This document shows positions 1-64,000 of a stretch of 64,000 bases of DNA, piece by piece (positions within the stretch are counted from its first letter, which is position 1; the number at the start of each line of letters is the position of its first letter). Under the pieces are notes generated by a model. It saw nothing but the letters and a program-made list of their open reading frames with translations. It was not told the DNA's origin and did no database searches. This DNA is from Candidatus Falkowbacteria bacterium (lineage in GTDB: Bacteria > Patescibacteriota > Patescibacteriia > Patescibacteriales > UBA12465), in assembly GCA_037137655.1 (NCBI GenBank), contig JBAXJX010000001.1:496194-560193 (forward strand). The letters run 5' to 3'. A program made the position numbers and the translations under genes.

Positions 1-1166
1 GCTATATCACCAGCCATAGTGTAACCACCACCAGCCTCAGAGCCGATAGTCATTTGAACATTAGATGTTGGCATAGAGGTATCACTAACACTTCTTATAA
101 CCGAACCATTAGATCTAATAGTCCAAGCAGCTGAATCCTTGGTGTATGATAATGAATAATAAGTATTTGTATTTATAAATGGATTCCCCAAAACCAAACT
201 CGAGTCAGTCCCAGCCCAACCAGCAATATCTGAACCACAACTATTAGCCCATCTTATGTGGCCAGATTGTGCTGCAGAGAAAATAGTCTCACTACCTGTT
301 TTAGCCGCACCAGTAGATACAACATAAAAAAATGTATATCCAGATGCTGCGGGAATACTACTGTTTAATAAAAGATAATTTGTACCGTCAAATCTAATTA
401 CCGGCTTACCATTTTTAGCATTACTAACAAACAATGGTTGGTTACCAGGTTGAGCATAATAACCGTTAGCACTTTGATCTGACCAAACACTAACTTTGTT
501 GCTGCCATCTTTAGTAACGCCAGCGTCAGCCATAAACCACAAAAGCATGTCTGGTATAGTTTTAGACACACAAGTACCATTAATACAATTTTTACCATTG
601 GCACAATTTGCACTTCGCGCACAATAAGTATCGCCCGAACAAGTAGCTGTAACTGGATTACATTGGTCACAGCAAGACAATAAAGCACTCGTACAAGAGC
701 AACTATTACTTGTTCCGGCACCAACACCGCCATAAGCAATACCAATTGGTGAAGCCGTATTTATACCAGCCTTAAGACTACCGGTCGGACCACTAAGACA
801 AAATGATAAAGTATAAGAATATCCGTCACTAGAAACATAGGAATAATTATTATTAGCACTAGAACAAGTTCCCTCTGGTGGCGTTGGCGCCGTTGGAATT
901 TTAGCCATATAGGTAGTGGTGCCATTAGTGGAAGTTGAAAATAAAGCTCCGGATGCAAACTCATCAACTAGTGGATAGCGCCCTTGATCGTTAAAAAATA
1001 ATTCGAGGGCAGTTTGAATTTGTTTCACGTCAGCCACGCGGCGCGCGTCACGGGCTTTGGCTCTGGCGTTTTGTAAAGCGACCACAGCAATCGTAGCTAA
1101 AATACCAATGATAGCAATAACAACCAAGAGCTCAATAAGAGTAAAGGCAGATTTTTTGTTTTTCAT
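1..1166 (-). CDS. Type IV pilin-like protein with Cys-rich linker and C-terminal LamG (Laminin_G_3)-like domain; the 3' end runs off the window
   Basis: Absent from the ORF track because its stop lies left of position 1. I checked the frame by hand (ATG at 1166..1164) and found no stop down to position 3. The N-terminus MKNKKSAFTLIELLVVIAIIGILATIAVVALQNARAKARDARRVADVKQIQTALELFFND is a prepilin-type motif. A linker carries 10 Cys in about 47 aa (SCSCTSALLSCCDQCNPVTATCSGDTYCARSANCANGKNCINGTC). The C-terminal part (LLWFMADAGV..VWSDQSANG..NGKPVIRFDG..MAGDIA) parallels the LamG parts of the 14938-18516 proteins. Confidence 0.8.
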   Translation of the reverse strand, partial: MKNKKSAFTLIELLVVIAIIGILATIAVVALQNARAKARDARRVADVKQIQTALELFFNDQGRYPLVDEFASGALFSTSTNGTTTYMAKIPTAPTPPEGTCSSANNNYSYVSSDGYSYTLSFCLSGPTGSLKAGINTASPIGIAYGGVGAGTSNSCSCTSALLSCCDQCNPVTATCSGDTYCARSANCANGKNCINGTCVSKTIPDMLLWFMADAGVTKDGSNKVSVWSDQSANGYYAQPGNQPLFVSNAKNGKPVIRFDGTNYLLLNSSIPAASGYTFFYVVSTGAAKTGSETIFSAAQSGHIRWANSCGSDIAGWAGTDSSLVLGNPFINTNTYYSLSYTKDSAAWTIRSNGSVIRSVSDTSMPTSNVQMTIGSEAGGGYTMAGDI

Positions 1167-1290
1167 AGTTAATAAAGAAGATTATTTTTTATACATTAAT
1201 TATATCATAATAAAATTTTACATTATATAGCCTTGTCAAAACTCTAAAAAAATAATACAATATCTTTTTAAAATTAATTAGAACTACTCT

Positions 1291-1854
1291 ATGGGAAAGA
1301 TTATTTGTATTTACGGTTTAGCCGCCTGCGGTAAAACTACTCAAGCTGATTTAATTTGTGCCGATAACGGTATGGTGCAATTTGGCATGGGTGACACTTT
1401 ACGTGCCGAAATTGAATCCGGCTCTGAACTTGGTCAAAAAATAAAATCTTACGTCGATCAAGGTATTTTAATTACTGACGATTTAATGGCGGAAGTTATT
1501 AAAAAAGTAAGCGACGAAGCTAAAACTAAAGGTATTATTTTCGACGGCTTCCCCCGCATGATGTCCCAAGCCACTATGTTAGAAAAAGTTGGTGCGGAAA
1601 TGGGTATGGATGTTGAAAAATTCATTTACCTAAAAGTTGGTGTGGATGAAGTTATTAAAAGAATTAGCAAACGCTCCGAAACTGGTGGTCGCGCCGACGA
1701 CAAAGATCCAGCTGTCGTGCAAAGTCGCTTGGATGTTTTTGCCAAAGAATCTGTACCACTTTTAGAATACTACAAAAATAATGGTAAATTAGTGGAAATT
1801 GATGGCGAAATGAGTATTGAGGACGTTTTTGCGGAAATCAAAAAACATTTGTAA
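1291..1854 (+). CDS. adk: Adenylate kinase (short form, no zinc lid)
   Basis: Walker A GLAACGKTTQA, GDTLRAEI, DGFPR and GGRADDK motifs are present in adenylate kinase order. Length is 187 aa. Confidence 0.8.
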   Translation: MGKIICIYGLAACGKTTQADLICADNGMVQFGMGDTLRAEIESGSELGQKIKSYVDQGILITDDLMAEVIKKVSDEAKTKGIIFDGFPRMMSQATMLEKVGAEMGMDVEKFIYLKVGVDEVIKRISKRSETGGRADDKDPAVVQSRLDVFAKESVPLLEYYKNNGKLVEIDGEMSIEDVFAEIKKHL

Positions 1855-1873
1855 ACTTCAAATAAACAAAAAA

Positions 1874-1902
1874 ACAGCCACAGAAATGTGGCTGTTTTTT
1901 TT
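1874..1902. terminator. Rho-independent terminator between convergent adk and the 1915..2412 gene
   Basis: Stem ACAGCCAC / GTGGCTGT with loop AGAAAT. It is flanked by an A-run upstream and a T-run downstream, so it is usable on both strands. Confidence 0.65.
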
Positions 1903-1914
1903 ATTAAAGAGATT

Positions 1915-2412
1915 TTAAGCAGCAACTTGTTTTTTTAAGGCTTCAAGATCAAAATTGGCATACTTCGCTGGTAAATGGCCAACACTTTTTAGGAACGGAA
2001 TAGCCTTACTAACTAATTCAAAAGAGGCTTCGTATTCCCCCGGTTTATAAGCACTAGGATGACTATTTAAACATTTTATATGACTATCTAATATTTTAGT
2101 AATTTTTTCCTCACCGATAACCTCATATTCCGCCTTCCCTGGATTATTTATTAATTCATCATCGGGCGTACTACCAATGGCATGATGTTCGGCAGCCGTT
2201 AAAGAAAACTCACCATATTGATCAATTTTATCCATAATCCGATCAAACTCTGGATCATTTTCCATGTCGAAATCATCAGCTAATCTAGCCAATTTCTCCA
2301 ATTCTTCTTTTTTGGATTTAGCTACTTGCTCGGCTAAATATTCACCAGCACCAGAATTAACTTCAATATTTTCTGGTTTTACAGCTTCTATGTTGTAAAA
2401 ATTTTCCGACAT
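1915..2412 (-). CDS. Hypothetical acidic protein
   Basis: 165-aa ORF in a tight intergenic context. I recognise no motif. Confidence 0.55.
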   Translation of the reverse strand: MSENFYNIEAVKPENIEVNSGAGEYLAEQVAKSKKEELEKLARLADDFDMENDPEFDRIMDKIDQYGEFSLTAAEHHAIGSTPDDELINNPGKAEYEVIGEEKITKILDSHIKCLNSHPSAYKPGEYEASFELVSKAIPFLKSVGHLPAKYANFDLEALKKQVAA

Positions 2413-2472
2413 ATATTTTTAGATTAATTTTTTATGATTAAATTATAACACAAAACCATAAAAAAATCAAGT

Positions 2473-3777
2473 TTATGGAGTCAAGCGCTTCACATCGCGA
2501 GGCAAGAAAATAGCTTCTTTAACCGATGAAAGATTTAACATTTTCATAATGATACGAGCCATACCAATACCGGCGCCGGCATGTGGCGGACAACCAAAGC
2601 GGAAGAAGTTCAAATAATCAGCCAATTCTTCCAAGTTCATATTTTTCTCGCTTGCTTGTTTTTCTAAGATATCAATGTGATGCTCGCGTTGAGCGCCAGT
2701 CGTAATTTCTAAACCGCGATACAATAAATCGAAACTCTTAGTAATTTCCGGGCGATCCTCAAAACGCATGTGATAAAAAGCGCGAATCGAAACTGGATAT
2801 TCGGTCACAAACAAGAAATCATGACCAGTTTCTTTTTTAATAATTTCACAAATACCGCGCTCTTCTTCTGGGTTTAAATCTTCCTCGCCATCAGTTTTAA
2901 TATTATTAGCCCGTAATTTTTCTTTAACTTCTTTTAAAGTTAAACGTGGGAAAGGCAATGTTGGTACTTCAATATCAATATCCACTTTTTCCTTAATTGC
3001 TTTAAAGCCAGATTGAATCATTTGCTCTTCTTCGTTCATCACATCATTATGATCAGCATAAGAAATTTCAAAATCCCAACCGGTAAATTCAGTCACATGA
3101 CGAGTAGTAAAAGATTTCTCCGCTCGAAAAACTGGACCAGTCATAAAAACTTTTTCCAAACCAACCGACATCGCCATTTGTTTGTAGAATTGTGGTGATT
3201 GACCCAAATAAGCTTTTTTATCAAAATATTTAACTTCAAAAACTTCTGAACCAGTTTCCGAGGAAGTGCTCATTAAAGTTGGGGTATAAATTTGAGTGTA
3301 ATCTTTAGCGTTACAATAAGCCCGTAAACCACGTTCGAATTCAGTCCAAACTTTAAAAATCTTTAGATGCTCCGGTTGACGTAAATCTAAGAAGCGCCAA
3401 TTTAAACGAGTATCAATGTCTGGCTCAGCATCACCTTTTTGTAAAACATGAATTGGTAAATTTTCATCAGCTGCCGATAACATTTCCGCGCCTGATACTA
3501 ACATTTCATAATCTTTCGGAGCATCCTCTTGGCCCTTACGACTAGGTTTTTCTTTTAATTCACCATTTACCTTTATAACACTTTCCAAATTTAAATCCTT
3601 AATCACATTAAAAGCGGCTTCATTGCTTTCTTCAAATACTAATTGCATCACCCCAGAAACATCACGCAAATCAATAAAAGCCAAGCCTTTATGTAGGCGC
3701 TTGTTATAAATAAATCCAGCCAAAGTTACTTGACCACTTCCCTGCGCTTTAGCGTCTTTTATTAGAATTCTGTTCAT
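2473..3777 (-). CDS. aspS: Aspartyl-tRNA synthetase, archaeal/eukaryotic-type class IIb (probably non-discriminating); AsnRS not fully excluded
   Basis: 434 aa. N-terminal OB fold (VTLAGFIYNKRLHKGLAFIDLRD). Motif 2 is FRAEKSFTTRHVTEFTGWDFE and motif 3 is GAGIGMARIIM. C-terminal RDVKRLTP. Confidence 0.75.
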   Translation of the reverse strand: MNRILIKDAKAQGSGQVTLAGFIYNKRLHKGLAFIDLRDVSGVMQLVFEESNEAAFNVIKDLNLESVIKVNGELKEKPSRKGQEDAPKDYEMLVSGAEMLSAADENLPIHVLQKGDAEPDIDTRLNWRFLDLRQPEHLKIFKVWTEFERGLRAYCNAKDYTQIYTPTLMSTSSETGSEVFEVKYFDKKAYLGQSPQFYKQMAMSVGLEKVFMTGPVFRAEKSFTTRHVTEFTGWDFEISYADHNDVMNEEEQMIQSGFKAIKEKVDIDIEVPTLPFPRLTLKEVKEKLRANNIKTDGEEDLNPEEERGICEIIKKETGHDFLFVTEYPVSIRAFYHMRFEDRPEITKSFDLLYRGLEITTGAQREHHIDILEKQASEKNMNLEELADYLNFFRFGCPPHAGAGIGMARIIMKMLNLSSVKEAIFLPRDVKRLTP

Positions 3778-3844
3778 AAATTTATAATAAATTTAATTAT
3801 ATTTAGCCCTTAAAGCCTAACATAAGGCCCGTTTTTTATCAAGA

Positions 3845-4972
3845 TTAGAAGCCTTGCAACGGTTTTCCCTTAATAATTTTATCCACTTCCTCGAAACCTT
3901 CCGGAAAAGCAAAATTATAGCGCGCCGGTAAAGCAAAAACGTATTTAATATTGCGACCAAGTTCGCTCGGTGGAATTGGCGCCGCACCGACACTAAACTT
4001 CTCTGATTGCAAATCATTCCATTGTTCAAGCGTATAAATCATCACTGGGATATCTTGATAAGGTTTATCTTTTGTCCATTTCGGATTACGAATAGAAATT
4101 ATTGGACCAGAAGCCACTACAATACTCCCTAAACCATTAACCAAACCTTGCCCCTCCCAAATACTATTAACAACGGTATATCCGCTCCAAGTGCCAGGCA
4201 AAGTAATATAAAAACCGTATTGTGTATTGCGGTACTCAACTGTACCAGTGGCCGTACTAGACGTTGCCAAAGGACTAGTAGTTTTTATCACCGCGACCGT
4301 ATTACTATCTTTAATCATTTTAGTGGTTGCCACTTTTTTTTGCCAAAGTAGAAATTCCACCGTCGCCGACAAAATAATAATCACCAAACAAAAAAGTAAA
4401 ATTTTCACGCGGCGACTTTTCAAAAAAATAAAAAAGTTTTTTATTTCCGTAATCTTAGTTCCCACTATCAAGGCCACGCCACCAATCAAATAACCAACCA
4501 ACACATCACTAAGAAAGTGGACACCCAAATAAATTCGACTAAAACCAATTAAAGCAGCAAGAAGCACGGCGCTAGCGCTAATTAAATTTTTATACTTCGG
4601 GGCTAATGTTTTAATTAATAAATAGGCTAAATAACCATATAGCGCTACGGCGATTGTCGCGTGACCACTAGGAAAAGAAAAATCAGTCTCCGCTAATACT
4701 GCCAAGCTGGGTCGAGGGCGATGAAAAAAAACTTTACCCAAAAGAGTCACTGCTTCGGCGCTACCAACCGTCAAAAGAAATGGCAAAATAAATTTATACT
4801 GTTTTTTAGAATACAGCCAAAGTAAAAATAAGATCATCGCTGGTAACAAAAATTGCCAGTTACCAAAAAAACTAACAAACTCAAAAAAATGAATACCAAA
4901 ATTATTACGATGGTCTAAAAACCACACAGCAATTCCCTGGTCAAAATTATTTAAGAAAAAATGGTTTAACAT
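3845..4972 (-). CDS. PAP2-family phosphatase (membrane) fused to a C-terminal domain of about 170 aa of unknown function
   Basis: The three PAP2 motifs are KVFFHRPRP, PSGH and SRIYLGVHFLSD. Several TM helices are followed by a Ser/Thr-rich linker and a soluble domain. Confidence 0.8.
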   Translation of the reverse strand: MLNHFFLNNFDQGIAVWFLDHRNNFGIHFFEFVSFFGNWQFLLPAMILFLLWLYSKKQYKFILPFLLTVGSAEAVTLLGKVFFHRPRPSLAVLAETDFSFPSGHATIAVALYGYLAYLLIKTLAPKYKNLISASAVLLAALIGFSRIYLGVHFLSDVLVGYLIGGVALIVGTKITEIKNFFIFLKSRRVKILLFCLVIIILSATVEFLLWQKKVATTKMIKDSNTVAVIKTTSPLATSSTATGTVEYRNTQYGFYITLPGTWSGYTVVNSIWEGQGLVNGLGSIVVASGPIISIRNPKWTKDKPYQDIPVMIYTLEQWNDLQSEKFSVGAAPIPPSELGRNIKYVFALPARYNFAFPEGFEEVDKIIKGKPLQGF

Positions 4973-5076
4973 ATTATGAATATTAAAATTATTACGAAGC
5001 TTATCTACAAGAATAGCAAAAAATACAAAAAAATGATATAATCACGATATTAATACATACCTAAATAATAATTATT

Positions 5077-5889
5077 GTGCCCGACATCAACCTCCTCTTT
5101 AGTCTTTTAACCAAATTCGCTTGGCTTGGCAACTGGCTGTTTTTTGTGTTGGCCTTTATTGAGTCCGCACCATTTATAGGTCTATTTATTCCCGGCGCCA
5201 CGCTTATTAGCGTTGGTGGATTTTTAGCTTCTCAGGGTTTTTTAAATCCTTGGGATCTAATAATTTTTTCAGCGGTCGGTGCTATTTGCGGTGATTTCTT
5301 TAGTTATTCCCTGGGCCTGTGGGGGAGCGATTTTATAAAAAACAAAAAACTGATTAACATCAAATTATTGCATCACGGTGAAAATTTTTTCAAAAAATAT
5401 GGCGACAAAAGTATCTTTCTTGGTCGCTTCTTCGGGCCAATCCGCGCTATTATTCCTTTTGTCGCTGGTTTATCACGAATGAAAAGAAAACCTTTTATTT
5501 TTTGGAATGTTTTAAGTGGTATTGGCTGGGCAGCATTAAATGTATTTCTTGGCTATTTCTCCGGAACATTACTTGGCCCAATATTTAAAAAATGGTCTGG
5601 GCGCCTAAGTTTAACCTTACTTATTGTCTTGTCGACAATAGCTCTAATTTATTGGTTGATAAAAAAACATGGCGAGTCGGTCATTGCCTACTTCCACAGC
5701 ACCAGTCAGAAATTTCTTAATTATTTACAAACAAAAAACTGGTTTAACCAGTTAAAAAATCGCTATTTATTTATGGCTGTTTTTTTTGAAGAGAGTAAAT
5801 ATGCGGCCGAGAAAATATTTGGCGGCTTACTCGTGTTTTTATTCCTAAGTGTTGCTTATCTTTTAATGCTTATTTTTGACGTCTTCTAA
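5077..5889 (+). CDS. DedA/SNARE-associated family membrane protein
   Basis: GDFFSYSLG and FLGRFFGPIRAIIPFVAGLSRM are DedA-type motifs. The start codon is GTG. Confidence 0.75.
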   Translation: MPDINLLFSLLTKFAWLGNWLFFVLAFIESAPFIGLFIPGATLISVGGFLASQGFLNPWDLIIFSAVGAICGDFFSYSLGLWGSDFIKNKKLINIKLLHHGENFFKKYGDKSIFLGRFFGPIRAIIPFVAGLSRMKRKPFIFWNVLSGIGWAALNVFLGYFSGTLLGPIFKKWSGRLSLTLLIVLSTIALIYWLIKKHGESVIAYFHSTSQKFLNYLQTKNWFNQLKNRYLFMAVFFEESKYAAEKIFGGLLVFLFLSVAYLLMLIFDVF

Positions 5890-5891
5890 GA

Positions 5892-6311
5892 TTATTTTAC
5901 TTCGTGATATTTGCTTTTAAAATCTTGTTCGTCGCCATAAGCGGCGAATTTTTGTTTAGTCTGATCGGTTTGAACCTTAAAACCTGGCTTACCTTCATGC
6001 ATAATACCGCACCAATATTTTTCCGTGCGACCAGCAACTTCTTTTAAATATAAAAATAGACCATTAGAATATCCACAATACATACAACCAATTTTTTCCA
6101 ATGGATTCAAATAGGCCAACTTATTGCGATCAAGAATTAAAATATATTCCGAGCGCTTCACGTAATCAATTTTATATATCGGAAAACAAATAACTTGGTA
6201 CAGACTAGTAACTAAATCAAGCAAAATAATAAAAGGTAGCGGCAACCAAATAAAGGGCGCCGAAATAAAATGAAGCCAAAAGCGGCTAGTCCGATGTTTA
6301 CGATAATCCAT
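5892..6311 (-). CDS. Hypothetical membrane protein with Cys motifs
   Basis: 139 aa with one N-terminal TM segment, plus GCMYCGYSNG and YWCGIMH. Family not recognised. Confidence 0.5.
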   Translation of the reverse strand: MDYRKHRTSRFWLHFISAPFIWLPLPFIILLDLVTSLYQVICFPIYKIDYVKRSEYILILDRNKLAYLNPLEKIGCMYCGYSNGLFLYLKEVAGRTEKYWCGIMHEGKPGFKVQTDQTKQKFAAYGDEQDFKSKYHEVK

Positions 6312-6328
6312 GTGAATTTAATTACGGA

Positions 6329-7333
6329 CTAAGCCCGAGAGCTTTTAGTTGACCGTTGACTTTCTTTGGCGTACTTAATAATTGTTGGGATTCCGGCGGC
6401 AATCGGTAAGGCCAAGAAAGCACCAGCCACACCGAGTAAAAGCGAACCAATAATCACAGCAATAAAACTTAAAAATGGTAAAAGATTTAAAACTTTATTA
6501 TAAATGTTTGGCGCTAAAATATCATTCTCCACTTCCTGATAAGCGCAATACAAAACAATCGTTAAAAGACCGGTAAGCGGTGAAACTGTAAAAGCTAGGA
6601 TAATCGCCGGCACCGCCGCAATCGTGCTTCCAATCAATGGTAATAGGTCTAAAATACCAGCTAACACTGCTAGTGGCAAAGCGTATGGAACATGTAATAA
6701 AAATAAACCTGTGCAAGTCACAGAAAAACAAATTAAAGAAATTAATAAATTGCCACGAATGTATTGACCGGAAATAGTCATGAGCTCAGCGGAAATTTTT
6801 TCGGCGCGGGCGCGATTGCGACTTGGAAGTGACAGCGCCAACAAACGGTGCAACTCATCGCCATCAATTAGCAAATAAAAAACTAAAAATATAAAAGTAA
6901 TAGTTTCAAAAAAGAAACCGCTAACCATTCTAGTAGACTCTAAAACATAAGAACTGTTACCTTGAAAATTTTGGAAATATTGCGCCAAATTAAGTTGTCG
7001 TAAAAACGGTGGTAAAAAATTTGCCCCTGACAAAGCTAATGTTAAGCGTTGGGAAATTTCTGGAAAATCACTAATAATGGTCGGAATAACCGCTCCAATC
7101 ACATAAATTAATGGCAAAATTAAAGCAACAACAACTAGAGCGGCCGACAATGTTTTGGATAGTTTTTTGTTAAGCCACTGCACTGCTGGTTTTAAAGCGG
7201 CCGCCACCATGATAGCTGTAACTAGCAAAATAAAGATGTCCGACAACTTCCAGATAAAAAAGATACCAAAAATAATTAACAAAATTGTCCAAATTGTTCG
7301 AGCAGAAATTGAAATCTCAATCTTCTTGTTCAT
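6329..7333 (-). CDS. AI-2E (PerM/UPF0118) family transporter
   Basis: Polytopic, 334 aa. YIRGNLLISLI and LPLAVLAGILDLLPLIGSTIAAVPA are typical of the family. Confidence 0.75.
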   Translation of the reverse strand: MNKKIEISISARTIWTILLIIFGIFFIWKLSDIFILLVTAIMVAAALKPAVQWLNKKLSKTLSAALVVVALILPLIYVIGAVIPTIISDFPEISQRLTLALSGANFLPPFLRQLNLAQYFQNFQGNSSYVLESTRMVSGFFFETITFIFLVFYLLIDGDELHRLLALSLPSRNRARAEKISAELMTISGQYIRGNLLISLICFSVTCTGLFLLHVPYALPLAVLAGILDLLPLIGSTIAAVPAIILAFTVSPLTGLLTIVLYCAYQEVENDILAPNIYNKVLNLLPFLSFIAVIIGSLLLGVAGAFLALPIAAGIPTIIKYAKESQRSTKSSRA

Positions 7334-7355
7334 ATTCTTTATTAAATATAAAAAA

Positions 7356-7925
7356 TTATTTTAGCACAGCATCAATCAATTCATCAACACCAGCACCAGT
7401 CTTGGTAGAATAAAAAACAATCTCGTGATCATTAAAAATGTTACGAATTTTATCGCACTGTTTCTTTAATTCTGATTTTTTTATTTTATCAATTTTATTA
7501 GCCGCGATTAAAATATTTTTGCCACGCTCCTCTAATTCGGAAATAATTTCTAAATCATCTTTACTTGGTCCGATATTAGCATCAATAATTACCACGATTT
7601 TTTTCTGTTGATAGTGATCATTAAACAAATACCAATTAACCAACTCAAACAACCACTGACGATCATCTTTAGAGGCCTTACTATAACCATAGCCAGGCAA
7701 ATCAACTAAATAAAACTTTTCATTAATAAAGAAGATGTTAATTTCTTGGGTGCGACCCGGCAAGGCACTGACGCGCGCCAATTCTTTTTCTCCGGTAATC
7801 GTATTAATTGTGCTGGATTTACCAACATTAGAGCGGCCAATAAAAGCCACCTGCGAAATACCGTTATCAAGAATCTTATCTTCCCCGACCACGCCTTTTA
7901 TAAATTGTGCTGATGTTATTTTCAT
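7356..7925 (-). CDS. engB: Ribosome-biogenesis GTPase EngB/YsxC
   Basis: G1 GRSNVGKSS, G3 DLPGYGY and G4 NKID. 189 aa. Confidence 0.9.
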   Translation of the reverse strand: MKITSAQFIKGVVGEDKILDNGISQVAFIGRSNVGKSSTINTITGEKELARVSALPGRTQEINIFFINEKFYLVDLPGYGYSKASKDDRQWLFELVNWYLFNDHYQQKKIVVIIDANIGPSKDDLEIISELEERGKNILIAANKIDKIKKSELKKQCDKIRNIFNDHEIVFYSTKTGAGVDELIDAVLK

Positions 7926-7945
7926 ATAAACCTATCATAGCATTA

Positions 7946-8545
7946 CTACTGCCGATCAGCAAATATCACCAAACGACCAGGATAGCTTTGGGTAATTTTA
8001 TTCCAAGTCCCCTGACAAGTAATGATATTAAGGTGAGCATTATCATCACTGGCAATAAAAACATCGGTCACGTCATCATTTTGGTTATAAGTTTTCTTTT
8101 TTTTAACCACAAAAGTAATCACGGAACCTTTTTTGTCTTTAACATAAATTTTATCTCCCAGTCGTAATTTATATAAATTATTAAATACGGTCGGAACGCC
8201 ATTTTTCCAAATACCATAATGTCCAGTGATGACCGCATTACCACTTTCTCCGGGACGAGGCCCAGCATTAAACCAGGCAGCATTGTTACGGCCAAGTGGA
8301 ACGCCAACAGCGCCATCCGGTGTTAAACCAACTGACTCCAAATTACTATTAACTTTAATTTGGGGAATACTAAGATAGGCTGGCAAAATTGAAGCTGGTG
8401 ATTTAGCGGAATTAGAAACAATATCAAGTGCCGAGCTTTGAGCTGATGATCCAAAAAACAAAAAAGACACAAAAACTAAGGAAAATATAATTCCCTCAAT
8501 ACCAATAATTAGAAAAGATAATTTTGACGGAAGCTTGTTTGACAT
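7946..8545 (-). CDS. Sortase family transpeptidase
   Basis: N-terminal TM anchor, catalytic His (VITGHYG), catalytic Cys (NIITCQG) and C-terminal Arg (PGRLVIFADR). It lies directly downstream of an LPXTG protein gene. Confidence 0.8.
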   Translation of the reverse strand: MSNKLPSKLSFLIIGIEGIIFSLVFVSFLFFGSSAQSSALDIVSNSAKSPASILPAYLSIPQIKVNSNLESVGLTPDGAVGVPLGRNNAAWFNAGPRPGESGNAVITGHYGIWKNGVPTVFNNLYKLRLGDKIYVKDKKGSVITFVVKKKKTYNQNDDVTDVFIASDDNAHLNIITCQGTWNKITQSYPGRLVIFADRQ

Positions 8546-8554
8546 AAACTTTCC

Positions 8555-8581
8555 AAAAAGGCCCCGCGAAGACGCGAGGCC
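8555..8581 (-). terminator. GC-rich hairpin terminator after the LPXTG protein gene
   Basis: Minus strand reads GGCCTCGCG-TCTT-CGCGGGGCC followed by TTTTT. The stem is 9 bp with one mismatch. Confidence 0.55.
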
Positions 8582-8595
8582 TTTAGATTTCTAGA

Positions 8596-9390
8596 CTAAA
8601 TTAAACCCTTCTTTTTAGCGCCAACAAAAATAGCTGAAGCTAATAATAGCAGACCGGAAACTAAAAGAATTAAAGCCGTGCTGTCTGTCGGAGCAACGCC
8701 CGTGTTTGGTAATTTTGGCACAGCAGTAGCAACTACCACAGTCGCTACAGCCAAATCTCTAACTGTCGTGCCATTAGCTTCACCACTAGCCACAACTGTG
8801 TTAGTTGTAGTCTTGGTAAGTTTGCTTTGGCAAGTATACACAAAGGTTTCACTTGGTTGAATTTTGTAATCATGATTAATATCACCCGAAACATAATTCA
8901 ACGGACTACATTTATCATCGGAGATTTTAATATTACTTAAATCCACTGTTCCAGGATTAGTAATTTTTTCAGTGTAAGTAACCATTCCACCGCCCGCTGG
9001 CAATTTTAATGGATTTGGAACTTTAGTCACATGAATAAGTGGTGGCACAAGAGGAGAGCCAACTACTACTGTCGCGCTCGCAATATCAACCGCGCTAATA
9101 CCGTTAGCCCAACCAGTGGCCACAACTGTATTAGTGTGAGTTTCATTAAGAGTTGTCGCACATTTATAAACCCAAGTTTCATTAACTTCTAATTTGGCAT
9201 TATTATTAATGTCACCAGAAGCTAAAGTTATCGGACTACAAGTATCACCAACCATAGTTATATTACTCATTGGAACTGTTCCAATATTGCGCACGGTATA
9301 AGTATAATTAACTAATCCAGGACCAGCTGGTAACGCTAAAGGGCTTGGCACTTTAACGACATCAATCAGTGGTGGAACTGGAGCGACCAC
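8596..9390 (-). CDS. LPXTG-anchored surface protein with two DUF11/CARDB-like repeats of about 100 aa; apparently 5'-truncated, with no signal peptide
   Basis: The C-terminus LPNTG + hydrophobic stretch + KKKG is a sortase sorting signal. There are two repeats of the form VKVPxPLxLPAGxGxVxYT...NTVVA(T/S)G. The frame is closed by TAA at 9432..9430 and has no ATG upstream. The only start is GTG at 9390, inside a repeat-boundary sequence. Confidence 0.6.
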   Translation of the reverse strand: MVAPVPPLIDVVKVPSPLALPAGPGLVNYTYTVRNIGTVPMSNITMVGDTCSPITLASGDINNNAKLEVNETWVYKCATTLNETHTNTVVATGWANGISAVDIASATVVVGSPLVPPLIHVTKVPNPLKLPAGGGMVTYTEKITNPGTVDLSNIKISDDKCSPLNYVSGDINHDYKIQPSETFVYTCQSKLTKTTTNTVVASGEANGTTVRDLAVATVVVATAVPKLPNTGVAPTDSTALILLVSGLLLLASAIFVGAKKKGLI

Positions 9391-9411
9391 AACCGCGCCA
9401 ATATTAGAAAA

Positions 9412-9449
9412 ATAAAAAAGTCCTGAATCTTAAAAAAGAAACAGGACTT
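9412..9449 (-). terminator. Terminator of the lipoprotein gene
   Basis: Minus strand has AAGTCCTG / CAGGACTT as an 8-bp stem, followed by TTTTTT. Confidence 0.5.
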
Positions 9450-9456
9450 ATAAATT

Positions 9457-10122
9457 TTATTCAAACAAAAACTTGTTATAATGGCCACTGCTAAAATCAA
9501 TAGCGATTAAGCGATGTGGGCCCGGGTCAGACACCCAACCATTTTTCACATTAGCGATAAAAACATTGCCTTTATAATAAACTAAATCGATCAAAGAAAA
9601 ACTGTGTTCATAGTTTTCGTCACGCAGCGACTTTAAATCAAATTCGTAAAAATTTTCCGGATCAAAACTAATAATAAATAAATGATCGGATTTAATTTTT
9701 ACAAAAGCATAGTTGTGACTAGCACCGACAAAAACATTAGTTTTTTCCAAGTAATCTTTATTGTAAGGGCTATGCCAAGCGCTAAAAAAAACATCTTTAC
9801 CATCAATAAAAACTCTGGTAGCACCATCGCAACGTGTAAAATCCGAGGAAAGTCCAGGGACAATACTGTCACCACAATTATTATCACACAACGAATCAAT
9901 AACTTGGATTCTTTTAGTGCAACTATAAACCGCGCGAAAATTAAATAGAACCTGTTCCTTCGAGCCTTTTATATAAGCCTCCAGGATATTGCCTTGATTT
10001 AAATTATTTAAATTATTATCGCAAATTTTCACAGGAACAAATACCTGACTTTGGCCTTCATTATGACATGACGAGGCTAGTAGCAACGAAAAAGCAAAAA
10101 ACACTAAGCTGTAATTTTTCAT
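9457..10122 (-). CDS. Putative lipoprotein, Cys-rich, function unknown
   Basis: I trimmed the ORF-track start (10221) to the internal ATG at 10122. The longer version overlaps the tRNA terminator hairpin. The shorter one begins MKNYSLVFFAFSLLLASSC, a signal peptide with a lipobox-like ASSC. Confidence 0.6.
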   Translation of the reverse strand: MKNYSLVFFAFSLLLASSCHNEGQSQVFVPVKICDNNLNNLNQGNILEAYIKGSKEQVLFNFRAVYSCTKRIQVIDSLCDNNCGDSIVPGLSSDFTRCDGATRVFIDGKDVFFSAWHSPYNKDYLEKTNVFVGASHNYAFVKIKSDHLFIISFDPENFYEFDLKSLRDENYEHSFSLIDLVYYKGNVFIANVKNGWVSDPGPHRLIAIDFSSGHYNKFLFE

Positions 10123-10204
10123 GATAAAATTTTTAAAGGTTAGACATTTATTTGGGAAGGTACAAATTGATATAAGATTACAACACAAGATTTTAATTAT
10201 GTCA

Positions 10205-10236
10205 ATAAAAAAACCTGCCACAGAGCAGGTTTTTTG
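10205..10236. terminator. Hairpin terminator downstream of tRNA-Ser
   Basis: ACCTGC-CACAGA-GCAGGT, flanked by an A-run and a T-run. Confidence 0.6.
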
Positions 10237-10239
10237 TTT

Positions 10240-10329
10240 TGGCGGAAGGTGAGAGATTCGAACTCTCGATACCGATTAAAGTATACACGCTTTCCAAGCG
10301 GGCGCACTAGACCACTATGCGAACCTTCC
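10240..10329 (-). tRNA. tRNA-Ser (anticodon GGA), class II with long variable arm and encoded CCA
   Basis: Minus strand reads GGAAGGTTCGCATAGTGGTCTAGTGCGCCCGCTTGGAAAGCGTGTATACTTTAATCGGTATCGAGAGTTCGAATCTCTCACCTTCCGCCA. Acceptor stem is GGAAGGT/ACCTTCC. T-arm is GAGAG-TTCGAAT-CTCTC. Anticodon loop is TTGGAAA. Confidence 0.9.
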
Positions 10330-10361
10330 ATTACTTTATGCAGTTTAAACAAATTAAGAGA

Positions 10362-11108
10362 TTATTGCAAATGTCGTGCCACAATACTCTTTAAACCTTC
10401 TAATTTCTTGCCATTAGTGTCTTGTCCATCATCAAATGACCGAGCACCAACCACCAATTCTCCGTTCACAAAAGTAGTTGGACTACCAAATACCATAGAA
10501 TTAGCCACTTTATCTATAACGCTATTTACAGCAGTGACACTGGCATCAGCCGACAAACAAGCAGAAAATTTAGCTTTGTCCATATCAAGACTTTTAACGT
10601 AACCACTAAAATTAACCATGGTCAAAGAACTACTGGCCGTATCAGCTAAAATTAAATCACGCATTTCCAAAAATTTTCCTTGCTCCGCTGCGCATGACAC
10701 TGCCACCGCACTATTAAATCCTAAAGTATCACCTTTAAAAACAAAGGGGCGATAAGCGATAACAATTTTATCAGCATACAAAGCTTTTACTTGCTTCAAT
10801 GTTTCATTAAGCTTGGAAGAATAAACATCATTTAAATTTTCATACACAATTACTTGAACACCGGCTTTAATATCACCCGAAATATTATCAGTAGCACTAA
10901 TAACTGGCAATTCCCCGTTTGGAGTTTGAGCTAAAGCAGTGCGATTTATTTTTAATAATTCACTCGCCGCATCCGAAGCTTGTTTGCTAACATTTTTATT
11001 TGCTTCATTTTGACTAACCGGTTTTTTAAAGACAAACATAAATAAAAAAATAATCGCTAAAACTAAAACCAATGAAACTAAAATTGTCGTGATTGTTTTT
11101 TTGTTCAT
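10362..11108 (-). CDS. DsbA/thioredoxin-like membrane-anchored protein lacking the CXXC active site
   Basis: N-terminal TM segment. DsbA-like landmarks are AAEQGKFLEMRDLIL and FGSPTTFVNGE (cis-Pro loop). Where CPxC is expected the sequence reads VIVYENLNDVYSSKL. Confidence 0.65.
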   Translation of the reverse strand: MNKKTITTILVSLVLVLAIIFLFMFVFKKPVSQNEANKNVSKQASDAASELLKINRTALAQTPNGELPVISATDNISGDIKAGVQVIVYENLNDVYSSKLNETLKQVKALYADKIVIAYRPFVFKGDTLGFNSAVAVSCAAEQGKFLEMRDLILADTASSSLTMVNFSGYVKSLDMDKAKFSACLSADASVTAVNSVIDKVANSMVFGSPTTFVNGELVVGARSFDDGQDTNGKKLEGLKSIVARHLQ

Positions 11109-11122
11109 ATTTTTAAAATAAT

Positions 11123-12571
11123 TTATATATTTGCCTTCGCAAAATTTTGTTCGGGATTTAAAGATTTAGCCACTCGTAATAATTCCGCTTCGCCCATTTT
11201 TTTGCCAATCAACTGAACACCAATTGGCAAATTATTAATCAGGCCAGCTGGAACTACCACGGCTGGTAACCCAGCCAACGAAGCTGAGCTCACAAAAATA
11301 TCCTCTAAATACATTTGAATCGGATCATCAACTTTTTCCCCAATCTTAAAAGCGGCTGTTGGTGTCGTCGGCGCCAAAATAATATCCACCTGTCCAAAAA
11401 CTTTAGCAAAATCAAGTGCAATCATTTGACGCACTTTATTCGCCTTCTTGTAATAAGCATCATAATAACCAGCGCTCAAAGCATAAGTACCAAGCATGAT
11501 ACGACGTTTTGCTTCTGGACCAAATCCACCGCCACGATTCTTAGCATAAATCTCCGCTAAATTTTTCGCCGTCTCATCAAAATAACCATAACGCAAACCA
11601 TCGAGTCGCGCTAAATTAGAACTAATTTCACACGGGGTAATAATATAATAAGCCGGCACACTATATTTAGTATGCGGTAAAGAAACATTCATAATCTCCG
11701 CGCCCGCTGCTTTCAAAATTTCAGCCTGAGCCATAATTAAATCACGCACCTCCGATTTAATGCTGTCCGTAAAATATTCGGCCGGTAAACCAACCTTCAA
11801 ACCTTTCACTCCGTTATCTAAATTTTTTAAATAATCATCTGGCGCAACCGAACTGGCCGTGGCATCAAAATCATCTTGTCCAGCAATCGCTTGCAAAACC
11901 AGAGCCGCGTCTTCCACGGTTTTAGAAATCACCCCAACCACATCAGTTGAGGAAGTCATCGCCATTAAACCATGACGAGAAATTCTACCATAGCTTGGTT
12001 TTAATCCAACCACACCACAGAAACTCGCTGGTTGTCGAATTGAACCACCAGTGTCACTACTTAAACCGAATAGGCACATATCCGCCGCTACCGCCGCGCC
12101 ATTGCCACCAGAAGATCCGCCCGGTACACGTTCTAAGTCCCATGGATTTTTTGTTATTTGATAAGCAGAATTTTCCGTCGAAGCACCATGACCGAATTCA
12201 TCCATATTAGTTTTTCCTAATACTACAGCTCCAGCCGCATTCAATCTTTCAACTGCTGTCGCGTTATAGGGTGCAATATAATTTTTCAATATTTTGGAAG
12301 CCGCTGTCGCTTGAATTCCGGCAACAGTAATATTATCTTTCACTAAATACGGTATACCAAGCAAGTCGCCGGTTTCACCAGCCGCAATTCTCTTATCAGC
12401 TGCCGCTGCTTGCGCTAAAGCTTCTGCTTCACACACACAAAGACAAGCTTGAATTTTAGCATCCAAACTTTTTATTCTATCAAGACAAGCGGTAGTTAAT
12501 TCCACGGAAGTAATTTTTTTCTCATGCAATAATTTCGCCGCCGCACTAATTGTTAATTTATTTAATTCCAT
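11123..12571 (-). CDS. gatA: Glu/Asp-tRNA amidotransferase subunit A
   Basis: Amidase signature GGSSGGNGAAVAA and SDTGGSIRQPASFCG. 482 aa. It starts 1 nt after gatC. Confidence 0.92.
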   Translation of the reverse strand: MELNKLTISAAAKLLHEKKITSVELTTACLDRIKSLDAKIQACLCVCEAEALAQAAAADKRIAAGETGDLLGIPYLVKDNITVAGIQATAASKILKNYIAPYNATAVERLNAAGAVVLGKTNMDEFGHGASTENSAYQITKNPWDLERVPGGSSGGNGAAVAADMCLFGLSSDTGGSIRQPASFCGVVGLKPSYGRISRHGLMAMTSSTDVVGVISKTVEDAALVLQAIAGQDDFDATASSVAPDDYLKNLDNGVKGLKVGLPAEYFTDSIKSEVRDLIMAQAEILKAAGAEIMNVSLPHTKYSVPAYYIITPCEISSNLARLDGLRYGYFDETAKNLAEIYAKNRGGGFGPEAKRRIMLGTYALSAGYYDAYYKKANKVRQMIALDFAKVFGQVDIILAPTTPTAAFKIGEKVDDPIQMYLEDIFVSSASLAGLPAVVVPAGLINNLPIGVQLIGKKMGEAELLRVAKSLNPEQNFAKANI

Positions 12572-12572
12572 A

Positions 12573-12863
12573 TTATTCTAAAACGCGATGAACCTTAATT
12601 TGTCCACCATCAAGTTCGCTGGCCTGCGCCAAAGCATTGTTACGTTCTGCCTCATTCCAATCAATCGCTTCATCAGCGCGAAATTCACTCGGGCTGTCGG
12701 AAACATTATTAATAGCATCCACTTCAGAAGTATCGACGTCTTGCAATTGGCCGACGTAATCCAAAATCTTCGGCAACTGTGCACCGTATTTTTCCAGTTC
12801 CGCCGGAGTAAGCTCCAGGCGCGCCAAATTGGCAATGTGTTTTATATCTTCGTTATTAATCAT
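12573..12863 (-). CDS. gatC: Glu/Asp-tRNA amidotransferase subunit C
   Basis: 96 aa, with IKHIANLARLELTPAELEKY..LPKILDYVGQL typical of GatC. It sits immediately upstream of gatA. Confidence 0.88.
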   Translation of the reverse strand: MINNEDIKHIANLARLELTPAELEKYGAQLPKILDYVGQLQDVDTSEVDAINNVSDSPSEFRADEAIDWNEAERNNALAQASELDGGQIKVHRVLE

Positions 12864-12864
12864 A

Positions 12865-14934
12865 TTATTTAATAAGTTTTAAAAATTCCCCTTCGGATAA
12901 AATATTGACGCCTAATTGTTTAGCTTTCTCATATTTACTGCCTGGTTCAGCACCGACAATTACATAATCAGTTTTAGAGCTAACCGATTCGGCCATTTTT
13001 CCTCCCAATTCTCTAATTTTAGCCTTTGCCTCATCTCTTGTCAAACTAAGAAGTGAGCCGGTGAGCACAAAACTTTTGCCATTAACATTATCATTTTTTT
13101 GTTTAGGCGCGGCGAGCGGTTTTAAGCTAAGGCCATTTTTAGTAAACTTATCCAAAAGATGTAAATTATGTTCGTCATGAAAATAATCATAAATACTTTT
13201 GGCCACGATCGGACCAAAGTCGTTAATCATTTCCAAATCTTCCAAACTCATCGCACTAACTTTTTGTACTAAATCTTGAATACTTTTTATTTTACCGAGT
13301 AAGGTTGCCAAAGCCAAAGCTGACTCTTCGCCAATATGACGAATACCAAGTGCATAAATAAAGCGCGCTAAACTTATTTCGTGACGGTCGGCGATAGCGG
13401 CAATTAAATTGTCCGCCGACTTTTCAGCAAAACGCTCCAGATTTGATAAATCAATTTTTTGTAAACTATAAAAATCAGCCGCATCCTTAATCAGACCAAC
13501 ATTAAAAAGTTGTTCAATAATTTTTGGTCCCAAGCCATCAATATCTACGGCTGTTTTAGAAACGAAGTGTTCTAAGTTGCGTAAGGAAACGGCGTAACAT
13601 TTTTTATTAGCACAACGATAAGCCACCTCACCTTCCACTTGGCGCACGACACTCTCACAAATCGGACAAGTTTTAGGCACGACAATTTTTTGTTCCTGAC
13701 CGGTACGCAAATTTACGAGCGCTTCCACCACCTTCGGAATCACATCACCGGCGCGTTCAATAATAATCGTATCACCGATTTTAATTCCGAGGCGTTCAAT
13801 CTCATCCATATTATGTAAAGTAGCTCGACTAATCGTCGCGCCACCAACATTCACCGGTTCTAACACCGCTGTTGGTGTTAAAGTCCCAGTGCGCCCAACT
13901 TGCCAAATAAGATCAATAATCTTAGTGGTGGCCTGTTCAGCAGCAAATTTATAAGCCATAGCAAAGCGCGGTGCCTTACCAATAATACCTAATTCCTCCC
14001 ATAATGCCAGGTTATTTATCTTTACAACAACACCATCAATATTAAAATCCAATTTATCCCGTTGCTTTTCCCAATGACGGTGAAATTCAAAAACTTGTGC
14101 AAGATCTTTGCACAGCCGATTATGTTTGACGATTTTAAAACCCAAGTCATCGGCTAATTTATCAGCGTCAACCCGAGTTTTAACTTTGGCGCTTAATTCT
14201 TCGGACACCGAAACTGTTGGTAAATCATATTCATAAAACTCTAGTTTTCGTTCCGCCATTACCAATGAATCCAATTGACGAATCGATCCGGCGGCCGCAT
14301 TCCGTGTGTTGGCCAATTCCGGTTTACCTAATTTGGCGTATTTTTTATTCAAGGCCGCGAGTGTCGATTTTTTCATAATCGCTTCCCCGCGCACTTCAAA
14401 TATCGGCGCCGAAATTTTTAGCTTAGCAAGTGGCACATCAATTGATAAAGGAATACTTTCAATCGTTTTAATATTTTGCGTCACATCTTCCCCAACGCGA
14501 CCATCACCACGAGTTGAGGCTTGTACTAGCAAACCGTTTTCGTATTTTAAATTAATTGCCAGGCCGTCTAATTTTAATTCGCAATAATATTCTAAACCGG
14601 TAAGTGAAATTCCATTAGCTGTCGCATAATTAAAAACCCGCGCTTCCCAGTCACGCATATCTTGTTCGGAAAAAGCATCGAAGAGTGACAACATTCTTTT
14701 GGAATGTTCCACTTTAACAAATTTATCAAGAGGTGCTCCACCGACTCTTTGTGTTGGTGAGTCTGGTGTAATTAAATCCGGATACTCTTGCTCCAAGCGA
14801 AAAAGCTCGAGCTTTAAACTATCAAGCGCCGCTTCGGACATCGTTTCTTTGTCCAGCACATGATAATTATACCGATGTTTATCGATTTCCAAACGTAATT
14901 TTTCTATTCGGTTTTGAGCTTCTGATTTAGTCAT
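12865..14934 (-). CDS. ligA: NAD-dependent DNA ligase
   Basis: Adenylation motif CELKLDGLA, a four-Cys zinc finger (CPICES..CANKKC), HhH region and C-terminal BRCT (FVLTGSL). 689 aa. Confidence 0.95.
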   Translation of the reverse strand: MTKSEAQNRIEKLRLEIDKHRYNYHVLDKETMSEAALDSLKLELFRLEQEYPDLITPDSPTQRVGGAPLDKFVKVEHSKRMLSLFDAFSEQDMRDWEARVFNYATANGISLTGLEYYCELKLDGLAINLKYENGLLVQASTRGDGRVGEDVTQNIKTIESIPLSIDVPLAKLKISAPIFEVRGEAIMKKSTLAALNKKYAKLGKPELANTRNAAAGSIRQLDSLVMAERKLEFYEYDLPTVSVSEELSAKVKTRVDADKLADDLGFKIVKHNRLCKDLAQVFEFHRHWEKQRDKLDFNIDGVVVKINNLALWEELGIIGKAPRFAMAYKFAAEQATTKIIDLIWQVGRTGTLTPTAVLEPVNVGGATISRATLHNMDEIERLGIKIGDTIIIERAGDVIPKVVEALVNLRTGQEQKIVVPKTCPICESVVRQVEGEVAYRCANKKCYAVSLRNLEHFVSKTAVDIDGLGPKIIEQLFNVGLIKDAADFYSLQKIDLSNLERFAEKSADNLIAAIADRHEISLARFIYALGIRHIGEESALALATLLGKIKSIQDLVQKVSAMSLEDLEMINDFGPIVAKSIYDYFHDEHNLHLLDKFTKNGLSLKPLAAPKQKNDNVNGKSFVLTGSLLSLTRDEAKAKIRELGGKMAESVSSKTDYVIVGAEPGSKYEKAKQLGVNILSEGEFLKLIK

Positions 14935-14937
14935 ATT

Positions 14938-16071
14938 TTAGTAAAGCGCATATTTAGCATTTAAATAAGTTTCCACTTGTTGGCGTTCAGTATCACTTAA
15001 GGCGCGGTTGTACATAATAATTTCAGCGATGTCGCCATTAAGGAAATAACCACCAATTGGAGGAACAACACCACTGTCATTATTATAAGCTCCAACTAAA
15101 AAATTATATGGAGAAATCATTGAATAATTTGAAGTAATAGACGTTACACCCTTACTAATTGAATTAATAAAAACCGTATTAGACGGACTAGTGCTCGTGC
15201 TATCAACTATCATTGTCATTAAATTAGACTGCCCCGAAGAAACAGATGGAAACCACATAGTGCGAGTTGCGTTATCAAGATAAAGAAAACCAAAATTATT
15301 ACCAGCCTCATATAAAATTGAATACCTTAAAGGGGCTCCGCCATACAAAGATTTTGAAATAAAAGCACCTTGGCTTGTATTAGACTTTCCCACAATGAAT
15401 AAACTGGCACCGCTTGATTGAATATTACCAACACCAGAACCGCCATCCAAATAATCATTATTACCATCAAAGCGCACCACTGGATTACCATTTAAAGCCC
15501 CAGGAATTAACAATGGCTGATTAAATTGACTGTTCTGAATTACATTATTACCGTTATTACTTTGATCATTCCATGAAGTAACATAATTACCGGTCGCGGT
15601 CGCCACGCCAGAGCCGGCATTTAACCAGATAGCCAAACCAGATAAAGTACTAGGAGTAAATGTTTGAGTGGAGCTTGGAGTTGATGTTGGAATTACGACC
15701 GGAACGGTATATGAAAATTCTAAATCACGGTGCACTTTTTTGTAATTACCTGAGGCAACAAAAGAATATGGTGAAGAGGCTGATAAACAATCAATTAAAT
15801 AACTAGCATTATTCAATAAGGTGCTAGTGCCAAAAATATTCCCTCCCGGACAAGCTGTAAAAATATTAGGGTTAGTTTTTATTTCATAACGCGTTTTCTC
15901 TTCCCCAGCTTCTGCCGCATAGTAAGCACGGAAAGATTGAGCTTGGCTATCACCGGCTTTAACCGCAATCATCGTCATATAACCAACCGCAAAAGTAATC
16001 ATAAAAACTCCCGACAAAATGAAGAGAGTAATCAAGAGGATGCTGGCTGGTTTTTGGGATTTACTTTTCAT
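14938..16071 (-). CDS. PilX/GspK-like minor pilin fused to a C-terminal LamG-like domain (paralog A)
   Basis: Hydrophobic N-terminus without Glu5 (KPASILLITLFILSGVFMITF). PilX_N-like SQAQSFRAYYAAEAGEE. Pro/Ser/Thr linker. LamG-like part runs WLNAGSG..SWNDQSNNGNN..NGNPVVRFDG..LNGDIAEIIMYNRALSDTERQQVETYLNAKYALY. Confidence 0.7.
   Translation of the reverse strand: MKSKSQKPASILLITLFILSGVFMITFAVGYMTMIAVKAGDSQAQSFRAYYAAEAGEEKTRYEIKTNPNIFTACPGGNIFGTSTLLNNASYLIDCLSASSPYSFVASGNYKKVHRDLEFSYTVPVVIPTSTPSSTQTFTPSTLSGLAIWLNAGSGVATATGNYVTSWNDQSNNGNNVIQNSQFNQPLLIPGALNGNPVVRFDGNNDYLDGGSGVGNIQSSGASLFIVGKSNTSQGAFISKSLYGGAPLRYSILYEAGNNFGFLYLDNATRTMWFPSVSSGQSNLMTMIVDSTSTSPSNTVFINSISKGVTSITSNYSMISPYNFLVGAYNNDSGVVPPIGGYFLNGDIAEIIMYNRALSDTERQQVETYLNAKYALY
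15545..16032 (-). repeat. Copy 1 of a 488-bp block shared by the two tandem LamG-pilin genes, identical by eye
   Basis: Compared by eye with 16693..17180 (offset 1148). I saw no mismatch. The flanks on both sides diverge immediately. Confidence 0.85.
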
Positions 16072-16076
16072 TAGAA

Positions 16077-17228
16077 TTAATAAATTGCGTATTTGGTATT
16101 TAAATAAGATTCGACTTGCCCGCGTTCAGTGTCGCTTAAAGCGCGGTTGTACATAATAATTTCAGCGATGTCGCCATTAAGAAAATAACCACCAATTGGA
16201 GCGCCGCCGCCGTTACTAGAATTATAAGCGCCCACTAAAAAATCATAAGGTGAGGTCATTGAATAGGTTGAGCTTAAAGCTGAAGTTCCAGCTAAGGCAG
16301 AATTAATATAAAAATGGTTAACTGAATTTGGCTTATCAGCTATTGCCGCCATTAAATCCATATTACCATACGAGTGAGATGGCATATTTACTGAATGATA
16401 AGTGCTATTGTTATCTTCTACATATAAAAAAGAAAAACCGCCTTGCCATTGCGGGTCATACTCTACGGAATATCTAGCATCAGCAGCAGCGAAAGCCGAC
16501 TTTGAAACAAAAGCACCTTGATTTGTATGAGACTTCCCCACAATAAAAAAACTGGCACCGGTTAACGGAATATTACCAATGCTAGAACCACCATTTAAAT
16601 AATCATTATTACCATCAAAGCGCACCACCGGATTGCCATTTAAAGCTCCAGAAACTAGTATTGGTTGATTAAATTGACTACCCTGAGTTACGTTATTACC
16701 GTTATTACTTTGATCATTCCATGAAGTAACATAATTACCGGTCGCGGTCGCCACGCCAGAGCCGGCATTTAACCAGATAGCCAAACCAGATAAAGTACTA
16801 GGAGTAAATGTTTGAGTGGAGCTTGGAGTTGATGTTGGAATTACGACCGGAACGGTATATGAAAATTCTAAATCACGGTGCACTTTTTTGTAATTACCTG
16901 AGGCAACAAAAGAATATGGTGAAGAGGCTGATAAACAATCAATTAAATAACTAGCATTATTCAATAAGGTGCTAGTGCCAAAAATATTCCCTCCCGGACA
17001 AGCTGTAAAAATATTAGGGTTAGTTTTTATTTCATAACGCGTTTTCTCTTCCCCAGCTTCTGCCGCATAGTAAGCACGGAAAGATTGAGCTTGGCTATCA
17101 CCGGCTTTAACCGCAATCATCGTCATATAACCAACCGCAAAAGTAATCATAAAAACTCCCGACAAAATGAAGAGAGTAATTAAAAGAATGCTAGCTGGTT
17201 TTTGGGATTTAAATTTTATCATGAACAA
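16077..17228 (-). CDS. PilX/GspK-like minor pilin fused to a C-terminal LamG-like domain (paralog B)
   Basis: About 175 N-terminal residues are identical to paralog A. The central and C-terminal LamG region is divergent. The C-terminal motif LNGDIAEIIMYNRALSDTERGQVESYLNTKYAIY is conserved. Confidence 0.7.
   Translation of the reverse strand: MFMIKFKSQKPASILLITLFILSGVFMITFAVGYMTMIAVKAGDSQAQSFRAYYAAEAGEEKTRYEIKTNPNIFTACPGGNIFGTSTLLNNASYLIDCLSASSPYSFVASGNYKKVHRDLEFSYTVPVVIPTSTPSSTQTFTPSTLSGLAIWLNAGSGVATATGNYVTSWNDQSNNGNNVTQGSQFNQPILVSGALNGNPVVRFDGNNDYLNGGSSIGNIPLTGASFFIVGKSHTNQGAFVSKSAFAAADARYSVEYDPQWQGGFSFLYVEDNNSTYHSVNMPSHSYGNMDLMAAIADKPNSVNHFYINSALAGTSALSSTYSMTSPYDFLVGAYNSSNGGGAPIGGYFLNGDIAEIIMYNRALSDTERGQVESYLNTKYAIY
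16693..17180 (-). repeat. Copy 2 of the 488-bp identical block
   Basis: See 15545..16032. Confidence 0.85.
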
Positions 17229-17229
17229 A

Positions 17230-18516
17230 TTAATAAATTGAATATTTGGTGTTCAAATAAGATTCTACTTGTTGGCGTTCAGTATCACTTAGTGGTCGGT
17301 TGTAAATAATTATTTCAGCAATATCACCATTCAAATAAGTTTCGGTCACTGGTGGCAAAGAACCACCAGCATTAGCTCCAGCACCGATTAAGAAATTATA
17401 ACCATTAGTCGGATCACCAGAGCTCAAGCTCCAAGAACCAATATTAGCGCCATTGGCATAGAGATTATTAGACAGATCGGTTCTATTCCAAATAACTGAT
17501 AACTGTTCAAAGCTACCACTAGCCCGATTTACGCCATGTGAAGTGTCGCCGTTATAATTTGAATATAAGACTCCACCCCAATAATTAATCCACCATCTAA
17601 TTCCAGATCCACCATAAAGAAACTTGCCCACAAGCATACCGGTTGTGTTTGTTTTATCAACTATAAAAACAGTTTCGCCATTAGCCCCAATTTGATGTTC
17701 TGTCGTTCCGCCATCAAGATAACTACTACCATTAAATCTAATTACCGGTTTACCATTTAAAACACTTTGCACTAATACCGGTCGGCTTGGTCCGTCAGAT
17801 TGAGTAACACCAGTACTGGCACCTTGATTATTCCAGGCCGTCACATAATCACCCGTTGTAGTCACCACACCAGCATCCGCTTTTAACCATAAATCTAGAC
17901 TAGCTAAATCTGATGGTGCAAAAGCTTGAGTCGTAGTTGGAGTAGTAGTGGCGACTGGCGCGACATAAATCTCCCGCGGTGAAATCGTGGTTTGAATATT
18001 ATAAGCTGGAATAGTTTGATCAGCTTGGGATAAAACTTGAACATTAACCGTTACGATTGGCTGCACAGCCGCCGAGTCATCCATAGTAAAATTTATAGCG
18101 GCAATATTTATCGCCCCAGAACTAATAAAAAATGCTTCACTGTCACGTGCAATCTCCAAACGATTTACACCATTATCGTCTAGCGCGGTAAAATAAGCCA
18201 CACACTGGCCTTTTTGATTTTGAAAATAAAGTTCCGTCGAAGAAGCATTGCTCGCAAACATGTGATCCGGCGCTACACCGCAAACATCCGCGGCTGTCGA
18301 ATTACGCACCGCGCCCTTCACTTCACGCGAAAAAATTTCAACAAAATATTTTATATCTTCACGGGTCGCTGAATCATCCGAAGTAGTTCTTTGATTGGTA
18401 ATGACATTACGAAAAATTGAAGAGACAGCCAAAATGATCACCGCAAAAATAGAGATGGCCACCAAGATCTCAATCAAAGTAAATCCGCTTTTTTTATTTG
18501 TATTATTTCCAATCAT
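17230..18516 (-). CDS. PilW/GspJ-like pseudopilin fused to a C-terminal LamG-like domain
   Basis: Start trimmed to the ATG at 18516, giving MIGNNTNKKSGFTLIEILVAISIFAVIIL, a prepilin motif. This start overlaps the upstream stop by 14 nt (ATGATTGGAAATAA). The C-terminal half reads LWLKADAGV..AWNNQG..NGKPVIRFNG..LNGDIAEIIIYNRPLSDTERQQVESYLNTKYSIY. Confidence 0.75.
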   Translation of the reverse strand: MIGNNTNKKSGFTLIEILVAISIFAVIILAVSSIFRNVITNQRTTSDDSATREDIKYFVEIFSREVKGAVRNSTAADVCGVAPDHMFASNASSTELYFQNQKGQCVAYFTALDDNGVNRLEIARDSEAFFISSGAINIAAINFTMDDSAAVQPIVTVNVQVLSQADQTIPAYNIQTTISPREIYVAPVATTTPTTTQAFAPSDLASLDLWLKADAGVVTTTGDYVTAWNNQGASTGVTQSDGPSRPVLVQSVLNGKPVIRFNGSSYLDGGTTEHQIGANGETVFIVDKTNTTGMLVGKFLYGGSGIRWWINYWGGVLYSNYNGDTSHGVNRASGSFEQLSVIWNRTDLSNNLYANGANIGSWSLSSGDPTNGYNFLIGAGANAGGSLPPVTETYLNGDIAEIIIYNRPLSDTERQQVESYLNTKYSIY

Positions 18517-19015
18517 ATAATTCTGTTTGAAGTTCAAAGCGTCTAGTATCACCGCGATCATTCCACTCCACCAAGCAAGTAACGGTTGAGGAAACACTGC
18601 CATTGGCCGTGATAGTAATTAAACGATGAAAAATAGTATCCGTCGAACTCGCGTCATATAAATATTGATTTGTCGTACTAGAAAACTGTAAAAGCGTTTC
18701 ATCAATTCCGGCCACGCTCTGGGGTTGGAAATGAGCAAAATCAACTTTATATTTTGTACCGTTAACATCGCCAGTAATATATTGATTCCATGCTGCCCCG
18801 TTGCGCCAATTAGTATCACGCACATTGCGAATTAATTCCAAGCCTTCTTGGGCTAAATCATAAGCAACTAAAGTATCACGATTAGAATTCTGGGTGCGTA
18901 AACTCGCCGCCATTAAATTAACAACTCCAACCAAACCAACTGACACAATAATTAAAACCACAATAACCTCAAGCAAGGAAAAGGCCGGTAAATTTTTTTT
19001 ATATTTCTTTATCAT
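18503..19015 (-). CDS. PilV/GspI-like minor pseudopilin
   Basis: MIKKYKKNLPAFSLLEVIVVLIIVSVGLVGV is a prepilin-type N-terminus. 170 aa. Confidence 0.7.
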   Translation of the reverse strand: MIKKYKKNLPAFSLLEVIVVLIIVSVGLVGVVNLMAASLRTQNSNRDTLVAYDLAQEGLELIRNVRDTNWRNGAAWNQYITGDVNGTKYKVDFAHFQPQSVAGIDETLLQFSSTTNQYLYDASSTDTIFHRLITITANGSVSSTVTCLVEWNDRGDTRRFELQTELYDWK

Positions 19016-19021
19016 AATTTT

Positions 19022-19579
19022 TTACTGACAAGAATTAACTGTCTCAAAAAAACCAAAAGCATTAATTTTCAATCCATCCACGCGATTAGTGCTTGATTCA
19101 GCGATTTCTACACAAGCCGTGCTTGAAGAATTAACCCCACTAACAATCGAAGCGAGCGGTGTACTAGTGCCATGAAAAACCACATCCAAAGTATTACCTA
19201 AATTGATTTGCGAAAAATGTAAACCGTTACCAAGACTAAAGGCTTGGGCGCCAGAATTTACTATTGCCTCACCACTATCATACACACCATTACTGTTCAT
19301 ATCAGCAAACATCAAATAAGTGGAACTGGACACGTCCAAATGAATTCCCCAGCCGCCGCTAGCAATAGCGCCGCCGTAACGTAAGCCACTTAAAAAATTG
19401 CTCCGTGCCAAGTTAAAATTAGCCGATAAAATTCGCATCCCACCGTCTAAATTAGACTTTTTTTCCGCCCCAGAATAACCCGCTAACGACATGGAAATAA
19501 CCACACCAATAATTGCGACGGTGACCATTAATTCAATTAAGGTAAAGGCTTTAATTTTATTCCGTAAAAATATTTTCAT
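19022..19579 (-). CDS. FimT/GspH-like minor pseudopilin
   Basis: NKIKAFTLIELMVTVAIIGVVISMSLAGY is a prepilin-type N-terminus. 185 aa. It is the first gene of the pseudopilin run. Confidence 0.7.
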   Translation of the reverse strand: MKIFLRNKIKAFTLIELMVTVAIIGVVISMSLAGYSGAEKKSNLDGGMRILSANFNLARSNFLSGLRYGGAIASGGWGIHLDVSSSTYLMFADMNSNGVYDSGEAIVNSGAQAFSLGNGLHFSQINLGNTLDVVFHGTSTPLASIVSGVNSSSTACVEIAESSTNRVDGLKINAFGFFETVNSCQ

Positions 19580-19581
19580 AC

Positions 19582-19977
19582 TTAAATTATAGCATACTTT
19601 TTTAAAAATTTCTCTTCCTCCGCAATCATGGCCAGGCGTAACTTTTCGGTGTGATCTTCCCGACCAATTAGATGAAATAAACCATGAACCAGAATAAAAA
19701 TAAACTCGGATTCAATTCCCTTTTTTAACTCTTTGGCTTGGCGCTTAATTTGCGCATAGCTAATCACAATTTCATTAAGATCGGAAAAGGACAAGACATC
19801 AGTTGTCTTATCAAAACCTCGATAAGTTAAATTCATCTTCCGCATTACCGTATCACCCACCACCGCCACTGATACATCAAAGTTTTTCAACTTATAAGCT
19901 TTGATAAAAATCTCGACAATGCTAATAATTTTTTTGGAGTTTATTTTGTTTTTTGTTGTATTGTTAATCTCAATCAT
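19582..19977 (-). CDS. ybeY: rRNA maturation endoribonuclease YbeY
   Basis: Metal-binding motif HGLFHLIGREDH. 131 aa. Confidence 0.85.
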   Translation of the reverse strand: MIEINNTTKNKINSKKIISIVEIFIKAYKLKNFDVSVAVVGDTVMRKMNLTYRGFDKTTDVLSFSDLNEIVISYAQIKRQAKELKKGIESEFIFILVHGLFHLIGREDHTEKLRLAMIAEEEKFLKKYAII

Positions 19978-19984
19978 ATAAGTC

Positions 19985-20836
19985 CTAAATTAAGCGACGC
20001 GCGCGGCGCAAAATGTTATAAATTTTATACCAAAATGGTGACAAAATGTAATCAAAGGTACCAGGATAATTTACTACTTCCCCACCAAAACCCTTCTTAA
20101 AGCGCGTCACACCCGGCCATTTAATTTCACTAATACCGTAAAAATCGTAATATTTATAGCCATATTTTTTAGCCTCAGCAATAAGATGCCATTGCAAAAG
20201 ATAAGGTGCCATAACACTGCGATCATTATTATCAGAAGCACCATGCATATAAGTTACGCCATTACCATAAAAACAAAAAATACCCGCCGCAATAATTCGA
20301 CCATCATATTCTGCTAAAAATAATTTAATAAAATTAGGATCAAAATTTAACATGGTCCGATAATAATCATCATCATGTCCACGAAAAGTATCGCGCTCAG
20401 TGGTAATTTTTAATAAGCACAGAAACTCATCAACCCGATTATTGTCGGTAAATATTTTAACCCCTTTCTTCTCTGCTAAACGAATATTATATCTAGTTTT
20501 CGGATGCATCGCCGCTAACAATTCAGCTTCACTTTTGACTAAATCCAAAATTATCGTTTGACTTGGTTGGACATCAATTGTTTTTACCACGCTGCCATTC
20601 GCCGGTAATTTAAAGTCGCTCACAGCATCAAAACGCACAAAAATATAATCCTTAAACTCAGCTGGTAGCGCTTGAATTAAGTTATCCACACTGGAAATGC
20701 GTGGACCATAGAGATATTTTTTGAAGCGCAAAATATTTTTTTCCACAAAAAAACCAGCCGGAAAAACTTTGGTGTTATAACCGGATTTTTTCTGGAATTG
20801 GCACCAGAGATTAGACTGTAAAAATTGATCAATCAT
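19985..20836 (-). CDS. FemAB-family peptidoglycan interpeptide-bridge aminoacyltransferase
   Basis: FLQSNLWCQFQKKSG, KTRYNIRLAEKKG, MAPYLLQWHLIAEAKKYGYKYYDFYG and RFKKGFGG. Confidence 0.8.
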   Translation of the reverse strand: MIDQFLQSNLWCQFQKKSGYNTKVFPAGFFVEKNILRFKKYLYGPRISSVDNLIQALPAEFKDYIFVRFDAVSDFKLPANGSVVKTIDVQPSQTIILDLVKSEAELLAAMHPKTRYNIRLAEKKGVKIFTDNNRVDEFLCLLKITTERDTFRGHDDDYYRTMLNFDPNFIKLFLAEYDGRIIAAGIFCFYGNGVTYMHGASDNNDRSVMAPYLLQWHLIAEAKKYGYKYYDFYGISEIKWPGVTRFKKGFGGEVVNYPGTFDYILSPFWYKIYNILRRARRLI

Positions 20837-20852
20837 ATTAATTCCATTATAA

Positions 20853-20880
20853 CAAAAAAATCCCTCTGATAACAGAGGGA
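20853..20880 (-). terminator. Terminator of the distal pilin gene
   Basis: Minus strand reads TCCCTCTG-TTAT-CAGAGGGA followed by TTTTTTT. Confidence 0.7.
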
Positions 20881-20894
20881 TTTTAGAAAGAGAT

Positions 20895-21299
20895 TTAGCG
20901 AAGTGATGAGTTAGTTGCAGTATTTAAACCTTCTGGAATTGAACCAACTGGTCCTTCTAAGAAATATTGTAAAGTGTAAGTATTTATATCATTTGAAGTG
21001 TAAGTATATTCAACATGAGCGGCTGGTGGAGTCGGTGGAGTTGGGATGATAGACATATAAACATTTGAACCGTAAGCGATAGTTGGACTAGTAGCAATCT
21101 CATTAGTAGTTGGATAACGTTGCGCATCATTAAAAAATAATTCCAGCGCAGTTTGCATTTGCTTCACATCAGCCACACGTTTCGCGTCACGTGATTTAGC
21201 ACGAGCATTGTTTAAAGCGATAACTGACAAAGTTGCAAGTAAACCGATAATCGCAATAACGATTAATAACTCGATTAAAGTAAAGGCTTTTTTCTTCAT
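20895..21299 (-). CDS. Type IV pilin (second copy)
   Basis: MKKKAFTLIELLIVIAIIGLLATLSVIALNNARAKSRDAKRVADVKQMQTALELFFND. 134 aa. No obvious SD sequence upstream. Confidence 0.85.
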   Translation of the reverse strand: MKKKAFTLIELLIVIAIIGLLATLSVIALNNARAKSRDAKRVADVKQMQTALELFFNDAQRYPTTNEIATSPTIAYGSNVYMSIIPTPPTPPAAHVEYTYTSNDINTYTLQYFLEGPVGSIPEGLNTATNSSLR

Positions 21300-21403
21300 A
21301 CATTTTAAAAATTAGAGAAAATAATAAATTATTTATATTATATAATTAGCAATAACTTAATTATAACATATAAATAAAAAATGGCCAAGACCTCCAGCTA
21401 ACA

Positions 21404-21436
21404 AAAAAATCTCCCGACAAAGCCGGGAGATTTTTT
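21404..21436. terminator. Terminator after the first pilin gene
   Basis: TCTCCCG-ACAAAGC-CGGGAGA, flanked by an A-run and a T-run. Confidence 0.7.
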
Positions 21437-21445
21437 AAGATAGAA

Positions 21446-21889
21446 CTATTGTAGAGAAGCGTTCGTCGCGGTGTGTAAACCGGCTGGAATCGCGCCTACT
21501 GGTCCTTCTAATAAGTATTGAATAGTGTAACTTACACCGTTAGTATCAATGTTATAAGAGTATTGAGTTGGACCTGTTGGAGGTGTTGGTGGTTGTGGAA
21601 CGATAGCCATATAAACAGCTTGAGTGCTGGTTACGGCAGTTAAACGACAACCATTAGCAGCTGCTGCTACTGTACAAGCGCCTGCGGCAGTACTAGTTGG
21701 ATATGTTTGCATATCGTTGAAGTACAATTCTAAGGCAGTTTGTATTTGTTTGATATCAGCTACGCGACGCGCGTCACGTGATTTGGCACGAGCGTTGTTT
21801 AAAGCAACAACAGCTAATGTGGCCAAAAGACCGATAATAGCGATAACTACTAATAACTCGATTAAGGTAAAGGCTTTTTTATTTTTCAT
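21446..21889 (-). CDS. Type IV pilin (probable major pilin)
   Basis: MKNKKAFTLIELLVVIAIIGLLATLAVVALNNARAKSRDARRVADIKQIQTALELYFND. 147 aa. It has its own strong SD and its own terminator. Confidence 0.85.
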   Translation of the reverse strand: MKNKKAFTLIELLVVIAIIGLLATLAVVALNNARAKSRDARRVADIKQIQTALELYFNDMQTYPTSTAAGACTVAAAANGCRLTAVTSTQAVYMAIVPQPPTPPTGPTQYSYNIDTNGVSYTIQYLLEGPVGAIPAGLHTATNASLQ

Positions 21890-21893
21890 AAAT

Positions 21894-21904
21894 TCACCTC
21901 CTCC
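21894..21904 (-). promoter_or_regulatory. Strong Shine-Dalgarno sequence of the major pilin gene
   Basis: Minus strand reads GGAGGAGGTGA, then ATTT, then ATG. Confidence 0.7.
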
Positions 21905-21985
21905 AGTCTATTAGTAATCACGAACTTAATCCTAGGAATTAAAAGCATGATCATAAGATAATTATATAAATTTATAATTTATAGA

Positions 21986-23194
21986 TTAAAAACTAAGCGC
22001 CACGCTATACATCGGCATGATAATCGCGGCTGCCATAATTGCCACAGCCACACCCATCACCAACATTATAGCCGGTTCCAAGATAACATTCAAATTCGCT
22101 AATTTATCATTCAACTCGCGGGTATAGAAATCAGAAATTTTACCAAGCACTGCATCCAAATTACCAGTTTTTTCACCGATACTTAACATTTGGGGAATCA
22201 TTTTCGGCATATAAGGACTATCTGCAAACACGTAAGAAATTGAATAACCTTCATTAACTGCTTCTAATGTTTTTAAAATTAATTTTTGGTAAACCACACT
22301 CCGCACAACATCAGAAGACACCTCCAAAGCGCGAGTTACTGTTACACCACCATAAAGCAAAGTACTGAAAGAACGACAAAAACGAACCAAATAAATCAGA
22401 CGATACAACTTACCAATAATCGGAATTTTTAATTTAATAATATCCAAAGTTTCTTTGCCGGCCGGAGTTCTAGCAGCAATCCGAATAGCTACAAAGGCCG
22501 CCACTAGAGCGATTATAATATAAACTAAATAAGCCTGTAAAAAATCAACTACTGCGATAACAATCACCGTCGGCAATGGTAAGGCCGTGCCAGATTCCTC
22601 AATAATTGTAGTTAATTGTGGCATCACAAAATACATCATAATAAAGCCAACAACTACCAAGCCGATAGAAACTATCGCCGGGTAAACCATGGCGCCCTTA
22701 AATTTACCAATCAAATCATAATCTTTTTCCATTTCATCCGCTAAATACAATAGAACTTCATCTAATTTACCCGAGGTCTCACCGGCCTTAACAACGTTAA
22801 CGTAAAATTCAGAAAAAGCTTTACCGCCCCGGCGCTTAAAAGATTCGGACAACAACGCGCCGCCATCAACGTCGATAGCAACGTTAGAAATTATATTTTT
22901 TAACTTCAAATTTTCAGTTTGTTCTAAAACAGTTTGAAGTGATTCAAGCACGCTGACATCCGACGAGATCATTAAAGAAAACTCGCGGGAAAAAATCACT
23001 AAATCTTTCGGCTTAACACCTTGGATAAAAAACATGACACGGGTATCAGCGCGATCAGAAATATCATTTGCCCAAACCAAACGTAAACCCTTATGGGCTA
23101 AGTTGCGAGCAACACCGTCAGTATTAAAAGCCACGGCTCTTCCATGAACCGCACGATCCTTACTATTTAATGCTTTATAGCTATATAGTGGCAT
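21986..23194 (-). CDS. pilC: Type IV pilus platform protein PilC (GspF family)
   Basis: 402 aa with a duplicated T2SS-F domain architecture and three TM segments. It is adjacent to pilB. Confidence 0.85.
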   Translation of the reverse strand: MPLYSYKALNSKDRAVHGRAVAFNTDGVARNLAHKGLRLVWANDISDRADTRVMFFIQGVKPKDLVIFSREFSLMISSDVSVLESLQTVLEQTENLKLKNIISNVAIDVDGGALLSESFKRRGGKAFSEFYVNVVKAGETSGKLDEVLLYLADEMEKDYDLIGKFKGAMVYPAIVSIGLVVVGFIMMYFVMPQLTTIIEESGTALPLPTVIVIAVVDFLQAYLVYIIIALVAAFVAIRIAARTPAGKETLDIIKLKIPIIGKLYRLIYLVRFCRSFSTLLYGGVTVTRALEVSSDVVRSVVYQKLILKTLEAVNEGYSISYVFADSPYMPKMIPQMLSIGEKTGNLDAVLGKISDFYTRELNDKLANLNVILEPAIMLVMGVAVAIMAAAIIMPMYSVALSF

Positions 23195-23202
23195 ATTTTA
23201 AA

Positions 23203-24969
23203 TTATAGATAATCAATTTCAATCACACGTAAAACCTCATCGATATTAGTAATGCCTTTGATAACTTTGAATAAACCATCTTGTTTCATAGAGACAAAAA
23301 CTTGGCTCTCTTCCACGGCGTGAATAGTTAAATCATTTTTATGATTAATAATAATGTCACGCAAATGTTCATCAACCGGCACAACTTCAGCAATCGCTAC
23401 CCGTTCAGTGTAGCCAGTATTAGAACAGTGAGCACAACCCACTGGTTCATAAAATTTAAAGTTTTTAATATCATCCAAAGACTCAATGCTTAATTCTTCT
23501 TTCACGATAGCAAACGGAATATTTTTAAAACTAACAATAATTCTATCCAACTTCTTCTCATCTAATTTAGCTTCTCGTTTGCAATGTGGGCACAAACGAC
23601 GAACTAAACGTTGAGCAATAATCATACGCAAAGTTGAAGCTAACAAAAACGGCTCAACTTTCATATCCAATAAACGGAAAGCAGCACCAATCGCATCATT
23701 AGTATGAAGCGTTGATAACACCAAGTGACCAGTCAAACCGGCATGAATCGCAAGTTCCGCTGTCTCATCATCACGAATTTCTCCAACCATGATAATGTTT
23801 GGATCTTGACGAAGAAGTGAGCGCAAACCACTGGCAAAATCGTATTTCAAATCAGGTTTAACTTCTGATTGATTAACACCTTTAATTTGATATTCAATCG
23901 GATCTTCCAAGGTCGAAATATTAACAGATTCTTTATTTAAAACATTGATCGCGGCATACAGCGTAGTAGTTTTACCAGATCCAGTCGGACCAGTTAACAA
24001 CACAATACCACTAGTTTTTTTCAAACCTTCAAGCACTAATTTCTTACAATAAGCATTAAAACCTAAATCATCCAAAGAAATAAGGCCCTTACTTTGATCC
24101 AGAATACGCATTTCGATTTTTTCTGAACCAGAAAGCGGCATAGTAGAAATACGGAAATCGATTTCACGACCATCAACTACTAATCGAATATGACCATCTT
24201 GCGGCACACGAGTTTCATCTAACTTCAATTTAGCCAAAACTTTTATTCTGGCCACAACTGAATTGTGCACAGCCCGAGGCAAGGTTAAAGCATTATGCAA
24301 AATACCATCAATACGATAACGCACACGACTCTCCTTCTCCATCGGCTCAATATGAATATCAGATGAACGACTTTCAACGGCATGACGAATAATAACAGAT
24401 ACAATTTTAGCCACCGGAGCGCTATTAACATCCGCTTCAGAAATAATAGTATTAGCATCTGGCATTACTTGCAACAAATCTTCACCTTCAGTTTTAGCCT
24501 TCGCTTTTAACGCTTCACCAATTTCTTCTTCGGCGCGAGCATATTGTTTCAAAGAATTTTTAAAACTAGTTGGAGAAATTAAAAAATATTCTACAGCCAC
24601 GCCCTGACTTTGGGCCATGAAATTAACTGCTTCAATAGCTTTAAAATCAGACTCAATCATACCAATCTTGGCTGCATAAACATCCTTAAAGAAACAAACA
24701 ATTTTATAATTTTCAGAGATTTTCTTTGGTAAAAAATGCAAAAAATCTTCCGGAATAACCTCATTTTGCAAATTTTTATAAGGTAAATTAAGCAATCCAG
24801 CCTTAATTTCAGTTAAAGCCTCTTCCCCAATTATTTCCTTATCAATCAAATATTCTTCTAACTTAAACGAGGCATCCTTAGCAATGGAGTCTTTTAACTC
24901 TAAAAATTTTTCCGGTTTTAACAAGGCCTTGCTATTTAGCAATTCCAACAATTCCAGGGATTTATTCAT
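23203..24969 (-). CDS. pilB: Type IV pilus assembly ATPase PilB (GspE family)
   Basis: Walker A LLTGPTGSGKTTT, Asp box, Walker B IIMVGEIRD and a tetra-Cys motif (CPHC..CAHC). 588 aa. Confidence 0.9.
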   Translation of the reverse strand: MNKSLELLELLNSKALLKPEKFLELKDSIAKDASFKLEEYLIDKEIIGEEALTEIKAGLLNLPYKNLQNEVIPEDFLHFLPKKISENYKIVCFFKDVYAAKIGMIESDFKAIEAVNFMAQSQGVAVEYFLISPTSFKNSLKQYARAEEEIGEALKAKAKTEGEDLLQVMPDANTIISEADVNSAPVAKIVSVIIRHAVESRSSDIHIEPMEKESRVRYRIDGILHNALTLPRAVHNSVVARIKVLAKLKLDETRVPQDGHIRLVVDGREIDFRISTMPLSGSEKIEMRILDQSKGLISLDDLGFNAYCKKLVLEGLKKTSGIVLLTGPTGSGKTTTLYAAINVLNKESVNISTLEDPIEYQIKGVNQSEVKPDLKYDFASGLRSLLRQDPNIIMVGEIRDDETAELAIHAGLTGHLVLSTLHTNDAIGAAFRLLDMKVEPFLLASTLRMIIAQRLVRRLCPHCKREAKLDEKKLDRIIVSFKNIPFAIVKEELSIESLDDIKNFKFYEPVGCAHCSNTGYTERVAIAEVVPVDEHLRDIIINHKNDLTIHAVEESQVFVSMKQDGLFKVIKGITNIDEVLRVIEIDYL

Positions 24970-24987
24970 AAAAAAATATAATTTAGA

Positions 24988-25368
24988 TTAAAAATTCTTA
25001 AACGGTTCCGGATTACCAACTTTAAATTCAGGAATATTTTCAGTCGAAGTTGAAATCACTGGAATAGTTGAAGTTGGAGCGGTGCTAGTTGCCCCACCAA
25101 AGTTTGGAACATTTATACCAGTCATATCAACCACTGTTTTTACCAAATTTTTATATTTATCCGTTACTAAGAAAGCAACTTTTATCGGATTGTTATTTGG
25201 ATCAAACTCTGTTGGTTTAGGACGCATAATAAGTGGCTCACGATCACTTAAATTATTTATAGTACTAAAATATTCTCGAATGTCTTTTTGAAAAACAACC
25301 AAAAAGAAACTAATCACCACAAAAAATGATATAAAAGTAAAAGCTATAAGACGATAAATTTTTTGCAT
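24988..25368 (-). CDS. Small membrane-anchored protein in the PilP position
   Basis: 126 aa with one N-terminal TM segment. It sits between the pilO-like gene and pilB. The assignment rests on position only. Confidence 0.45.
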   Translation of the reverse strand: MQKIYRLIAFTFISFFVVISFFLVVFQKDIREYFSTINNLSDREPLIMRPKPTEFDPNNNPIKVAFLVTDKYKNLVKTVVDMTGINVPNFGGATSTAPTSTIPVISTSTENIPEFKVGNPEPFKNF

Positions 25369-25372
25369 ATGA

Positions 25373-26110
25373 TTATTTCTTTAAATAATACGTCGAAAAA
25401 TTGAAAACAGCTGATTTTGAACCAGGATTATACGTAACATCGCTAATATCCAATAAGCGTAAACTTTCCTCTAGCGTGTTTAGCAATTTAGAAAAATCTT
25501 TATACGTTATATCAGAAACACTAAGTTTAACATTCATAGCACCAACGCCGTTTGGTAAGTTAACAACTAGAGTTGTAGCCGTGCTAGTAGCTGGCATCGC
25601 CGAAGCCAAAGCCGCAGTCTTAGCATCATTAGCAACACGAGCTGATCCGCCAGGGATAGCCGGTGTAGCGCTCTTATTAGAATATTTAGTAACATCAAGA
25701 GAGTTAACTTTAAAACCATTATGCGCCACAATAAAGATTATTTCTGTAAATAAATCTTCTTTTATATATTCATCCGGAATCATAGCATTAACGCGCGCCA
25801 CATCCGTCTTATCAATTATATTATAACCTTTAGCTATATTCTTATAAGAATCAGATTCACGATACTTTGGTAACAATTGGTTTTTTTCAAAAAAAGTAGT
25901 ATTAACATTTTTAATAATCCCATCGTACTCTGGTTTTAAGACATAAAGATAAGAAGCGGACATAATTAATACCACAACAACCGCAATAACAATTCCAAAA
26001 TAACGATTTAAGGAAATATTAATAAGATTACGGGCGCGACGCTTTTTCACTTCCAATTCTTCATTTATACTTTTTTGCGCCTCCAGGTTGTTTTTATCAA
26101 AATTATTCAT
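25373..26110 (-). CDS. PilO-like pilus alignment protein
   Basis: 245 aa, bitopic (TM YFGIVIAVVVVLIMSASYLYVL). It follows the pilN-like gene. The assignment rests on position and topology. Confidence 0.5.
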   Translation of the reverse strand: MNNFDKNNLEAQKSINEELEVKKRRARNLINISLNRYFGIVIAVVVVLIMSASYLYVLKPEYDGIIKNVNTTFFEKNQLLPKYRESDSYKNIAKGYNIIDKTDVARVNAMIPDEYIKEDLFTEIIFIVAHNGFKVNSLDVTKYSNKSATPAIPGGSARVANDAKTAALASAMPATSTATTLVVNLPNGVGAMNVKLSVSDITYKDFSKLLNTLEESLRLLDISDVTYNPGSKSAVFNFSTYYLKK

Positions 26111-26115
26111 AAAAT

Positions 26116-27084
26116 CTATTTATTGAATAAATCATTTCTAATCGACAAGCTCAAATCAAAAACGACACCAACGTTATTACCGCTATTATTAATACGTTCG
26201 TTGGTAATGCTAGCTGTAGCCGTCTTCTCTCCAGCCAAAAATGTTTTAAGTTGGACACCAATAGCGCGATAATCCTTAACAAAAGCCTTTAGCGCGTAAG
26301 TTCCATCAACACCACCATTAAAACCAGAATAAAACACATCAGCTAACGTATTTTTTTCTAAATAGCTGAAAAAATTAGTCCAGTAAACGTGCTTAGCCAG
26401 AATTGGAGCAGTTAGTTCGGCTCTGTTTTTAAAATCCAAAGCTTCGGCTGCCTTAGCTTTATTATTTTCTACTTCTTTATTAATAGATTGAGACTCGACT
26501 TGTAATTTTTCCGTCTTAGCATTAATTTCATTAGCTTGCCACAAGAACAATGTTAAATATATTTCTCCAACCAAAACTAGGGATATTAAAACAAAAGTCC
26601 CCATAATTGATAGATTCTTTTTCCAATCAAATGATATTTCAATTTGATCACTAATCAAATCCATCTCTAATATTTTTGGATTAGAAATGATAACACTTTT
26701 CGGCTCAACAACTTTAACTGGCGCCGGCTTATCCTTTTCTTTTTTAGCTACCGGCTTCTCAGGTGTAATTTCTTTTTTAATTTCTTTAGCTTCTTTATTG
26801 TTGTTAGCTGGTTTAATTTCAAAAATTGGTTTTCTTACTTCAATTGGTGCTACTGGCTTAATTTCTGGTACAACTTTTTTTACATCTTTTGTTTTAGCTT
26901 GAAAATCTGATTCAGAAAAAGGATTATCGCTGACTTTTTTAAATTTTAACGCTTCCCCGTATTTCTTAATCTTATTAAAAAATGGCGCAATAGAAAAAGC
27001 CGGCTTCGCAGGTTGTTTAACGCCTTCGCGTAGGATTATTTTGTCCTCAACTTTTTCTTTTTTAGAAAATATATTTTCTGGCAT
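26116..27084 (-). CDS. PilN-like pilus alignment protein with a Lys/Pro/Glu-rich N-terminal extension
   Basis: 322 aa. Low-complexity region of about 150 aa (KPVAPIEVRKPIFEIKPANNNKEAKEIKKEITPEKPVAKKEKDKPAPVKVVEPK), then a TM segment, then a coiled-coil ectodomain. It lies directly after pilM. Confidence 0.5.
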   Translation of the reverse strand: MPENIFSKKEKVEDKIILREGVKQPAKPAFSIAPFFNKIKKYGEALKFKKVSDNPFSESDFQAKTKDVKKVVPEIKPVAPIEVRKPIFEIKPANNNKEAKEIKKEITPEKPVAKKEKDKPAPVKVVEPKSVIISNPKILEMDLISDQIEISFDWKKNLSIMGTFVLISLVLVGEIYLTLFLWQANEINAKTEKLQVESQSINKEVENNKAKAAEALDFKNRAELTAPILAKHVYWTNFFSYLEKNTLADVFYSGFNGGVDGTYALKAFVKDYRAIGVQLKTFLAGEKTATASITNERINNSGNNVGVVFDLSLSIRNDLFNK

Positions 27085-27113
27085 AAATCTGGGGATTTAT
27101 TTAAAATTTAATT

Positions 27114-28166
27114 TTACTTAATACTACGTAAAGCTAATCCAATTGCTACGGCCATTTTTGGTCCAACCTCTGACAAGACTGGACGAAGCTCTGGTGGACA
27201 AGAAACTCTAAACCATGGATCACCAACAACTACTCGAATATTTAAAACGCTCTCTAAATAATTAGATAGATTAATCAATAAAGCACCGCCACCGGTTAAG
27301 ATAATTTTTTCCACTGGCTCGCCATTACTATTGCGGAATAAATCCAACATATACTTAATTTCATTAATAATTGGATTTATAGCATTTAGAATAAGCTTTG
27401 GCACTTCGGTTTCCGTACCATCAACTGTTGAAACTCCTAAATCATATTTTAATTGTTCAGCTTTGGCAAAAGATAGGCCTAATTTCTGACTGATTGTTTC
27501 AGTGATAGTTGAGCCACAAACATTAATACTACGATTTAAATATGGGATGCTTTCTTTAACAATACAAATATCAGTGCTATTAGCACCTAAATCAACAATC
27601 ATTACCGTTGCCTTATCGTCACCAACAAGAGAACGAATCAATGAAAATGTTTCAGTTTCCAAATTAACTAAATTCATTTTAGCTGATTGAACGATGCTTA
27701 TGTATTTCTTGATTAATTTTTTTGGAGAACCAGTTAAAAATATTTTAGTATTATTATCAGTATTAGCCACGCCTTTTGGTTGAGCAATAATTTCCCAGGC
27801 CAACACCATTTCCTCAAGTGGAATTGGAATAACCTTACGCGCCTCATCGTTCACGGCAGTAGCAATATTTTTTTTATTAATATTGTATAGATTAATCACC
27901 GAAGAAAAAACTGCAAAGCTCGGCAAAGAAACCGTCGCCTGATCACAGGTGATTCCGATATCACTTTTAACTTTATTTATAATTTTAGCTAGTGACGCAG
28001 GATCTTCCATGGCGGTAAATTTCGTCTTGGTCAAATTTTCACTGAAGCCGTAATTTTTCAAAACAATCTTCTTATTCTTTTTAACTAATTCAACCATTTT
28101 TAGAGATGAATCGCCAATATCAATACCGAGAAAAGAATTTTCAGAAGCCGAAGAGAATAAACCCAT
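27114..28166 (-). CDS. pilM: Type IV pilus assembly protein PilM (actin-like ATPase fold)
   Basis: FLGIDIGDSSLKMVEL, VDLGANSTDI and ILTGGGALL are actin/FtsA-like phosphate and adenosine motifs. 350 aa. Confidence 0.85.
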   Translation of the reverse strand: MGLFSSASENSFLGIDIGDSSLKMVELVKKNKKIVLKNYGFSENLTKTKFTAMEDPASLAKIINKVKSDIGITCDQATVSLPSFAVFSSVINLYNINKKNIATAVNDEARKVIPIPLEEMVLAWEIIAQPKGVANTDNNTKIFLTGSPKKLIKKYISIVQSAKMNLVNLETETFSLIRSLVGDDKATVMIVDLGANSTDICIVKESIPYLNRSINVCGSTITETISQKLGLSFAKAEQLKYDLGVSTVDGTETEVPKLILNAINPIINEIKYMLDLFRNSNGEPVEKIILTGGGALLINLSNYLESVLNIRVVVGDPWFRVSCPPELRPVLSEVGPKMAVAIGLALRSIK

Positions 28167-28330
28167 ATTTTTTATTTTATTTTTTGTATATAAAAAATTT
28201 ATTTGTATTGTTGTTAATTATATTATATAATATTATAGAATATTGCTCAATAGCAAGTCGAAAAATATTAATCAACACAAGTACAAAATCTATCAAATTA
28301 ATTATAACATAAAAATTAAAAATAAACAAA

Positions 28331-29590
28331 ATGAATTTAGCCTTATTTTTTCAACGTTATAAAAAAATTATTTTCGGTCTGTTGTTTATTTTAGTTTGTA
28401 TCCTTATCGGATATTTTATCTGGCAACTTTTCTTTGCTCCGGTTGTCACTCCAGGCGTCAAACTGCAACCAATATCAACAACTACTCCTGGCGCCCTACC
28501 ATCAGCTGGTGAAGGCGGCCAACAAGTTGGTAGCACAACTGGTCCAGGATCAGTACCGGAATCAAAATATATAATACCCGGTAAGACCAGTAGTGGTCCA
28601 AGTGCTGTTGCTGCCGGCGGTCTAACCAACGTCACAACTTTAACTAAAGGTGAAACTCTTAGCCCAACAATAAGTAGTGATGGAAAAAGCGTTCAATACT
28701 ATAATAAGGGTGATGGTAAATTCTATCGCATAAACAATGCCGGCGAGGCTGTTCCTTTGAGTGACACCGTATTTCATGATGTTAGCAAAGTAACTTGGGC
28801 TCCAAATGCTGGCAAGGCCGTAATTGAATATCCTGATCAATCAAAAATTGTGTACGACTTTAATACCGAAAAACAAGTAACCTTGCCAAAACACTGGGAA
28901 GACTTCACCTTTTCCCCAAATAGCGATCAACTAGTAATGAAGAGTTTAGCAACTGATCCTGATAATCGTTGGCTAATAGTAGCTAATGCCGACGGCTCAA
29001 AAGCCCGGGCTATAGAAAATATTGGAACAAATGATGCTACAGTGATACCATCATGGTCACCAAACAACCAAACAGTAGCTATGTATACCCAAGGTATTGA
29101 TCTTAACCGCAAAAGCGTTTTCTTTGTTGGTTTAAACGGGGAAAACTTTAAATCTATAACCACGGATGGTCGTGGTTTCCAACCTAAGTGGGCACCAAGT
29201 GGTGATAAACTTTTATACAGCGACTACACTACTGATTCCGACCTAAAACCAACGCTTTGGATTGTTGGAGCACAAGGCGATAACATTGGTGCTGGACGCA
29301 AACCACTAGAACTTCAGACTTGGGCAGATAAATGTACTTTCGCCAGTAGCAATGAAGTTTACTGTGCTGTGCCAGAAGACTTACCAACTGGTGCTGGTAT
29401 GTTCCCAGAAACAGCTCTGCAAAGTAAAGATCAATTATACAAAATAAATACCGACACCGGTACCAAACAATTAATTGCCATTCCTGACGGGGCTTACAAT
29501 ATTTCCAATTTAATGGTCTCTGATAATCAAGGTCAATTATTCTTTAACGACCAAAAGACGAATCAAATTTATAAAATAAATTTAAAATAA
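28331..29590 (+). CDS. Membrane-anchored TolB-like beta-propeller (PD40 repeat) protein
   Basis: N-terminal TM segment, then repeated FSPNSDQLV / WSPNNQTVA / WAPSGDKLLY PD40-like motifs. Confidence 0.6.
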   Translation: MNLALFFQRYKKIIFGLLFILVCILIGYFIWQLFFAPVVTPGVKLQPISTTTPGALPSAGEGGQQVGSTTGPGSVPESKYIIPGKTSSGPSAVAAGGLTNVTTLTKGETLSPTISSDGKSVQYYNKGDGKFYRINNAGEAVPLSDTVFHDVSKVTWAPNAGKAVIEYPDQSKIVYDFNTEKQVTLPKHWEDFTFSPNSDQLVMKSLATDPDNRWLIVANADGSKARAIENIGTNDATVIPSWSPNNQTVAMYTQGIDLNRKSVFFVGLNGENFKSITTDGRGFQPKWAPSGDKLLYSDYTTDSDLKPTLWIVGAQGDNIGAGRKPLELQTWADKCTFASSNEVYCAVPEDLPTGAGMFPETALQSKDQLYKINTDTGTKQLIAIPDGAYNISNLMVSDNQGQLFFNDQKTNQIYKINLK

Positions 29591-29620
29591 AAACAGCTCC
29601 CCTCCTCTGTCGACAATTAA

Positions 29621-30340
29621 ATGCTTAAATTATTAAAAGACATTCTCTTTCCAGTTGAATGTCTTTTTTGTAAAAAATATGGCGTTTGGCTATGCCCAAA
29701 TTGCGCCGCTACTATAAAATTTGAAGCTCATCAATCTTGTCCAAGTTGTCACCGCTTAAATGCTTGGGGCGAGCTTTGTGTGGACTGTCAGAAAGATTTT
29801 TTCTTTGATGGTATTTTTGTCGCCGGCGATTATCATGACCAAAAATTAGCCCAACTCATCAAAAATTATAAATATAATTTTCTTAAAGATTTAGGCGTTG
29901 TCTTGGCTGATTTTATGATTGGATTTATTAAGGAAAAAATCTTTATCAATTCTTACAAACATATCTTAAACCGAACTCTTAGTTTAAGTTCAAAAAATAC
30001 ACTCGTCATTCCAGTACCGCTCAGCTCTAAACGCCAAAGATGGCGTGGCTTTAATCAAGCTGAGATTATTGCCGATTATTTCGCGGCTAATCTAAACCTT
30101 AGTATCAACAAAGATTTAAAAAGATTAAAACACAAAAGCGCCCAAGCTAAATTAAGCGAGGCGGAGCGCCAAAAAAATATCGACGGAGTCTTTGTTTGGA
30201 CTGGCGTCGATATTAAAGGTAAACGAATAATTTTAGTTGATGATGTGAGTACCACTGGCGCAACTTTAAATGAAGGGGCTAAAGTTTTAAAAGCCGCCGG
30301 CGCCGAAGCGGTTTGGGGACTAGTAATTGCTAGTAACTAA
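29621..30340 (+). CDS. comFC: ComF family protein (ComFC-type phosphoribosyltransferase)
   Basis: N-terminal Cys pairs (CLFC..CPNC, CPSC..CVDC) and C-terminal PRTase motif ILVDDVSTTGATL. Confidence 0.8.
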   Translation: MLKLLKDILFPVECLFCKKYGVWLCPNCAATIKFEAHQSCPSCHRLNAWGELCVDCQKDFFFDGIFVAGDYHDQKLAQLIKNYKYNFLKDLGVVLADFMIGFIKEKIFINSYKHILNRTLSLSSKNTLVIPVPLSSKRQRWRGFNQAEIIADYFAANLNLSINKDLKRLKHKSAQAKLSEAERQKNIDGVFVWTGVDIKGKRIILVDDVSTTGATLNEGAKVLKAAGAEAVWGLVIASN

Positions 30341-30349
30341 AATTTTTAC

Positions 30350-31417
30350 TTACTTATTTTTAGGAAAAATACCATTATAAAATTCTAAATTATTCAAACT
30401 AGCTAAGCGCTGACCTGATGGCTCATTTAATTTAAACATGTGATGCAAGAAGGCTTTAGAATTGTCACGTAACTCTTTAATTTTACTAGTTTTATTTATC
30501 GGTGAAAAATCATTAGCAAATTTAGAATTGTTAATATTAAAAGTTTTGTTGTTCTGCTTCTTAACATTAAGATCGGAAAAAATTCGACCATGTCTTCCCT
30601 CTCGTGTCGGAATTACACAATCAAAAATATCCCAACCCATATCCATGCACCGCATAATATCTTCCGGCGTGCCAATGCCAAGTGCAAAACGAATTTTATC
30701 TTCTGGAATAAACGCGGCGGTTTTTTTAAGAACTTCTTCTAAAAAATTACCTTCCTTGTCAACCGGGCGAGCGCCAAAACCATAACCATCAAAACCAATC
30801 TTTACCAACTCTTTAGCACAATACTCACGCAAATCAATTTCCGCGCCACCCTGAACCACGCCAAAAATCAAAGGACGTTTATTGTTTGGAATCTTTCGTT
30901 TCTTTATTTGTTTTTCATACTCAATTTTACAACGCTTCGCCCAAGCGATAGTTCGGGCGACGGCTCGTTCTAGGTCGTGACGATCAAATTCATTTGGCGG
31001 ACAATCATCAAAGCAAACCATCATATCAACACCCAAGTCAAATTGAATTTGGATTGATTTTTCTGGACTAAACTCATGCATCGAACCATCAAGCGGTGAT
31101 TTAAAAATAACCTTATCGTCGGTAATTTTTCCCATTTTAGCATTGCGATGAATAAGTGAAAAAACTTGATAGCCGCCACTGTCCGAAAGTAATGGGCCAG
31201 ACCAATTCATAAAACTATGAATACCGCCAGCCTTTTTAATAATTTTTAAACCTGGCTGTAAATATAAATGAAAAGTATTAACCACCATTGCTTTAGTTCC
31301 TGCTTGGCGCACATCATCATTACTTAACAATTTAGCAAAACCACGCGTCGCGTCTGGCATAAAAAATGGCGTGGTAACATTACCGTGTGCAGTTTTAATT
31401 ATTTTTTTTCTAATCAT
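30350..31417 (-). CDS. tgt: tRNA-guanine transglycosylase (queuine tRNA-ribosyltransferase) lacking the zinc-binding Cys/His set
   Basis: LSDSGGYQVFSL, GVVQGG and GWDIFDCVIPTREGRHG. The C-terminal 90 aa contain no Cys. Confidence 0.8.
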   Translation of the reverse strand: MIRKKIIKTAHGNVTTPFFMPDATRGFAKLLSNDDVRQAGTKAMVVNTFHLYLQPGLKIIKKAGGIHSFMNWSGPLLSDSGGYQVFSLIHRNAKMGKITDDKVIFKSPLDGSMHEFSPEKSIQIQFDLGVDMMVCFDDCPPNEFDRHDLERAVARTIAWAKRCKIEYEKQIKKRKIPNNKRPLIFGVVQGGAEIDLREYCAKELVKIGFDGYGFGARPVDKEGNFLEEVLKKTAAFIPEDKIRFALGIGTPEDIMRCMDMGWDIFDCVIPTREGRHGRIFSDLNVKKQNNKTFNINNSKFANDFSPINKTSKIKELRDNSKAFLHHMFKLNEPSGQRLASLNNLEFYNGIFPKNK

Positions 31418-31423
31418 AATATA

Positions 31424-33445
31424 TTATTTAACAAGACCATCATTACTTAAACTAGCAATATCATCGTCCTCTAATTTAGTTGTTTGAGCCTTACCAGTCT
31501 TAGTTATAACACCTTGAGTCTCAATATCAGTGGCATTAAGCACGGCACCATTGGAAAGTACCATAATGCGATTACGATCACCCTCACTTGGTGTTACCGA
31601 AATGCTAATGTCGGCTGTTGCTGAATAAACGGTAATTGGTAAGCGACCAATATCCCAAATAATTTTATTAGTAGCAGCATCAAAATAAACTTGACCAACG
31701 GAAACATGTGCTTGATTTTCATAAATCACACCAGTTGGCAAAGCATATTCCACGCGCACACCGCTAAGTTCATGTAAATCATTCTTTATCACCCAATTAA
31801 CATTTAACCCTGTTTTTTCACCAACTTTTGGTGGCAAAGGACCAAAACCAATTGGCACATTATCATCATTAAAATAACGAATCTTTTCCGAGAAATCCAA
31901 ATTACTATTAACCTTCACAATAATAACATTACTCTTATTATCTGAACCACCCTTAAAGTCTTGGCTGTTACCAATGCTAAATTGGGAGTAACTTAGAATT
32001 TGCAAACTCTTACCAATATCCTCAGGTGTAAATTTATTCAACTTAAAGGAAAAATTAATAACACCCTCCTGTCCGGCCGGTAGTTCTTTTAAGGCAGGCA
32101 CTTCTTTTGATGTCCAAGTTATAATACCATCCTTAACAAGACCGTTGTTTTTATCAACCAAGCTTGAAAAATCAATTGCATCACTATTTAGCACAGCCAT
32201 AATTACCACATCCTTCATAGAAGAATCTCCCATGTTTTTATAGTCAATGGAATAATTTAAACTATCACCGAAATTAACCGCTTGGTCACCTTTATTATCA
32301 TTAAGAGACAAAGAAAGATTTAAACTACTCTTAACTACGTCAATTAATAACTCCTTTTGCCAGAAAGTATAATTCTGATTGTTATCACCTTTGGTTTCAA
32401 AATGAAGATCAATTTTTTCTTGATCATTATTTTTTTGCTTAACACGATAAGTTATTTTTAAAGTCTGCTTACCGAAATCACGACTAAACCCAGAGACGCG
32501 CCAGATATTGCTACCGAGTTCTTCAAAATTAAGTTTATCACCATCACCAGATTGTCTATCCTTAACACCAAAAGATTGGGAAGTTATAGCTATATTTGTT
32601 GGTAGAGAAAATACTAAATTAAACGAATCCGGAAGTTTACTGCCATAATCACCGATTGTGATATCAATCACGCCATCTTCACCAACCAGAGCTGAGGATG
32701 CCGTATCAAGGCTAACATTAAAGCCAAGACCACTGACCTTTGTTATTAGAGCCATGCTCTTGTTGAATTCAGTGCTAAAATTGTCCATGAAGTAAGTCGC
32801 CTTTACCAATAAAGGGTTCTCAGAGGCCTCAGGCCCAATAATTTTACCTTTTATTTTTATAGTCGCACTAGCACCTTTAGAAATACTCACAACACTCCAA
32901 GTATTTTTATTTTGATCTGGCGCAGGTAAGCTTTCAGAGAAAATAAAATTATCCGGATAAGTTAATTCAATTTTTATATTATTTAAATTGAACTGAGAAT
33001 TATTTTTATATTCAATTGAATAAATAACATCATCACCACTAACAACCTCTTTTGGATAAGTAACATTAATTCCCAGAAGGTCAGATTTGGCAATACGATC
33101 TTTTATGAAGTAAGTATAAACACCGTAAAGAGCTACGGCCACAAGTGCGGTTACAAAAAATATGCGCAAAAAAGCAGAAAACCATGAACCGCGTTTTCTA
33201 ATATTTATCTTTTTAACATCAACAATGTTGCCACGCTCATCTTCATAAATCTCCAAAAGCTCATCACCTGTCGGAATTAAATCTCTTTTTTTTATATCTT
33301 GATCAAGACGATCGTCGAAGCGCGCCACCGCTTCTTCGTCTGGTAATGGCCTTTCCGTAAACTCCATAATATTGGAGCGATCTTTCTTGTTAACAATAAC
33401 ATCCTCGTTGATTTTATCGTTAGCCTTTTTTTTATTTAAAGCCAT
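31424..33445 (-). CDS. Large membrane-anchored surface protein with DUF11/CARDB-like repeats
   Basis: 673 aa with a TM segment near residue 90. Repeated beta-sandwich-like segments, e.g. SGDDVIYSIEYKNNSQFNLNNIKIELTYP and FGDSLNYSIDYKNMGDSSMKDVVIMAVL. Confidence 0.6.
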   Translation of the reverse strand: MALNKKKANDKINEDVIVNKKDRSNIMEFTERPLPDEEAVARFDDRLDQDIKKRDLIPTGDELLEIYEDERGNIVDVKKINIRKRGSWFSAFLRIFFVTALVAVALYGVYTYFIKDRIAKSDLLGINVTYPKEVVSGDDVIYSIEYKNNSQFNLNNIKIELTYPDNFIFSESLPAPDQNKNTWSVVSISKGASATIKIKGKIIGPEASENPLLVKATYFMDNFSTEFNKSMALITKVSGLGFNVSLDTASSALVGEDGVIDITIGDYGSKLPDSFNLVFSLPTNIAITSQSFGVKDRQSGDGDKLNFEELGSNIWRVSGFSRDFGKQTLKITYRVKQKNNDQEKIDLHFETKGDNNQNYTFWQKELLIDVVKSSLNLSLSLNDNKGDQAVNFGDSLNYSIDYKNMGDSSMKDVVIMAVLNSDAIDFSSLVDKNNGLVKDGIITWTSKEVPALKELPAGQEGVINFSFKLNKFTPEDIGKSLQILSYSQFSIGNSQDFKGGSDNKSNVIIVKVNSNLDFSEKIRYFNDDNVPIGFGPLPPKVGEKTGLNVNWVIKNDLHELSGVRVEYALPTGVIYENQAHVSVGQVYFDAATNKIIWDIGRLPITVYSATADISISVTPSEGDRNRIMVLSNGAVLNATDIETQGVITKTGKAQTTKLEDDDIASLSNDGLVK

Positions 33446-33466
33446 ATTATTTAAATTAAATTTAAT

Positions 33467-36088
33467 TTATTTGATAAGAATTGAATAATATTTATCCGCA
33501 TCCAAATTTGTATTAAAATCCCAACCACTATTCATTATAGCTAAATTATTAGGATACTTCCAGAAAATATGATGACCAGAATTAAGCTTAAGATTCGAAG
33601 AATAGTCACCAATAAATGAACCAGGTTGTTTTTGCACTAACACAGAAAATCTATAAACAGCCGGAACACCAGTTTTAAAGAAATTATTTAATTGCCATAA
33701 CCAATCGTTACTCTCTTGCACTGAATGCAATTTAAATGGTAAGCGATATTTAAAAGTAATAATTGAACTTTGTCCTGGATCAGTCATCACCCAATTAGCA
33801 AAAACTGTTTTACCACTCTCCATATAAATACTTACGCCGCTAGCTTGATCGATTACAGCCTGTCCTTCGGTTTTTTCCACTAAATCATTTTTCTCCCAAC
33901 TAGGATCAACCGGTTTATTAAAATATTTAGCGTCTGGTTGACTAAAACCATCAGCGGAAATTAACTCACTGCCCCGCGGCACATAAACTCGCATCCAATC
34001 AACATTGCGCACGCCGGAAAAGGCCTCGTTTTTTAAACCAGTATGTGTCCGAGTAATAGTTAGGGTGTCAACAATTGAATTATCAGGTTGAACTTCGATG
34101 GCATGATTAATTTTCTGTTCCATTTTACGATCACTTTTTTGACCGGCAATATTAGTATTAACCACTGAAAGATAATCATCTGGCGCTGTCTTAATCGCTC
34201 CAGCCCATGAATTAGCCTCCATCTTTGCCTGCAATGTCGGATCAGAAAAATATAATAAAACTTGTTTTTCATTTAAGCTTTGATCGATTACGGAGAACAA
34301 AGTAGATACATTATCTTTTTTAATTTTTGTCGGTAAAATCACCATGATTTGATTTATCAAATCACCAATAATTTTCTTTGGCTTATTTTTATCAGCATTA
34401 TTCAAGTTGGCATTATCCTTTACCGCAGCCATCAATTTAGCGCCCTGCACACTGGAAGAAGCATAGGTTTCAGGATTACCAATTTTTTCCACCACACTCT
34501 GGGTTGCTTCCCAAAAATTATTACTATCAATAATCAAGCCGTAGTCCTTGGTCATATCAATTGGGCCGGTAATTGTTAATAATCGTTCTAAAACTGTTGG
34601 CGTAAAACTAATTACACCATCAACTGATGGTCCGCCACTTTTTTCATAAAACCACATTAAATTTTTAGCGCTTAAGCGCCAGTCAGACCACCAATTAGCA
34701 TCCCAAAAATGCCACAAAGGATCAACTAAGTGCAGCGGTTGGGGCGATTCCACGGCAACATGTAAACCACCTTCCGTATCATATGATCCGCCAGCCGGGA
34801 CTTCAATATTCTGCACTCTTCCCTCGCGCAAATCAAGCAAAGCATAGCTACCGATAAATCCACCAGAGGCACGCGCTTCACTGTTATTTTGAAAAACCAC
34901 TAAATATCTTTTATCCTTATTGGCACCGACAAAATCATCCAAACCAGAAACTAAACCTATAAAATCACTTAAACCTTTCTCAATGTTTAGCGATTCATCT
35001 TTAAGCGTTAAAAATTTAACCCGATAAGCCGCCGGAATATCATCACTATTTATTTTACTTAAATTACTGTTAAGCTCCTTGGCATTATCCACGGCCGCTT
35101 GACCATAATAAATAAATTTTTGTAGCAGCGGTTCAATTTTAGTATTCGCATCTTTTTGGGAAAAGATAATCGCAAAAGCTAAACTTAAATTTTGTCCAAG
35201 ATTAGAAGCGTTGGTACCGATTTCCAAAAACTTATCAGCCGATCCGGCCATTCTAATTTTATCGTTACCAGAAAATGAAGCGAGAGATGAAATTAATTCA
35301 TCCATATTTTTAAGATCATCCGCGGCACGCAAAAAATCATTACCAGCCGAAGAAAAACCAAGAGTAGCTCGCTGCAAATCAAGCTCAGAAACCGCTCCGC
35401 CAGCTGAAAGCAAATCAGACATCGCCGCCTCAGAACTACCAACCACAGCATCTTTCTTCCCCCACAGACTATAATAAGACAGGAGTTTAAAAGGCAAAAT
35501 CAATAACAATAAAATAAATACGAATGATAAAATTATTAACCACCATTTAGGTTTTTTATTATTACCAGATATTTTTTTAATAAACTCATCGCTAATTTTT
35601 TGAGGTTGATCGCGCCACAAGCGACGGCGACTGTAATCAAATTTATGTAAGAATTTCGAGCGCTTTCGATTTGTTATAAAATTATTCCAAGTAGCTTTAA
35701 TTTTATTTTTCCAAATATCAAAAAAATTTGGCACTTCTCTTTTTTTAGTCTCTGGAAATAATTGCACTATCATTCTTTTGGTATCCACCCAAAAGAAAAC
35801 ATAAAGCGATTTTAAAAATTTAAAAATAGCGCCAAAAAAAGGAAATAAAGTTAACTGCTTAAATTTAGAGAAATCAAATTTAACTCGCGGAGCATTATTT
35901 TTTAAAGAGCTATTCTCCAACCAATTCGAGCCAAGGTTGTTCTCTCGACGCAAAGACTCCAGGCTAGCCACCTGGTCGTCTTTTAGGGCCGCTAAGCGTT
36001 CATTCCCCTGTCGTAAGTCAAGTACGAAATTGGATGCCACCTGGCCGCTTTCTGTGTCAATATTTATATTATGCTTTTTTATTTCCAT
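33467..36088 (-). CDS. DUF4012-like large envelope protein
   Basis: Start trimmed to the ATG at 36088 (MEIKKHN), which overlaps the GT4 gene end by 20 nt. YLVVFQNNSEARASGGFIGSYALLDL resembles the DUF4012 core as I recall it. There is a TM segment near residue 190. Confidence 0.6.
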   Translation of the reverse strand: MEIKKHNINIDTESGQVASNFVLDLRQGNERLAALKDDQVASLESLRRENNLGSNWLENSSLKNNAPRVKFDFSKFKQLTLFPFFGAIFKFLKSLYVFFWVDTKRMIVQLFPETKKREVPNFFDIWKNKIKATWNNFITNRKRSKFLHKFDYSRRRLWRDQPQKISDEFIKKISGNNKKPKWWLIILSFVFILLLLILPFKLLSYYSLWGKKDAVVGSSEAAMSDLLSAGGAVSELDLQRATLGFSSAGNDFLRAADDLKNMDELISSLASFSGNDKIRMAGSADKFLEIGTNASNLGQNLSLAFAIIFSQKDANTKIEPLLQKFIYYGQAAVDNAKELNSNLSKINSDDIPAAYRVKFLTLKDESLNIEKGLSDFIGLVSGLDDFVGANKDKRYLVVFQNNSEARASGGFIGSYALLDLREGRVQNIEVPAGGSYDTEGGLHVAVESPQPLHLVDPLWHFWDANWWSDWRLSAKNLMWFYEKSGGPSVDGVISFTPTVLERLLTITGPIDMTKDYGLIIDSNNFWEATQSVVEKIGNPETYASSSVQGAKLMAAVKDNANLNNADKNKPKKIIGDLINQIMVILPTKIKKDNVSTLFSVIDQSLNEKQVLLYFSDPTLQAKMEANSWAGAIKTAPDDYLSVVNTNIAGQKSDRKMEQKINHAIEVQPDNSIVDTLTITRTHTGLKNEAFSGVRNVDWMRVYVPRGSELISADGFSQPDAKYFNKPVDPSWEKNDLVEKTEGQAVIDQASGVSIYMESGKTVFANWVMTDPGQSSIITFKYRLPFKLHSVQESNDWLWQLNNFFKTGVPAVYRFSVLVQKQPGSFIGDYSSNLKLNSGHHIFWKYPNNLAIMNSGWDFNTNLDADKYYSILIK

Positions 36089-37271
36089 AGAGAACTTTTT
36101 TATAAATTTCCAAAGTAGCCGAAGCACATTCCCACCAATTATATTTTTTTATTAATTTTAAACCGCGAGCAACCAGCTCTTGACGTAATAGCTCGTCACT
36201 TTTAAATTCATTCATCTTTTTAAGAAAATCAACATCATCTTCTGGATTAAAATAATATGCGGCGTCACCTAAAATTTCAGGCATACTAGAGCGATTGGAG
36301 CTTAATACTGGGCAAGCCTTGGCCATGGCTTCAAGCGGTGGAAGACCAAAGCCTTCGTAAGATGAAGGGAAAATATAAAATAATGCTTTTTTGTACAAAA
36401 CCCCTAATTCAACATCCGGAACATAACCCGGAAAAATCACTGCATCATAATCATTTTTACCGGAATAGAGCCCGAGTTGGCGCGCCAAATCAATTAAACG
36501 ATTGTAAAAATAATCATGGCGACCAACTAGCACCAATTTTATATCGCCATTGTTTTTATGGAAGTCAGCAAAAATATTTAGCAGTTTTTCTAAGTTTTTA
36601 TGTGGATAAGCATTGCCAACATATAAAATAAACTGTCCGGAAATTTTCAAACGCTCCAAAGTGTCTGAGTCATCCAATTTCTTAACAAACAAGGAATCAC
36701 TTCCCTTTGATAAATTTGATACGCCCTCATAAATAACCGAGATTTTATCTGGGACAATACCAAACTGCGAGACAATATCATCTTTCGTAAAATCAGAAAC
36801 GGCAATAATTTTCTGAGCCCGACGCATGGCGGTTGAGATAACAAAACGATAAGCTAAATTTTTTACTTTATAGATAAGCGGATGCAAAGTTGAGGCCCGA
36901 ACAGTCGGAAACTTTGTTAAAATCAAATCATGAATTGTTACTATAAATTTTACCGGAGTTAGGATGGGAACATTGAAGTGCGGAAAGTGCATCAGATCTA
37001 AACGCTCTTGAAGAATTAAATATGGCATCACCAATTGCTCTTGGAGAGTGTACCAACGGGGCGTCGCCAAAACTTTTTTAACCCGATGAATGTCTTCAGG
37101 GGCAATAAGTAACTCATCAAAATTATCCTTACTTAAAAACACCACAAACTCATTATCCTTATCAATATTTATAACATTATCAACAATTTCCTGGGTATAA
37201 CGACCAAGCCCCTTTCCAAGTGGACCATAAAAACGAGCGTCAATTCCAATTCTTTTAATCGATTTATTCAT
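36069..37271 (-). CDS. Glycosyltransferase family 4 (GT-B)
   Basis: YEGFGLPPLEAMAKACPVLSS is an EX7E-type motif. 400 aa. Confidence 0.8.
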   Translation of the reverse strand: MNKSIKRIGIDARFYGPLGKGLGRYTQEIVDNVINIDKDNEFVVFLSKDNFDELLIAPEDIHRVKKVLATPRWYTLQEQLVMPYLILQERLDLMHFPHFNVPILTPVKFIVTIHDLILTKFPTVRASTLHPLIYKVKNLAYRFVISTAMRRAQKIIAVSDFTKDDIVSQFGIVPDKISVIYEGVSNLSKGSDSLFVKKLDDSDTLERLKISGQFILYVGNAYPHKNLEKLLNIFADFHKNNGDIKLVLVGRHDYFYNRLIDLARQLGLYSGKNDYDAVIFPGYVPDVELGVLYKKALFYIFPSSYEGFGLPPLEAMAKACPVLSSNRSSMPEILGDAAYYFNPEDDVDFLKKMNEFKSDELLRQELVARGLKLIKKYNWWECASATLEIYKKVLYGNKKA

Positions 37272-37291
37272 TTATTTGAAAAGAGTAATTT

Positions 37292-38224
37292 TTAAATTTT
37301 AACTTTGGCCATTTTTAATTCACGCATTGAAAGCCAGAGAAAGATGATTAGCAAAATAACAGTATTAAGTGGTGCCAACCAAAATGGATAATCCTTACCA
37401 AAACTTTCCGCAATCATTAAAGCTCCTAGCATACCAATAGAGTACATGGCGCCATTTTTTAAATAAGCGAATTTAGAAATAAGATCTATTCCTCTAATTG
37501 TTAATTCGCGCACAATAAAGGCACCTAAACCATTGCCCAAAATAATCAATGGAACACTCATAGTAAAAGCAAAGGCACCAACAACCCCATCAATTGAAAA
37601 ACTCATATCTAAAACCTCAAGATAAAGAATTTTACTCCAAGCCCCCATATGTGAACTACTTAACAATTTTTTTTCTTGCTCTTCAGCATTTTTCTTAAAA
37701 CCATCAGTAATAAAAAAGGCAGCCACACCAATTGTAGCAGCCAAAGATAAAATTGGATCTATTTTTAATGAGGTGTAAACAATAAACACTGTAAAGATTG
37801 AAGAAACGGCATAAAACCAAGCTCCTTGGCGATGGATAAAACCCTCAACCATAAAAGCATATTTCTTCTCTTCCAAAAAAAGCCAACCCAAAAAAATTAA
37901 AAACAAATAAACACCACCACCCAAAAGAAGTAATGGCTTTGATGTTTCGATTGAATACTTAACTGTTTCGCTACCAGAAAAAGCAGCCATAAAAACCTCT
38001 GGAATTGATAAGCTCGGATTAGTCGCCCAAACAATTACAAATGGTAATAAGCCGCGCACCAAAAAAACAGCAAAAAACAAACCCCAAGTTAGGAATATTT
38101 TTCTAAATTTTGGAGGTAAAGTTTTTAAAACATGAGCATTAACAATAGCATTATCAACACTACTGATAATTTCAAAAAGACAAAGACCAAAAACGATTAT
38201 CAAGATATTAAAAATCATAAACAA
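37292..38224 (-). CDS. TerC/DUF475-like integral membrane protein
   Basis: Polytopic, with EIISSVDNAIVNA and a second SFSIDGVVGAF half-repeat. Confidence 0.5.
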   Translation of the reverse strand: MFMIFNILIIVFGLCLFEIISSVDNAIVNAHVLKTLPPKFRKIFLTWGLFFAVFLVRGLLPFVIVWATNPSLSIPEVFMAAFSGSETVKYSIETSKPLLLLGGGVYLFLIFLGWLFLEEKKYAFMVEGFIHRQGAWFYAVSSIFTVFIVYTSLKIDPILSLAATIGVAAFFITDGFKKNAEEQEKKLLSSSHMGAWSKILYLEVLDMSFSIDGVVGAFAFTMSVPLIILGNGLGAFIVRELTIRGIDLISKFAYLKNGAMYSIGMLGALMIAESFGKDYPFWLAPLNTVILLIIFLWLSMRELKMAKVKI

Positions 38225-38249
38225 GTCATCTTACATTTAATAAACAAGG

Positions 38250-39710
38250 TTAAGCAAACGGTAAATTACTTGGTGCAGCACCACTTTGTTCGCTAGCATT
38301 ATCATCACTCTTAACACTTGGGCTCGGACTAACTTCACGATTAGACGCAGCCTCACTAACAGAATAAATTGGCTCCAAGCTTTCACTGTAAACAATATTT
38401 TCCTCACTTGGCAAACTAATCGGTGGCTTACCTTTCTTACCTGGGGTTTTCTGAACCAGAGGAGCTTTAACTACGTAATCAATTGGAAAATGCCAAATTG
38501 TCGCTAACTCTTCGACGTTTAAAATTTTTGGATCTCGTCCTGACCAAGCCGAACGCGCAATATAATTATTAATAATTTTAGTTTTCTTCTCAGCTAAGCG
38601 CTTAACCTTAGCAAAAAAAGCTGTGCTCGTAGCCGTATATTTCATATCCGGCTTAAAACTATTTAAATGCAAATCACCAAATTGTTTAATATACCCAACA
38701 AAACCATTAACTGTTTTTTTCGGATTAAACACATCCTTCTTGGCTAAATAACAAAGACGAATTTTTACTAAAAATCCTAACTTAGAAGATTTTTCATACA
38801 AACCTTCAACTTTCTTTTTTTGGTGAGGCTTTAATTCCATCATCGACAAGGCTTTAAATTCCTTATCTGGTTTTGGTTTTAAATCACCCCAAATAGAGTA
38901 TACCGCCTCACTGGCGCCACTAATCCACTCCGAAGTCATATCAATAATCTCATTCGCCTTACTGACCTTTGGCTTCTTACCAATAATCTTATCAAGCTCA
39001 CCATCAGCTTCTTTAATCCACTCAAAATCAGTTGGGATTATAATTATTTGATACCAAAGTTGTTCACCACGCTGCAAACTACTACAAAGATCCATCAAAG
39101 AAGCGATTGGATCACGAAAGTGTGCTTCACTTGGACCCATCTGATGTTCAAATTCTTTATAAACCTTAATTGGAAACATATGATTAGCAGCCTGAATATA
39201 TTCCGTACCCCAAATATCATATTCATCATTCGGAAATTTTTTTGGCGCACCCTCAGTGTAATCATCAATCTCAGTAATTTCAGAATCGGGATATTGTGAA
39301 TAAATCGCTGATTCCACTAAACCCTTAAAATCAACTGGGGTTCTGACTATAAATTGAGTATAACCATCAATACTAACAATTTCAAAACTGAAACCAACCT
39401 GGAACTTCCCCTCCCACCATTTTTCATAGAAGTTAACCGAACCATGTGCTCCAGCCAAATAAGTAAAAAGATTCTCCACCGCCTTTGGTGATTGTTCATT
39501 GGCGCGCGGCACATCAATCGCTAAAAAGGTATATTTTATTTTAGAAGCAAATTCATCTTGGCGTTGCTCCAACCACAATACGCGGGCCGCTAAGATATAC
39601 ATATAGCCCAAAATTATCCAACCATAATAAAGCACAATTTTCCACATAATTGTGTTTGGGTCTTGTGCAAAAAATTCTTGCAATGGTTGTAAATTAATAA
39701 AAATATTCAT
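38250..39710 (-). CDS. Conserved hypothetical protein, N-terminally membrane-anchored
   Basis: 486 aa with a TM segment near residues 22-45. Motifs are FLAIDVPRANEQSPKAVENLF and EELATIWHFP. The C-terminal tail is Ser/Pro-rich. Confidence 0.55.
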   Translation of the reverse strand: MNIFINLQPLQEFFAQDPNTIMWKIVLYYGWIILGYMYILAARVLWLEQRQDEFASKIKYTFLAIDVPRANEQSPKAVENLFTYLAGAHGSVNFYEKWWEGKFQVGFSFEIVSIDGYTQFIVRTPVDFKGLVESAIYSQYPDSEITEIDDYTEGAPKKFPNDEYDIWGTEYIQAANHMFPIKVYKEFEHQMGPSEAHFRDPIASLMDLCSSLQRGEQLWYQIIIIPTDFEWIKEADGELDKIIGKKPKVSKANEIIDMTSEWISGASEAVYSIWGDLKPKPDKEFKALSMMELKPHQKKKVEGLYEKSSKLGFLVKIRLCYLAKKDVFNPKKTVNGFVGYIKQFGDLHLNSFKPDMKYTATSTAFFAKVKRLAEKKTKIINNYIARSAWSGRDPKILNVEELATIWHFPIDYVVKAPLVQKTPGKKGKPPISLPSEENIVYSESLEPIYSVSEAASNREVSPSPSVKSDDNASEQSGAAPSNLPFA

Positions 39711-39787
39711 AGAATCATTTTATCATAATTCACAAAAAAACAAAAATCCCAAACCGATTTGGTTTGGGATTTAAATTTGTATAAATA

Positions 39788-40819
39788 TTATGCAGCGACT
39801 GCTTGTTTCTGCCATTCCTTTAAGCCATAACGACCACGATCAACTAAAACATAACGATCATCTAAAATCAATTCATTGTGTACTGTGCCGGAATTAGCTT
39901 TTTTCTTATCAAAAGCAACTTCATTAATTTTTTCAGCAATTTCAGTGAAATGCATTGGTGCACCACTTTGCTTTAAAACTAAATAAATTTTATCACTAAT
40001 TTTCTTTGGTTTAATTTCTGGCCAATCACTCTTACCCCAATGACCAAATTTATTACGATCAACATCTTTCAAAGCTGAAACTAAAGAATACAAAACCTTA
40101 TTAGCATTAATAACTTCACCGGACTCTGGGAAGACTTCATTCTTAAAAACATCAAGCATGTCAGTTTTACCGGTATCTGTAATTTTAGAATTATTTTTTT
40201 CGTAAGAACTTAATTGTTTTAATAAACCGAATAATTCTTCAATATTTAAAGTTTTGTCTTGTTTGTCGATTTCTTTATTTAACTCTTTGCCAATTTCTTC
40301 CAAATGAGTGACATCATTATTCTTATGTCTAAATACAGAATTAAAACTATCAGACTGTCCAACTTTCTCAATAGAGTCATCAAGTAATTTGGAGATTAAA
40401 AAATCAAAATGTTTTTTGTATAATTCTTTCTTGTCATTATCAGTTGGATCAATACAGAAAACAGTTAACACATCAAGTAAATAATCACGTTCCATTAAAC
40501 CGCCGTGCTCTGTTAAAAGTTGATCAACCGCACCACGAATAACACCCAAAGATGATTCTAGGTTTTCTATTTTTTTCAATTTTTTAATGCTAGTTGCCTC
40601 AATCTGACGAACACGTTCTCTGGTCAATTTATGAAGTTTACCAATTTTCTCTAAAGTTTCAGATTCACTACCGTGTAAACCAAAACGGCGCACTAAAACA
40701 TCGCGCTCTCTTTCTAAGAGTTCTTCGAATAAGCCGTTGGCTACTTTAATAGCATCCAATTTTCCTAATTCTTCGGCTTTTTTATTTTTGATAATTTTTT
40801 CTAAAATATTATTTTCCAT
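39788..40819 (-). CDS. Sigma-70 region-4-like HTH protein with a C-terminal HARE-HTH-like domain
   Basis: RERDVLVRRFGL..ETLEKIGKLHKLTRERVRQIEATSIKKLK is region 4-like. The C-terminal part reads IYLVLKQSGAPMHFTEIAEKI...RYGLKEW. Confidence 0.55.
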   Translation of the reverse strand: MENNILEKIIKNKKAEELGKLDAIKVANGLFEELLERERDVLVRRFGLHGSESETLEKIGKLHKLTRERVRQIEATSIKKLKKIENLESSLGVIRGAVDQLLTEHGGLMERDYLLDVLTVFCIDPTDNDKKELYKKHFDFLISKLLDDSIEKVGQSDSFNSVFRHKNNDVTHLEEIGKELNKEIDKQDKTLNIEELFGLLKQLSSYEKNNSKITDTGKTDMLDVFKNEVFPESGEVINANKVLYSLVSALKDVDRNKFGHWGKSDWPEIKPKKISDKIYLVLKQSGAPMHFTEIAEKINEVAFDKKKANSGTVHNELILDDRYVLVDRGRYGLKEWQKQAVAA

Positions 40820-40912
40820 AGAGGTCTAAAATATTAATTAATAGGAATATGCCTAAATATTGTCACATTTTTTTTCATTAGTCAATAGCTAAGCAAAAAC
40901 AACGAAAAAACC

Positions 40913-41959
40913 CTATTTTACAAGGATTTTTTCAATATCAGACAAGGCTATTTTAAGCTTTAATTGACAATATTTTAATTTAATTTCTTTATAATTAGAA
41001 ATGATGGTTTTAAATTGGCCTAATAAGTATGGTTCAAAAATAGCGGCAAATAGCGTAGCAGCCAATTGATAAACCCAAATTTTAAGTTTCACTGGCAATT
41101 TCCAGGGTAAAGAGGAATAACGAATAACAAAAATCCATTGATTTAAAAATGACCATTCCCTTACCAATCGGCTCTTGTTTTTGCGATTTTTTATAATCTG
41201 CCATAGACCATTTCCCAGCGGACTAGCACTGCGATCATGATAAACAATGGCGCTCGGGCAAAGCATTATAGGATGACCGGCTAATTGCAAGCGATAAGAT
41301 AAATCCACATCCTCTTTATACATAAACATTAATTCATCTAAATACTCTTTCCGACCACAAATATCAAAAGCAACATCGACTAAGACTGTGAGTCGCAACA
41401 AAACCGCCGCACCAGTAAATCCAAAGATTGGAACCATTGCGTCAGACAAGTCTGTGCGTCGTTTTCCCTGATTAGAATCATAAGCTCGGTGAGAGGTGGT
41501 CATAGCAATACCATCGCTATCAACAATGTCTGTTTTTTCAGAGTTAACAAAGTCCCATTTTAAAATTCGTGGAGCCACGGCCCCGAGTCTTTCGTTAGCA
41601 TCCAGAATTTTGATTAAGTTTAAAATACTATCTTCAGCTATAATCGTATCCGGATTAATCATTAAAAAATATTCTGCCCCCAAATCCACTGCCCGCCCAA
41701 TCATCGGATTATATGCCCCGGCAAAACCCAAATTTTTACTTGACCAAAATAAATCAATATCAGTAAAATTATTTTTAATGTAGCGCGAATTACTATTATC
41801 TTGTTGCTCGCTATTATCAAAGGCTAAAATTTTATAACTGGCATCAGTCTCATAATTGCCAAAGGCAAAATCCAAAGACTGCTTCAAGCTCGGCAAAAAG
41901 AACGGCAAATATTTTGCCGTCCCCTCATTGTAAGTTATAAAGCCAATAACTATTTTCAT
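40913..41959 (-). CDS. Glycosyltransferase family 2
   Basis: N-terminal IGFITYN, DNSEQ, NPDTII and EDVDLSYRL motifs. 348 aa. Confidence 0.75.
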   Translation of the reverse strand: MKIVIGFITYNEGTAKYLPFFLPSLKQSLDFAFGNYETDASYKILAFDNSEQQDNSNSRYIKNNFTDIDLFWSSKNLGFAGAYNPMIGRAVDLGAEYFLMINPDTIIAEDSILNLIKILDANERLGAVAPRILKWDFVNSEKTDIVDSDGIAMTTSHRAYDSNQGKRRTDLSDAMVPIFGFTGAAVLLRLTVLVDVAFDICGRKEYLDELMFMYKEDVDLSYRLQLAGHPIMLCPSAIVYHDRSASPLGNGLWQIIKNRKNKSRLVREWSFLNQWIFVIRYSSLPWKLPVKLKIWVYQLAATLFAAIFEPYLLGQFKTIISNYKEIKLKYCQLKLKIALSDIEKILVK

Positions 41960-42060
41960 AACCTTATTTTATAAGATATTTAAGTAATAAGCAATTTGAC
42001 GAAATCAAAAAAATATTATAATATCACCACAAAAGCAATTGAACTTTAAAATCATATAAA

Positions 42061-42681
42061 ATGAGCATAGAAAAACAAAATCGAAAGAGGTTGTGGCGAG
42101 TCACAATTCTTTCCAGCATGGCTATTACAGCCGTCTATCTAAGCTTTTCTCCTAAGTGGGAATTAGCTACCGCTATCAATATACTCTCCGTTTTTATATC
42201 CATCTTTTTATTTGTTTTAATTATTAACAAACTAGAAAAAGATCGGGTTAAAACCAAGAAACACTACATAGCTTATAGCGCCGGATTTTACGGTATCGGA
42301 CTGGCTGGAGCGGTAGTTGGAATTATTAGCGGACTAGGAGCTGGCATAACCATTGCCCTACACTACAACGCTCACGACGGTTTTAATCTAGGCTTGTTAG
42401 CTATCAAAATATCAATTCTAATCATTGGAGCCTTACTTTCAGCTATCGCCACATTCGTCAAAGGTTTTGGAATTAGATGTGGAATCTTTGGAGCATTCGG
42501 TATCGGATTTGCTATTGAATTAATTGCCTTCGTAGACAATATAAACAATTCCGCCCCGCTTCAAGCCTTAATCGCCACAGTAACCATTATTATTGTTGTG
42601 GTAATATCTTGGTTTATAGAACGGCTCTTTAATTATGGCGCCAAAAATTTTTTAAAATTTTTGAATGGCCGTGATCTCTAA
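42061..42681 (+). CDS. Hypothetical Gly-rich polytopic membrane protein
   Basis: 206 aa with 5-6 TM segments. It is a lone plus-strand gene with its own terminator. Confidence 0.5.
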   Translation: MSIEKQNRKRLWRVTILSSMAITAVYLSFSPKWELATAINILSVFISIFLFVLIINKLEKDRVKTKKHYIAYSAGFYGIGLAGAVVGIISGLGAGITIALHYNAHDGFNLGLLAIKISILIIGALLSAIATFVKGFGIRCGIFGAFGIGFAIELIAFVDNINNSAPLQALIATVTIIIVVVISWFIERLFNYGAKNFLKFLNGRDL

Positions 42682-42688
42682 AAAACAT

Positions 42689-42720
42689 AAAGCCCAGATT
42701 TTTCAATCCGGGCTTTTTTA
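42689..42720. terminator. Terminator between the convergent 42061..42681 gene and murF
   Basis: AAAGCCC...GGGCTTT stem followed by TTTTTTATTTT on the plus strand. Confidence 0.55.
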
Positions 42721-42736
42721 TTTTCTTTTTCAATAA

Positions 42737-44023
42737 TTAATTCCAAGCTTTCCCCTGACGTACTAAAAGATTTTCCGCCTCATCAGGATTAGCCATCAAA
42801 CTTTTAACCACTCTTTCCATGCGCGCGCCCTGTGAACCTTTAACTAAGATTATATCGCCTGGTAATATTTTACCTGGAATTTCTTTGGCCGCTTGTTGAC
42901 TATCACTTAAGTAAACAATTTTATTTTTATCATAATCCTTATCAATCGCCCCAGCACCAATCAACATTGCTTTCTCACCCACTAAAAATAAAATCTCTGG
43001 ATCAAACTCAGCAATTCTTTCCCCCACTTTAATATGATCCGCCTCACTCTCGTCACCAAGCTCTAACATATCACCCAAGGCCATTAATTTTCGACCACTA
43101 GTGGTTTTTATATTTTCCAAAACATCAATTGCCGCTAAAGTTGAATCAGCCGCCGCATTATAAGTATCATCAATAATAGTAGAGTTATTAATACCAGTAA
43201 TTGGGCGCAATCTACCAGCTGGCAGAGAAAATTCCATTAAAGAATTGGCCACATCGATTAAATTTATTTGGTAATATACCCCGACAGCCACAGCAGCTAA
43301 AATAGCATAAACCGCTGGATAACCAACCGCACCTGGTATACTAAACGGCACGATTGAACCATTATGATTAACCTTAAAATTAACGCCAGTTATCGCCCCA
43401 CCATCCTTTAGAGAGCTGAAACTAACCTCCTGCCCCAAAACATCCGCACCATCCTCAAATCCATAAGACAAAACTTTAGAACGACTTTCTTTCAACATTT
43501 GTCTAGTCCATTCATTATCGTAATTTAAAATAGCTAAACCGTTCTTAGTTACATTGGTAATTAAAATTTGTTTTTCTTTTTTAATGTTCTCCACATTTAC
43601 GAAATGCTCTAAATGAGAATGACTAACACTGGTAACAATTCCAATATGAGGACGCGCAATACTCATTAAATATTTCATATCACCAACCCTGTCGATTCCC
43701 ATTTCCAAAATTAAAATCGGTGGATAGTCATTATCAGTTTTAAAAACTAAAGAGAAAAATTTACTAAATACTTTAAACCAACCGATTAATGATTTACCCG
43801 GCGCATCAACACCCAAAATTGTTAGTGGCACACCCAATTCATTATTGTAATTCTTTTGGCTCTGGCGCACGTTAAAATGTGGACTCAAAACCTTATAGAC
43901 CGCTTCCTTGGCGCTAGTCTTTCCAATACTTCCAGTTATCCCAATTATTTCCGGATGATATTTAGTTACGACAATTTTAGCTAATACTTTCAAAACTATT
44001 TGGACAACTTTATTCATATGCAA
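42737..44023 (-). CDS. murF: UDP-MurNAc-tripeptide--D-Ala-D-Ala ligase (MurF)
   Basis: ITGSIGKTSAKE P-loop and ALGDMLELGDESEADH, typical of MurF. It is in dcw context. Confidence 0.78.
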   Translation of the reverse strand: MHMNKVVQIVLKVLAKIVVTKYHPEIIGITGSIGKTSAKEAVYKVLSPHFNVRQSQKNYNNELGVPLTILGVDAPGKSLIGWFKVFSKFFSLVFKTDNDYPPILILEMGIDRVGDMKYLMSIARPHIGIVTSVSHSHLEHFVNVENIKKEKQILITNVTKNGLAILNYDNEWTRQMLKESRSKVLSYGFEDGADVLGQEVSFSSLKDGGAITGVNFKVNHNGSIVPFSIPGAVGYPAVYAILAAVAVGVYYQINLIDVANSLMEFSLPAGRLRPITGINNSTIIDDTYNAAADSTLAAIDVLENIKTTSGRKLMALGDMLELGDESEADHIKVGERIAEFDPEILFLVGEKAMLIGAGAIDKDYDKNKIVYLSDSQQAAKEIPGKILPGDIILVKGSQGARMERVVKSLMANPDEAENLLVRQGKAWN

Positions 44024-44038
44024 AAAAATTAATTATAA

Positions 44039-46108
44039 TTATCTTTCTTTTGGTACCTGATAGTATTTTAGCAGAAAATCAGCAATTTCGCCAAAAAGCG
44101 GCGTCGCTGTACTTTCAGCATATTTAAATCCTTTTGGTTTATCCATTTTTACTAACATCACAAATTTAGGCTTATTAATTGGGGCGATACCAACAAAAGT
44201 ATGAATATATTGATTGTCGCCTAAATATTTACCATTAGCACCAGATATCTGCGCCGTACCAGTTTTACCACCAATATAATAACCATTTACCCGCGCTTTT
44301 TTCGCCGTTCCATTTTCCGCGACATTAACTAACATTGCCGAAATTGTATTGGCCGTCTCTTCAGAAATAACCTGACGAACTTCACGCGGCTTCGTATCAA
44401 TTTTAGTCCCATCTTTTTTAATAATCCCTTTCACAATATACGGCTTCATTAAAATGCCATGATTAGCAATGGCCGCGTAAGACATAAGCATTTGCAGCGG
44501 CGTAGCGGTCAAACCTTGACCAAAGGAAGCGGTGGCCGCATCAATTGGTTTAACATTTTTAGCTAATAAATTATTAATATTACCCCCAGCTTCAGAGCCA
44601 AGTTCAATGCCAGTTTTTTCTCCAAAACCAAAGTTTTTAACATAATCAGTAAAAACTTTTGGCCCAACTTGTTGCATAGAAAATATAGCACCCAAATTTA
44701 AAGATTTCTCCAAAACTGTAGTCATGTCAGTTTTTCCATGAGCACCAAAAGTATCAGAGTCAGAATTATTAATCGGCTTTGACCAACCGCTAATCATTAT
44801 CTTACCCGTGTCATTATAAGTTGTATTTGGTGTCACCTTCTTTTGATCAACTGCCGCGGCCATAGTGATTGTTTTAAAAACCGAACCAGGCTCATATTGA
44901 GACGAGACGATCGGATTCATAAAAAACTTTTGGTCACTTACATCTTTATAATTATTTGGGTCAAAATTTGGATATGAACACATCGCAATAATTTCCCCGG
45001 TGTCTGGCTTAACAATGATCACCGATCCAGAATCAAATTTATAACGACTGCGTGATTCTTCTAATTTTTGGCAAACATAATATTCCACAGCCCGGTCAAT
45101 CGTTAAAACAATATCCGAACCATCAACTGGCGCCAAATGCTCACGATCATCAGCAATAACCACACTCCGACTTGGACCGCTACCACGCTCGCCTTTTAAA
45201 ACACCAGCCGTTCCAGATAATTCATCATTATAATATGCTTCTAGTCCATAAGTACCAACATTATTATAGTTAACAAAACCAATCAAATTTGAAGCCAATG
45301 TTCCCTCTGGATAATAACGATACGAAGTCATGGTGTAACCAAACCCTTTATATTCTAAATTATTTTTATCATCATCACCGATTTTATAAATTTTATTATT
45401 GCGAAATTCTAACTCAGCCGGATCAAGACCAAGTAGAGTAGCGTAAAATTTTAACAAATCATCATCACTAACTTTCTTTTTTAACTCTTCATAAGGATCG
45501 CCAGGTTTATTTAATTTCAAGAGATAATTATTTGTTATCTTAAGCTTCTCTTCATTAATCATTAAATCTCGTTTTGTCTTTCTAAAATCTGACCACGTCG
45601 CATCAGATTGTAATGATTTTTTTGTATTCAGTATTTCATCTTGTTTAGCGGTTCGCTCGGCATCTGATAAATTTAAACTATTAATAAAGCTAAGTTCTTT
45701 ATCAATCTCTGACTGATCTTCACTGGCAATTTTTTTATCAACATCCGCTTCAACGCCCTGAGCATCAAAAGTATCATAAATTTTTTCCGCCGTAGAAGAA
45801 ACATTATTTAAATCCAAGTCTTTCGGCACAGCATAAATAACAGCAAAGTTTTTATTAGTAGCGAGCGCCGATAAGGAACTTTCATTTAAACTAGGATTAT
45901 AGTTGTTAACCAAAATTTGACCACGCGCCGCATCAAGGACGGCATTAACTTGTTGCTGGCCAGAAGCTTTAGCTTGATAATAAGAGTTGCGCCAAACCTG
46001 CAAATAAAAAAGCTTGGCAGCCATCATAGCGCCAAATAAAAAAATAATCGCTAAAACAAAATTTAAACGATTATCATGGACATTAATTTTTTTTGTTGGC
46101 TTAACCAT
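44039..46108 (-). CDS. ftsI: Class B penicillin-binding protein (FtsI/PBP2-type transpeptidase)
   Basis: N-terminal TM segment, SVFK (SxxK) and GGKTGTAQ (KTG). It lies between ftsL and murF. 689 aa, with an extended N-terminal module. Confidence 0.85.
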   Translation of the reverse strand: MVKPTKKINVHDNRLNFVLAIIFLFGAMMAAKLFYLQVWRNSYYQAKASGQQQVNAVLDAARGQILVNNYNPSLNESSLSALATNKNFAVIYAVPKDLDLNNVSSTAEKIYDTFDAQGVEADVDKKIASEDQSEIDKELSFINSLNLSDAERTAKQDEILNTKKSLQSDATWSDFRKTKRDLMINEEKLKITNNYLLKLNKPGDPYEELKKKVSDDDLLKFYATLLGLDPAELEFRNNKIYKIGDDDKNNLEYKGFGYTMTSYRYYPEGTLASNLIGFVNYNNVGTYGLEAYYNDELSGTAGVLKGERGSGPSRSVVIADDREHLAPVDGSDIVLTIDRAVEYYVCQKLEESRSRYKFDSGSVIIVKPDTGEIIAMCSYPNFDPNNYKDVSDQKFFMNPIVSSQYEPGSVFKTITMAAAVDQKKVTPNTTYNDTGKIMISGWSKPINNSDSDTFGAHGKTDMTTVLEKSLNLGAIFSMQQVGPKVFTDYVKNFGFGEKTGIELGSEAGGNINNLLAKNVKPIDAATASFGQGLTATPLQMLMSYAAIANHGILMKPYIVKGIIKKDGTKIDTKPREVRQVISEETANTISAMLVNVAENGTAKKARVNGYYIGGKTGTAQISGANGKYLGDNQYIHTFVGIAPINKPKFVMLVKMDKPKGFKYAESTATPLFGEIADFLLKYYQVPKER

Positions 46109-46110
46109 GA

Positions 46111-46425
46111 CTATTTTTTGGCAACAGCACCGTCATTAATCTCTAAATACTCAATTTTATCAACCGGCACCATATGTAAATCATTTAATTTTTGTTGGAT
46201 ATCACCATAAGACTCTAGGGCAATTTTTTTGGATTCAATTTGACTATTCTCAACTGTTAATTCATTTAGATGTTTTTTGGCGGCCTCCAAAGAAAAGCCT
46301 TTAACAACCAAAGCGTTAATACCACCTAAATAAGTTCCAATACTAACAATTATTAGAACAAAAAGTAACAAATTAACAAATTTAATTTTTTTAATCCAGC
46401 TTTGTTTGTAGTCTAATTTTCCCAT
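46111..46425 (-). CDS. ftsL: FtsL-like cell division protein
   Basis: 104 aa, bitopic with a coiled coil. It occupies the canonical position between rsmH and ftsI. Confidence 0.6.
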   Translation of the reverse strand: MGKLDYKQSWIKKIKFVNLLLFVLIIVSIGTYLGGINALVVKGFSLEAAKKHLNELTVENSQIESKKIALESYGDIQQKLNDLHMVPVDKIEYLEINDGAVAKK

Positions 46426-46435
46426 ATGAGGAATT

Positions 46436-47317
46436 TTAAATTTTTTCCGCGGCGCGCATCTTAGCGCTTCGAGCCCGAGGATTATTATCTAATTCTGCGT
46501 CACTTGGTAGCAAAACCTTTTTAAATAAAACTTTTAGATCTTCCCTGTTCTTAAAAAAATGTTTAACAATTCGATCCTCTAAACTGTGAAAAGAAACCAC
46601 CACAATTCGGCCACCTGGTTTAAGAAGTTTTACTGCTTTTGGTAAAGCCTCCTCCAAACTCTTAAGCTCTTCATTCGTTTCAATTCTTAAGGCTTGAAAT
46701 ATTTTAGTCGCCGGATGAACTCGGCCGTGCCAAAATTTCTTCGGGATTGAATCTGTCACTAATGTTGTTAACTGTTCAGTATTTAAAATTCGTTCTTTCT
46801 TTCGGAGTAAACAAATATTTTCCGCTATGCGCCGTGAAAATCTTTCTTCACCATAAGTCTTAAATATATATTCCAAATCAGCTGCACTATATTGATTAAC
46901 AATTTCTTCAGTCGACCGCGGACTCTTTGGTCCAAACGCCATATCAAGTGGTCGTGATCCGGCAAAGGAAAAGCCACGATCTTCATCTGCCAATTGATTT
47001 GATGATAAGCCCAAATCCATTACAATTCCATCGAATCCTTCTACTTCCGGCGCAACTGATGCGGCCGCTTCATCAATATTTCTAAAACTATCATTAAATA
47101 AAACTACGTTTGGTAAGGCAATATTCTTCTTAAAATTAGCAATCACACTTTCATCTAAATCAATACCAACCACCAGACCTTTTTTACCAACTCGCTCAGC
47201 GATCTTAGTGGTATAAGTTCCACCGCCCAAAGTGCAGTCAATAAATTTCTGTCCAGGTTGCGGATTTAAATATTCTAGAACCTCATCGAGCATTACTGGT
47301 ATATGAACATTATTCAT
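46436..47317 (-). CDS. rsmH: 16S rRNA (cytosine1402-N4)-methyltransferase RsmH/MraW
   Basis: HIPVMLDEVLEYL, DCTLGGGTYT and GGRIVVVSFHSLEDRIVK. Confidence 0.92.
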   Translation of the reverse strand: MNNVHIPVMLDEVLEYLNPQPGQKFIDCTLGGGTYTTKIAERVGKKGLVVGIDLDESVIANFKKNIALPNVVLFNDSFRNIDEAAASVAPEVEGFDGIVMDLGLSSNQLADEDRGFSFAGSRPLDMAFGPKSPRSTEEIVNQYSAADLEYIFKTYGEERFSRRIAENICLLRKKERILNTEQLTTLVTDSIPKKFWHGRVHPATKIFQALRIETNEELKSLEEALPKAVKLLKPGGRIVVVSFHSLEDRIVKHFFKNREDLKVLFKKVLLPSDAELDNNPRARSAKMRAAEKI

Positions 47318-47326
47318 GTTTTTATT

Positions 47327-47758
47327 TTAAATTCCCAAATCGCCTAACTCTTCTGCAATCTGATTACTGTTAGCTTCAGTTATCGCTTTATATTTATTCC
47401 ATTCTTCCTCATCCCAAATTTCTAAATGGTTAAACAATCCGGCAATAATTATTTTTTTCTTTAAAGTGGAAAAACGACGCAAATATTCCGGTAACGTAAT
47501 TCGTCCCTGATTATCAAAATCAACTTCCATCGCTCCAGCCAAAATGTGACGAGCAAAGGCCCGACTTTTAGTCTGACTAATTGGCAAAGCGCCAAATTTT
47601 TGCGCTAATTTATCCCATTGCTCTTTTGTATACAAAAATAAGCAATTATCAAGCCCTTTGGTGACAACTGCTCCCTTTTTCAGAATCGAACGAAACTTGG
47701 CCGGAATAGCCAATCTGCCCTTTTCATCAAGATTGTGACTGTATTCTCCGATGAACAT
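47327..47758 (-). CDS. mraZ: Transcriptional regulator MraZ
   Basis: Start trimmed to the ATG at 47758 (MFIGEYSHNLDEKGRLAIPAKFR). There are two SpoVT/AbrB-like halves; the second is FDNQGRITLPEYLR. Confidence 0.9.
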   Translation of the reverse strand: MFIGEYSHNLDEKGRLAIPAKFRSILKKGAVVTKGLDNCLFLYTKEQWDKLAQKFGALPISQTKSRAFARHILAGAMEVDFDNQGRITLPEYLRRFSTLKKKIIIAGLFNHLEIWDEEEWNKYKAITEANSNQIAEELGDLGI

Positions 47759-47851
47759 GAGTTTAGTTTTTAAAAGTTTTGAACTTTTAAAATTGTTAGT
47801 GCACGACAAGCATGGGGATGCTTATGAAAACCTATTTTGTTTTTATTTTTA

Positions 47852-47878
47852 ATTCACCTTTATTCACCACTATTCACC
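47852..47878 (-). promoter_or_regulatory. Three direct repeats (GGTGAAT) at exact 10-bp spacing; putative MraZ operator
   Basis: Minus strand reads aaaGGTGAATagtGGTGAATaaaGGTGAATtaa. The plus-strand copies (ATTCACC) lie at 47852, 47862 and 47872. They sit just downstream of the predicted -10. Confidence 0.6.
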
Positions 47879-47889
47879 TTTATGATGTA

Positions 47890-47918
47890 ATTATACACCA
47901 CTGATAACCTAGCGTCAA
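47890..47918 (-). promoter_or_regulatory. Sigma-70-type promoter of the dcw operon
   Basis: Minus strand reads TTGACG - 17 nt - TATAAT (-35 at 47918..47913, -10 at 47895..47890). Confidence 0.65.
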
Positions 47919-47962
47919 CACTCCAATTATTAACAAAAACCCCTAAAAATAAAGCTAATAAC

Positions 47963-47993
47963 AAAAAATAGCCACTTATTAACAAGTGGCTAT
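47963..47993 (-). terminator. Terminator of the histidine-phosphatase gene
   Basis: Minus strand has a 10-bp stem ATAGCCACTT / AAGTGGCTAT, followed by TTTTTT. Confidence 0.7.
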
Positions 47994-48042
47994 TTATACG
48001 GATTATTCTTATCAACAGTTTATCAACAGATTTTAAAAATCG

Positions 48043-48774
48043 TTAATCAACTAAAGTTATAAACAAATCTTCATTCGGTTCATGTGGCAAATGACAAATA
48101 TTATTAATATAATTAATTTTAACATAGCCATCTCGATCAATTACTAATTTAGTGATTGATGATTGAAAAATCTCTAAGGACAAAAATCCAATAATATCAG
48201 CATTGATAATGCCGGTAATGATTGTTTTAATAATATTACCATGGCAAAACAAAGCCACCGACTTCCCTTTGCTGTGTGAATATACATCCGAAATTAACTT
48301 TCGACCAAAATCTTGCATCTTATCAAGTTGCTTATCAAGACGATCGTGTTGTTTAAATCTTGTTTCACGAGTCTTCTCTGACATATTGAAATATTTTATA
48401 CGATACCAATCCTTCCAATCAATTTCATTTAAGCGTTTATCAATCACGATTTTTTTACCAGCTTTATCAGCAAATTCACGTGCCGTTTCCTGAGCTCGCA
48501 AAAGTTCGCTACTATAGATCTTATCAATATCCATTGATAATAACTTTAAGGTTAAATACTCTCTTTGGTCTAAGCCAATTTTAGAAAGTGGCATATTGTG
48601 ATCGCCAACTAACTTTTCCGTCGAATAATCTGGATTACAATGACGCACCAAATAAATAATAGTATAAGGACTTTTAATTTTTGGTTTAATTTTGCGATAA
48701 GGACTTTGGTATCTAGTTGTTCTTTTGGGTGCAACTTTAGCCTTCGCCTTAGACTTGAGGAGAGTCTCTTTCAT
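48043..48774 (-). CDS. Histidine phosphatase (phosphoglycerate mutase-like) family protein
   Basis: IIYLVRHCNPDY (RH motif) and a C-terminal CHGNII (catalytic-site His). There is a basic N-terminal extension. Confidence 0.7.
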   Translation of the reverse strand: MKETLLKSKAKAKVAPKRTTRYQSPYRKIKPKIKSPYTIIYLVRHCNPDYSTEKLVGDHNMPLSKIGLDQREYLTLKLLSMDIDKIYSSELLRAQETAREFADKAGKKIVIDKRLNEIDWKDWYRIKYFNMSEKTRETRFKQHDRLDKQLDKMQDFGRKLISDVYSHSKGKSVALFCHGNIIKTIITGIINADIIGFLSLEIFQSSITKLVIDRDGYVKINYINNICHLPHEPNEDLFITLVD

Positions 48775-48783
48775 AGATTTTTA

Positions 48784-49368
48784 TTAGATATTTTTATTAA
48801 CAAAATCCCAATTTAACAAATTATCAACTATTGACTTAGCATAATCGGCGCGACGGTTTTGATAATCCAAATAATAAGCATGCTCCCAAACATCAATCAC
48901 TAATAGTGGTTTTAATTTAGCCGTTATCGGACACCCAGCATTTGAAGTTTTAACTATCGATAAACTATCACCATCACTAACAAGCCAAGCCCAACCGCTA
49001 CCAAACTGTGATAAAGCGGCAGCGGCAAATTCTTCTTTAAATTTTTCTAGTGATCCAAATGATTTTTCTAACAAGGCCATAGTAGCCGCAATCGGCTCTG
49101 ATTTATCAGCACTTAGACTGTTCCAATAAAACTCATGGTTCCAAACTTGAGCGGCATTATTGAAAATAGCAACTTTATCTGGATCATTATTAGTATCCAT
49201 GATGATTGTTTCTAAATCACAATTAGCCAAATCAGTATCGGCCACCAACTTATTAAGATTACTAATATAAGTTTGATAATGTTTACCGTAATGAAAACTT
49301 AAAGTGTTTTGTGAGATATAAGGTTCCAAGGCATTATCGGCAAATGGTAAATTTTTTACTTCAAACAT
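48784..49368 (-). CDS. Fe/Mn superoxide dismutase
   Basis: HYGKHYQTY, NHEFYW and DVWEHAYYLDYQNRRADY. Confidence 0.92.
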   Translation of the reverse strand: MFEVKNLPFADNALEPYISQNTLSFHYGKHYQTYISNLNKLVADTDLANCDLETIIMDTNNDPDKVAIFNNAAQVWNHEFYWNSLSADKSEPIAATMALLEKSFGSLEKFKEEFAAAALSQFGSGWAWLVSDGDSLSIVKTSNAGCPITAKLKPLLVIDVWEHAYYLDYQNRRADYAKSIVDNLLNWDFVNKNI

Positions 49369-49372
49369 ATTT

Positions 49373-49867
49373 TTATTTTTTTAGTTTTTTATTAACTGGC
49401 TTTTTTATAGCCACTTTCTTAGCGACTGGCTTCTTAGCCGCCACTTTTTTAGTGACCGCTTTTTTTGCAACAGCCGGCTTTCCTGCCATCTTAGCTTGAT
49501 TTTTTTCGTAAACGGCAATCACTTTTTGCAAACCCTCCACTGCTAAAACTGAGCAGTGAATTTTTTGCGTCGGCAAGCCACCAAGATCGGACACAATCTC
49601 ATTCCAATTAAACTTTTTAGCTTGGGCTAAAGTCATGCCTTTCACTTTTTCACTTAACACAGAAGCGGTCGCAATATTAGAAGCACAACCAAAAGATAAA
49701 TACTTTAATTCTTTAATTTTTCCATCAACAACCTTAATTGTAAACGTTAATTGGTCGCCACAAACCATGTTGCCAACATCGGCCCGAGCATCAGCATTTT
49801 TTACTTCCCCGCTATTTTTGGGGTGTAAAAAATTATCAATTGTTTTTTTAGTATAATTCAATGACAT
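49373..49867 (-). CDS. iscU: IscU/NifU-type Fe-S scaffold with a Lys-rich C-terminal tail
   Basis: The three conserved Cys are in NMVCGD, FGCASN and IHCS. The tail reads KPAVAKKAVTKKVAAKKPVAKKVAIKKPVNKKLKK. Confidence 0.85.
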   Translation of the reverse strand: MSLNYTKKTIDNFLHPKNSGEVKNADARADVGNMVCGDQLTFTIKVVDGKIKELKYLSFGCASNIATASVLSEKVKGMTLAQAKKFNWNEIVSDLGGLPTQKIHCSVLAVEGLQKVIAVYEKNQAKMAGKPAVAKKAVTKKVAAKKPVAKKVAIKKPVNKKLKK

Positions 49868-49881
49868 ATTTTTATTTTTAA

Positions 49882-51033
49882 TTATTTAATCGGCGTAAAA
49901 GCTCTTAAGCGTTTAACCGTATCTTTCAAACATTTAATTGTATAATCAATTTCTTTCTTAGTGTTATATTTTCCAAGTGTAAAACGGATATTACTATTCA
50001 AATTATCTTCCACCAAACCAATCGAACGCAAAACCGAGGAAACTTTTAAGTTAACTGCGGAGCACGCTGATCCAGTCGAAACACAAATACCTTTAAACGA
50101 TAAGTCCATTAAAATCGCTTCACCTTCAATTCGGCGAAAAAGAATATTTAAATTATTCGGCGTTCTTTTAACAAAATCACCATTTAGCACGACATCGGGG
50201 ATTTCTTTCTTTATTCTTTGCCACAAATAATTGCGCAAAGCTTTAACTTTTTTTAGATATTCACCGCGCTCTTTATATGACAACAATAAAGCTTCGGTTA
50301 AACCGACAATTCCCGGAACATTATAAGTACCAGAACGTAAATTATTTTCTTGGCCGCCACCGCTGATTAAAGCTTTTATTTTTATCTTGCGATTAATAAA
50401 AACTGCTCCCACGCCTAATGGTCCGTGAAACTTGTGTGCTGAGATGGTTAAATAATCAATATTCAATTTTTTGATATCAATTTTTAAATATGGCACAGCT
50501 TGCACGGCGTCAGTGTGAAAATAAGCGCCACTGGCATGCACTAATTTACTAATCGCTGCCAAATCCTGAATAACACCAATCTCATTATTAACCGCCATAA
50601 TCGACACCAAAACTGTAGTCGGACGAATTAACTTGGCCAGCTCATCAAGCTTTATTAAGCCCTTAGAGTCAACTGGCGCAAAATCAAGTTCAAAGCCCTC
50701 CGCTACTAGCTCGCGCGCTGAATTCATTACACACGGATGCTCAATATTGGAAACTATTAAATGGTTACCTTTATTTTTATTAGCGCGCATCACACCCTTA
50801 ATAATAAAATTATTGGCTTCAGTCGCACTACCAGTAAATACAATATTTTCCGGCTGGCTATTAAAGATTTTAGCCACCTTTTCTTTACACTCAGCAATCT
50901 TTAAATCGTTGGCCTGACCCAAAAAGTGAATCGACGAAGCGTTGCCATAATGATTGAAATAAAAATCTTTCATCTTAGCAAAAACGCGCGGATCAATTTT
51001 GGTAGTCGCGGCATTGTCTAAATAAATCAACAT
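49882..51033 (-). CDS. iscS: Cysteine desulfurase (NifS/IscS)
   Basis: PLP-lysine SAHKFHGP and active-site loop STGSACS. 383 aa. Confidence 0.9.
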   Translation of the reverse strand: MLIYLDNAATTKIDPRVFAKMKDFYFNHYGNASSIHFLGQANDLKIAECKEKVAKIFNSQPENIVFTGSATEANNFIIKGVMRANKNKGNHLIVSNIEHPCVMNSARELVAEGFELDFAPVDSKGLIKLDELAKLIRPTTVLVSIMAVNNEIGVIQDLAAISKLVHASGAYFHTDAVQAVPYLKIDIKKLNIDYLTISAHKFHGPLGVGAVFINRKIKIKALISGGGQENNLRSGTYNVPGIVGLTEALLLSYKERGEYLKKVKALRNYLWQRIKKEIPDVVLNGDFVKRTPNNLNILFRRIEGEAILMDLSFKGICVSTGSACSAVNLKVSSVLRSIGLVEDNLNSNIRFTLGKYNTKKEIDYTIKCLKDTVKRLRAFTPIK

Positions 51034-51043
51034 ATTTTTTAAT

Positions 51044-51733
51044 TTATTTTAATTCAATCGATTTAACGATCACTTCTTTTTTAGGATGATCTTTTGGTTG
51101 ACTATAACTAGAACCGTCATAAGTTTCAACGTTTTCGATTTTAGCGACGATGTCCATACCGTTTACCACGTAACCGAAGTTAACATGTTTACCGTCAAGC
51201 CATGGAGTGCTTTCCGCGGTGACGATGAAGAATTGTGAGCCATTAGTATTTGGTCCGGAGTTGGCCATCGCCAAAGAACCCTTAACTAATTTATGGTTGT
51301 TAAATTCATCACCAAATTTATAACCCGGTCCACCCATACCATCATTAGTAATATCATCATCCTTACTGTTTGGGTCGCCACCCTGAATCATAAAATCCTT
51401 AATCACACGGTGAAATGTAGTGCCATCATAAATGCCTTTTTTAGCTAAATTCATGAAATTATTAACAGTTACCGGTGAATCAGCACAATACAGCGCTAAT
51501 TCGATATCACCCATGCTAGTTTTTAAGATAGCGCGGCTATAAGTCGCACATAAATCTTCTTGTCCCGGCAAAGTTGCTTGGGATTTGTTAGTATTGTTTT
51601 CCATAGTTTTTTGATTAGTTACCTTATTATCTAAATTATTAGTAATCACATTTGTTTGTTCCGAACTACAAGCCGTCAAAAACAAGGCGAAAAACAATAA
51701 TGCAGACAAAAGGACAATATTTTTCTTAAACAT
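51044..51733 (-). CDS. Cyclophilin-type peptidyl-prolyl isomerase, probable lipoprotein
   Basis: Signal peptide with lipobox LFLTACS, plus FHRVIKDFMIQGGDP and GSQFFI. Confidence 0.9.
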   Translation of the reverse strand: MFKKNIVLLSALLFFALFLTACSSEQTNVITNNLDNKVTNQKTMENNTNKSQATLPGQEDLCATYSRAILKTSMGDIELALYCADSPVTVNNFMNLAKKGIYDGTTFHRVIKDFMIQGGDPNSKDDDITNDGMGGPGYKFGDEFNNHKLVKGSLAMANSGPNTNGSQFFIVTAESTPWLDGKHVNFGYVVNGMDIVAKIENVETYDGSSYSQPKDHPKKEVIVKSIELK

Positions 51734-51811
51734 AAATTTTAATTTTTAAAATTATTATAATGCCAAATAATTATAGCACAAATAAGTGTAATTTTAAAGA
51801 CCCCAAAAAAA

Positions 51812-53248
51812 TTAAACTTTAAAGTCTTTTTTTAATGCTTGGTCATCAATAACTCGTTGTTCTTCAATTTTTTCCCGTGCTTTCTCTCGTAAAGCCGCTA
51901 AATCGAGTTTGTTTAATTCTAAACTTCTATCAGCTAAATAATCTTTATTGTTTAGTTCTGGGTCTTCAATCACTTCGCTGAGTAGCACATCTAAAATTAC
52001 ACCGATTTTTGGACCAGGTTCCATTTTTAAAGTCTCCATTAAATCCGTACCATTAATTTTTAACATTTTCACTGAAATCGGATCGTGTTGCACCTTTTCC
52101 AACATATATTCCAAGTGACGCAATTTGTATGGTTTTGGTTTTATATCACCCGAACCAAGTCGATCAGCCACGCGCAAATCAATTAAATCCTTTAAATTCT
52201 CTCGGCCAGTTTTAACAATTAGGCGACGCACAGAAGCTTCTGTCACTTCCCCTACATTATAATAAAACATATGGTTACGCACCAAGTTAACAATTCGGTC
52301 AATATCTTCATTGGAAAATTTCAAACGACGTAAAATCTTATCAGCCATTTTAGCGCCCACGTATTCATGGTTATAAAAAGTACCAACACCATTAACTAGC
52401 TTGAAAACTTTTGGTTTACCGACGTCATGCAATAGAGCTGCTAAGCGAACTTGGTAAGAATTATTTGGACAATGTTTTAAAGATAAAAGGTTGTGTTGAA
52501 AAACCGGATAAACATGATGATGAAATTGCTTAACATTAACACCATCTTCTAACTCAGGAATAATATATTGCAATAACTTGCTATGATGTAAGCCCATCAC
52601 ACCGTCATATGGCCGCGGTGAGGCAATAATTTTCACGAGCTCATCATGAATTCTTTCTTTGGCCACAAATTTTATATTGCCGGCCATTTTCATAATACCC
52701 CGTTCTGTCTTCGGCTCAATACTAAAATCAAGCTGACAAGAAAAACGAATCGCTCTGATCATACGCAAAGCATCTTCTTTAAAACGCTCAGTTGGCTCAC
52801 CAACCGCTCGAATAATTTTCAAACGAATATCTTTATAGCCGCCAAACAGATCAACTAATTCATCCTTTAAATTAACAGCCATGGCATTAATCGTAAAGTC
52901 ACGGCGATGTAAATCTTCTTCAATATCATCCTCAAAATTAATCTGATCTGGGTGGCGTCTGTCGGCGTAACCAGCTTCTGAGCGATAAGTGGTAATTTCT
53001 AAAACATTATTATCAGCATCGCCAAGTGGTAATAAAACCGTCCCGAAATCATTTTCGTATTTAGCCTTGGCAAAAACCGTTAACACCTGCTCTGGGCGCG
53101 CATTAGTGGTAATATCCCAATCCTTTGGCATTCGTTCCATCAACAAATCACGCACACAACCGCCCACGATATAAGCCTCGAAGCCGGATTCCTCCAGCTT
53201 CGATAAAGTTTCCAAAACAAATTGTGGCGCCTTATCTATTAAAGACAT
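51812..53248 (-). CDS. cca: CCA-adding tRNA nucleotidyltransferase with HD domain
   Basis: GGCVRDLL..DWDI NTase head and RDFTINAM. HD motif LLHDVGKP. Confidence 0.8.
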   Translation of the reverse strand: MSLIDKAPQFVLETLSKLEESGFEAYIVGGCVRDLLMERMPKDWDITTNARPEQVLTVFAKAKYENDFGTVLLPLGDADNNVLEITTYRSEAGYADRRHPDQINFEDDIEEDLHRRDFTINAMAVNLKDELVDLFGGYKDIRLKIIRAVGEPTERFKEDALRMIRAIRFSCQLDFSIEPKTERGIMKMAGNIKFVAKERIHDELVKIIASPRPYDGVMGLHHSKLLQYIIPELEDGVNVKQFHHHVYPVFQHNLLSLKHCPNNSYQVRLAALLHDVGKPKVFKLVNGVGTFYNHEYVGAKMADKILRRLKFSNEDIDRIVNLVRNHMFYYNVGEVTEASVRRLIVKTGRENLKDLIDLRVADRLGSGDIKPKPYKLRHLEYMLEKVQHDPISVKMLKINGTDLMETLKMEPGPKIGVILDVLLSEVIEDPELNNKDYLADRSLELNKLDLAALREKAREKIEEQRVIDDQALKKDFKV

Positions 53249-53254
53249 AAAATA

Positions 53255-53788
53255 TTAGAAAAATTTAAGCCATTTTAAAAATGCCCAAGCAATTATACCG
53301 CCCATTAATGCTGTGGCGAATTGGGTCCAGCTCATCATTTGAACCACTACCTCAAGAAATTCCTTTCTTGTTAGTAGCTGGCCTATAAAATTAACACTAA
53401 TATACAGAAAAGTAAACTTCAGGACCGCGCCAGCAGCCACACCTAACCAATAGCCTTTCTGGTTATTAACGGTATTTTTATAACAAAAGTCTATTAACAA
53501 TATAAAGCCAACGTTCGAAATCATAATAAACGGGACAGTTGGTGCTAGTACGGCCGGCAATAAACCACCCGCCAAAGCCATCATACTCGGAATTAAAGCG
53601 GCCACCACCGCTGTTCTAATGCCACACAAAAATAAAATTACAATTAATAAAGCATTAATAAATGGCCCGCTAATAAACTGGGAATGAATAAAAAATGGTA
53701 AAACACTAATTGTTAACAATAAAGATAGTGCTTGGACCATTGACCAAACATTAGTTCCCTCCATTACCTCCTCTTGTACGTATGCCAT
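53255..53788 (-). CDS. Polytopic membrane protein (ECF S-component-like?)
   Basis: 177 aa with 5-6 TM segments. ISGPFINALLIVILFLCG resembles ECF substrate-capture proteins, but the match is weak. Confidence 0.4.
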   Translation of the reverse strand: MAYVQEEVMEGTNVWSMVQALSLLLTISVLPFFIHSQFISGPFINALLIVILFLCGIRTAVVAALIPSMMALAGGLLPAVLAPTVPFIMISNVGFILLIDFCYKNTVNNQKGYWLGVAAGAVLKFTFLYISVNFIGQLLTRKEFLEVVVQMMSWTQFATALMGGIIAWAFLKWLKFF

Positions 53789-53792
53789 AAAT

Positions 53793-55523
53793 TTATTTTT
53801 TAGATTTTATTCTTTTAGTATAAGTAGTGTGCAAAACTTGATGAGACAATTTTTTTTCCTCCAACCATTTTAACACAGCTAGAACTTCCACATTATTTTG
53901 AGCTTTGCGAATTTTTTTATTTTTATCAGTCGCATAAAGCGATTCGGCTCGCGTTTTTCTAATTGCGGCCGTTGTTGGGATTGGTTGGCCACCACCGCCA
54001 ATGCAACCGCCAGGACAAGCCATGACCTCAATATAATCATAATCTTTAATATGCGGTAAAATTTTATCAATCGCTCCGATACCATTGACCACGGCCACAC
54101 GTAAATGTTTGCCGGCAATATCTAATTCCAATTCTTTAATTTCACTTGCGCCACGCACCTCTTTAAACTCTAAACGTGAATCACAAATTTTAGACTTACC
54201 ATCGCCACAAAGAATATTATTAGCTGTTCGCAAAGCTGATTCCATTACACCACCAGATGAACCATAAATCACCGCCGCGCCACTACCAGCATTAAACTCT
54301 AAATTATTAGCTTCCGGTTTAACGTCAGCCAAATTAATGCGATTTTTCTTCAACACGAAAGCTAACTCCCGTGTCGTCAGAACTAAATCTACTGGACGCA
54401 AACCGGCAATTTTAAATTCATCACGCGCACTTTCAAATTTTTTCGCCGTACAAGGCATAATTGAAACTACATATATATTTCGCGGATCAATCTTTTTTTG
54501 TTTGGCCCAGTAAGTTTTTATCGCACCACCCAAATGTATTTGCGGTGAACGTGACGTAGTTAAATTTGGAATTAATTCGGGATGAAAAAACTCAACATAT
54601 TTGACCCAAGCCGGACAGCAAGAAGTAATCATTGGTAATTTAGCTTTTTTATTATTCAATCTTTCAATTAATTCCCCGGCCTCAACCATTGTTGTTAAGT
54701 CCGCCCCAAAATTAACATCAAAAATATAAGCGAAACCCAATTGCTTTAAAGCTGTCGCTAAACGTAAAACTATATTCTCGTCATATTTCATGCCAAATTC
54801 CTCCCCAATTGTCGCCCGGACCGATGGAGCAAATTGCACCACCACAATTTTTTTATTAGCCGCTAAAACTTTTTCCAAATCAGTAAAATTTTCTTGTTCC
54901 GCCGCCGCATTTACTGGACAATGCAAAGCACATTGACCACAATAAATGCAATCGATATCTTTATCGGACACTGGGACAATTTCACGATTTATTCCCTGCC
55001 CTTTACACTCTAGAAAATTAATTTTTTGTATTTTAGAACAAGCCTCGACACAATTGCGACAATCAATGCATTGGCTACCATCAATTTCCACAGCATTAGC
55101 AAATTTATATGTCACCCGAGCCGTCTTTCTTTCTGGGAAGCGATTAATTTTTAATTTATACCGGCGCGCCAAGTCAAGCAAAGTACATTTAAAGCGATAG
55201 GAACAAGTCGGGCATTTTTCAATATGCTCCGCAAAAATCATTTCAATATTTAAATTCCGCGCCTTGACCACAAGTGGTGAATCGGTAAATATTTCCATAC
55301 CAGCAGCAACCTTAGTTGAGCAAGCCGTCATTAATTTATCATGACCACTAACTTCAACCACACAAACACGACAATTAGCCTTAACATCGAGATCAGGATG
55401 AAAACAAAGACTTGGAATAAAAATATTATTTTCCCCAGCTACAGTCATAATTGTTTTGCCTGGCAAAACCTCAAGATTACGACCATCAATTTTTATTTTT
55501 ATTTTTTTTATCGCATTTGCCAT
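53793..55523 (-). CDS. hydA: [FeFe]-hydrogenase catalytic subunit (CpI-like M3 architecture)
   Basis: N-terminal 2Fe-2S domain, His-ligated cluster (HIEKCPTCSYRFKC) and two ferredoxin motifs (CIDCRNCVEAC, CIYCGQCALHCP). H-cluster motifs are TSCCPAW, MPCTAKK and VMACPGGCIGGGGQP. Confidence 0.9.
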   Translation of the reverse strand: MANAIKKIKIKIDGRNLEVLPGKTIMTVAGENNIFIPSLCFHPDLDVKANCRVCVVEVSGHDKLMTACSTKVAAGMEIFTDSPLVVKARNLNIEMIFAEHIEKCPTCSYRFKCTLLDLARRYKLKINRFPERKTARVTYKFANAVEIDGSQCIDCRNCVEACSKIQKINFLECKGQGINREIVPVSDKDIDCIYCGQCALHCPVNAAAEQENFTDLEKVLAANKKIVVVQFAPSVRATIGEEFGMKYDENIVLRLATALKQLGFAYIFDVNFGADLTTMVEAGELIERLNNKKAKLPMITSCCPAWVKYVEFFHPELIPNLTTSRSPQIHLGGAIKTYWAKQKKIDPRNIYVVSIMPCTAKKFESARDEFKIAGLRPVDLVLTTRELAFVLKKNRINLADVKPEANNLEFNAGSGAAVIYGSSGGVMESALRTANNILCGDGKSKICDSRLEFKEVRGASEIKELELDIAGKHLRVAVVNGIGAIDKILPHIKDYDYIEVMACPGGCIGGGGQPIPTTAAIRKTRAESLYATDKNKKIRKAQNNVEVLAVLKWLEEKKLSHQVLHTTYTKRIKSKK

Positions 55524-55529
55524 ACAAAC

Positions 55530-56288
55530 TTATTTTTTATCAGCTAAACTCTTGTAAATTAAATAGATATAAATCATTGAGAAAGTATAGCCAACATAGA
55601 ACACTAGTGATGATAATAGTTTATGAATCATTAATAAGATGCCGTAATCTGGAAAGAAAGAAAATAAGATTCTAACAACAAAATAAACCACAAAGAAACC
55701 AACCGCCAATAAAATTAAGCGCCAAGCTATACCGAAGAAATTTTTACTAGCCAAAGATAAGCCGCGTTTAATCGCTGCTGCATAGCCAAGATCTTCAGAA
55801 ACGGCCACGCAAAGAATTAAACTAGCAAAAACCGCCAAGACAAGCCCTGGTAAAATAAATAACAAACTACCAAGAAAAATTACAAACACCAAAGACACTA
55901 GCAATAAGGCATAAGACCAGAAATATTTACGACCAACCTTAAAAATATCCCAAAATTGACCAGATGTTTTTTTAAGCATTAATAATAATTGAACATCAAA
56001 ACGAATCATTAAATAAACCGAGAAAATTATAGCCGCTAAATATAGCGCGCCAAACAATAATAAAAGTAAAATATTATCGATAGCAAAAACGCTAAAAACA
56101 AGAGCGTACAAAAAGGCTATAACAAAAATTGGCAAAAGCGCCACAATTCTGTAAATAGTATTCAAGCTAAAACCAATAACATTATTTTTAAAAATTTCGT
56201 AAGTGGATACAAATAGCTTAATCGGTCCGACAATTTTATTGGCAGTCGGCGTAGCGGTACTAACCGTTTTTTTAATTTCGCTTGGCAT
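55530..56288 (-). CDS. Polytopic membrane protein, function unknown
   Basis: 252 aa with about 6 TM segments. It overlaps the nuoF-like gene by 17 nt and ends 6 nt before hydA. Confidence 0.5.
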   Translation of the reverse strand: MPSEIKKTVSTATPTANKIVGPIKLFVSTYEIFKNNVIGFSLNTIYRIVALLPIFVIAFLYALVFSVFAIDNILLLLLFGALYLAAIIFSVYLMIRFDVQLLLMLKKTSGQFWDIFKVGRKYFWSYALLLVSLVFVIFLGSLLFILPGLVLAVFASLILCVAVSEDLGYAAAIKRGLSLASKNFFGIAWRLILLAVGFFVVYFVVRILFSFFPDYGILLMIHKLLSSLVFYVGYTFSMIYIYLIYKSLADKK

Positions 56289-57297
56289 AATTTTGTTTTT
56301 TTAAATTATTATCTAAAATATTTTTAAAGTAAGAATAAATTGGCAATGGCACACTCGCACCAAGAGCACACAACGATGACGTTTCTAGATTAACTAGAAT
56401 TTGGGAAAAAATTTCTAAATCAATCTTACCAGACTCCATCATTTCTTGCAGACGATAGGTTCCTTCGCGACACGGCGTACAACGACCACAGGAACTTTTT
56501 CGAAAAAACTCAAACCAATATCGCAGCAATGTCTCAGAGTTATGTTTATCTAAATCATAAATTCGAATTGACCCAGCACCACCCACAACTCTATCCAATT
56601 GACTATCGTTTAAAACCTCCCCGGAAGCATCACCACCAACTTGAACAAAAAATGGAAAATTAGGATAATTGCCACTTTCTTGTAAGACCATTTTTATTGT
56701 CCACTTAGCCGGAAAATTAAAAACACCAATATTTGAAGCGGCACCGCTTATCGTAAAAAAGCGAAAGTCATAAAAATCACCACGCTCTGCCAAGGCTACA
56801 TTGTAAAATGTTTCAACATTATTAATCAGGGTTGGACAATTAAAAAGTCCACATTCCGCCGGATATGGTGGACGAAGACGAGGCTCAATAACACCACCTT
56901 CAATAATGTTTAATATTGCCGACTCTTCCCCACCGATATACAAATGCTCCTTTGGTTTCACAAACAATTTTAGCTTATGATCCAAAGCGAAGCCCTTGGC
57001 ATTCTTTTTTATTTTAGCCTTATACTTATTAAAATAATTATGATTCAAATAAAAATAAATTGCTTCGGCGCGAATAAATTCATCGGCCACTTTAACACCC
57101 GACAAAACTTCGTCTAAATGATGCTCTAAGATATATTCATCTTTTTTAACTCCCGGCTCACCTTCTGAGGCATTAATGATAATATATTTTTTATCACCCA
57201 CAGCTTTTTTAACTGTCGCCCATTTTGTAGCTACCGGAAAAGCGCCGCCACCGCGACCCACTAAAGCAGCCTCTTCAATTTTTTCCAAAATACGCAT
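56272..57297 (-). CDS. NuoF/HydB-like flavoprotein (51-kDa subunit homolog, short form)
   Basis: GRGGGAFPVATKW, NASEGEPG, and N3-cluster ligands SCGRCTPCREG plus SLCALG. 341 aa. Confidence 0.75.
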   Translation of the reverse strand: MRILEKIEEAALVGRGGGAFPVATKWATVKKAVGDKKYIIINASEGEPGVKKDEYILEHHLDEVLSGVKVADEFIRAEAIYFYLNHNYFNKYKAKIKKNAKGFALDHKLKLFVKPKEHLYIGGEESAILNIIEGGVIEPRLRPPYPAECGLFNCPTLINNVETFYNVALAERGDFYDFRFFTISGAASNIGVFNFPAKWTIKMVLQESGNYPNFPFFVQVGGDASGEVLNDSQLDRVVGGAGSIRIYDLDKHNSETLLRYWFEFFRKSSCGRCTPCREGTYRLQEMMESGKIDLEIFSQILVNLETSSLCALGASVPLPIYSYFKNILDNNLKKQNYAKRN

Positions 57298-57321
57298 AGC
57301 TAATATTTAAAATAAAATAAA

Positions 57322-58332
57322 TTATTTTTTAGCGAACATGTAAGCAAGATCAACTAAACGATTAGAATATCCCCATTCATTGTCATACCAGGCGATAACC
57401 TTTAATAAATCGCCATCAACCACTTTAGTCATAGATAAATCAACAATAGAGCTATGTGAATTTTTTACAATATCACTAGAAACAAGCGGCGCATAAGTCG
57501 CTTCAAGAATTCCTTTGTAGCGAGCGGTATTGGCCAATTTAACAAAAACTTCATTAACTTTTTCCACACTAACTTTCTTTTTAGTAACAAAAACAATGTC
57601 GCATAAAGAACCAACTGGCGTTGGAACACGCACCGCCAAACCATCAAATTTGTTTTTCAAACTTGGAATAGTTTCGGTGGTAGCAATCGCCGCACCAGTA
57701 GTTGTTGGTATCATATTAATAGCTGCGGCCCGCGCTCGACGTAAATCACTATGTGGGCCATCAACCAAATTTTGATCAGCTGTATAAGAGTGCACGGTTG
57801 TCATAATCGCTTTGGAAATACCAAAATGTTGGCGAATAATATCGGACACAGGCGCAAGACAATTAGTTGTACAAGAGGCACACGATAAAATTTTATCAGT
57901 TTTTAAAATCTTATCTTCATTAACACCAATAACCACTGTTTTAACTTTATCTTCCTTGCCTTTAGCTGGAGCTGACAAAATAACCTTTCTGGCACCAGCC
58001 TTAATATGAGCCATTAAACCATCCTTGTTAGTAAAACGACCAGTGCATTCCAACACAACATCAACCTTCAATTTAGCCCATGGTAATAAATTTGGATCTT
58101 TCTCGGCGAGTACCGGAATTTTAAATTTTCCAATAATAATATTTTTATCATCACAAGAGACGGCTTTATCATAAGGACCATAACAAGAATCATACTGTAA
58201 TAAATAAGCCAATGTTTTTGTATTAGTTAGATCATTAACGGCCACAACTTTTATATCCGGGTGTTTCTCTAAAATAATTTTTAAGGCGGCGCGGCCAATA
58301 CGGCCAAAACCATTAATCGCTAAATTAATCAT
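57322..58332 (-). CDS. gap: Glyceraldehyde-3-phosphate dehydrogenase, type I
   Basis: Start trimmed to the ATG at 58332 (MINLAINGFGRIGR). Active site SCTTNCLAP and WYDNEWGYS. The ORF-track extension runs through a terminator. Confidence 0.93.
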   Translation of the reverse strand: MINLAINGFGRIGRAALKIILEKHPDIKVVAVNDLTNTKTLAYLLQYDSCYGPYDKAVSCDDKNIIIGKFKIPVLAEKDPNLLPWAKLKVDVVLECTGRFTNKDGLMAHIKAGARKVILSAPAKGKEDKVKTVVIGVNEDKILKTDKILSCASCTTNCLAPVSDIIRQHFGISKAIMTTVHSYTADQNLVDGPHSDLRRARAAAINMIPTTTGAAIATTETIPSLKNKFDGLAVRVPTPVGSLCDIVFVTKKKVSVEKVNEVFVKLANTARYKGILEATYAPLVSSDIVKNSHSSIVDLSMTKVVDGDLLKVIAWYDNEWGYSNRLVDLAYMFAKK

Positions 58333-58380
58333 AAAATTAATATTATTGTTTATAATGTCATAATTATAGCATAAAATAAA

Positions 58381-58416
58381 AAAATAAAAAACTCCGATTT
58401 GTAAAAAATCGGAGTT
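58381..58416 (-). terminator. Terminator of the 58428..58970 gene
   Basis: Minus strand has a 10-bp stem AACTCCGATT / AATCGGAGTT, followed by TTTTATTTT. Confidence 0.65.
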
Positions 58417-58427
58417 CAAACTAAATT

Positions 58428-58970
58428 TTAGCTTTTTAATCGACGCACGCCCAACAAGCAACGAGATGAGCCTGAACAAACAGAGCTCCAATCACGAAGC
58501 GATAAATTCTTCTTATCCATTCCAGCTAAAATCATTATAGATGGAGCAGTAATCGATTCATCGTCAAGATTGTTAAATTTACTACCAAGGGCGGTAAAAG
58601 CATATTTACTCGACTTACAAAATGTCGGATATTTAACAACTAATGTTAACATCTCATACAAAGTTATTGGTCGAAATCCCTGCTTATTCATAAGTTCAAT
58701 AATTTCCTCTGGCACATTCTTATTCTTATAGCGAAAAGTTTTAACAGCTAATTCTACTTTAACTTTATCGCCAGAGAACTTTTGTGGAAAATTAATATCA
58801 TTAAACTTGAATGGGTCGTAATGATCCAGATCGCAAGCTTCCAATAAATCATAAAGGGTTACACTGCTATCGATTATAATTCTCGGCAGTTTCTTCTCTT
58901 GCTTCTCCGTATAACTCTTAATTTTTATTTTGATCTGTCTTTTAAGTTTATTAATAAACTTTTTCATCAC
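58428..58970 (-). CDS. Hypothetical protein with a basic N-terminus
   Basis: 180-aa ORF with its own terminator. No motif recognised. Confidence 0.5.
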   Translation of the reverse strand: MMKKFINKLKRQIKIKIKSYTEKQEKKLPRIIIDSSVTLYDLLEACDLDHYDPFKFNDINFPQKFSGDKVKVELAVKTFRYKNKNVPEEIIELMNKQGFRPITLYEMLTLVVKYPTFCKSSKYAFTALGSKFNNLDDESITAPSIMILAGMDKKNLSLRDWSSVCSGSSRCLLGVRRLKS

Positions 58971-59053
58971 CTACATTTTTAAAGTTAAGGAACCAAATTA
59001 TTTAATAAAAGTATACAAAAAATAACACAAAATGTCAACTAGATAAAATAAAT

Positions 59054-59078
59054 GAAAAAGACCGAATTAACGGTCTTT
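59054..59078 (-). terminator. Hairpin containing the stop codon of the small acidic ORF
   Basis: Minus strand reads AAAGACCG-TTAATT-CGGTCTTT followed by TT. Confidence 0.45.
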
Positions 59079-59279
59079 GTCAAAATCATCAGCCCAGTCA
59101 TCAGCCTCTTCCTGACTTAATCCACTAGCCAACATTTGAGTAATTATATCTTCGCGTGACAAACCTTTTAGTGTTGTTTGGTATTGCTCGTTAGATATCG
59201 GTAAAGCCACATCCTCCGCGCCCTGCCCGGTAGTTTTTTTATCCTCACTATTAATATTTAAATTATTTTCGTTGAACAT
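59067..59279 (-). CDS. Small acidic hypothetical protein
   Basis: 70 aa, starting 14 nt after the 532-aa ORF. The C-terminus is strongly acidic (QEEADDWADDFDKD). Confidence 0.5.
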   Translation of the reverse strand: MFNENNLNINSEDKKTTGQGAEDVALPISNEQYQTTLKGLSREDIITQMLASGLSQEEADDWADDFDKDR

Positions 59280-59293
59280 ATTTTTATTGTTTA

Positions 59294-60892
59294 TTACTTA
59301 TTATCTAATTTTTTACGTGCCGCAATCATCTCCGACATAATCGGTCTGATAAAAAAATTACGCACCCGAGGCATCGCTGCATAAACACAAAAATCACGCG
59401 GACTTTTACCGTCAACTTCACGCATATAAGCTTTATATTTTTGACCAGTCGCACTCAAATTTTTTATTTCATCATCAATTTTTTCCAAAAGACTAACACG
59501 CAACTCTTCGTTGCTACCATCATAGTTATCAATTTCATTTTTTAGAGTTTGATGTGCAGCACTCATACTTTCCATGTCCATTCGCGTTTCGTTGGTCATA
59601 ATATCAACTGCTGCTTCCGTTTTTAAAATATGTTCCTCTTCTAAATTGCCCGACTTAATTTCTAGGCCATTTTTTTCCACCAAATGATCAACTAAACCAG
59701 CGCCGTCGAAATGTTTCGCAGCTTTAAATTCTACCCAGAGTTCACTTAATACTACTTGGGCCTGGCGAGCCGCTTCGGTCGGTGGTTTTAGTTTTCCAAT
59801 ATTCGTAATAATATCATCAATAGAACTTTCAAAATTTTCATGATCCAAATTAATCACATTAAAAATTCGTTGCAAGGCCTTAGCATTTAGACAACCTTTA
59901 TTCTCCCAACCATTTAAATTATATAATGGAAATTCATTCATAATATTTTTTAAATACAACTCCTCGGCCATATCTTCATTACCAATATTAACCTTCACGC
60001 CATTGCAATCAACTACTTCTAAGCCTTGTTTATCAATGCCTAAATTAATAAGACCATTGGTATTTTGCCCCTCATCAATTTCACTTTGCATATGTTGCGC
60101 AAAAGCCTCCATTTCCACAGATTCACCAGACGCAGTTTTTATTTTAGCTTTAATTTTAAAACAACCATTTTTTTCTTTACCAAAACGAGTCATTTCTTTA
60201 ACTTCAACAATTTCCACATTATCCATAGCCGCTAAACGACCATAAACACTATTACTATCAAATTTTGTTACTTGACCATTAGCATCAACGTCCTCTGGTT
60301 TAAAGCCGAGATCTTGGACACCAAAAATAACATCCAAATCATCAGGAATTTTCTGGGAATATTTAGTATGCGGTATATAACAATTAGATCCGATTAGAGC
60401 GTAAGGTGATTTGCATTGATTAAAAACGCCGCCGACAGTTGACATAGCATCTTTCATGCGTGGAGAAATTTGTTCATTAAATCTTTTTTGCACCTCAATC
60501 GGGGCCTGATTTATCTCCACTAGCGCCGCTTCCTTTGACAGCGCATCATAATTCGGTAAGTGTTCAGTAGTTTTAATTTTTTCTACTTCGCTATCTATTT
60601 TTTCGCTAGTCAATTTAGCCTCTTCCCGTAATCTAGTTAGTGGTTCTAAAAATTCTTTATGATCTTTTGTAGCCTCATTCAACAAAGCTTCAGTTGTAAC
60701 ATTAACTGATTTAAGGTTTTTCACAATCTCAGCTTTAATATCAGCAGCTGATTTCTCTAATTCTTCCGGAGTGCTCGCTTGAGAAATTTCCTCAAACACA
60801 CCGCCCTCGTTTTTTGGCGTTTCAAGATTAACTACCCCTAAATCTTCATTTGAGTTTTTATTATTTAAATTTTCCAATTGTTCTTCGGACAT
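59294..60892 (-). CDS. Hypothetical protein with a possible Pol-beta-type nucleotidyltransferase core
   Basis: 532 aa. The N-terminal region of about 160 aa is acidic and coiled-coil-like. YALIGSNCYIPHTKYSQKIPDDLDVIFGV fits the G[SG]-x(n)-D-x-D pattern of the NTase fold. I have not verified this by any search. Confidence 0.5.
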   Translation of the reverse strand: MSEEQLENLNNKNSNEDLGVVNLETPKNEGGVFEEISQASTPEELEKSAADIKAEIVKNLKSVNVTTEALLNEATKDHKEFLEPLTRLREEAKLTSEKIDSEVEKIKTTEHLPNYDALSKEAALVEINQAPIEVQKRFNEQISPRMKDAMSTVGGVFNQCKSPYALIGSNCYIPHTKYSQKIPDDLDVIFGVQDLGFKPEDVDANGQVTKFDSNSVYGRLAAMDNVEIVEVKEMTRFGKEKNGCFKIKAKIKTASGESVEMEAFAQHMQSEIDEGQNTNGLINLGIDKQGLEVVDCNGVKVNIGNEDMAEELYLKNIMNEFPLYNLNGWENKGCLNAKALQRIFNVINLDHENFESSIDDIITNIGKLKPPTEAARQAQVVLSELWVEFKAAKHFDGAGLVDHLVEKNGLEIKSGNLEEEHILKTEAAVDIMTNETRMDMESMSAAHQTLKNEIDNYDGSNEELRVSLLEKIDDEIKNLSATGQKYKAYMREVDGKSPRDFCVYAAMPRVRNFFIRPIMSEMIAARKKLDNK

Positions 60893-60900
60893 AAAATTTA

Positions 60901-61071
60901 TTATTTTTTTATAAGATTTCTAATTTCGGCTAATCGCGCCTCATCCTCTTTTTGATAAGCTTCTTTTATTAAATCCATTTGTCGTTTCTCGAGCTCTTTA
61001 GAACTAAGTAAATAATCAGAAAAAATCTTCTTAATATTATTAGCTGCGAGTTTTATACTTGTTAAATTCAT
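60901..61071 (-). CDS. Possible small coiled-coil protein (56 aa, below the ORF-track cutoff)
   Basis: Hand translation gives MNLTSIKLAANNIKKIFSDYLLSSKELEKRQMDLIKEAYQKEDEARLAEIRNLIKK. Its TAA ends 8 nt before the ATG of the 532-aa ORF. Confidence 0.35.
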   Translation of the reverse strand: MNLTSIKLAANNIKKIFSDYLLSSKELEKRQMDLIKEAYQKEDEARLAEIRNLIKK

Positions 61072-61107
61072 ATAAATTATACCAAAAAATTAGGTTTTTG
61101 TCAATTT

Positions 61108-62361
61108 CTACTCTTTGCGCAAAGCCTCGACTGGGTCAAGTGCTGCCGCTTTCCTAGCTGGATAAACTCCAAAAAACATACCACAAAATAGAGAAAATAA
61201 TAAAGAGACTATAAAGGCTTGCAACGGAATGACAAAAGTCCATTCTAAGCCAGCTGCATTAGCCCCGACATAAATCAGCCAAGAAATAATTACTCCAAAA
61301 ACAACACCTGCTAAAGCACCGAGGAGTGAAATCACAGCCGCCTCAATTAAAAACTGCATCATAATATTATTATAGGTCGCGCCAACGGCTTTACGCAAAC
61401 CAATTTCCGAAGTTCGCTCTGAGACCACCACGTACATAATATTTAAAATACCAACGCCACCAACCAAAAGTGAAATAATGATAATTGCCAATAATAACCA
61501 AGTTAAAGCACTCATCACCGTATTAAGAGTATTCATCAAATCATCCATCGTTGAAACACGAAAATCATCTCGCTCTGGATTACTAATGCCATGATTTTGA
61601 CGAAGGAGAGCTCGAACTTGTTCGGCCGTATCAGCGCTCCGTTTATTGTCGATCAATTTAACCGTAAAATAAGATACATGATCAATGCCCATGACCTTTT
61701 TCTGTAAGGTCTGAAGTGGAACATAAACAAAGCTGTCAAAATCAAGTGACATCACCGCCCCTTTCTTGGCCATCACACCAATAACTTTAAATTTCTGACC
61801 ATGAAAAGAAATATATTTACCAATTGCATCTGAATCGGCAAAAAGCTGGTCTTTTATTTTACTACCTAAAATTACCACTGTCGCTAAAGATTTATCATCA
61901 TCATCGCTAAAGAAATTTCCGGTCGCAATTTTACTACTATCCACATCTAGATATTCCGCGCTCACCCCCATAACAAAGACTTTATGAACCTCCGATCCAT
62001 AACTAACTTTATCTTGAGTCATAATTGCACCATAACCCTTGCCAATATTACTCAACTTTTTAACATCGGCCAAATCTTTCAACTTTAGACTTGTTACTTG
62101 GACACCAGAAGCCAGAGCCATTGAGCTCTGCGCGTTACCGGCACCACCTTTTTTGGTCGTTGGCACCTTAATTTCGATTTGCACAATATTAGTACCAAAT
62201 GATTCCATTTGCGCCAACAATAAAGATCGAATGCCTTCGCCAGCCGAATACACAATAATAATACCAGCAATGCCAATCATAATACCAAGCACCGTCAAAA
62301 ATGTTCGGAGCCGATTAGAAAGCATGGAGCGCAAGGCAATTTTTATATTATCAAATATCAT
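61108..62361 (-). CDS. ABC transporter permease, MacB/FtsX family
   Basis: N-terminal TM segment, large extracytoplasmic domain and a C-terminal FtsX 3-TM bundle (ERTSEIGLRKAVGA). Confidence 0.85.
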   Translation of the reverse strand: MIFDNIKIALRSMLSNRLRTFLTVLGIMIGIAGIIIVYSAGEGIRSLLLAQMESFGTNIVQIEIKVPTTKKGGAGNAQSSMALASGVQVTSLKLKDLADVKKLSNIGKGYGAIMTQDKVSYGSEVHKVFVMGVSAEYLDVDSSKIATGNFFSDDDDKSLATVVILGSKIKDQLFADSDAIGKYISFHGQKFKVIGVMAKKGAVMSLDFDSFVYVPLQTLQKKVMGIDHVSYFTVKLIDNKRSADTAEQVRALLRQNHGISNPERDDFRVSTMDDLMNTLNTVMSALTWLLLAIIIISLLVGGVGILNIMYVVVSERTSEIGLRKAVGATYNNIMMQFLIEAAVISLLGALAGVVFGVIISWLIYVGANAAGLEWTFVIPLQAFIVSLLFSLFCGMFFGVYPARKAAALDPVEALRKE

Positions 62362-62362
62362 A

Positions 62363-63610
62363 TTATTCGTAACTTAATGCTTCCACCGGATCTAAACGTG
62401 AAGCATGACGCGCTGGATAAACTCCAAAAACTAAACCAATAATAATTGAAACAGTTACCGCAGAAACTACCGAGGACCAGGTAACAATAAAACTGTAATT
62501 ATAACCAAGACTTTGTACGACGCGTGATATTATCCACGACAAGGACACGCCAAAACAAATTCCAATTAATCCACCAATCAAAGTTATCACCACTGCTTCC
62601 ATGATAAATTGAAAAGTAATATGACCATTAGTAGCACCAACTGCCTTACGTAAACCAATTTCCCGTGTGCGTTCGTTAACGCTCACGAGCATGATATTCA
62701 TAATGCCAATGCCGCCCACCACCAAAGAAATGGCCGCCATAGCTGTTAAGAAATAACGCAAAGCATTAGTAATAGTGGAGAGCACATCAAGCGCTTGAGC
62801 TAAACTACGAGCAGAAAAATCATCATCAGCACCACTAGTATTGGAAATGTTATGACGTAAACGCAGCAAAGCACTAGAGTCAGCTACAACTTGATCAACA
62901 TTTTTTTCATTATTAACTTTGAGTCTGATATAACTCAAATAATTAACCCCATTAATTAACTTTTGGGCGGTCTTTACGGGTATAAAAATTTGATCATCAT
63001 AATCTTGAAAAGCCACTTTGCCACGTGGTTCCATTACACCAATCACGTCAAAAATTTGTTTTTTAATTTTTATTTGTCGACCAACAGCATCTGAATCACC
63101 AAACAATTCATTCTTGGCCACACTGCCTAAAACCGCCACATGGGCCACGCCAGAATCTTCATCATTAGTTAAAAAACGACCCAGAGCAACGCCACCACCT
63201 TCAACACTTAAATAATCAGATGAAACACCATTAATATTAGTTTCATAGCTAGTATCAGAAAACGTGACAGTTTCCAGGCTGCGCGAATAACTAACCACAC
63301 CAGTAACATTAGGAACTTGGCTAGCAATCGCTTTGCCGTCATCAGCGGTAAGTGTCGTAATAACAATACCCATTACCGTCGCCGGCGGACCGTTAGTATC
63401 TGACTTTCCTGGTAGAATACCAACCAAATTACCGCCTAAACCTTTGATCTGATCTAAAATTAAGGCTTGAGCACCAGCCCCAAGAGACATAATTAAAACC
63501 ACCGCTCCCACACCAATAATAATTCCTAGCATCGTCAAAAAACTCCTGACCTTATTGGCCAGAAGTGCATGAAAAGAAATTAAAAATGTTTGGCGCAAAG
63601 CATGAAACAT
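62363..63610 (-). CDS. ABC transporter permease, MacB/FtsX family (second copy)
   Basis: Same architecture as the first copy (ERTREIGLRKAVGA). It ends 1 nt before the next permease gene. Confidence 0.85.
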   Translation of the reverse strand: MFHALRQTFLISFHALLANKVRSFLTMLGIIIGVGAVVLIMSLGAGAQALILDQIKGLGGNLVGILPGKSDTNGPPATVMGIVITTLTADDGKAIASQVPNVTGVVSYSRSLETVTFSDTSYETNINGVSSDYLSVEGGGVALGRFLTNDEDSGVAHVAVLGSVAKNELFGDSDAVGRQIKIKKQIFDVIGVMEPRGKVAFQDYDDQIFIPVKTAQKLINGVNYLSYIRLKVNNEKNVDQVVADSSALLRLRHNISNTSGADDDFSARSLAQALDVLSTITNALRYFLTAMAAISLVVGGIGIMNIMLVSVNERTREIGLRKAVGATNGHITFQFIMEAVVITLIGGLIGICFGVSLSWIISRVVQSLGYNYSFIVTWSSVVSAVTVSIIIGLVFGVYPARHASRLDPVEALSYE

Positions 63611-63615
63611 AAAAA

Positions 63616-64000
63616 TTATTTTAACAATTCCGTATTATCTTTGGCAAATAAACGATTTTTAACGAGTTCATCACTAATAATAAAACCATCTTTCAAACGA
63701 ATAATACGCTTGGCATGTTCAGCGGTATGAGTTTCATGTGTCACCAAAATAATCGTATTACCTTCATCATTTAATTTTTGTAAAATTTCCATAATCTGCG
63801 CACCGTGTTTAGAATCAAGATTACCGGTCGGTTCATCTGCAAAAATAATTGACGGGTTATTAACTAAGGCCCGAGCAATAGCCACGCGTTGTTTTTCACC
63901 GCCGGAAATTTGGTTGGTATAATAATCTAAACGATGTGACAATCCGACACTGTCCAAAACTTTTTTAGCCCGTTCGTCGAAATCAATATTTTTGCCAGTA
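63616..64000 (-). CDS. ABC transporter ATP-binding protein (MacB/LolD-like); the 5' end lies beyond the window
   Basis: Signature [15 protein letters not shown], Walker [13 protein letters not shown] and H-loop VTHE. The frame stays open up to position 64000. Confidence 0.85.

Follow-up and report, generated by a model that had tools for sequence, protein, structure and literature searches.

Interlocus gene conversion and concerted evolution in bacteria are exemplified by tufA/tufB in Salmonella and by the babA/babB and sabA/sabB adhesin genes of Helicobacter pylori. The pilE/pilS system of Neisseria features silent, 5'-truncated donor cassettes and a G4 element, and the variable part is moved into one expression locus. 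Patescibacteria rely on attachment to host cells. General treatments of bacterial interlocus conversion and concerted evolution are given in PMC3966223 and PMC2720389.

The minor pilin PilC of S. sanguinis is a modular protein with a ConA-like lectin module (PDB 7oa7, 7oa8; PMC9934059). Its gene stands among those for the minor pilins, and the protein, which has been proposed to be located at the pilus tip (PMC9934059), possesses an additional Ig-like module as well as a canonical class III signal peptide. PilX1 and PilX2, two minor pilins of Saccharibacteria TM7x, end in a lectin-like or a beta-propeller domain and exceed the other minor pilins of their loci in size; their accessory C-terminal domains resemble L-type lectins, and both are proposed to be host-binding tip proteins (PMC11623550). 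A term search of that article found neither tandem duplication nor conversion for these two proteins. For host recognition in Patescibacteria, the best current candidates are type IV pili whose minor pilins are lectin-like (PMC11623550).

A tandem gene pair in a minor pilin operon

The window analysed here is a stretch of 64,000 nucleotides of contig JBAXJX010000001.1 from Candidatus Falkowbacteria (Patescibacteria/CPR), an uncultured, ultrasmall bacterium. It contains a minor pilin operon of a type IV pilus, in which a GspH-like, a PilV-like and a PilW/GspJ-like minor pilin gene, the last of these with a LamG domain (gene C), are followed by genes B and A and then by ligA (Table 1). Genes for PilM, PilB and PilC lie farther upstream of the H-, I- and J-like minor pilins. 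A and B occupy the place of PilX/GspK, following the H-, I- and J-type genes, and this order is kept in eight related loci. Both open reading frames are complete and lie 5 nt apart in one operon, and their products are alike in architecture with an overall amino acid identity of 78%. A Candidatus Falkowbacteria MAG encodes a protein, NCBI MEI7452077.1, to which the product of A is identical. Gene C was also called in another assembly, L001; its product matches the profiles N_methyl, gspJ, IV_pilin_GFxxxE and Laminin_G_3 (29.8 bits), and its LamG domain shares 44% amino acid identity with those of A and B.

The tandem arrangement is present in three assemblies, on contigs of 965 kb, 569 kb and 37.7 kb. 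It was rejected that two strain alleles had been mis-joined, given that C passes into B through another sequence than B into A, that the three assemblies agree, and that the identical block described below is the only exact match of at least 55 nt between the two genes. In a JGI scan, the duplicated K gene was absent from six syntenic relatives.

Table 1. Coordinates of genes and sequence segments in the window.
Feature	Position	Strand	Description
Gene A	14938..16071	-	ORF, 377 aa; PilX-like N-terminal module, Thr/Pro/Ser linker, LamG/ConA-like domain
Conserved 3' end of A	14938..15062	-	GDIAEII.YNR.LSDTER..VE.YLN.KY; 88% to B (16077..16201), 74% to C (17230..17354)
LamG core of A, diverged	15082..15349	-	aa ~241-330; pN 0.39-0.43 vs B; B counterpart 16221..16497
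Intermediate layer	15350..15544	-	84% A-B; 32/195 nt differ, ts:tv 27:5, pS 0.34-0.38; B counterpart 16498..16692
Block copy in A	15545..16032	-	codons 14-175 plus 2 nt: most of N-terminal module, linker, first ~40 aa of LamG
Patch in A	15616..15706	-	12 substitutions vs assemblies L001 and L007: 11 transitions, 9 synonymous, P124L, T139A, I148M
Diverged 5' end of A	16033..16071	-	first 13 codons; pS 0.52 vs B 17181..17222
Gene B	16077..17222	-	381 aa from ATG 17222; ORF reaches TTG 17228; tandem paralogue of A
Block copy in B	16693..17180	-	exact comparison at offset 1148
Patch in B	16764..16854	-	identical 12 substitutions at matching offsets
Gene C	17230..18516	-	428 aa from ATG 18516; PilW/GspJ-like minor pilin, GFTLIE class III signal motif, own LamG
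PilV/GspI-like minor pilin	18503..19015	-	170 aa; TIGR02523 type_IV_pilV, E = 1.4e-8
GspH/FimU-like minor pilin	19022..19579	-	185 aa, opens H-I-J-K set; TIGR01708 gspH, E = 9.4e-8, and N_methyl

Architecture and predicted fold of the gene products

In the A protein the PilX-like N-terminal module spans residues 1 to ~122 and is joined by the Thr/Pro/Ser linker to a LamG/ConA-like domain spanning residues ~136–377. The module would consist of a transmembrane helix and a small globular part. An exhaustive phmmer search placed the N-terminal module in a family of 182 clusters, many of whose members are stand-alone proteins of about 125 residues. PilX_N (PF14341) was matched by 10 of the 60 homologues scanned (best E = 1.1e-6), and members of the family carry varied C-terminal domains; A and B themselves gave no direct PilX_N match, and the 132-residue N module found no match in a word-indexed protein database. 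The N-terminal cleavage/methylation motif (PF07963/TIGR02532; G-F/M-x-x-x-E) was found in neither A nor B even at E values up to 10, the sequence reading QKPASILLITLF, whereas the products of gene C and of the 170- and 185-residue genes do match it. The preliminary description had called A and B pilins. Lacking the methylation motif, they are not canonical ones, and only the position of their genes and transitive homology mark them as PilX-like.

The AlphaFold2 model of A features a helix at residues 9–42 (pLDDT 83 for residues 11–20 and 71 for residues 21–30), followed by a beta part at residues 43–130 that is of low confidence (pLDDT about 40 over residues 30–130). Over residues 140–377, corresponding to the LamG domain, pLDDT exceeds 90. 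Laminin_G_3 (PF13385) scores for A and B are 18.9 and 26.6 bits, both under the gathering threshold of 27.6, which the score for C exceeds. A Foldseek search with the model of A returned 159 PDB matches at E values up to 1e-3, and among them were the lectin module of S. sanguinis PilC (ranks 2–3), sialidase lectin domains, TeNT/BoNT Hc-N and a phage tailspike. As modelled, the C-terminal domain of A has the beta-sandwich jelly-roll fold of the ConA-like superfamily. A and B are probably modular minor pilins that are located at the pilus tip and bind glycan on the host cell.

In A, as in PilC, a ConA/LamG-like beta-sandwich would be grafted at the C-terminal end onto a moiety of pilin type, which in A is putative. 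The two proteins share only about 12% sequence identity, and unlike PilC, A and B have a PilX-like moiety and no class III motif; glycan binding by A and B is putative. With TM7x PilX1 and PilX2, compared here by their description only, A and B share an origin in the Patescibacteria, although Falkowbacteria belong to another class. Profile searches of genome contigs found no relative with the N-module alignment, and with the LamG alignment only distant LamG proteins from many phyla, none of them with identical tandem blocks.

An identical 488-nt block bounded by diverged sequence

Exact comparison of A and B at an offset of 1148 bp yielded a run of 488 nt with zero mismatches in this assembly, so the block is base-for-base identical, as had been claimed; the next longest run is 32 nt. 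The block has a dS of 0 across 113 synonymous sites, against pS values of 0.52 on its 5' side and 0.53 on its 3' side, and synonymous divergence is about 0.9 on both sides (A–B dS after the block, 0.93). The longest run of identical codons observed was 162, whereas 100,000 column shuffles gave no run longer than 39, and given the flanks, the probability that all synonymous-capable codons of the block would be identical is about 1e-23.

Both ends of the tract fall in homologous sequence that had already diverged, comprising 13 codons on the 5' side and LamG sequence on the 3' side. The proteins begin MKSKSQ in A and MIKFKSQ in B. Four synonymous differences noted previously (gcc/gct, atc/att, ctc/ctt and ttg/tta) are real and lie at 16045, 16039, 16036 and 16033; they had been placed in the first 20 coding nucleotides, but they occupy codons 9–13 of A, in the 13 nt adjoining the block. 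Since the first 13 codons of A are diverged, the tract begins inside an older paralogue and not at the end of a duplication. On the 3' side identity does drop, as expected from the preliminary description, and does so in two steps, to about 84% in the intermediate layer and then to about 55–60% in the LamG core. Similarity also returns near the end of the gene, in the final 125 nt, where pS is nevertheless 0.56; this indicates protein-level conservation of a family-wide C-terminal motif and not conversion.

We regard it as probable that A and B are old tandem paralogues at the PilX/GspK position whose 5' halves were recently equalised by interlocus gene conversion. The earlier proposal of recent conversion is thus borne out by the contrast in synonymous change between block and flanks, by tract ends inside diverged homologous sequence, and by relationships that switch along the gene, as described below. 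In the mechanism that we propose, the LamG cores of A and B would have split before the lineage parted from its closest sampled relative, and one copy would later have overwritten the 5' half of the other through non-reciprocal homologous recombination between copies 1148 bp apart. A longer conversion tract of earlier date has probably left its trace in the zone of 84% identity on the 3' side of the block. The recent tract probably halts where the divergence of the LamG cores is too high for heteroduplex, and a halt of this kind would leave a sharp 3' edge without dedicated machinery.

The block could be young without any conversion if A had been newly made by partial duplication or fusion, with B's 5' half copied before an incoming LamG core. 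The core of A does come from another cassette lineage than that of B, being seen on a PilW-like scaffold in the relative L002, and two K-type genes occur in no relative examined. We nonetheless hold this origin to be quite improbable: the identity starts inside an older, diverged K-type 5' end that a fresh duplication would take in, the first 13 codons of A differ from those of B, with the four synonymous differences crowded into 13 nt, and the 84% layer 3' of the block points to an earlier joint history of the two genes.

It is scarcely credible that the identity of the block is held by nucleotide-level selection, through an embedded RNA, a regulatory site or an overlapping gene, or arises from programmed variation by a diversity-generating retroelement or Neisseria-like cassettes, and no supporting point was found for either. 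An embedded RNA or regulatory element was rejected on the grounds that no Rfam match occurs at E values up to 0.1 in 12000..22000 and that terminator- and promoter-like sites are not in excess. The substitutions in the 91-nt patch described below (C/T, A/G, T/C, G/A and C/G) are not adenine-specific and neither version is all A (or T), which speaks against a diversity-generating retroelement. Silent cassettes of the Neisseria type were discarded likewise, because both copies are complete reading frames in the operon, the tract is the conserved and not the variable half, and no G4 motif is present in 14000..19500.

The conversion, well supported as it is, belongs to a well-known kind of event. 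As in known paralogue conversion, non-reciprocal recombination would have equalised one part while old divergence persists elsewhere, and the edges lie inside genes. The pair also resembles bab and sab in consisting of surface adhesin genes with one conserved and one receptor-binding half, binding by A and B being putative. Unlike the tuf, bab and sab cases, A and B stand in tandem, 1148 bp apart, in one operon of a CPR bacterium, and homogenisation has reached the half that anchors the protein in the pilus together with the beginning of the lectin domain, specificity switching being putative here. The likeness to Neisseria pilE/pilS lies in conversion among pilin-related sequences and in conserved segments that flank variable ones; here, by contrast, two complete genes are transcribed together, what was transferred is the conserved half, and G4 is absent.

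The tract had been equated with the pilus-incorporation module. It ignores the module boundary, however, and runs from the N-terminal module through the linker and ~40 residues into LamG. Nor is there support for selection that keeps the module homogeneous or for diversifying selection on the LamG surface: dN/dS after the block is about 0.3, and pairwise dN/dS in the LamG core is below 1 with saturated dS and hence uninformative on positive selection. Any adaptive value of the homogenisation is something that we infer.

A 91-nt patch that differs between assemblies

All of the sequence comes from metagenome assemblies, of which at least two were made with SPAdes (L001 and L007, by their NODE_ names), and the finding of zero differences in the block depends on short-read assembly. 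Over 21,134 nt compared, the window and L001 differ solely at 12 sites, once in each copy of the block, and L007 differs from the window at the same 12 sites per copy plus 1 SNP elsewhere. In each of the three assemblies A equals B in the patch, although the assemblies differ from one another. Outside it, assemblies of the same clone differ by 0 to about 1e-4 per nt (0–3 SNPs in 21–35 kb). Divergence between the two versions of the patch (v1 and v2) is 13%, with a ts:tv of 11:1 and 10 of 12 differences at third codon positions; in the neighbouring intermediate A/B layer it is 16%, with a ts:tv of 27:5. The patch is flanked within the block by 71 and 326 identical nt. No donor of either version was found in the window, gene C being too diverged and the block having no other match.

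The presence of a second version in two other assemblies means that the full 488-nt exactness may partly be a product of the assembler. We lean slightly towards this explanation, by which A and B in the real genome are not the same at those 12 positions, one carrying v1 and the other v2. With k of at most 71, a de Bruijn assembler would see the patch as a bubble, collapse it to one arm and thread both copies through that arm, and separate assemblies would retain separate arms. Such an origin fits differences that are confined to 12 sites and mirrored at identical offsets, near-zero differences elsewhere, and a patch divergence resembling that of the adjacent layer, as an unconverted remnant would show; it also needs no additional biological event. 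L001 and L007 are SPAdes assemblies, and metaSPAdes is deliberately set to mask such bulges aggressively before it resolves repeats on its consensus graph (PMC5411777). It does demand a final k of at most 71, and true v1/v1 and v2/v2 haplotypes would fit the three assemblies equally well.

It is possible, if less to be expected, that such haplotypes exist and that near-clonal populations hold either v1 or v2 in both copies. A–B conversion would then be frequent enough to show between populations with hardly any other SNPs. The agreement of A with B within each of three disagreeing assemblies is as this would predict, and the locus shows layered tracts of differing age, as repeated conversion would predict. 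At least two extra events would be required, however (import or ancestral heterogeneity followed by independent conversions), within a time that left 0–3 SNPs per 21–35 kb; the window holds no donor for either version, and the three amino acid changes sit in the linker and are unlikely targets of selection.

The conversion signal survives an assembler origin of the patch, since the 326-nt and 71-nt tracts stay identical and the corresponding probability of full identity at synonymous-capable codons is 4.5e-16 for the 326-nt sub-block taken by itself. At least 326 nt of A–B identity is secure. The locus serves as a warning that short-read metagenome assembly can make partly converted tandem paralogues look more identical than they are, and that one such site may pass for strain polymorphism when assemblies are compared. 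The Logan k=31 contigs end at every 31-mer common to A and B: a contig breaks exactly at the 41-nt sequence that the genes share (15002..15042), and L029 stops at 15031. The break implies that this sequence continues in at least two ways in the raw-read graph, which is what the presence of both paralogue 3' ends would produce.

Mosaic relationships along the genes

The N module of A is 100% identical to that of B, yet has 77% nucleotide identity and a dS of 0.88 to its orthologue L2_365 in the relative L002. The LamG core of A shows the reverse affinity, with a dS of 0.64 and a dN of 0.11 to L2_447, the PilW-like gene of L002, compared with a dN of 0.28–0.6 to the core of B. Over residues 270–447 of L2_447 (178 codons) nucleotide identity to A is 82%, and the dS of 0.64 compares with 1.2–1.8 for flanking housekeeping genes. 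At informative sites, A groups with B up to about residue 209 and thereafter with the LamG domain of the PilW-like gene: 80 sites join A to B and 5 join A to the PilW-like gene on the left of the breakpoint, against 32 and 113 on the right. The maximum chi-square of 111 was reached in 0 of 20,000 permutations. Front halves that are alike within the genome and diverged from the orthologue, together with a LamG core of A that is nearer to that of the relative's PilW-like gene than to that of B, make recent interlocus gene conversion well supported. With three taxa in the comparison, the mosaic could partly sit in the relative's gene instead of in A.

These data might be taken further, to an actively recombining cassette system that retargets the pilus tip of an episymbiont by combining core mobility with frequent A–B conversion, which we consider unlikely. 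LamG cores would in that case move between PilW-type and PilX-type scaffolds and between lineages, bracketed by the conserved linker/LamG start and the conserved C-terminal motif, and a patch altered simultaneously in the two copies would already set near-clonal populations apart.

With A and B taken as old paralogues equalised in their front halves, the locus illustrates how tip proteins may evolve, a constant pilus-anchoring module being made uniform by recombination alongside old, exchangeable lectin cores. The expansion of adhesin specificity suggested in the preliminary description is plausible and agrees with the C-terminal domains of relatives, though it is a step that we infer. A, B and those C-terminal domains provide concrete candidate determinants of host specificity. 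Relatives vary greatly in the C-terminal domain encoded at this gene position, which is absent, LamG or Fib_succ_major, and across the wider N-module family the C-terminal domains include Lcl_C and others.

Gene organization

A, B and C are three consecutive minus-strand open reading frames, protein A being identical to MEI7452077.1, on a 965-kb contig of the Candidatus Falkowbacteria bacterium MAG that the window matches. Upstream, the same strand encodes PilM, three unassigned genes, a PilB-type ATPase and a PilC-type platform protein; next in order come two small pilins, a strong terminator, FemAB and YbeY, and then a GspH-like pilin, a PilV/GspI-like pilin, C, B and A, with ligA starting 3 nt past the stop codon of A. 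C is a GspJ/PilW-like pilin with the motif GFTLIE and a LamG domain. From this gene order, A and B together fill the K/PilX position of an H-I-J-K minor-pilin set.

The minor pilins stand amid housekeeping genes, all on a single strand and barely spaced (femAB-like, ybeY, four or five pilins, ligA and gatC/gatA). Most related loci long enough to include this region share the J-like, K-like, ligA synteny. The tandem small pilins of 134 and 147 aa are 78% identical in nucleotide sequence over their first ~196 nt and are probably major-pilin paralogs; a strong terminator-like hairpin follows the 134-aa pilin gene.

Table. Positions of the features discussed (window coordinates)
Feature	Position	Strand	Description
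Gene A	14938..16071	minus	ORF, 377 aa
Gene B	16077..17228	minus	ORF; 381 aa from ATG at 17222
Gene C	17230..18603	minus	ORF; 428 aa from ATG at 18516
Identical block in A	15545..16032		488 nt
Identical block in B	16693..17180		488 nt
Patch in A	15616..15706		91 nt, within block
Patch in B	16764..16854		91 nt, within block
84% zone of A	15350..15544		195 sites
Minor-pilin cluster	12573..20836	minus	pilins and housekeeping genes
Terminator-like hairpin	20857..20884
Small pilin	20895..21299	minus	134 aa
Small pilin	21446..21889	minus	147 aa
Fourth LamG-bearing pilin	2..1166	minus	truncated by window start
CLIPPER_2-like gene	8596..9390	minus	264 aa

Domain architecture and predicted fold

A and B had been labelled tandem LamG-pilins in the preliminary description; they are PilX-like but not canonical pilins, and profile searches found neither an N-methylation motif nor a direct PilX_N match in either. 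The 132-aa N module gave no match in a word-indexed protein database, where even the 99% identical protein P0001 was missed; such an index seems to overlook short hydrophobic queries. With residues 1-125 of A as the query, an exhaustive phmmer search returned 182 clusters, many of them stand-alone proteins of 115-145 aa and others of 300-750 aa. PilX_N (PF14341) was matched by 10 of the 60 homologs scanned against Pfam, and the C-terminal domains in the longer of these 60 were Lcl_C (14), Fib_succ_major (9), Laminin_G_3 (4), GLUG (4) and others. Judged by the extent of this family, its PilX_N matches and its varied C-termini, the N-terminal half appears to be a PilX-like module in its own right, to which various C-terminal domains have been grafted. 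The wider N-module family also includes dockerin and fn3 domains along with Lcl_C and GLUG.

In the AlphaFold model of A, residues 140-377 (pLDDT >90) form a beta-sandwich with a final helix, and a low-confidence stretch lies between the sandwich and an N-terminal helix at residues 9-42. A Foldseek search of the PDB with this model ranked a cyanophage tailspike first and the S. sanguinis minor pilin PilC (7oa8, 7oa7) second and third, with clostridial neurotoxin Hc and sialidase lectin domains below. PilC, a modular pilin with a ConA-like module that binds glycans, has been characterised experimentally (PMC9934059), and lectin-like PilX proteins of Saccharibacteria have been proposed as host-binding tip pilins (PMC11623550). 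The fourth LamG-bearing pilin of the window has a PilA-like N-terminus (MKNKKSAFTLIELLVVIAIIG...) with an N_methyl match, closely like that of the 134-aa pilin, and a Cys-rich linker leads from it to a LamG-type domain; because this pilin adds the PilA-like case, LamG is found in one genome on three scaffolds, PilA-like, PilW-like and PilX-like.

The identical block and its flanks

Base-by-base comparison at an offset of 1148 confirmed the preliminary observation that A and B share 488 nt with zero mismatches; the second-longest exact run at this offset is 32 nt. The four synonymous differences reported next to the 5' edge of the block were confirmed at 16045, 16039, 16036 and 16033 (codons 9-13 of A), and the reported drop in identity 3' of it takes two steps, to 84% (32 of 195 sites differ) and then to ~55-60% in the LamG core. 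By the Nei-Gojobori method the block contains 0 differences at 112.7 synonymous sites, against a pS of 0.52 in the 13 codons 5' of it and 0.53 (dS 0.93, dN 0.28) in the 200 codons 3' of it. The longest identical run in 100,000 codon-column shuffles was at most 39 codons, compared with the 162 observed. Elsewhere in the two genes, where A and B encode the same amino acid they also use the same codon in 71% of cases, and at this rate the probability of all 157 eligible block codons being identical is ~1e-23. Similarity does rise again at the 3' end (88% over the final 125 nt; 74% against C), but since pS is 0.56 in the last 27 codons this is protein-level conservation of a LamG-subfamily motif, GDIAEII.YN...ER..VE.YL..KY, near-invariant throughout the subfamily, and not conversion.

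The block spans residues 14-175, taking in the greater part of the N module, the linker, and ~40 residues at the start of LamG, up to NNGNN, so that the tract edge disregards the boundary between N module and LamG domain. The proposal of a homogeneous pilus module beside a diversifying receptor face is therefore only partly borne out: the tract boundary lies off the module junction, the core dN/dS is below 1 with dS saturated, and A and B resemble PilX more than canonical pilins. Selection for homogeneity found no support among the tests run.

The duplication itself is unlikely to be an assembly artefact, because the C-B junction differs in sequence from the B-A junction, the arrangement is the same in three assemblies, a false join lacks a substrate (the block aside, A and B share no k-mer of at least 55 nt), and a k=31 run-level contig stops at 15031, as a 41-nt sequence shared by A and B predicts. 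That this contig ends there indicates that the read graph continues from the 41-nt sequence in more than one way, which is what the presence of both paralog 3' ends would produce.

Related loci and evidence for conversion

Eight related loci, none with a second K gene, keep the H-I-J-K-ligA order, and the C-terminal domains vary. In loci L002-L004 the J gene (447 aa) carries LamG and the K gene (365 aa) Fib_succ_major, L005 has LamG on both, K of L030 is the bare module, and L031 has a bare J and a K with a non-LamG extension. Syntenic J/K genes with no C-terminal domain, a non-LamG one or Fib_succ_major lie at L030:3787-5386, L031:2061-3642 and L002:2880-3977, and the A-type core sits on a PilW-like scaffold in L002. 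By its domain content, the J/K position is a hot spot of domain grafting.

The N module of A is 100% identical to that of B, against 72% amino acid and 77% nucleotide identity (dS 0.88) to its L002 K ortholog. The LamG core of A, over the stretch aligned to residues 270-447 of the L002 J product (L2_447), is 82% identical in nucleotide sequence to the J core (dS 0.64, dN 0.11), and is much further from the core of B (dN 0.28-0.6). Informative sites switch from grouping A with B to grouping A with L2_447 near A residue 209 (~15445), with 80 and 5 such sites, respectively, to the left and 32 and 113 to the right. The maximum chi-square of 111 was reached by 0 of 20,000 permutations in this three-sequence test, in which part of the mosaic could sit in L2_447, which resembles C over its first ~230 residues.

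Paralogs that are identical where orthologs have diverged, and older than speciation elsewhere, are the classical signature of concerted evolution, and because A and B show this pattern it argues for concerted evolution by gene conversion. The earlier suggestion of recent conversion is thus supported by the absence of synonymous differences in the block, the pS of its flanks and the mosaic breakpoint. The 84% zone, its pS of 0.34-0.38 being below the 0.56-0.75 of the core, looks like an older, longer conversion tract. That A is a fresh partial duplication is unlikely, because its first 13 codons have already diverged and it already owned a K-type 5' end. The simplest mechanism would be ordinary recombination of the RecA type, acting on direct repeats that lie close together, with the 3' end of the tract probably set by rising divergence.

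Between L002 and the window, dS of the A core is below that of the flanking genes (ligA 1.41, ybeY 1.25, minor pilins 1.24-1.66; gatC, at 0.69, is an exception), and for this reason the core cassette (15082..15349 against L002:2357-2890) may have been exchanged laterally at a later time. The L002 gatA ortholog is present as two ORFs (L002:6358-7799), one of 283 aa with no Pfam match and a 203-aa Amidase, which may reflect a frameshift or an error in assembly. Both interlocus conversion between adhesin paralogs and modular minor pilins that bear lectin domains are already known; what this locus adds is evidence that LamG cores are exchanged between J- and K-type scaffolds, together with an assembly-dependent patch.

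A mirrored patch within the block

The same locus is present in two other assemblies of the clone, L001 (ERZ4223250, NODE_1, 569 kb, coverage 40.8) and L007 (ERZ4224321, 37.7 kb, coverage 6.5). Just 24 positions in 21,134 nt separate L001 from the window, 12 in the patch of A and the identical 12 in that of B, and in L001 too A equals B over the entire block. L007 shares these 24 differences and has a single further SNP, at 11162. Outside the patch there is very little difference among assemblies: over 48 kb the Logan contigs of SRR12676969 and SRR12676970 match the window at 100% identity, and only 2 SNPs occur in the 14.5 kb of L027. The patch changes comprise 11 transitions and 1 transversion, 10 of the 12 at third codon positions, with three amino acid changes (P124L, T139A and I148M), a pattern closely like that of the adjacent intermediate layer between A and B (16% diverged, ts:tv 27:5). 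No donor for the alternative patch version was found in the window.

We slightly favor assembler collapse as the explanation, with the two patch versions belonging to different gene copies, A and B, in the true genome. With k of at most 71, an assembler would treat the patch as a bubble between the 71-nt and 326-nt shared segments and then collapse it, which metaSPAdes does by design (PMC5411777), and the block is the sole A-B match of at least 55 nt. As collapse needs no extra biological event, it is rated somewhat likelier than a concerted polymorphism, a possible but more tentative reading in which both copies changed jointly in different populations. Copy-specific sequence is 72 nt from the patch. 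The conversion inference holds under either reading, since the 326-nt sub-block by itself gives P = 4.5e-16.

Other candidate systems were ruled out: a DGR, the patch changes not being adenine-specific; silent truncated cassettes or a G4 system, neither cassettes nor a G4 motif being found; and an RNA or regulatory element, with no Rfam match and no promoter/terminator excess. Elsewhere in the window, the CLIPPER_2-like gene (L001:16694-17301) contains an internal direct repeat of ~278 nt with 65% identity.
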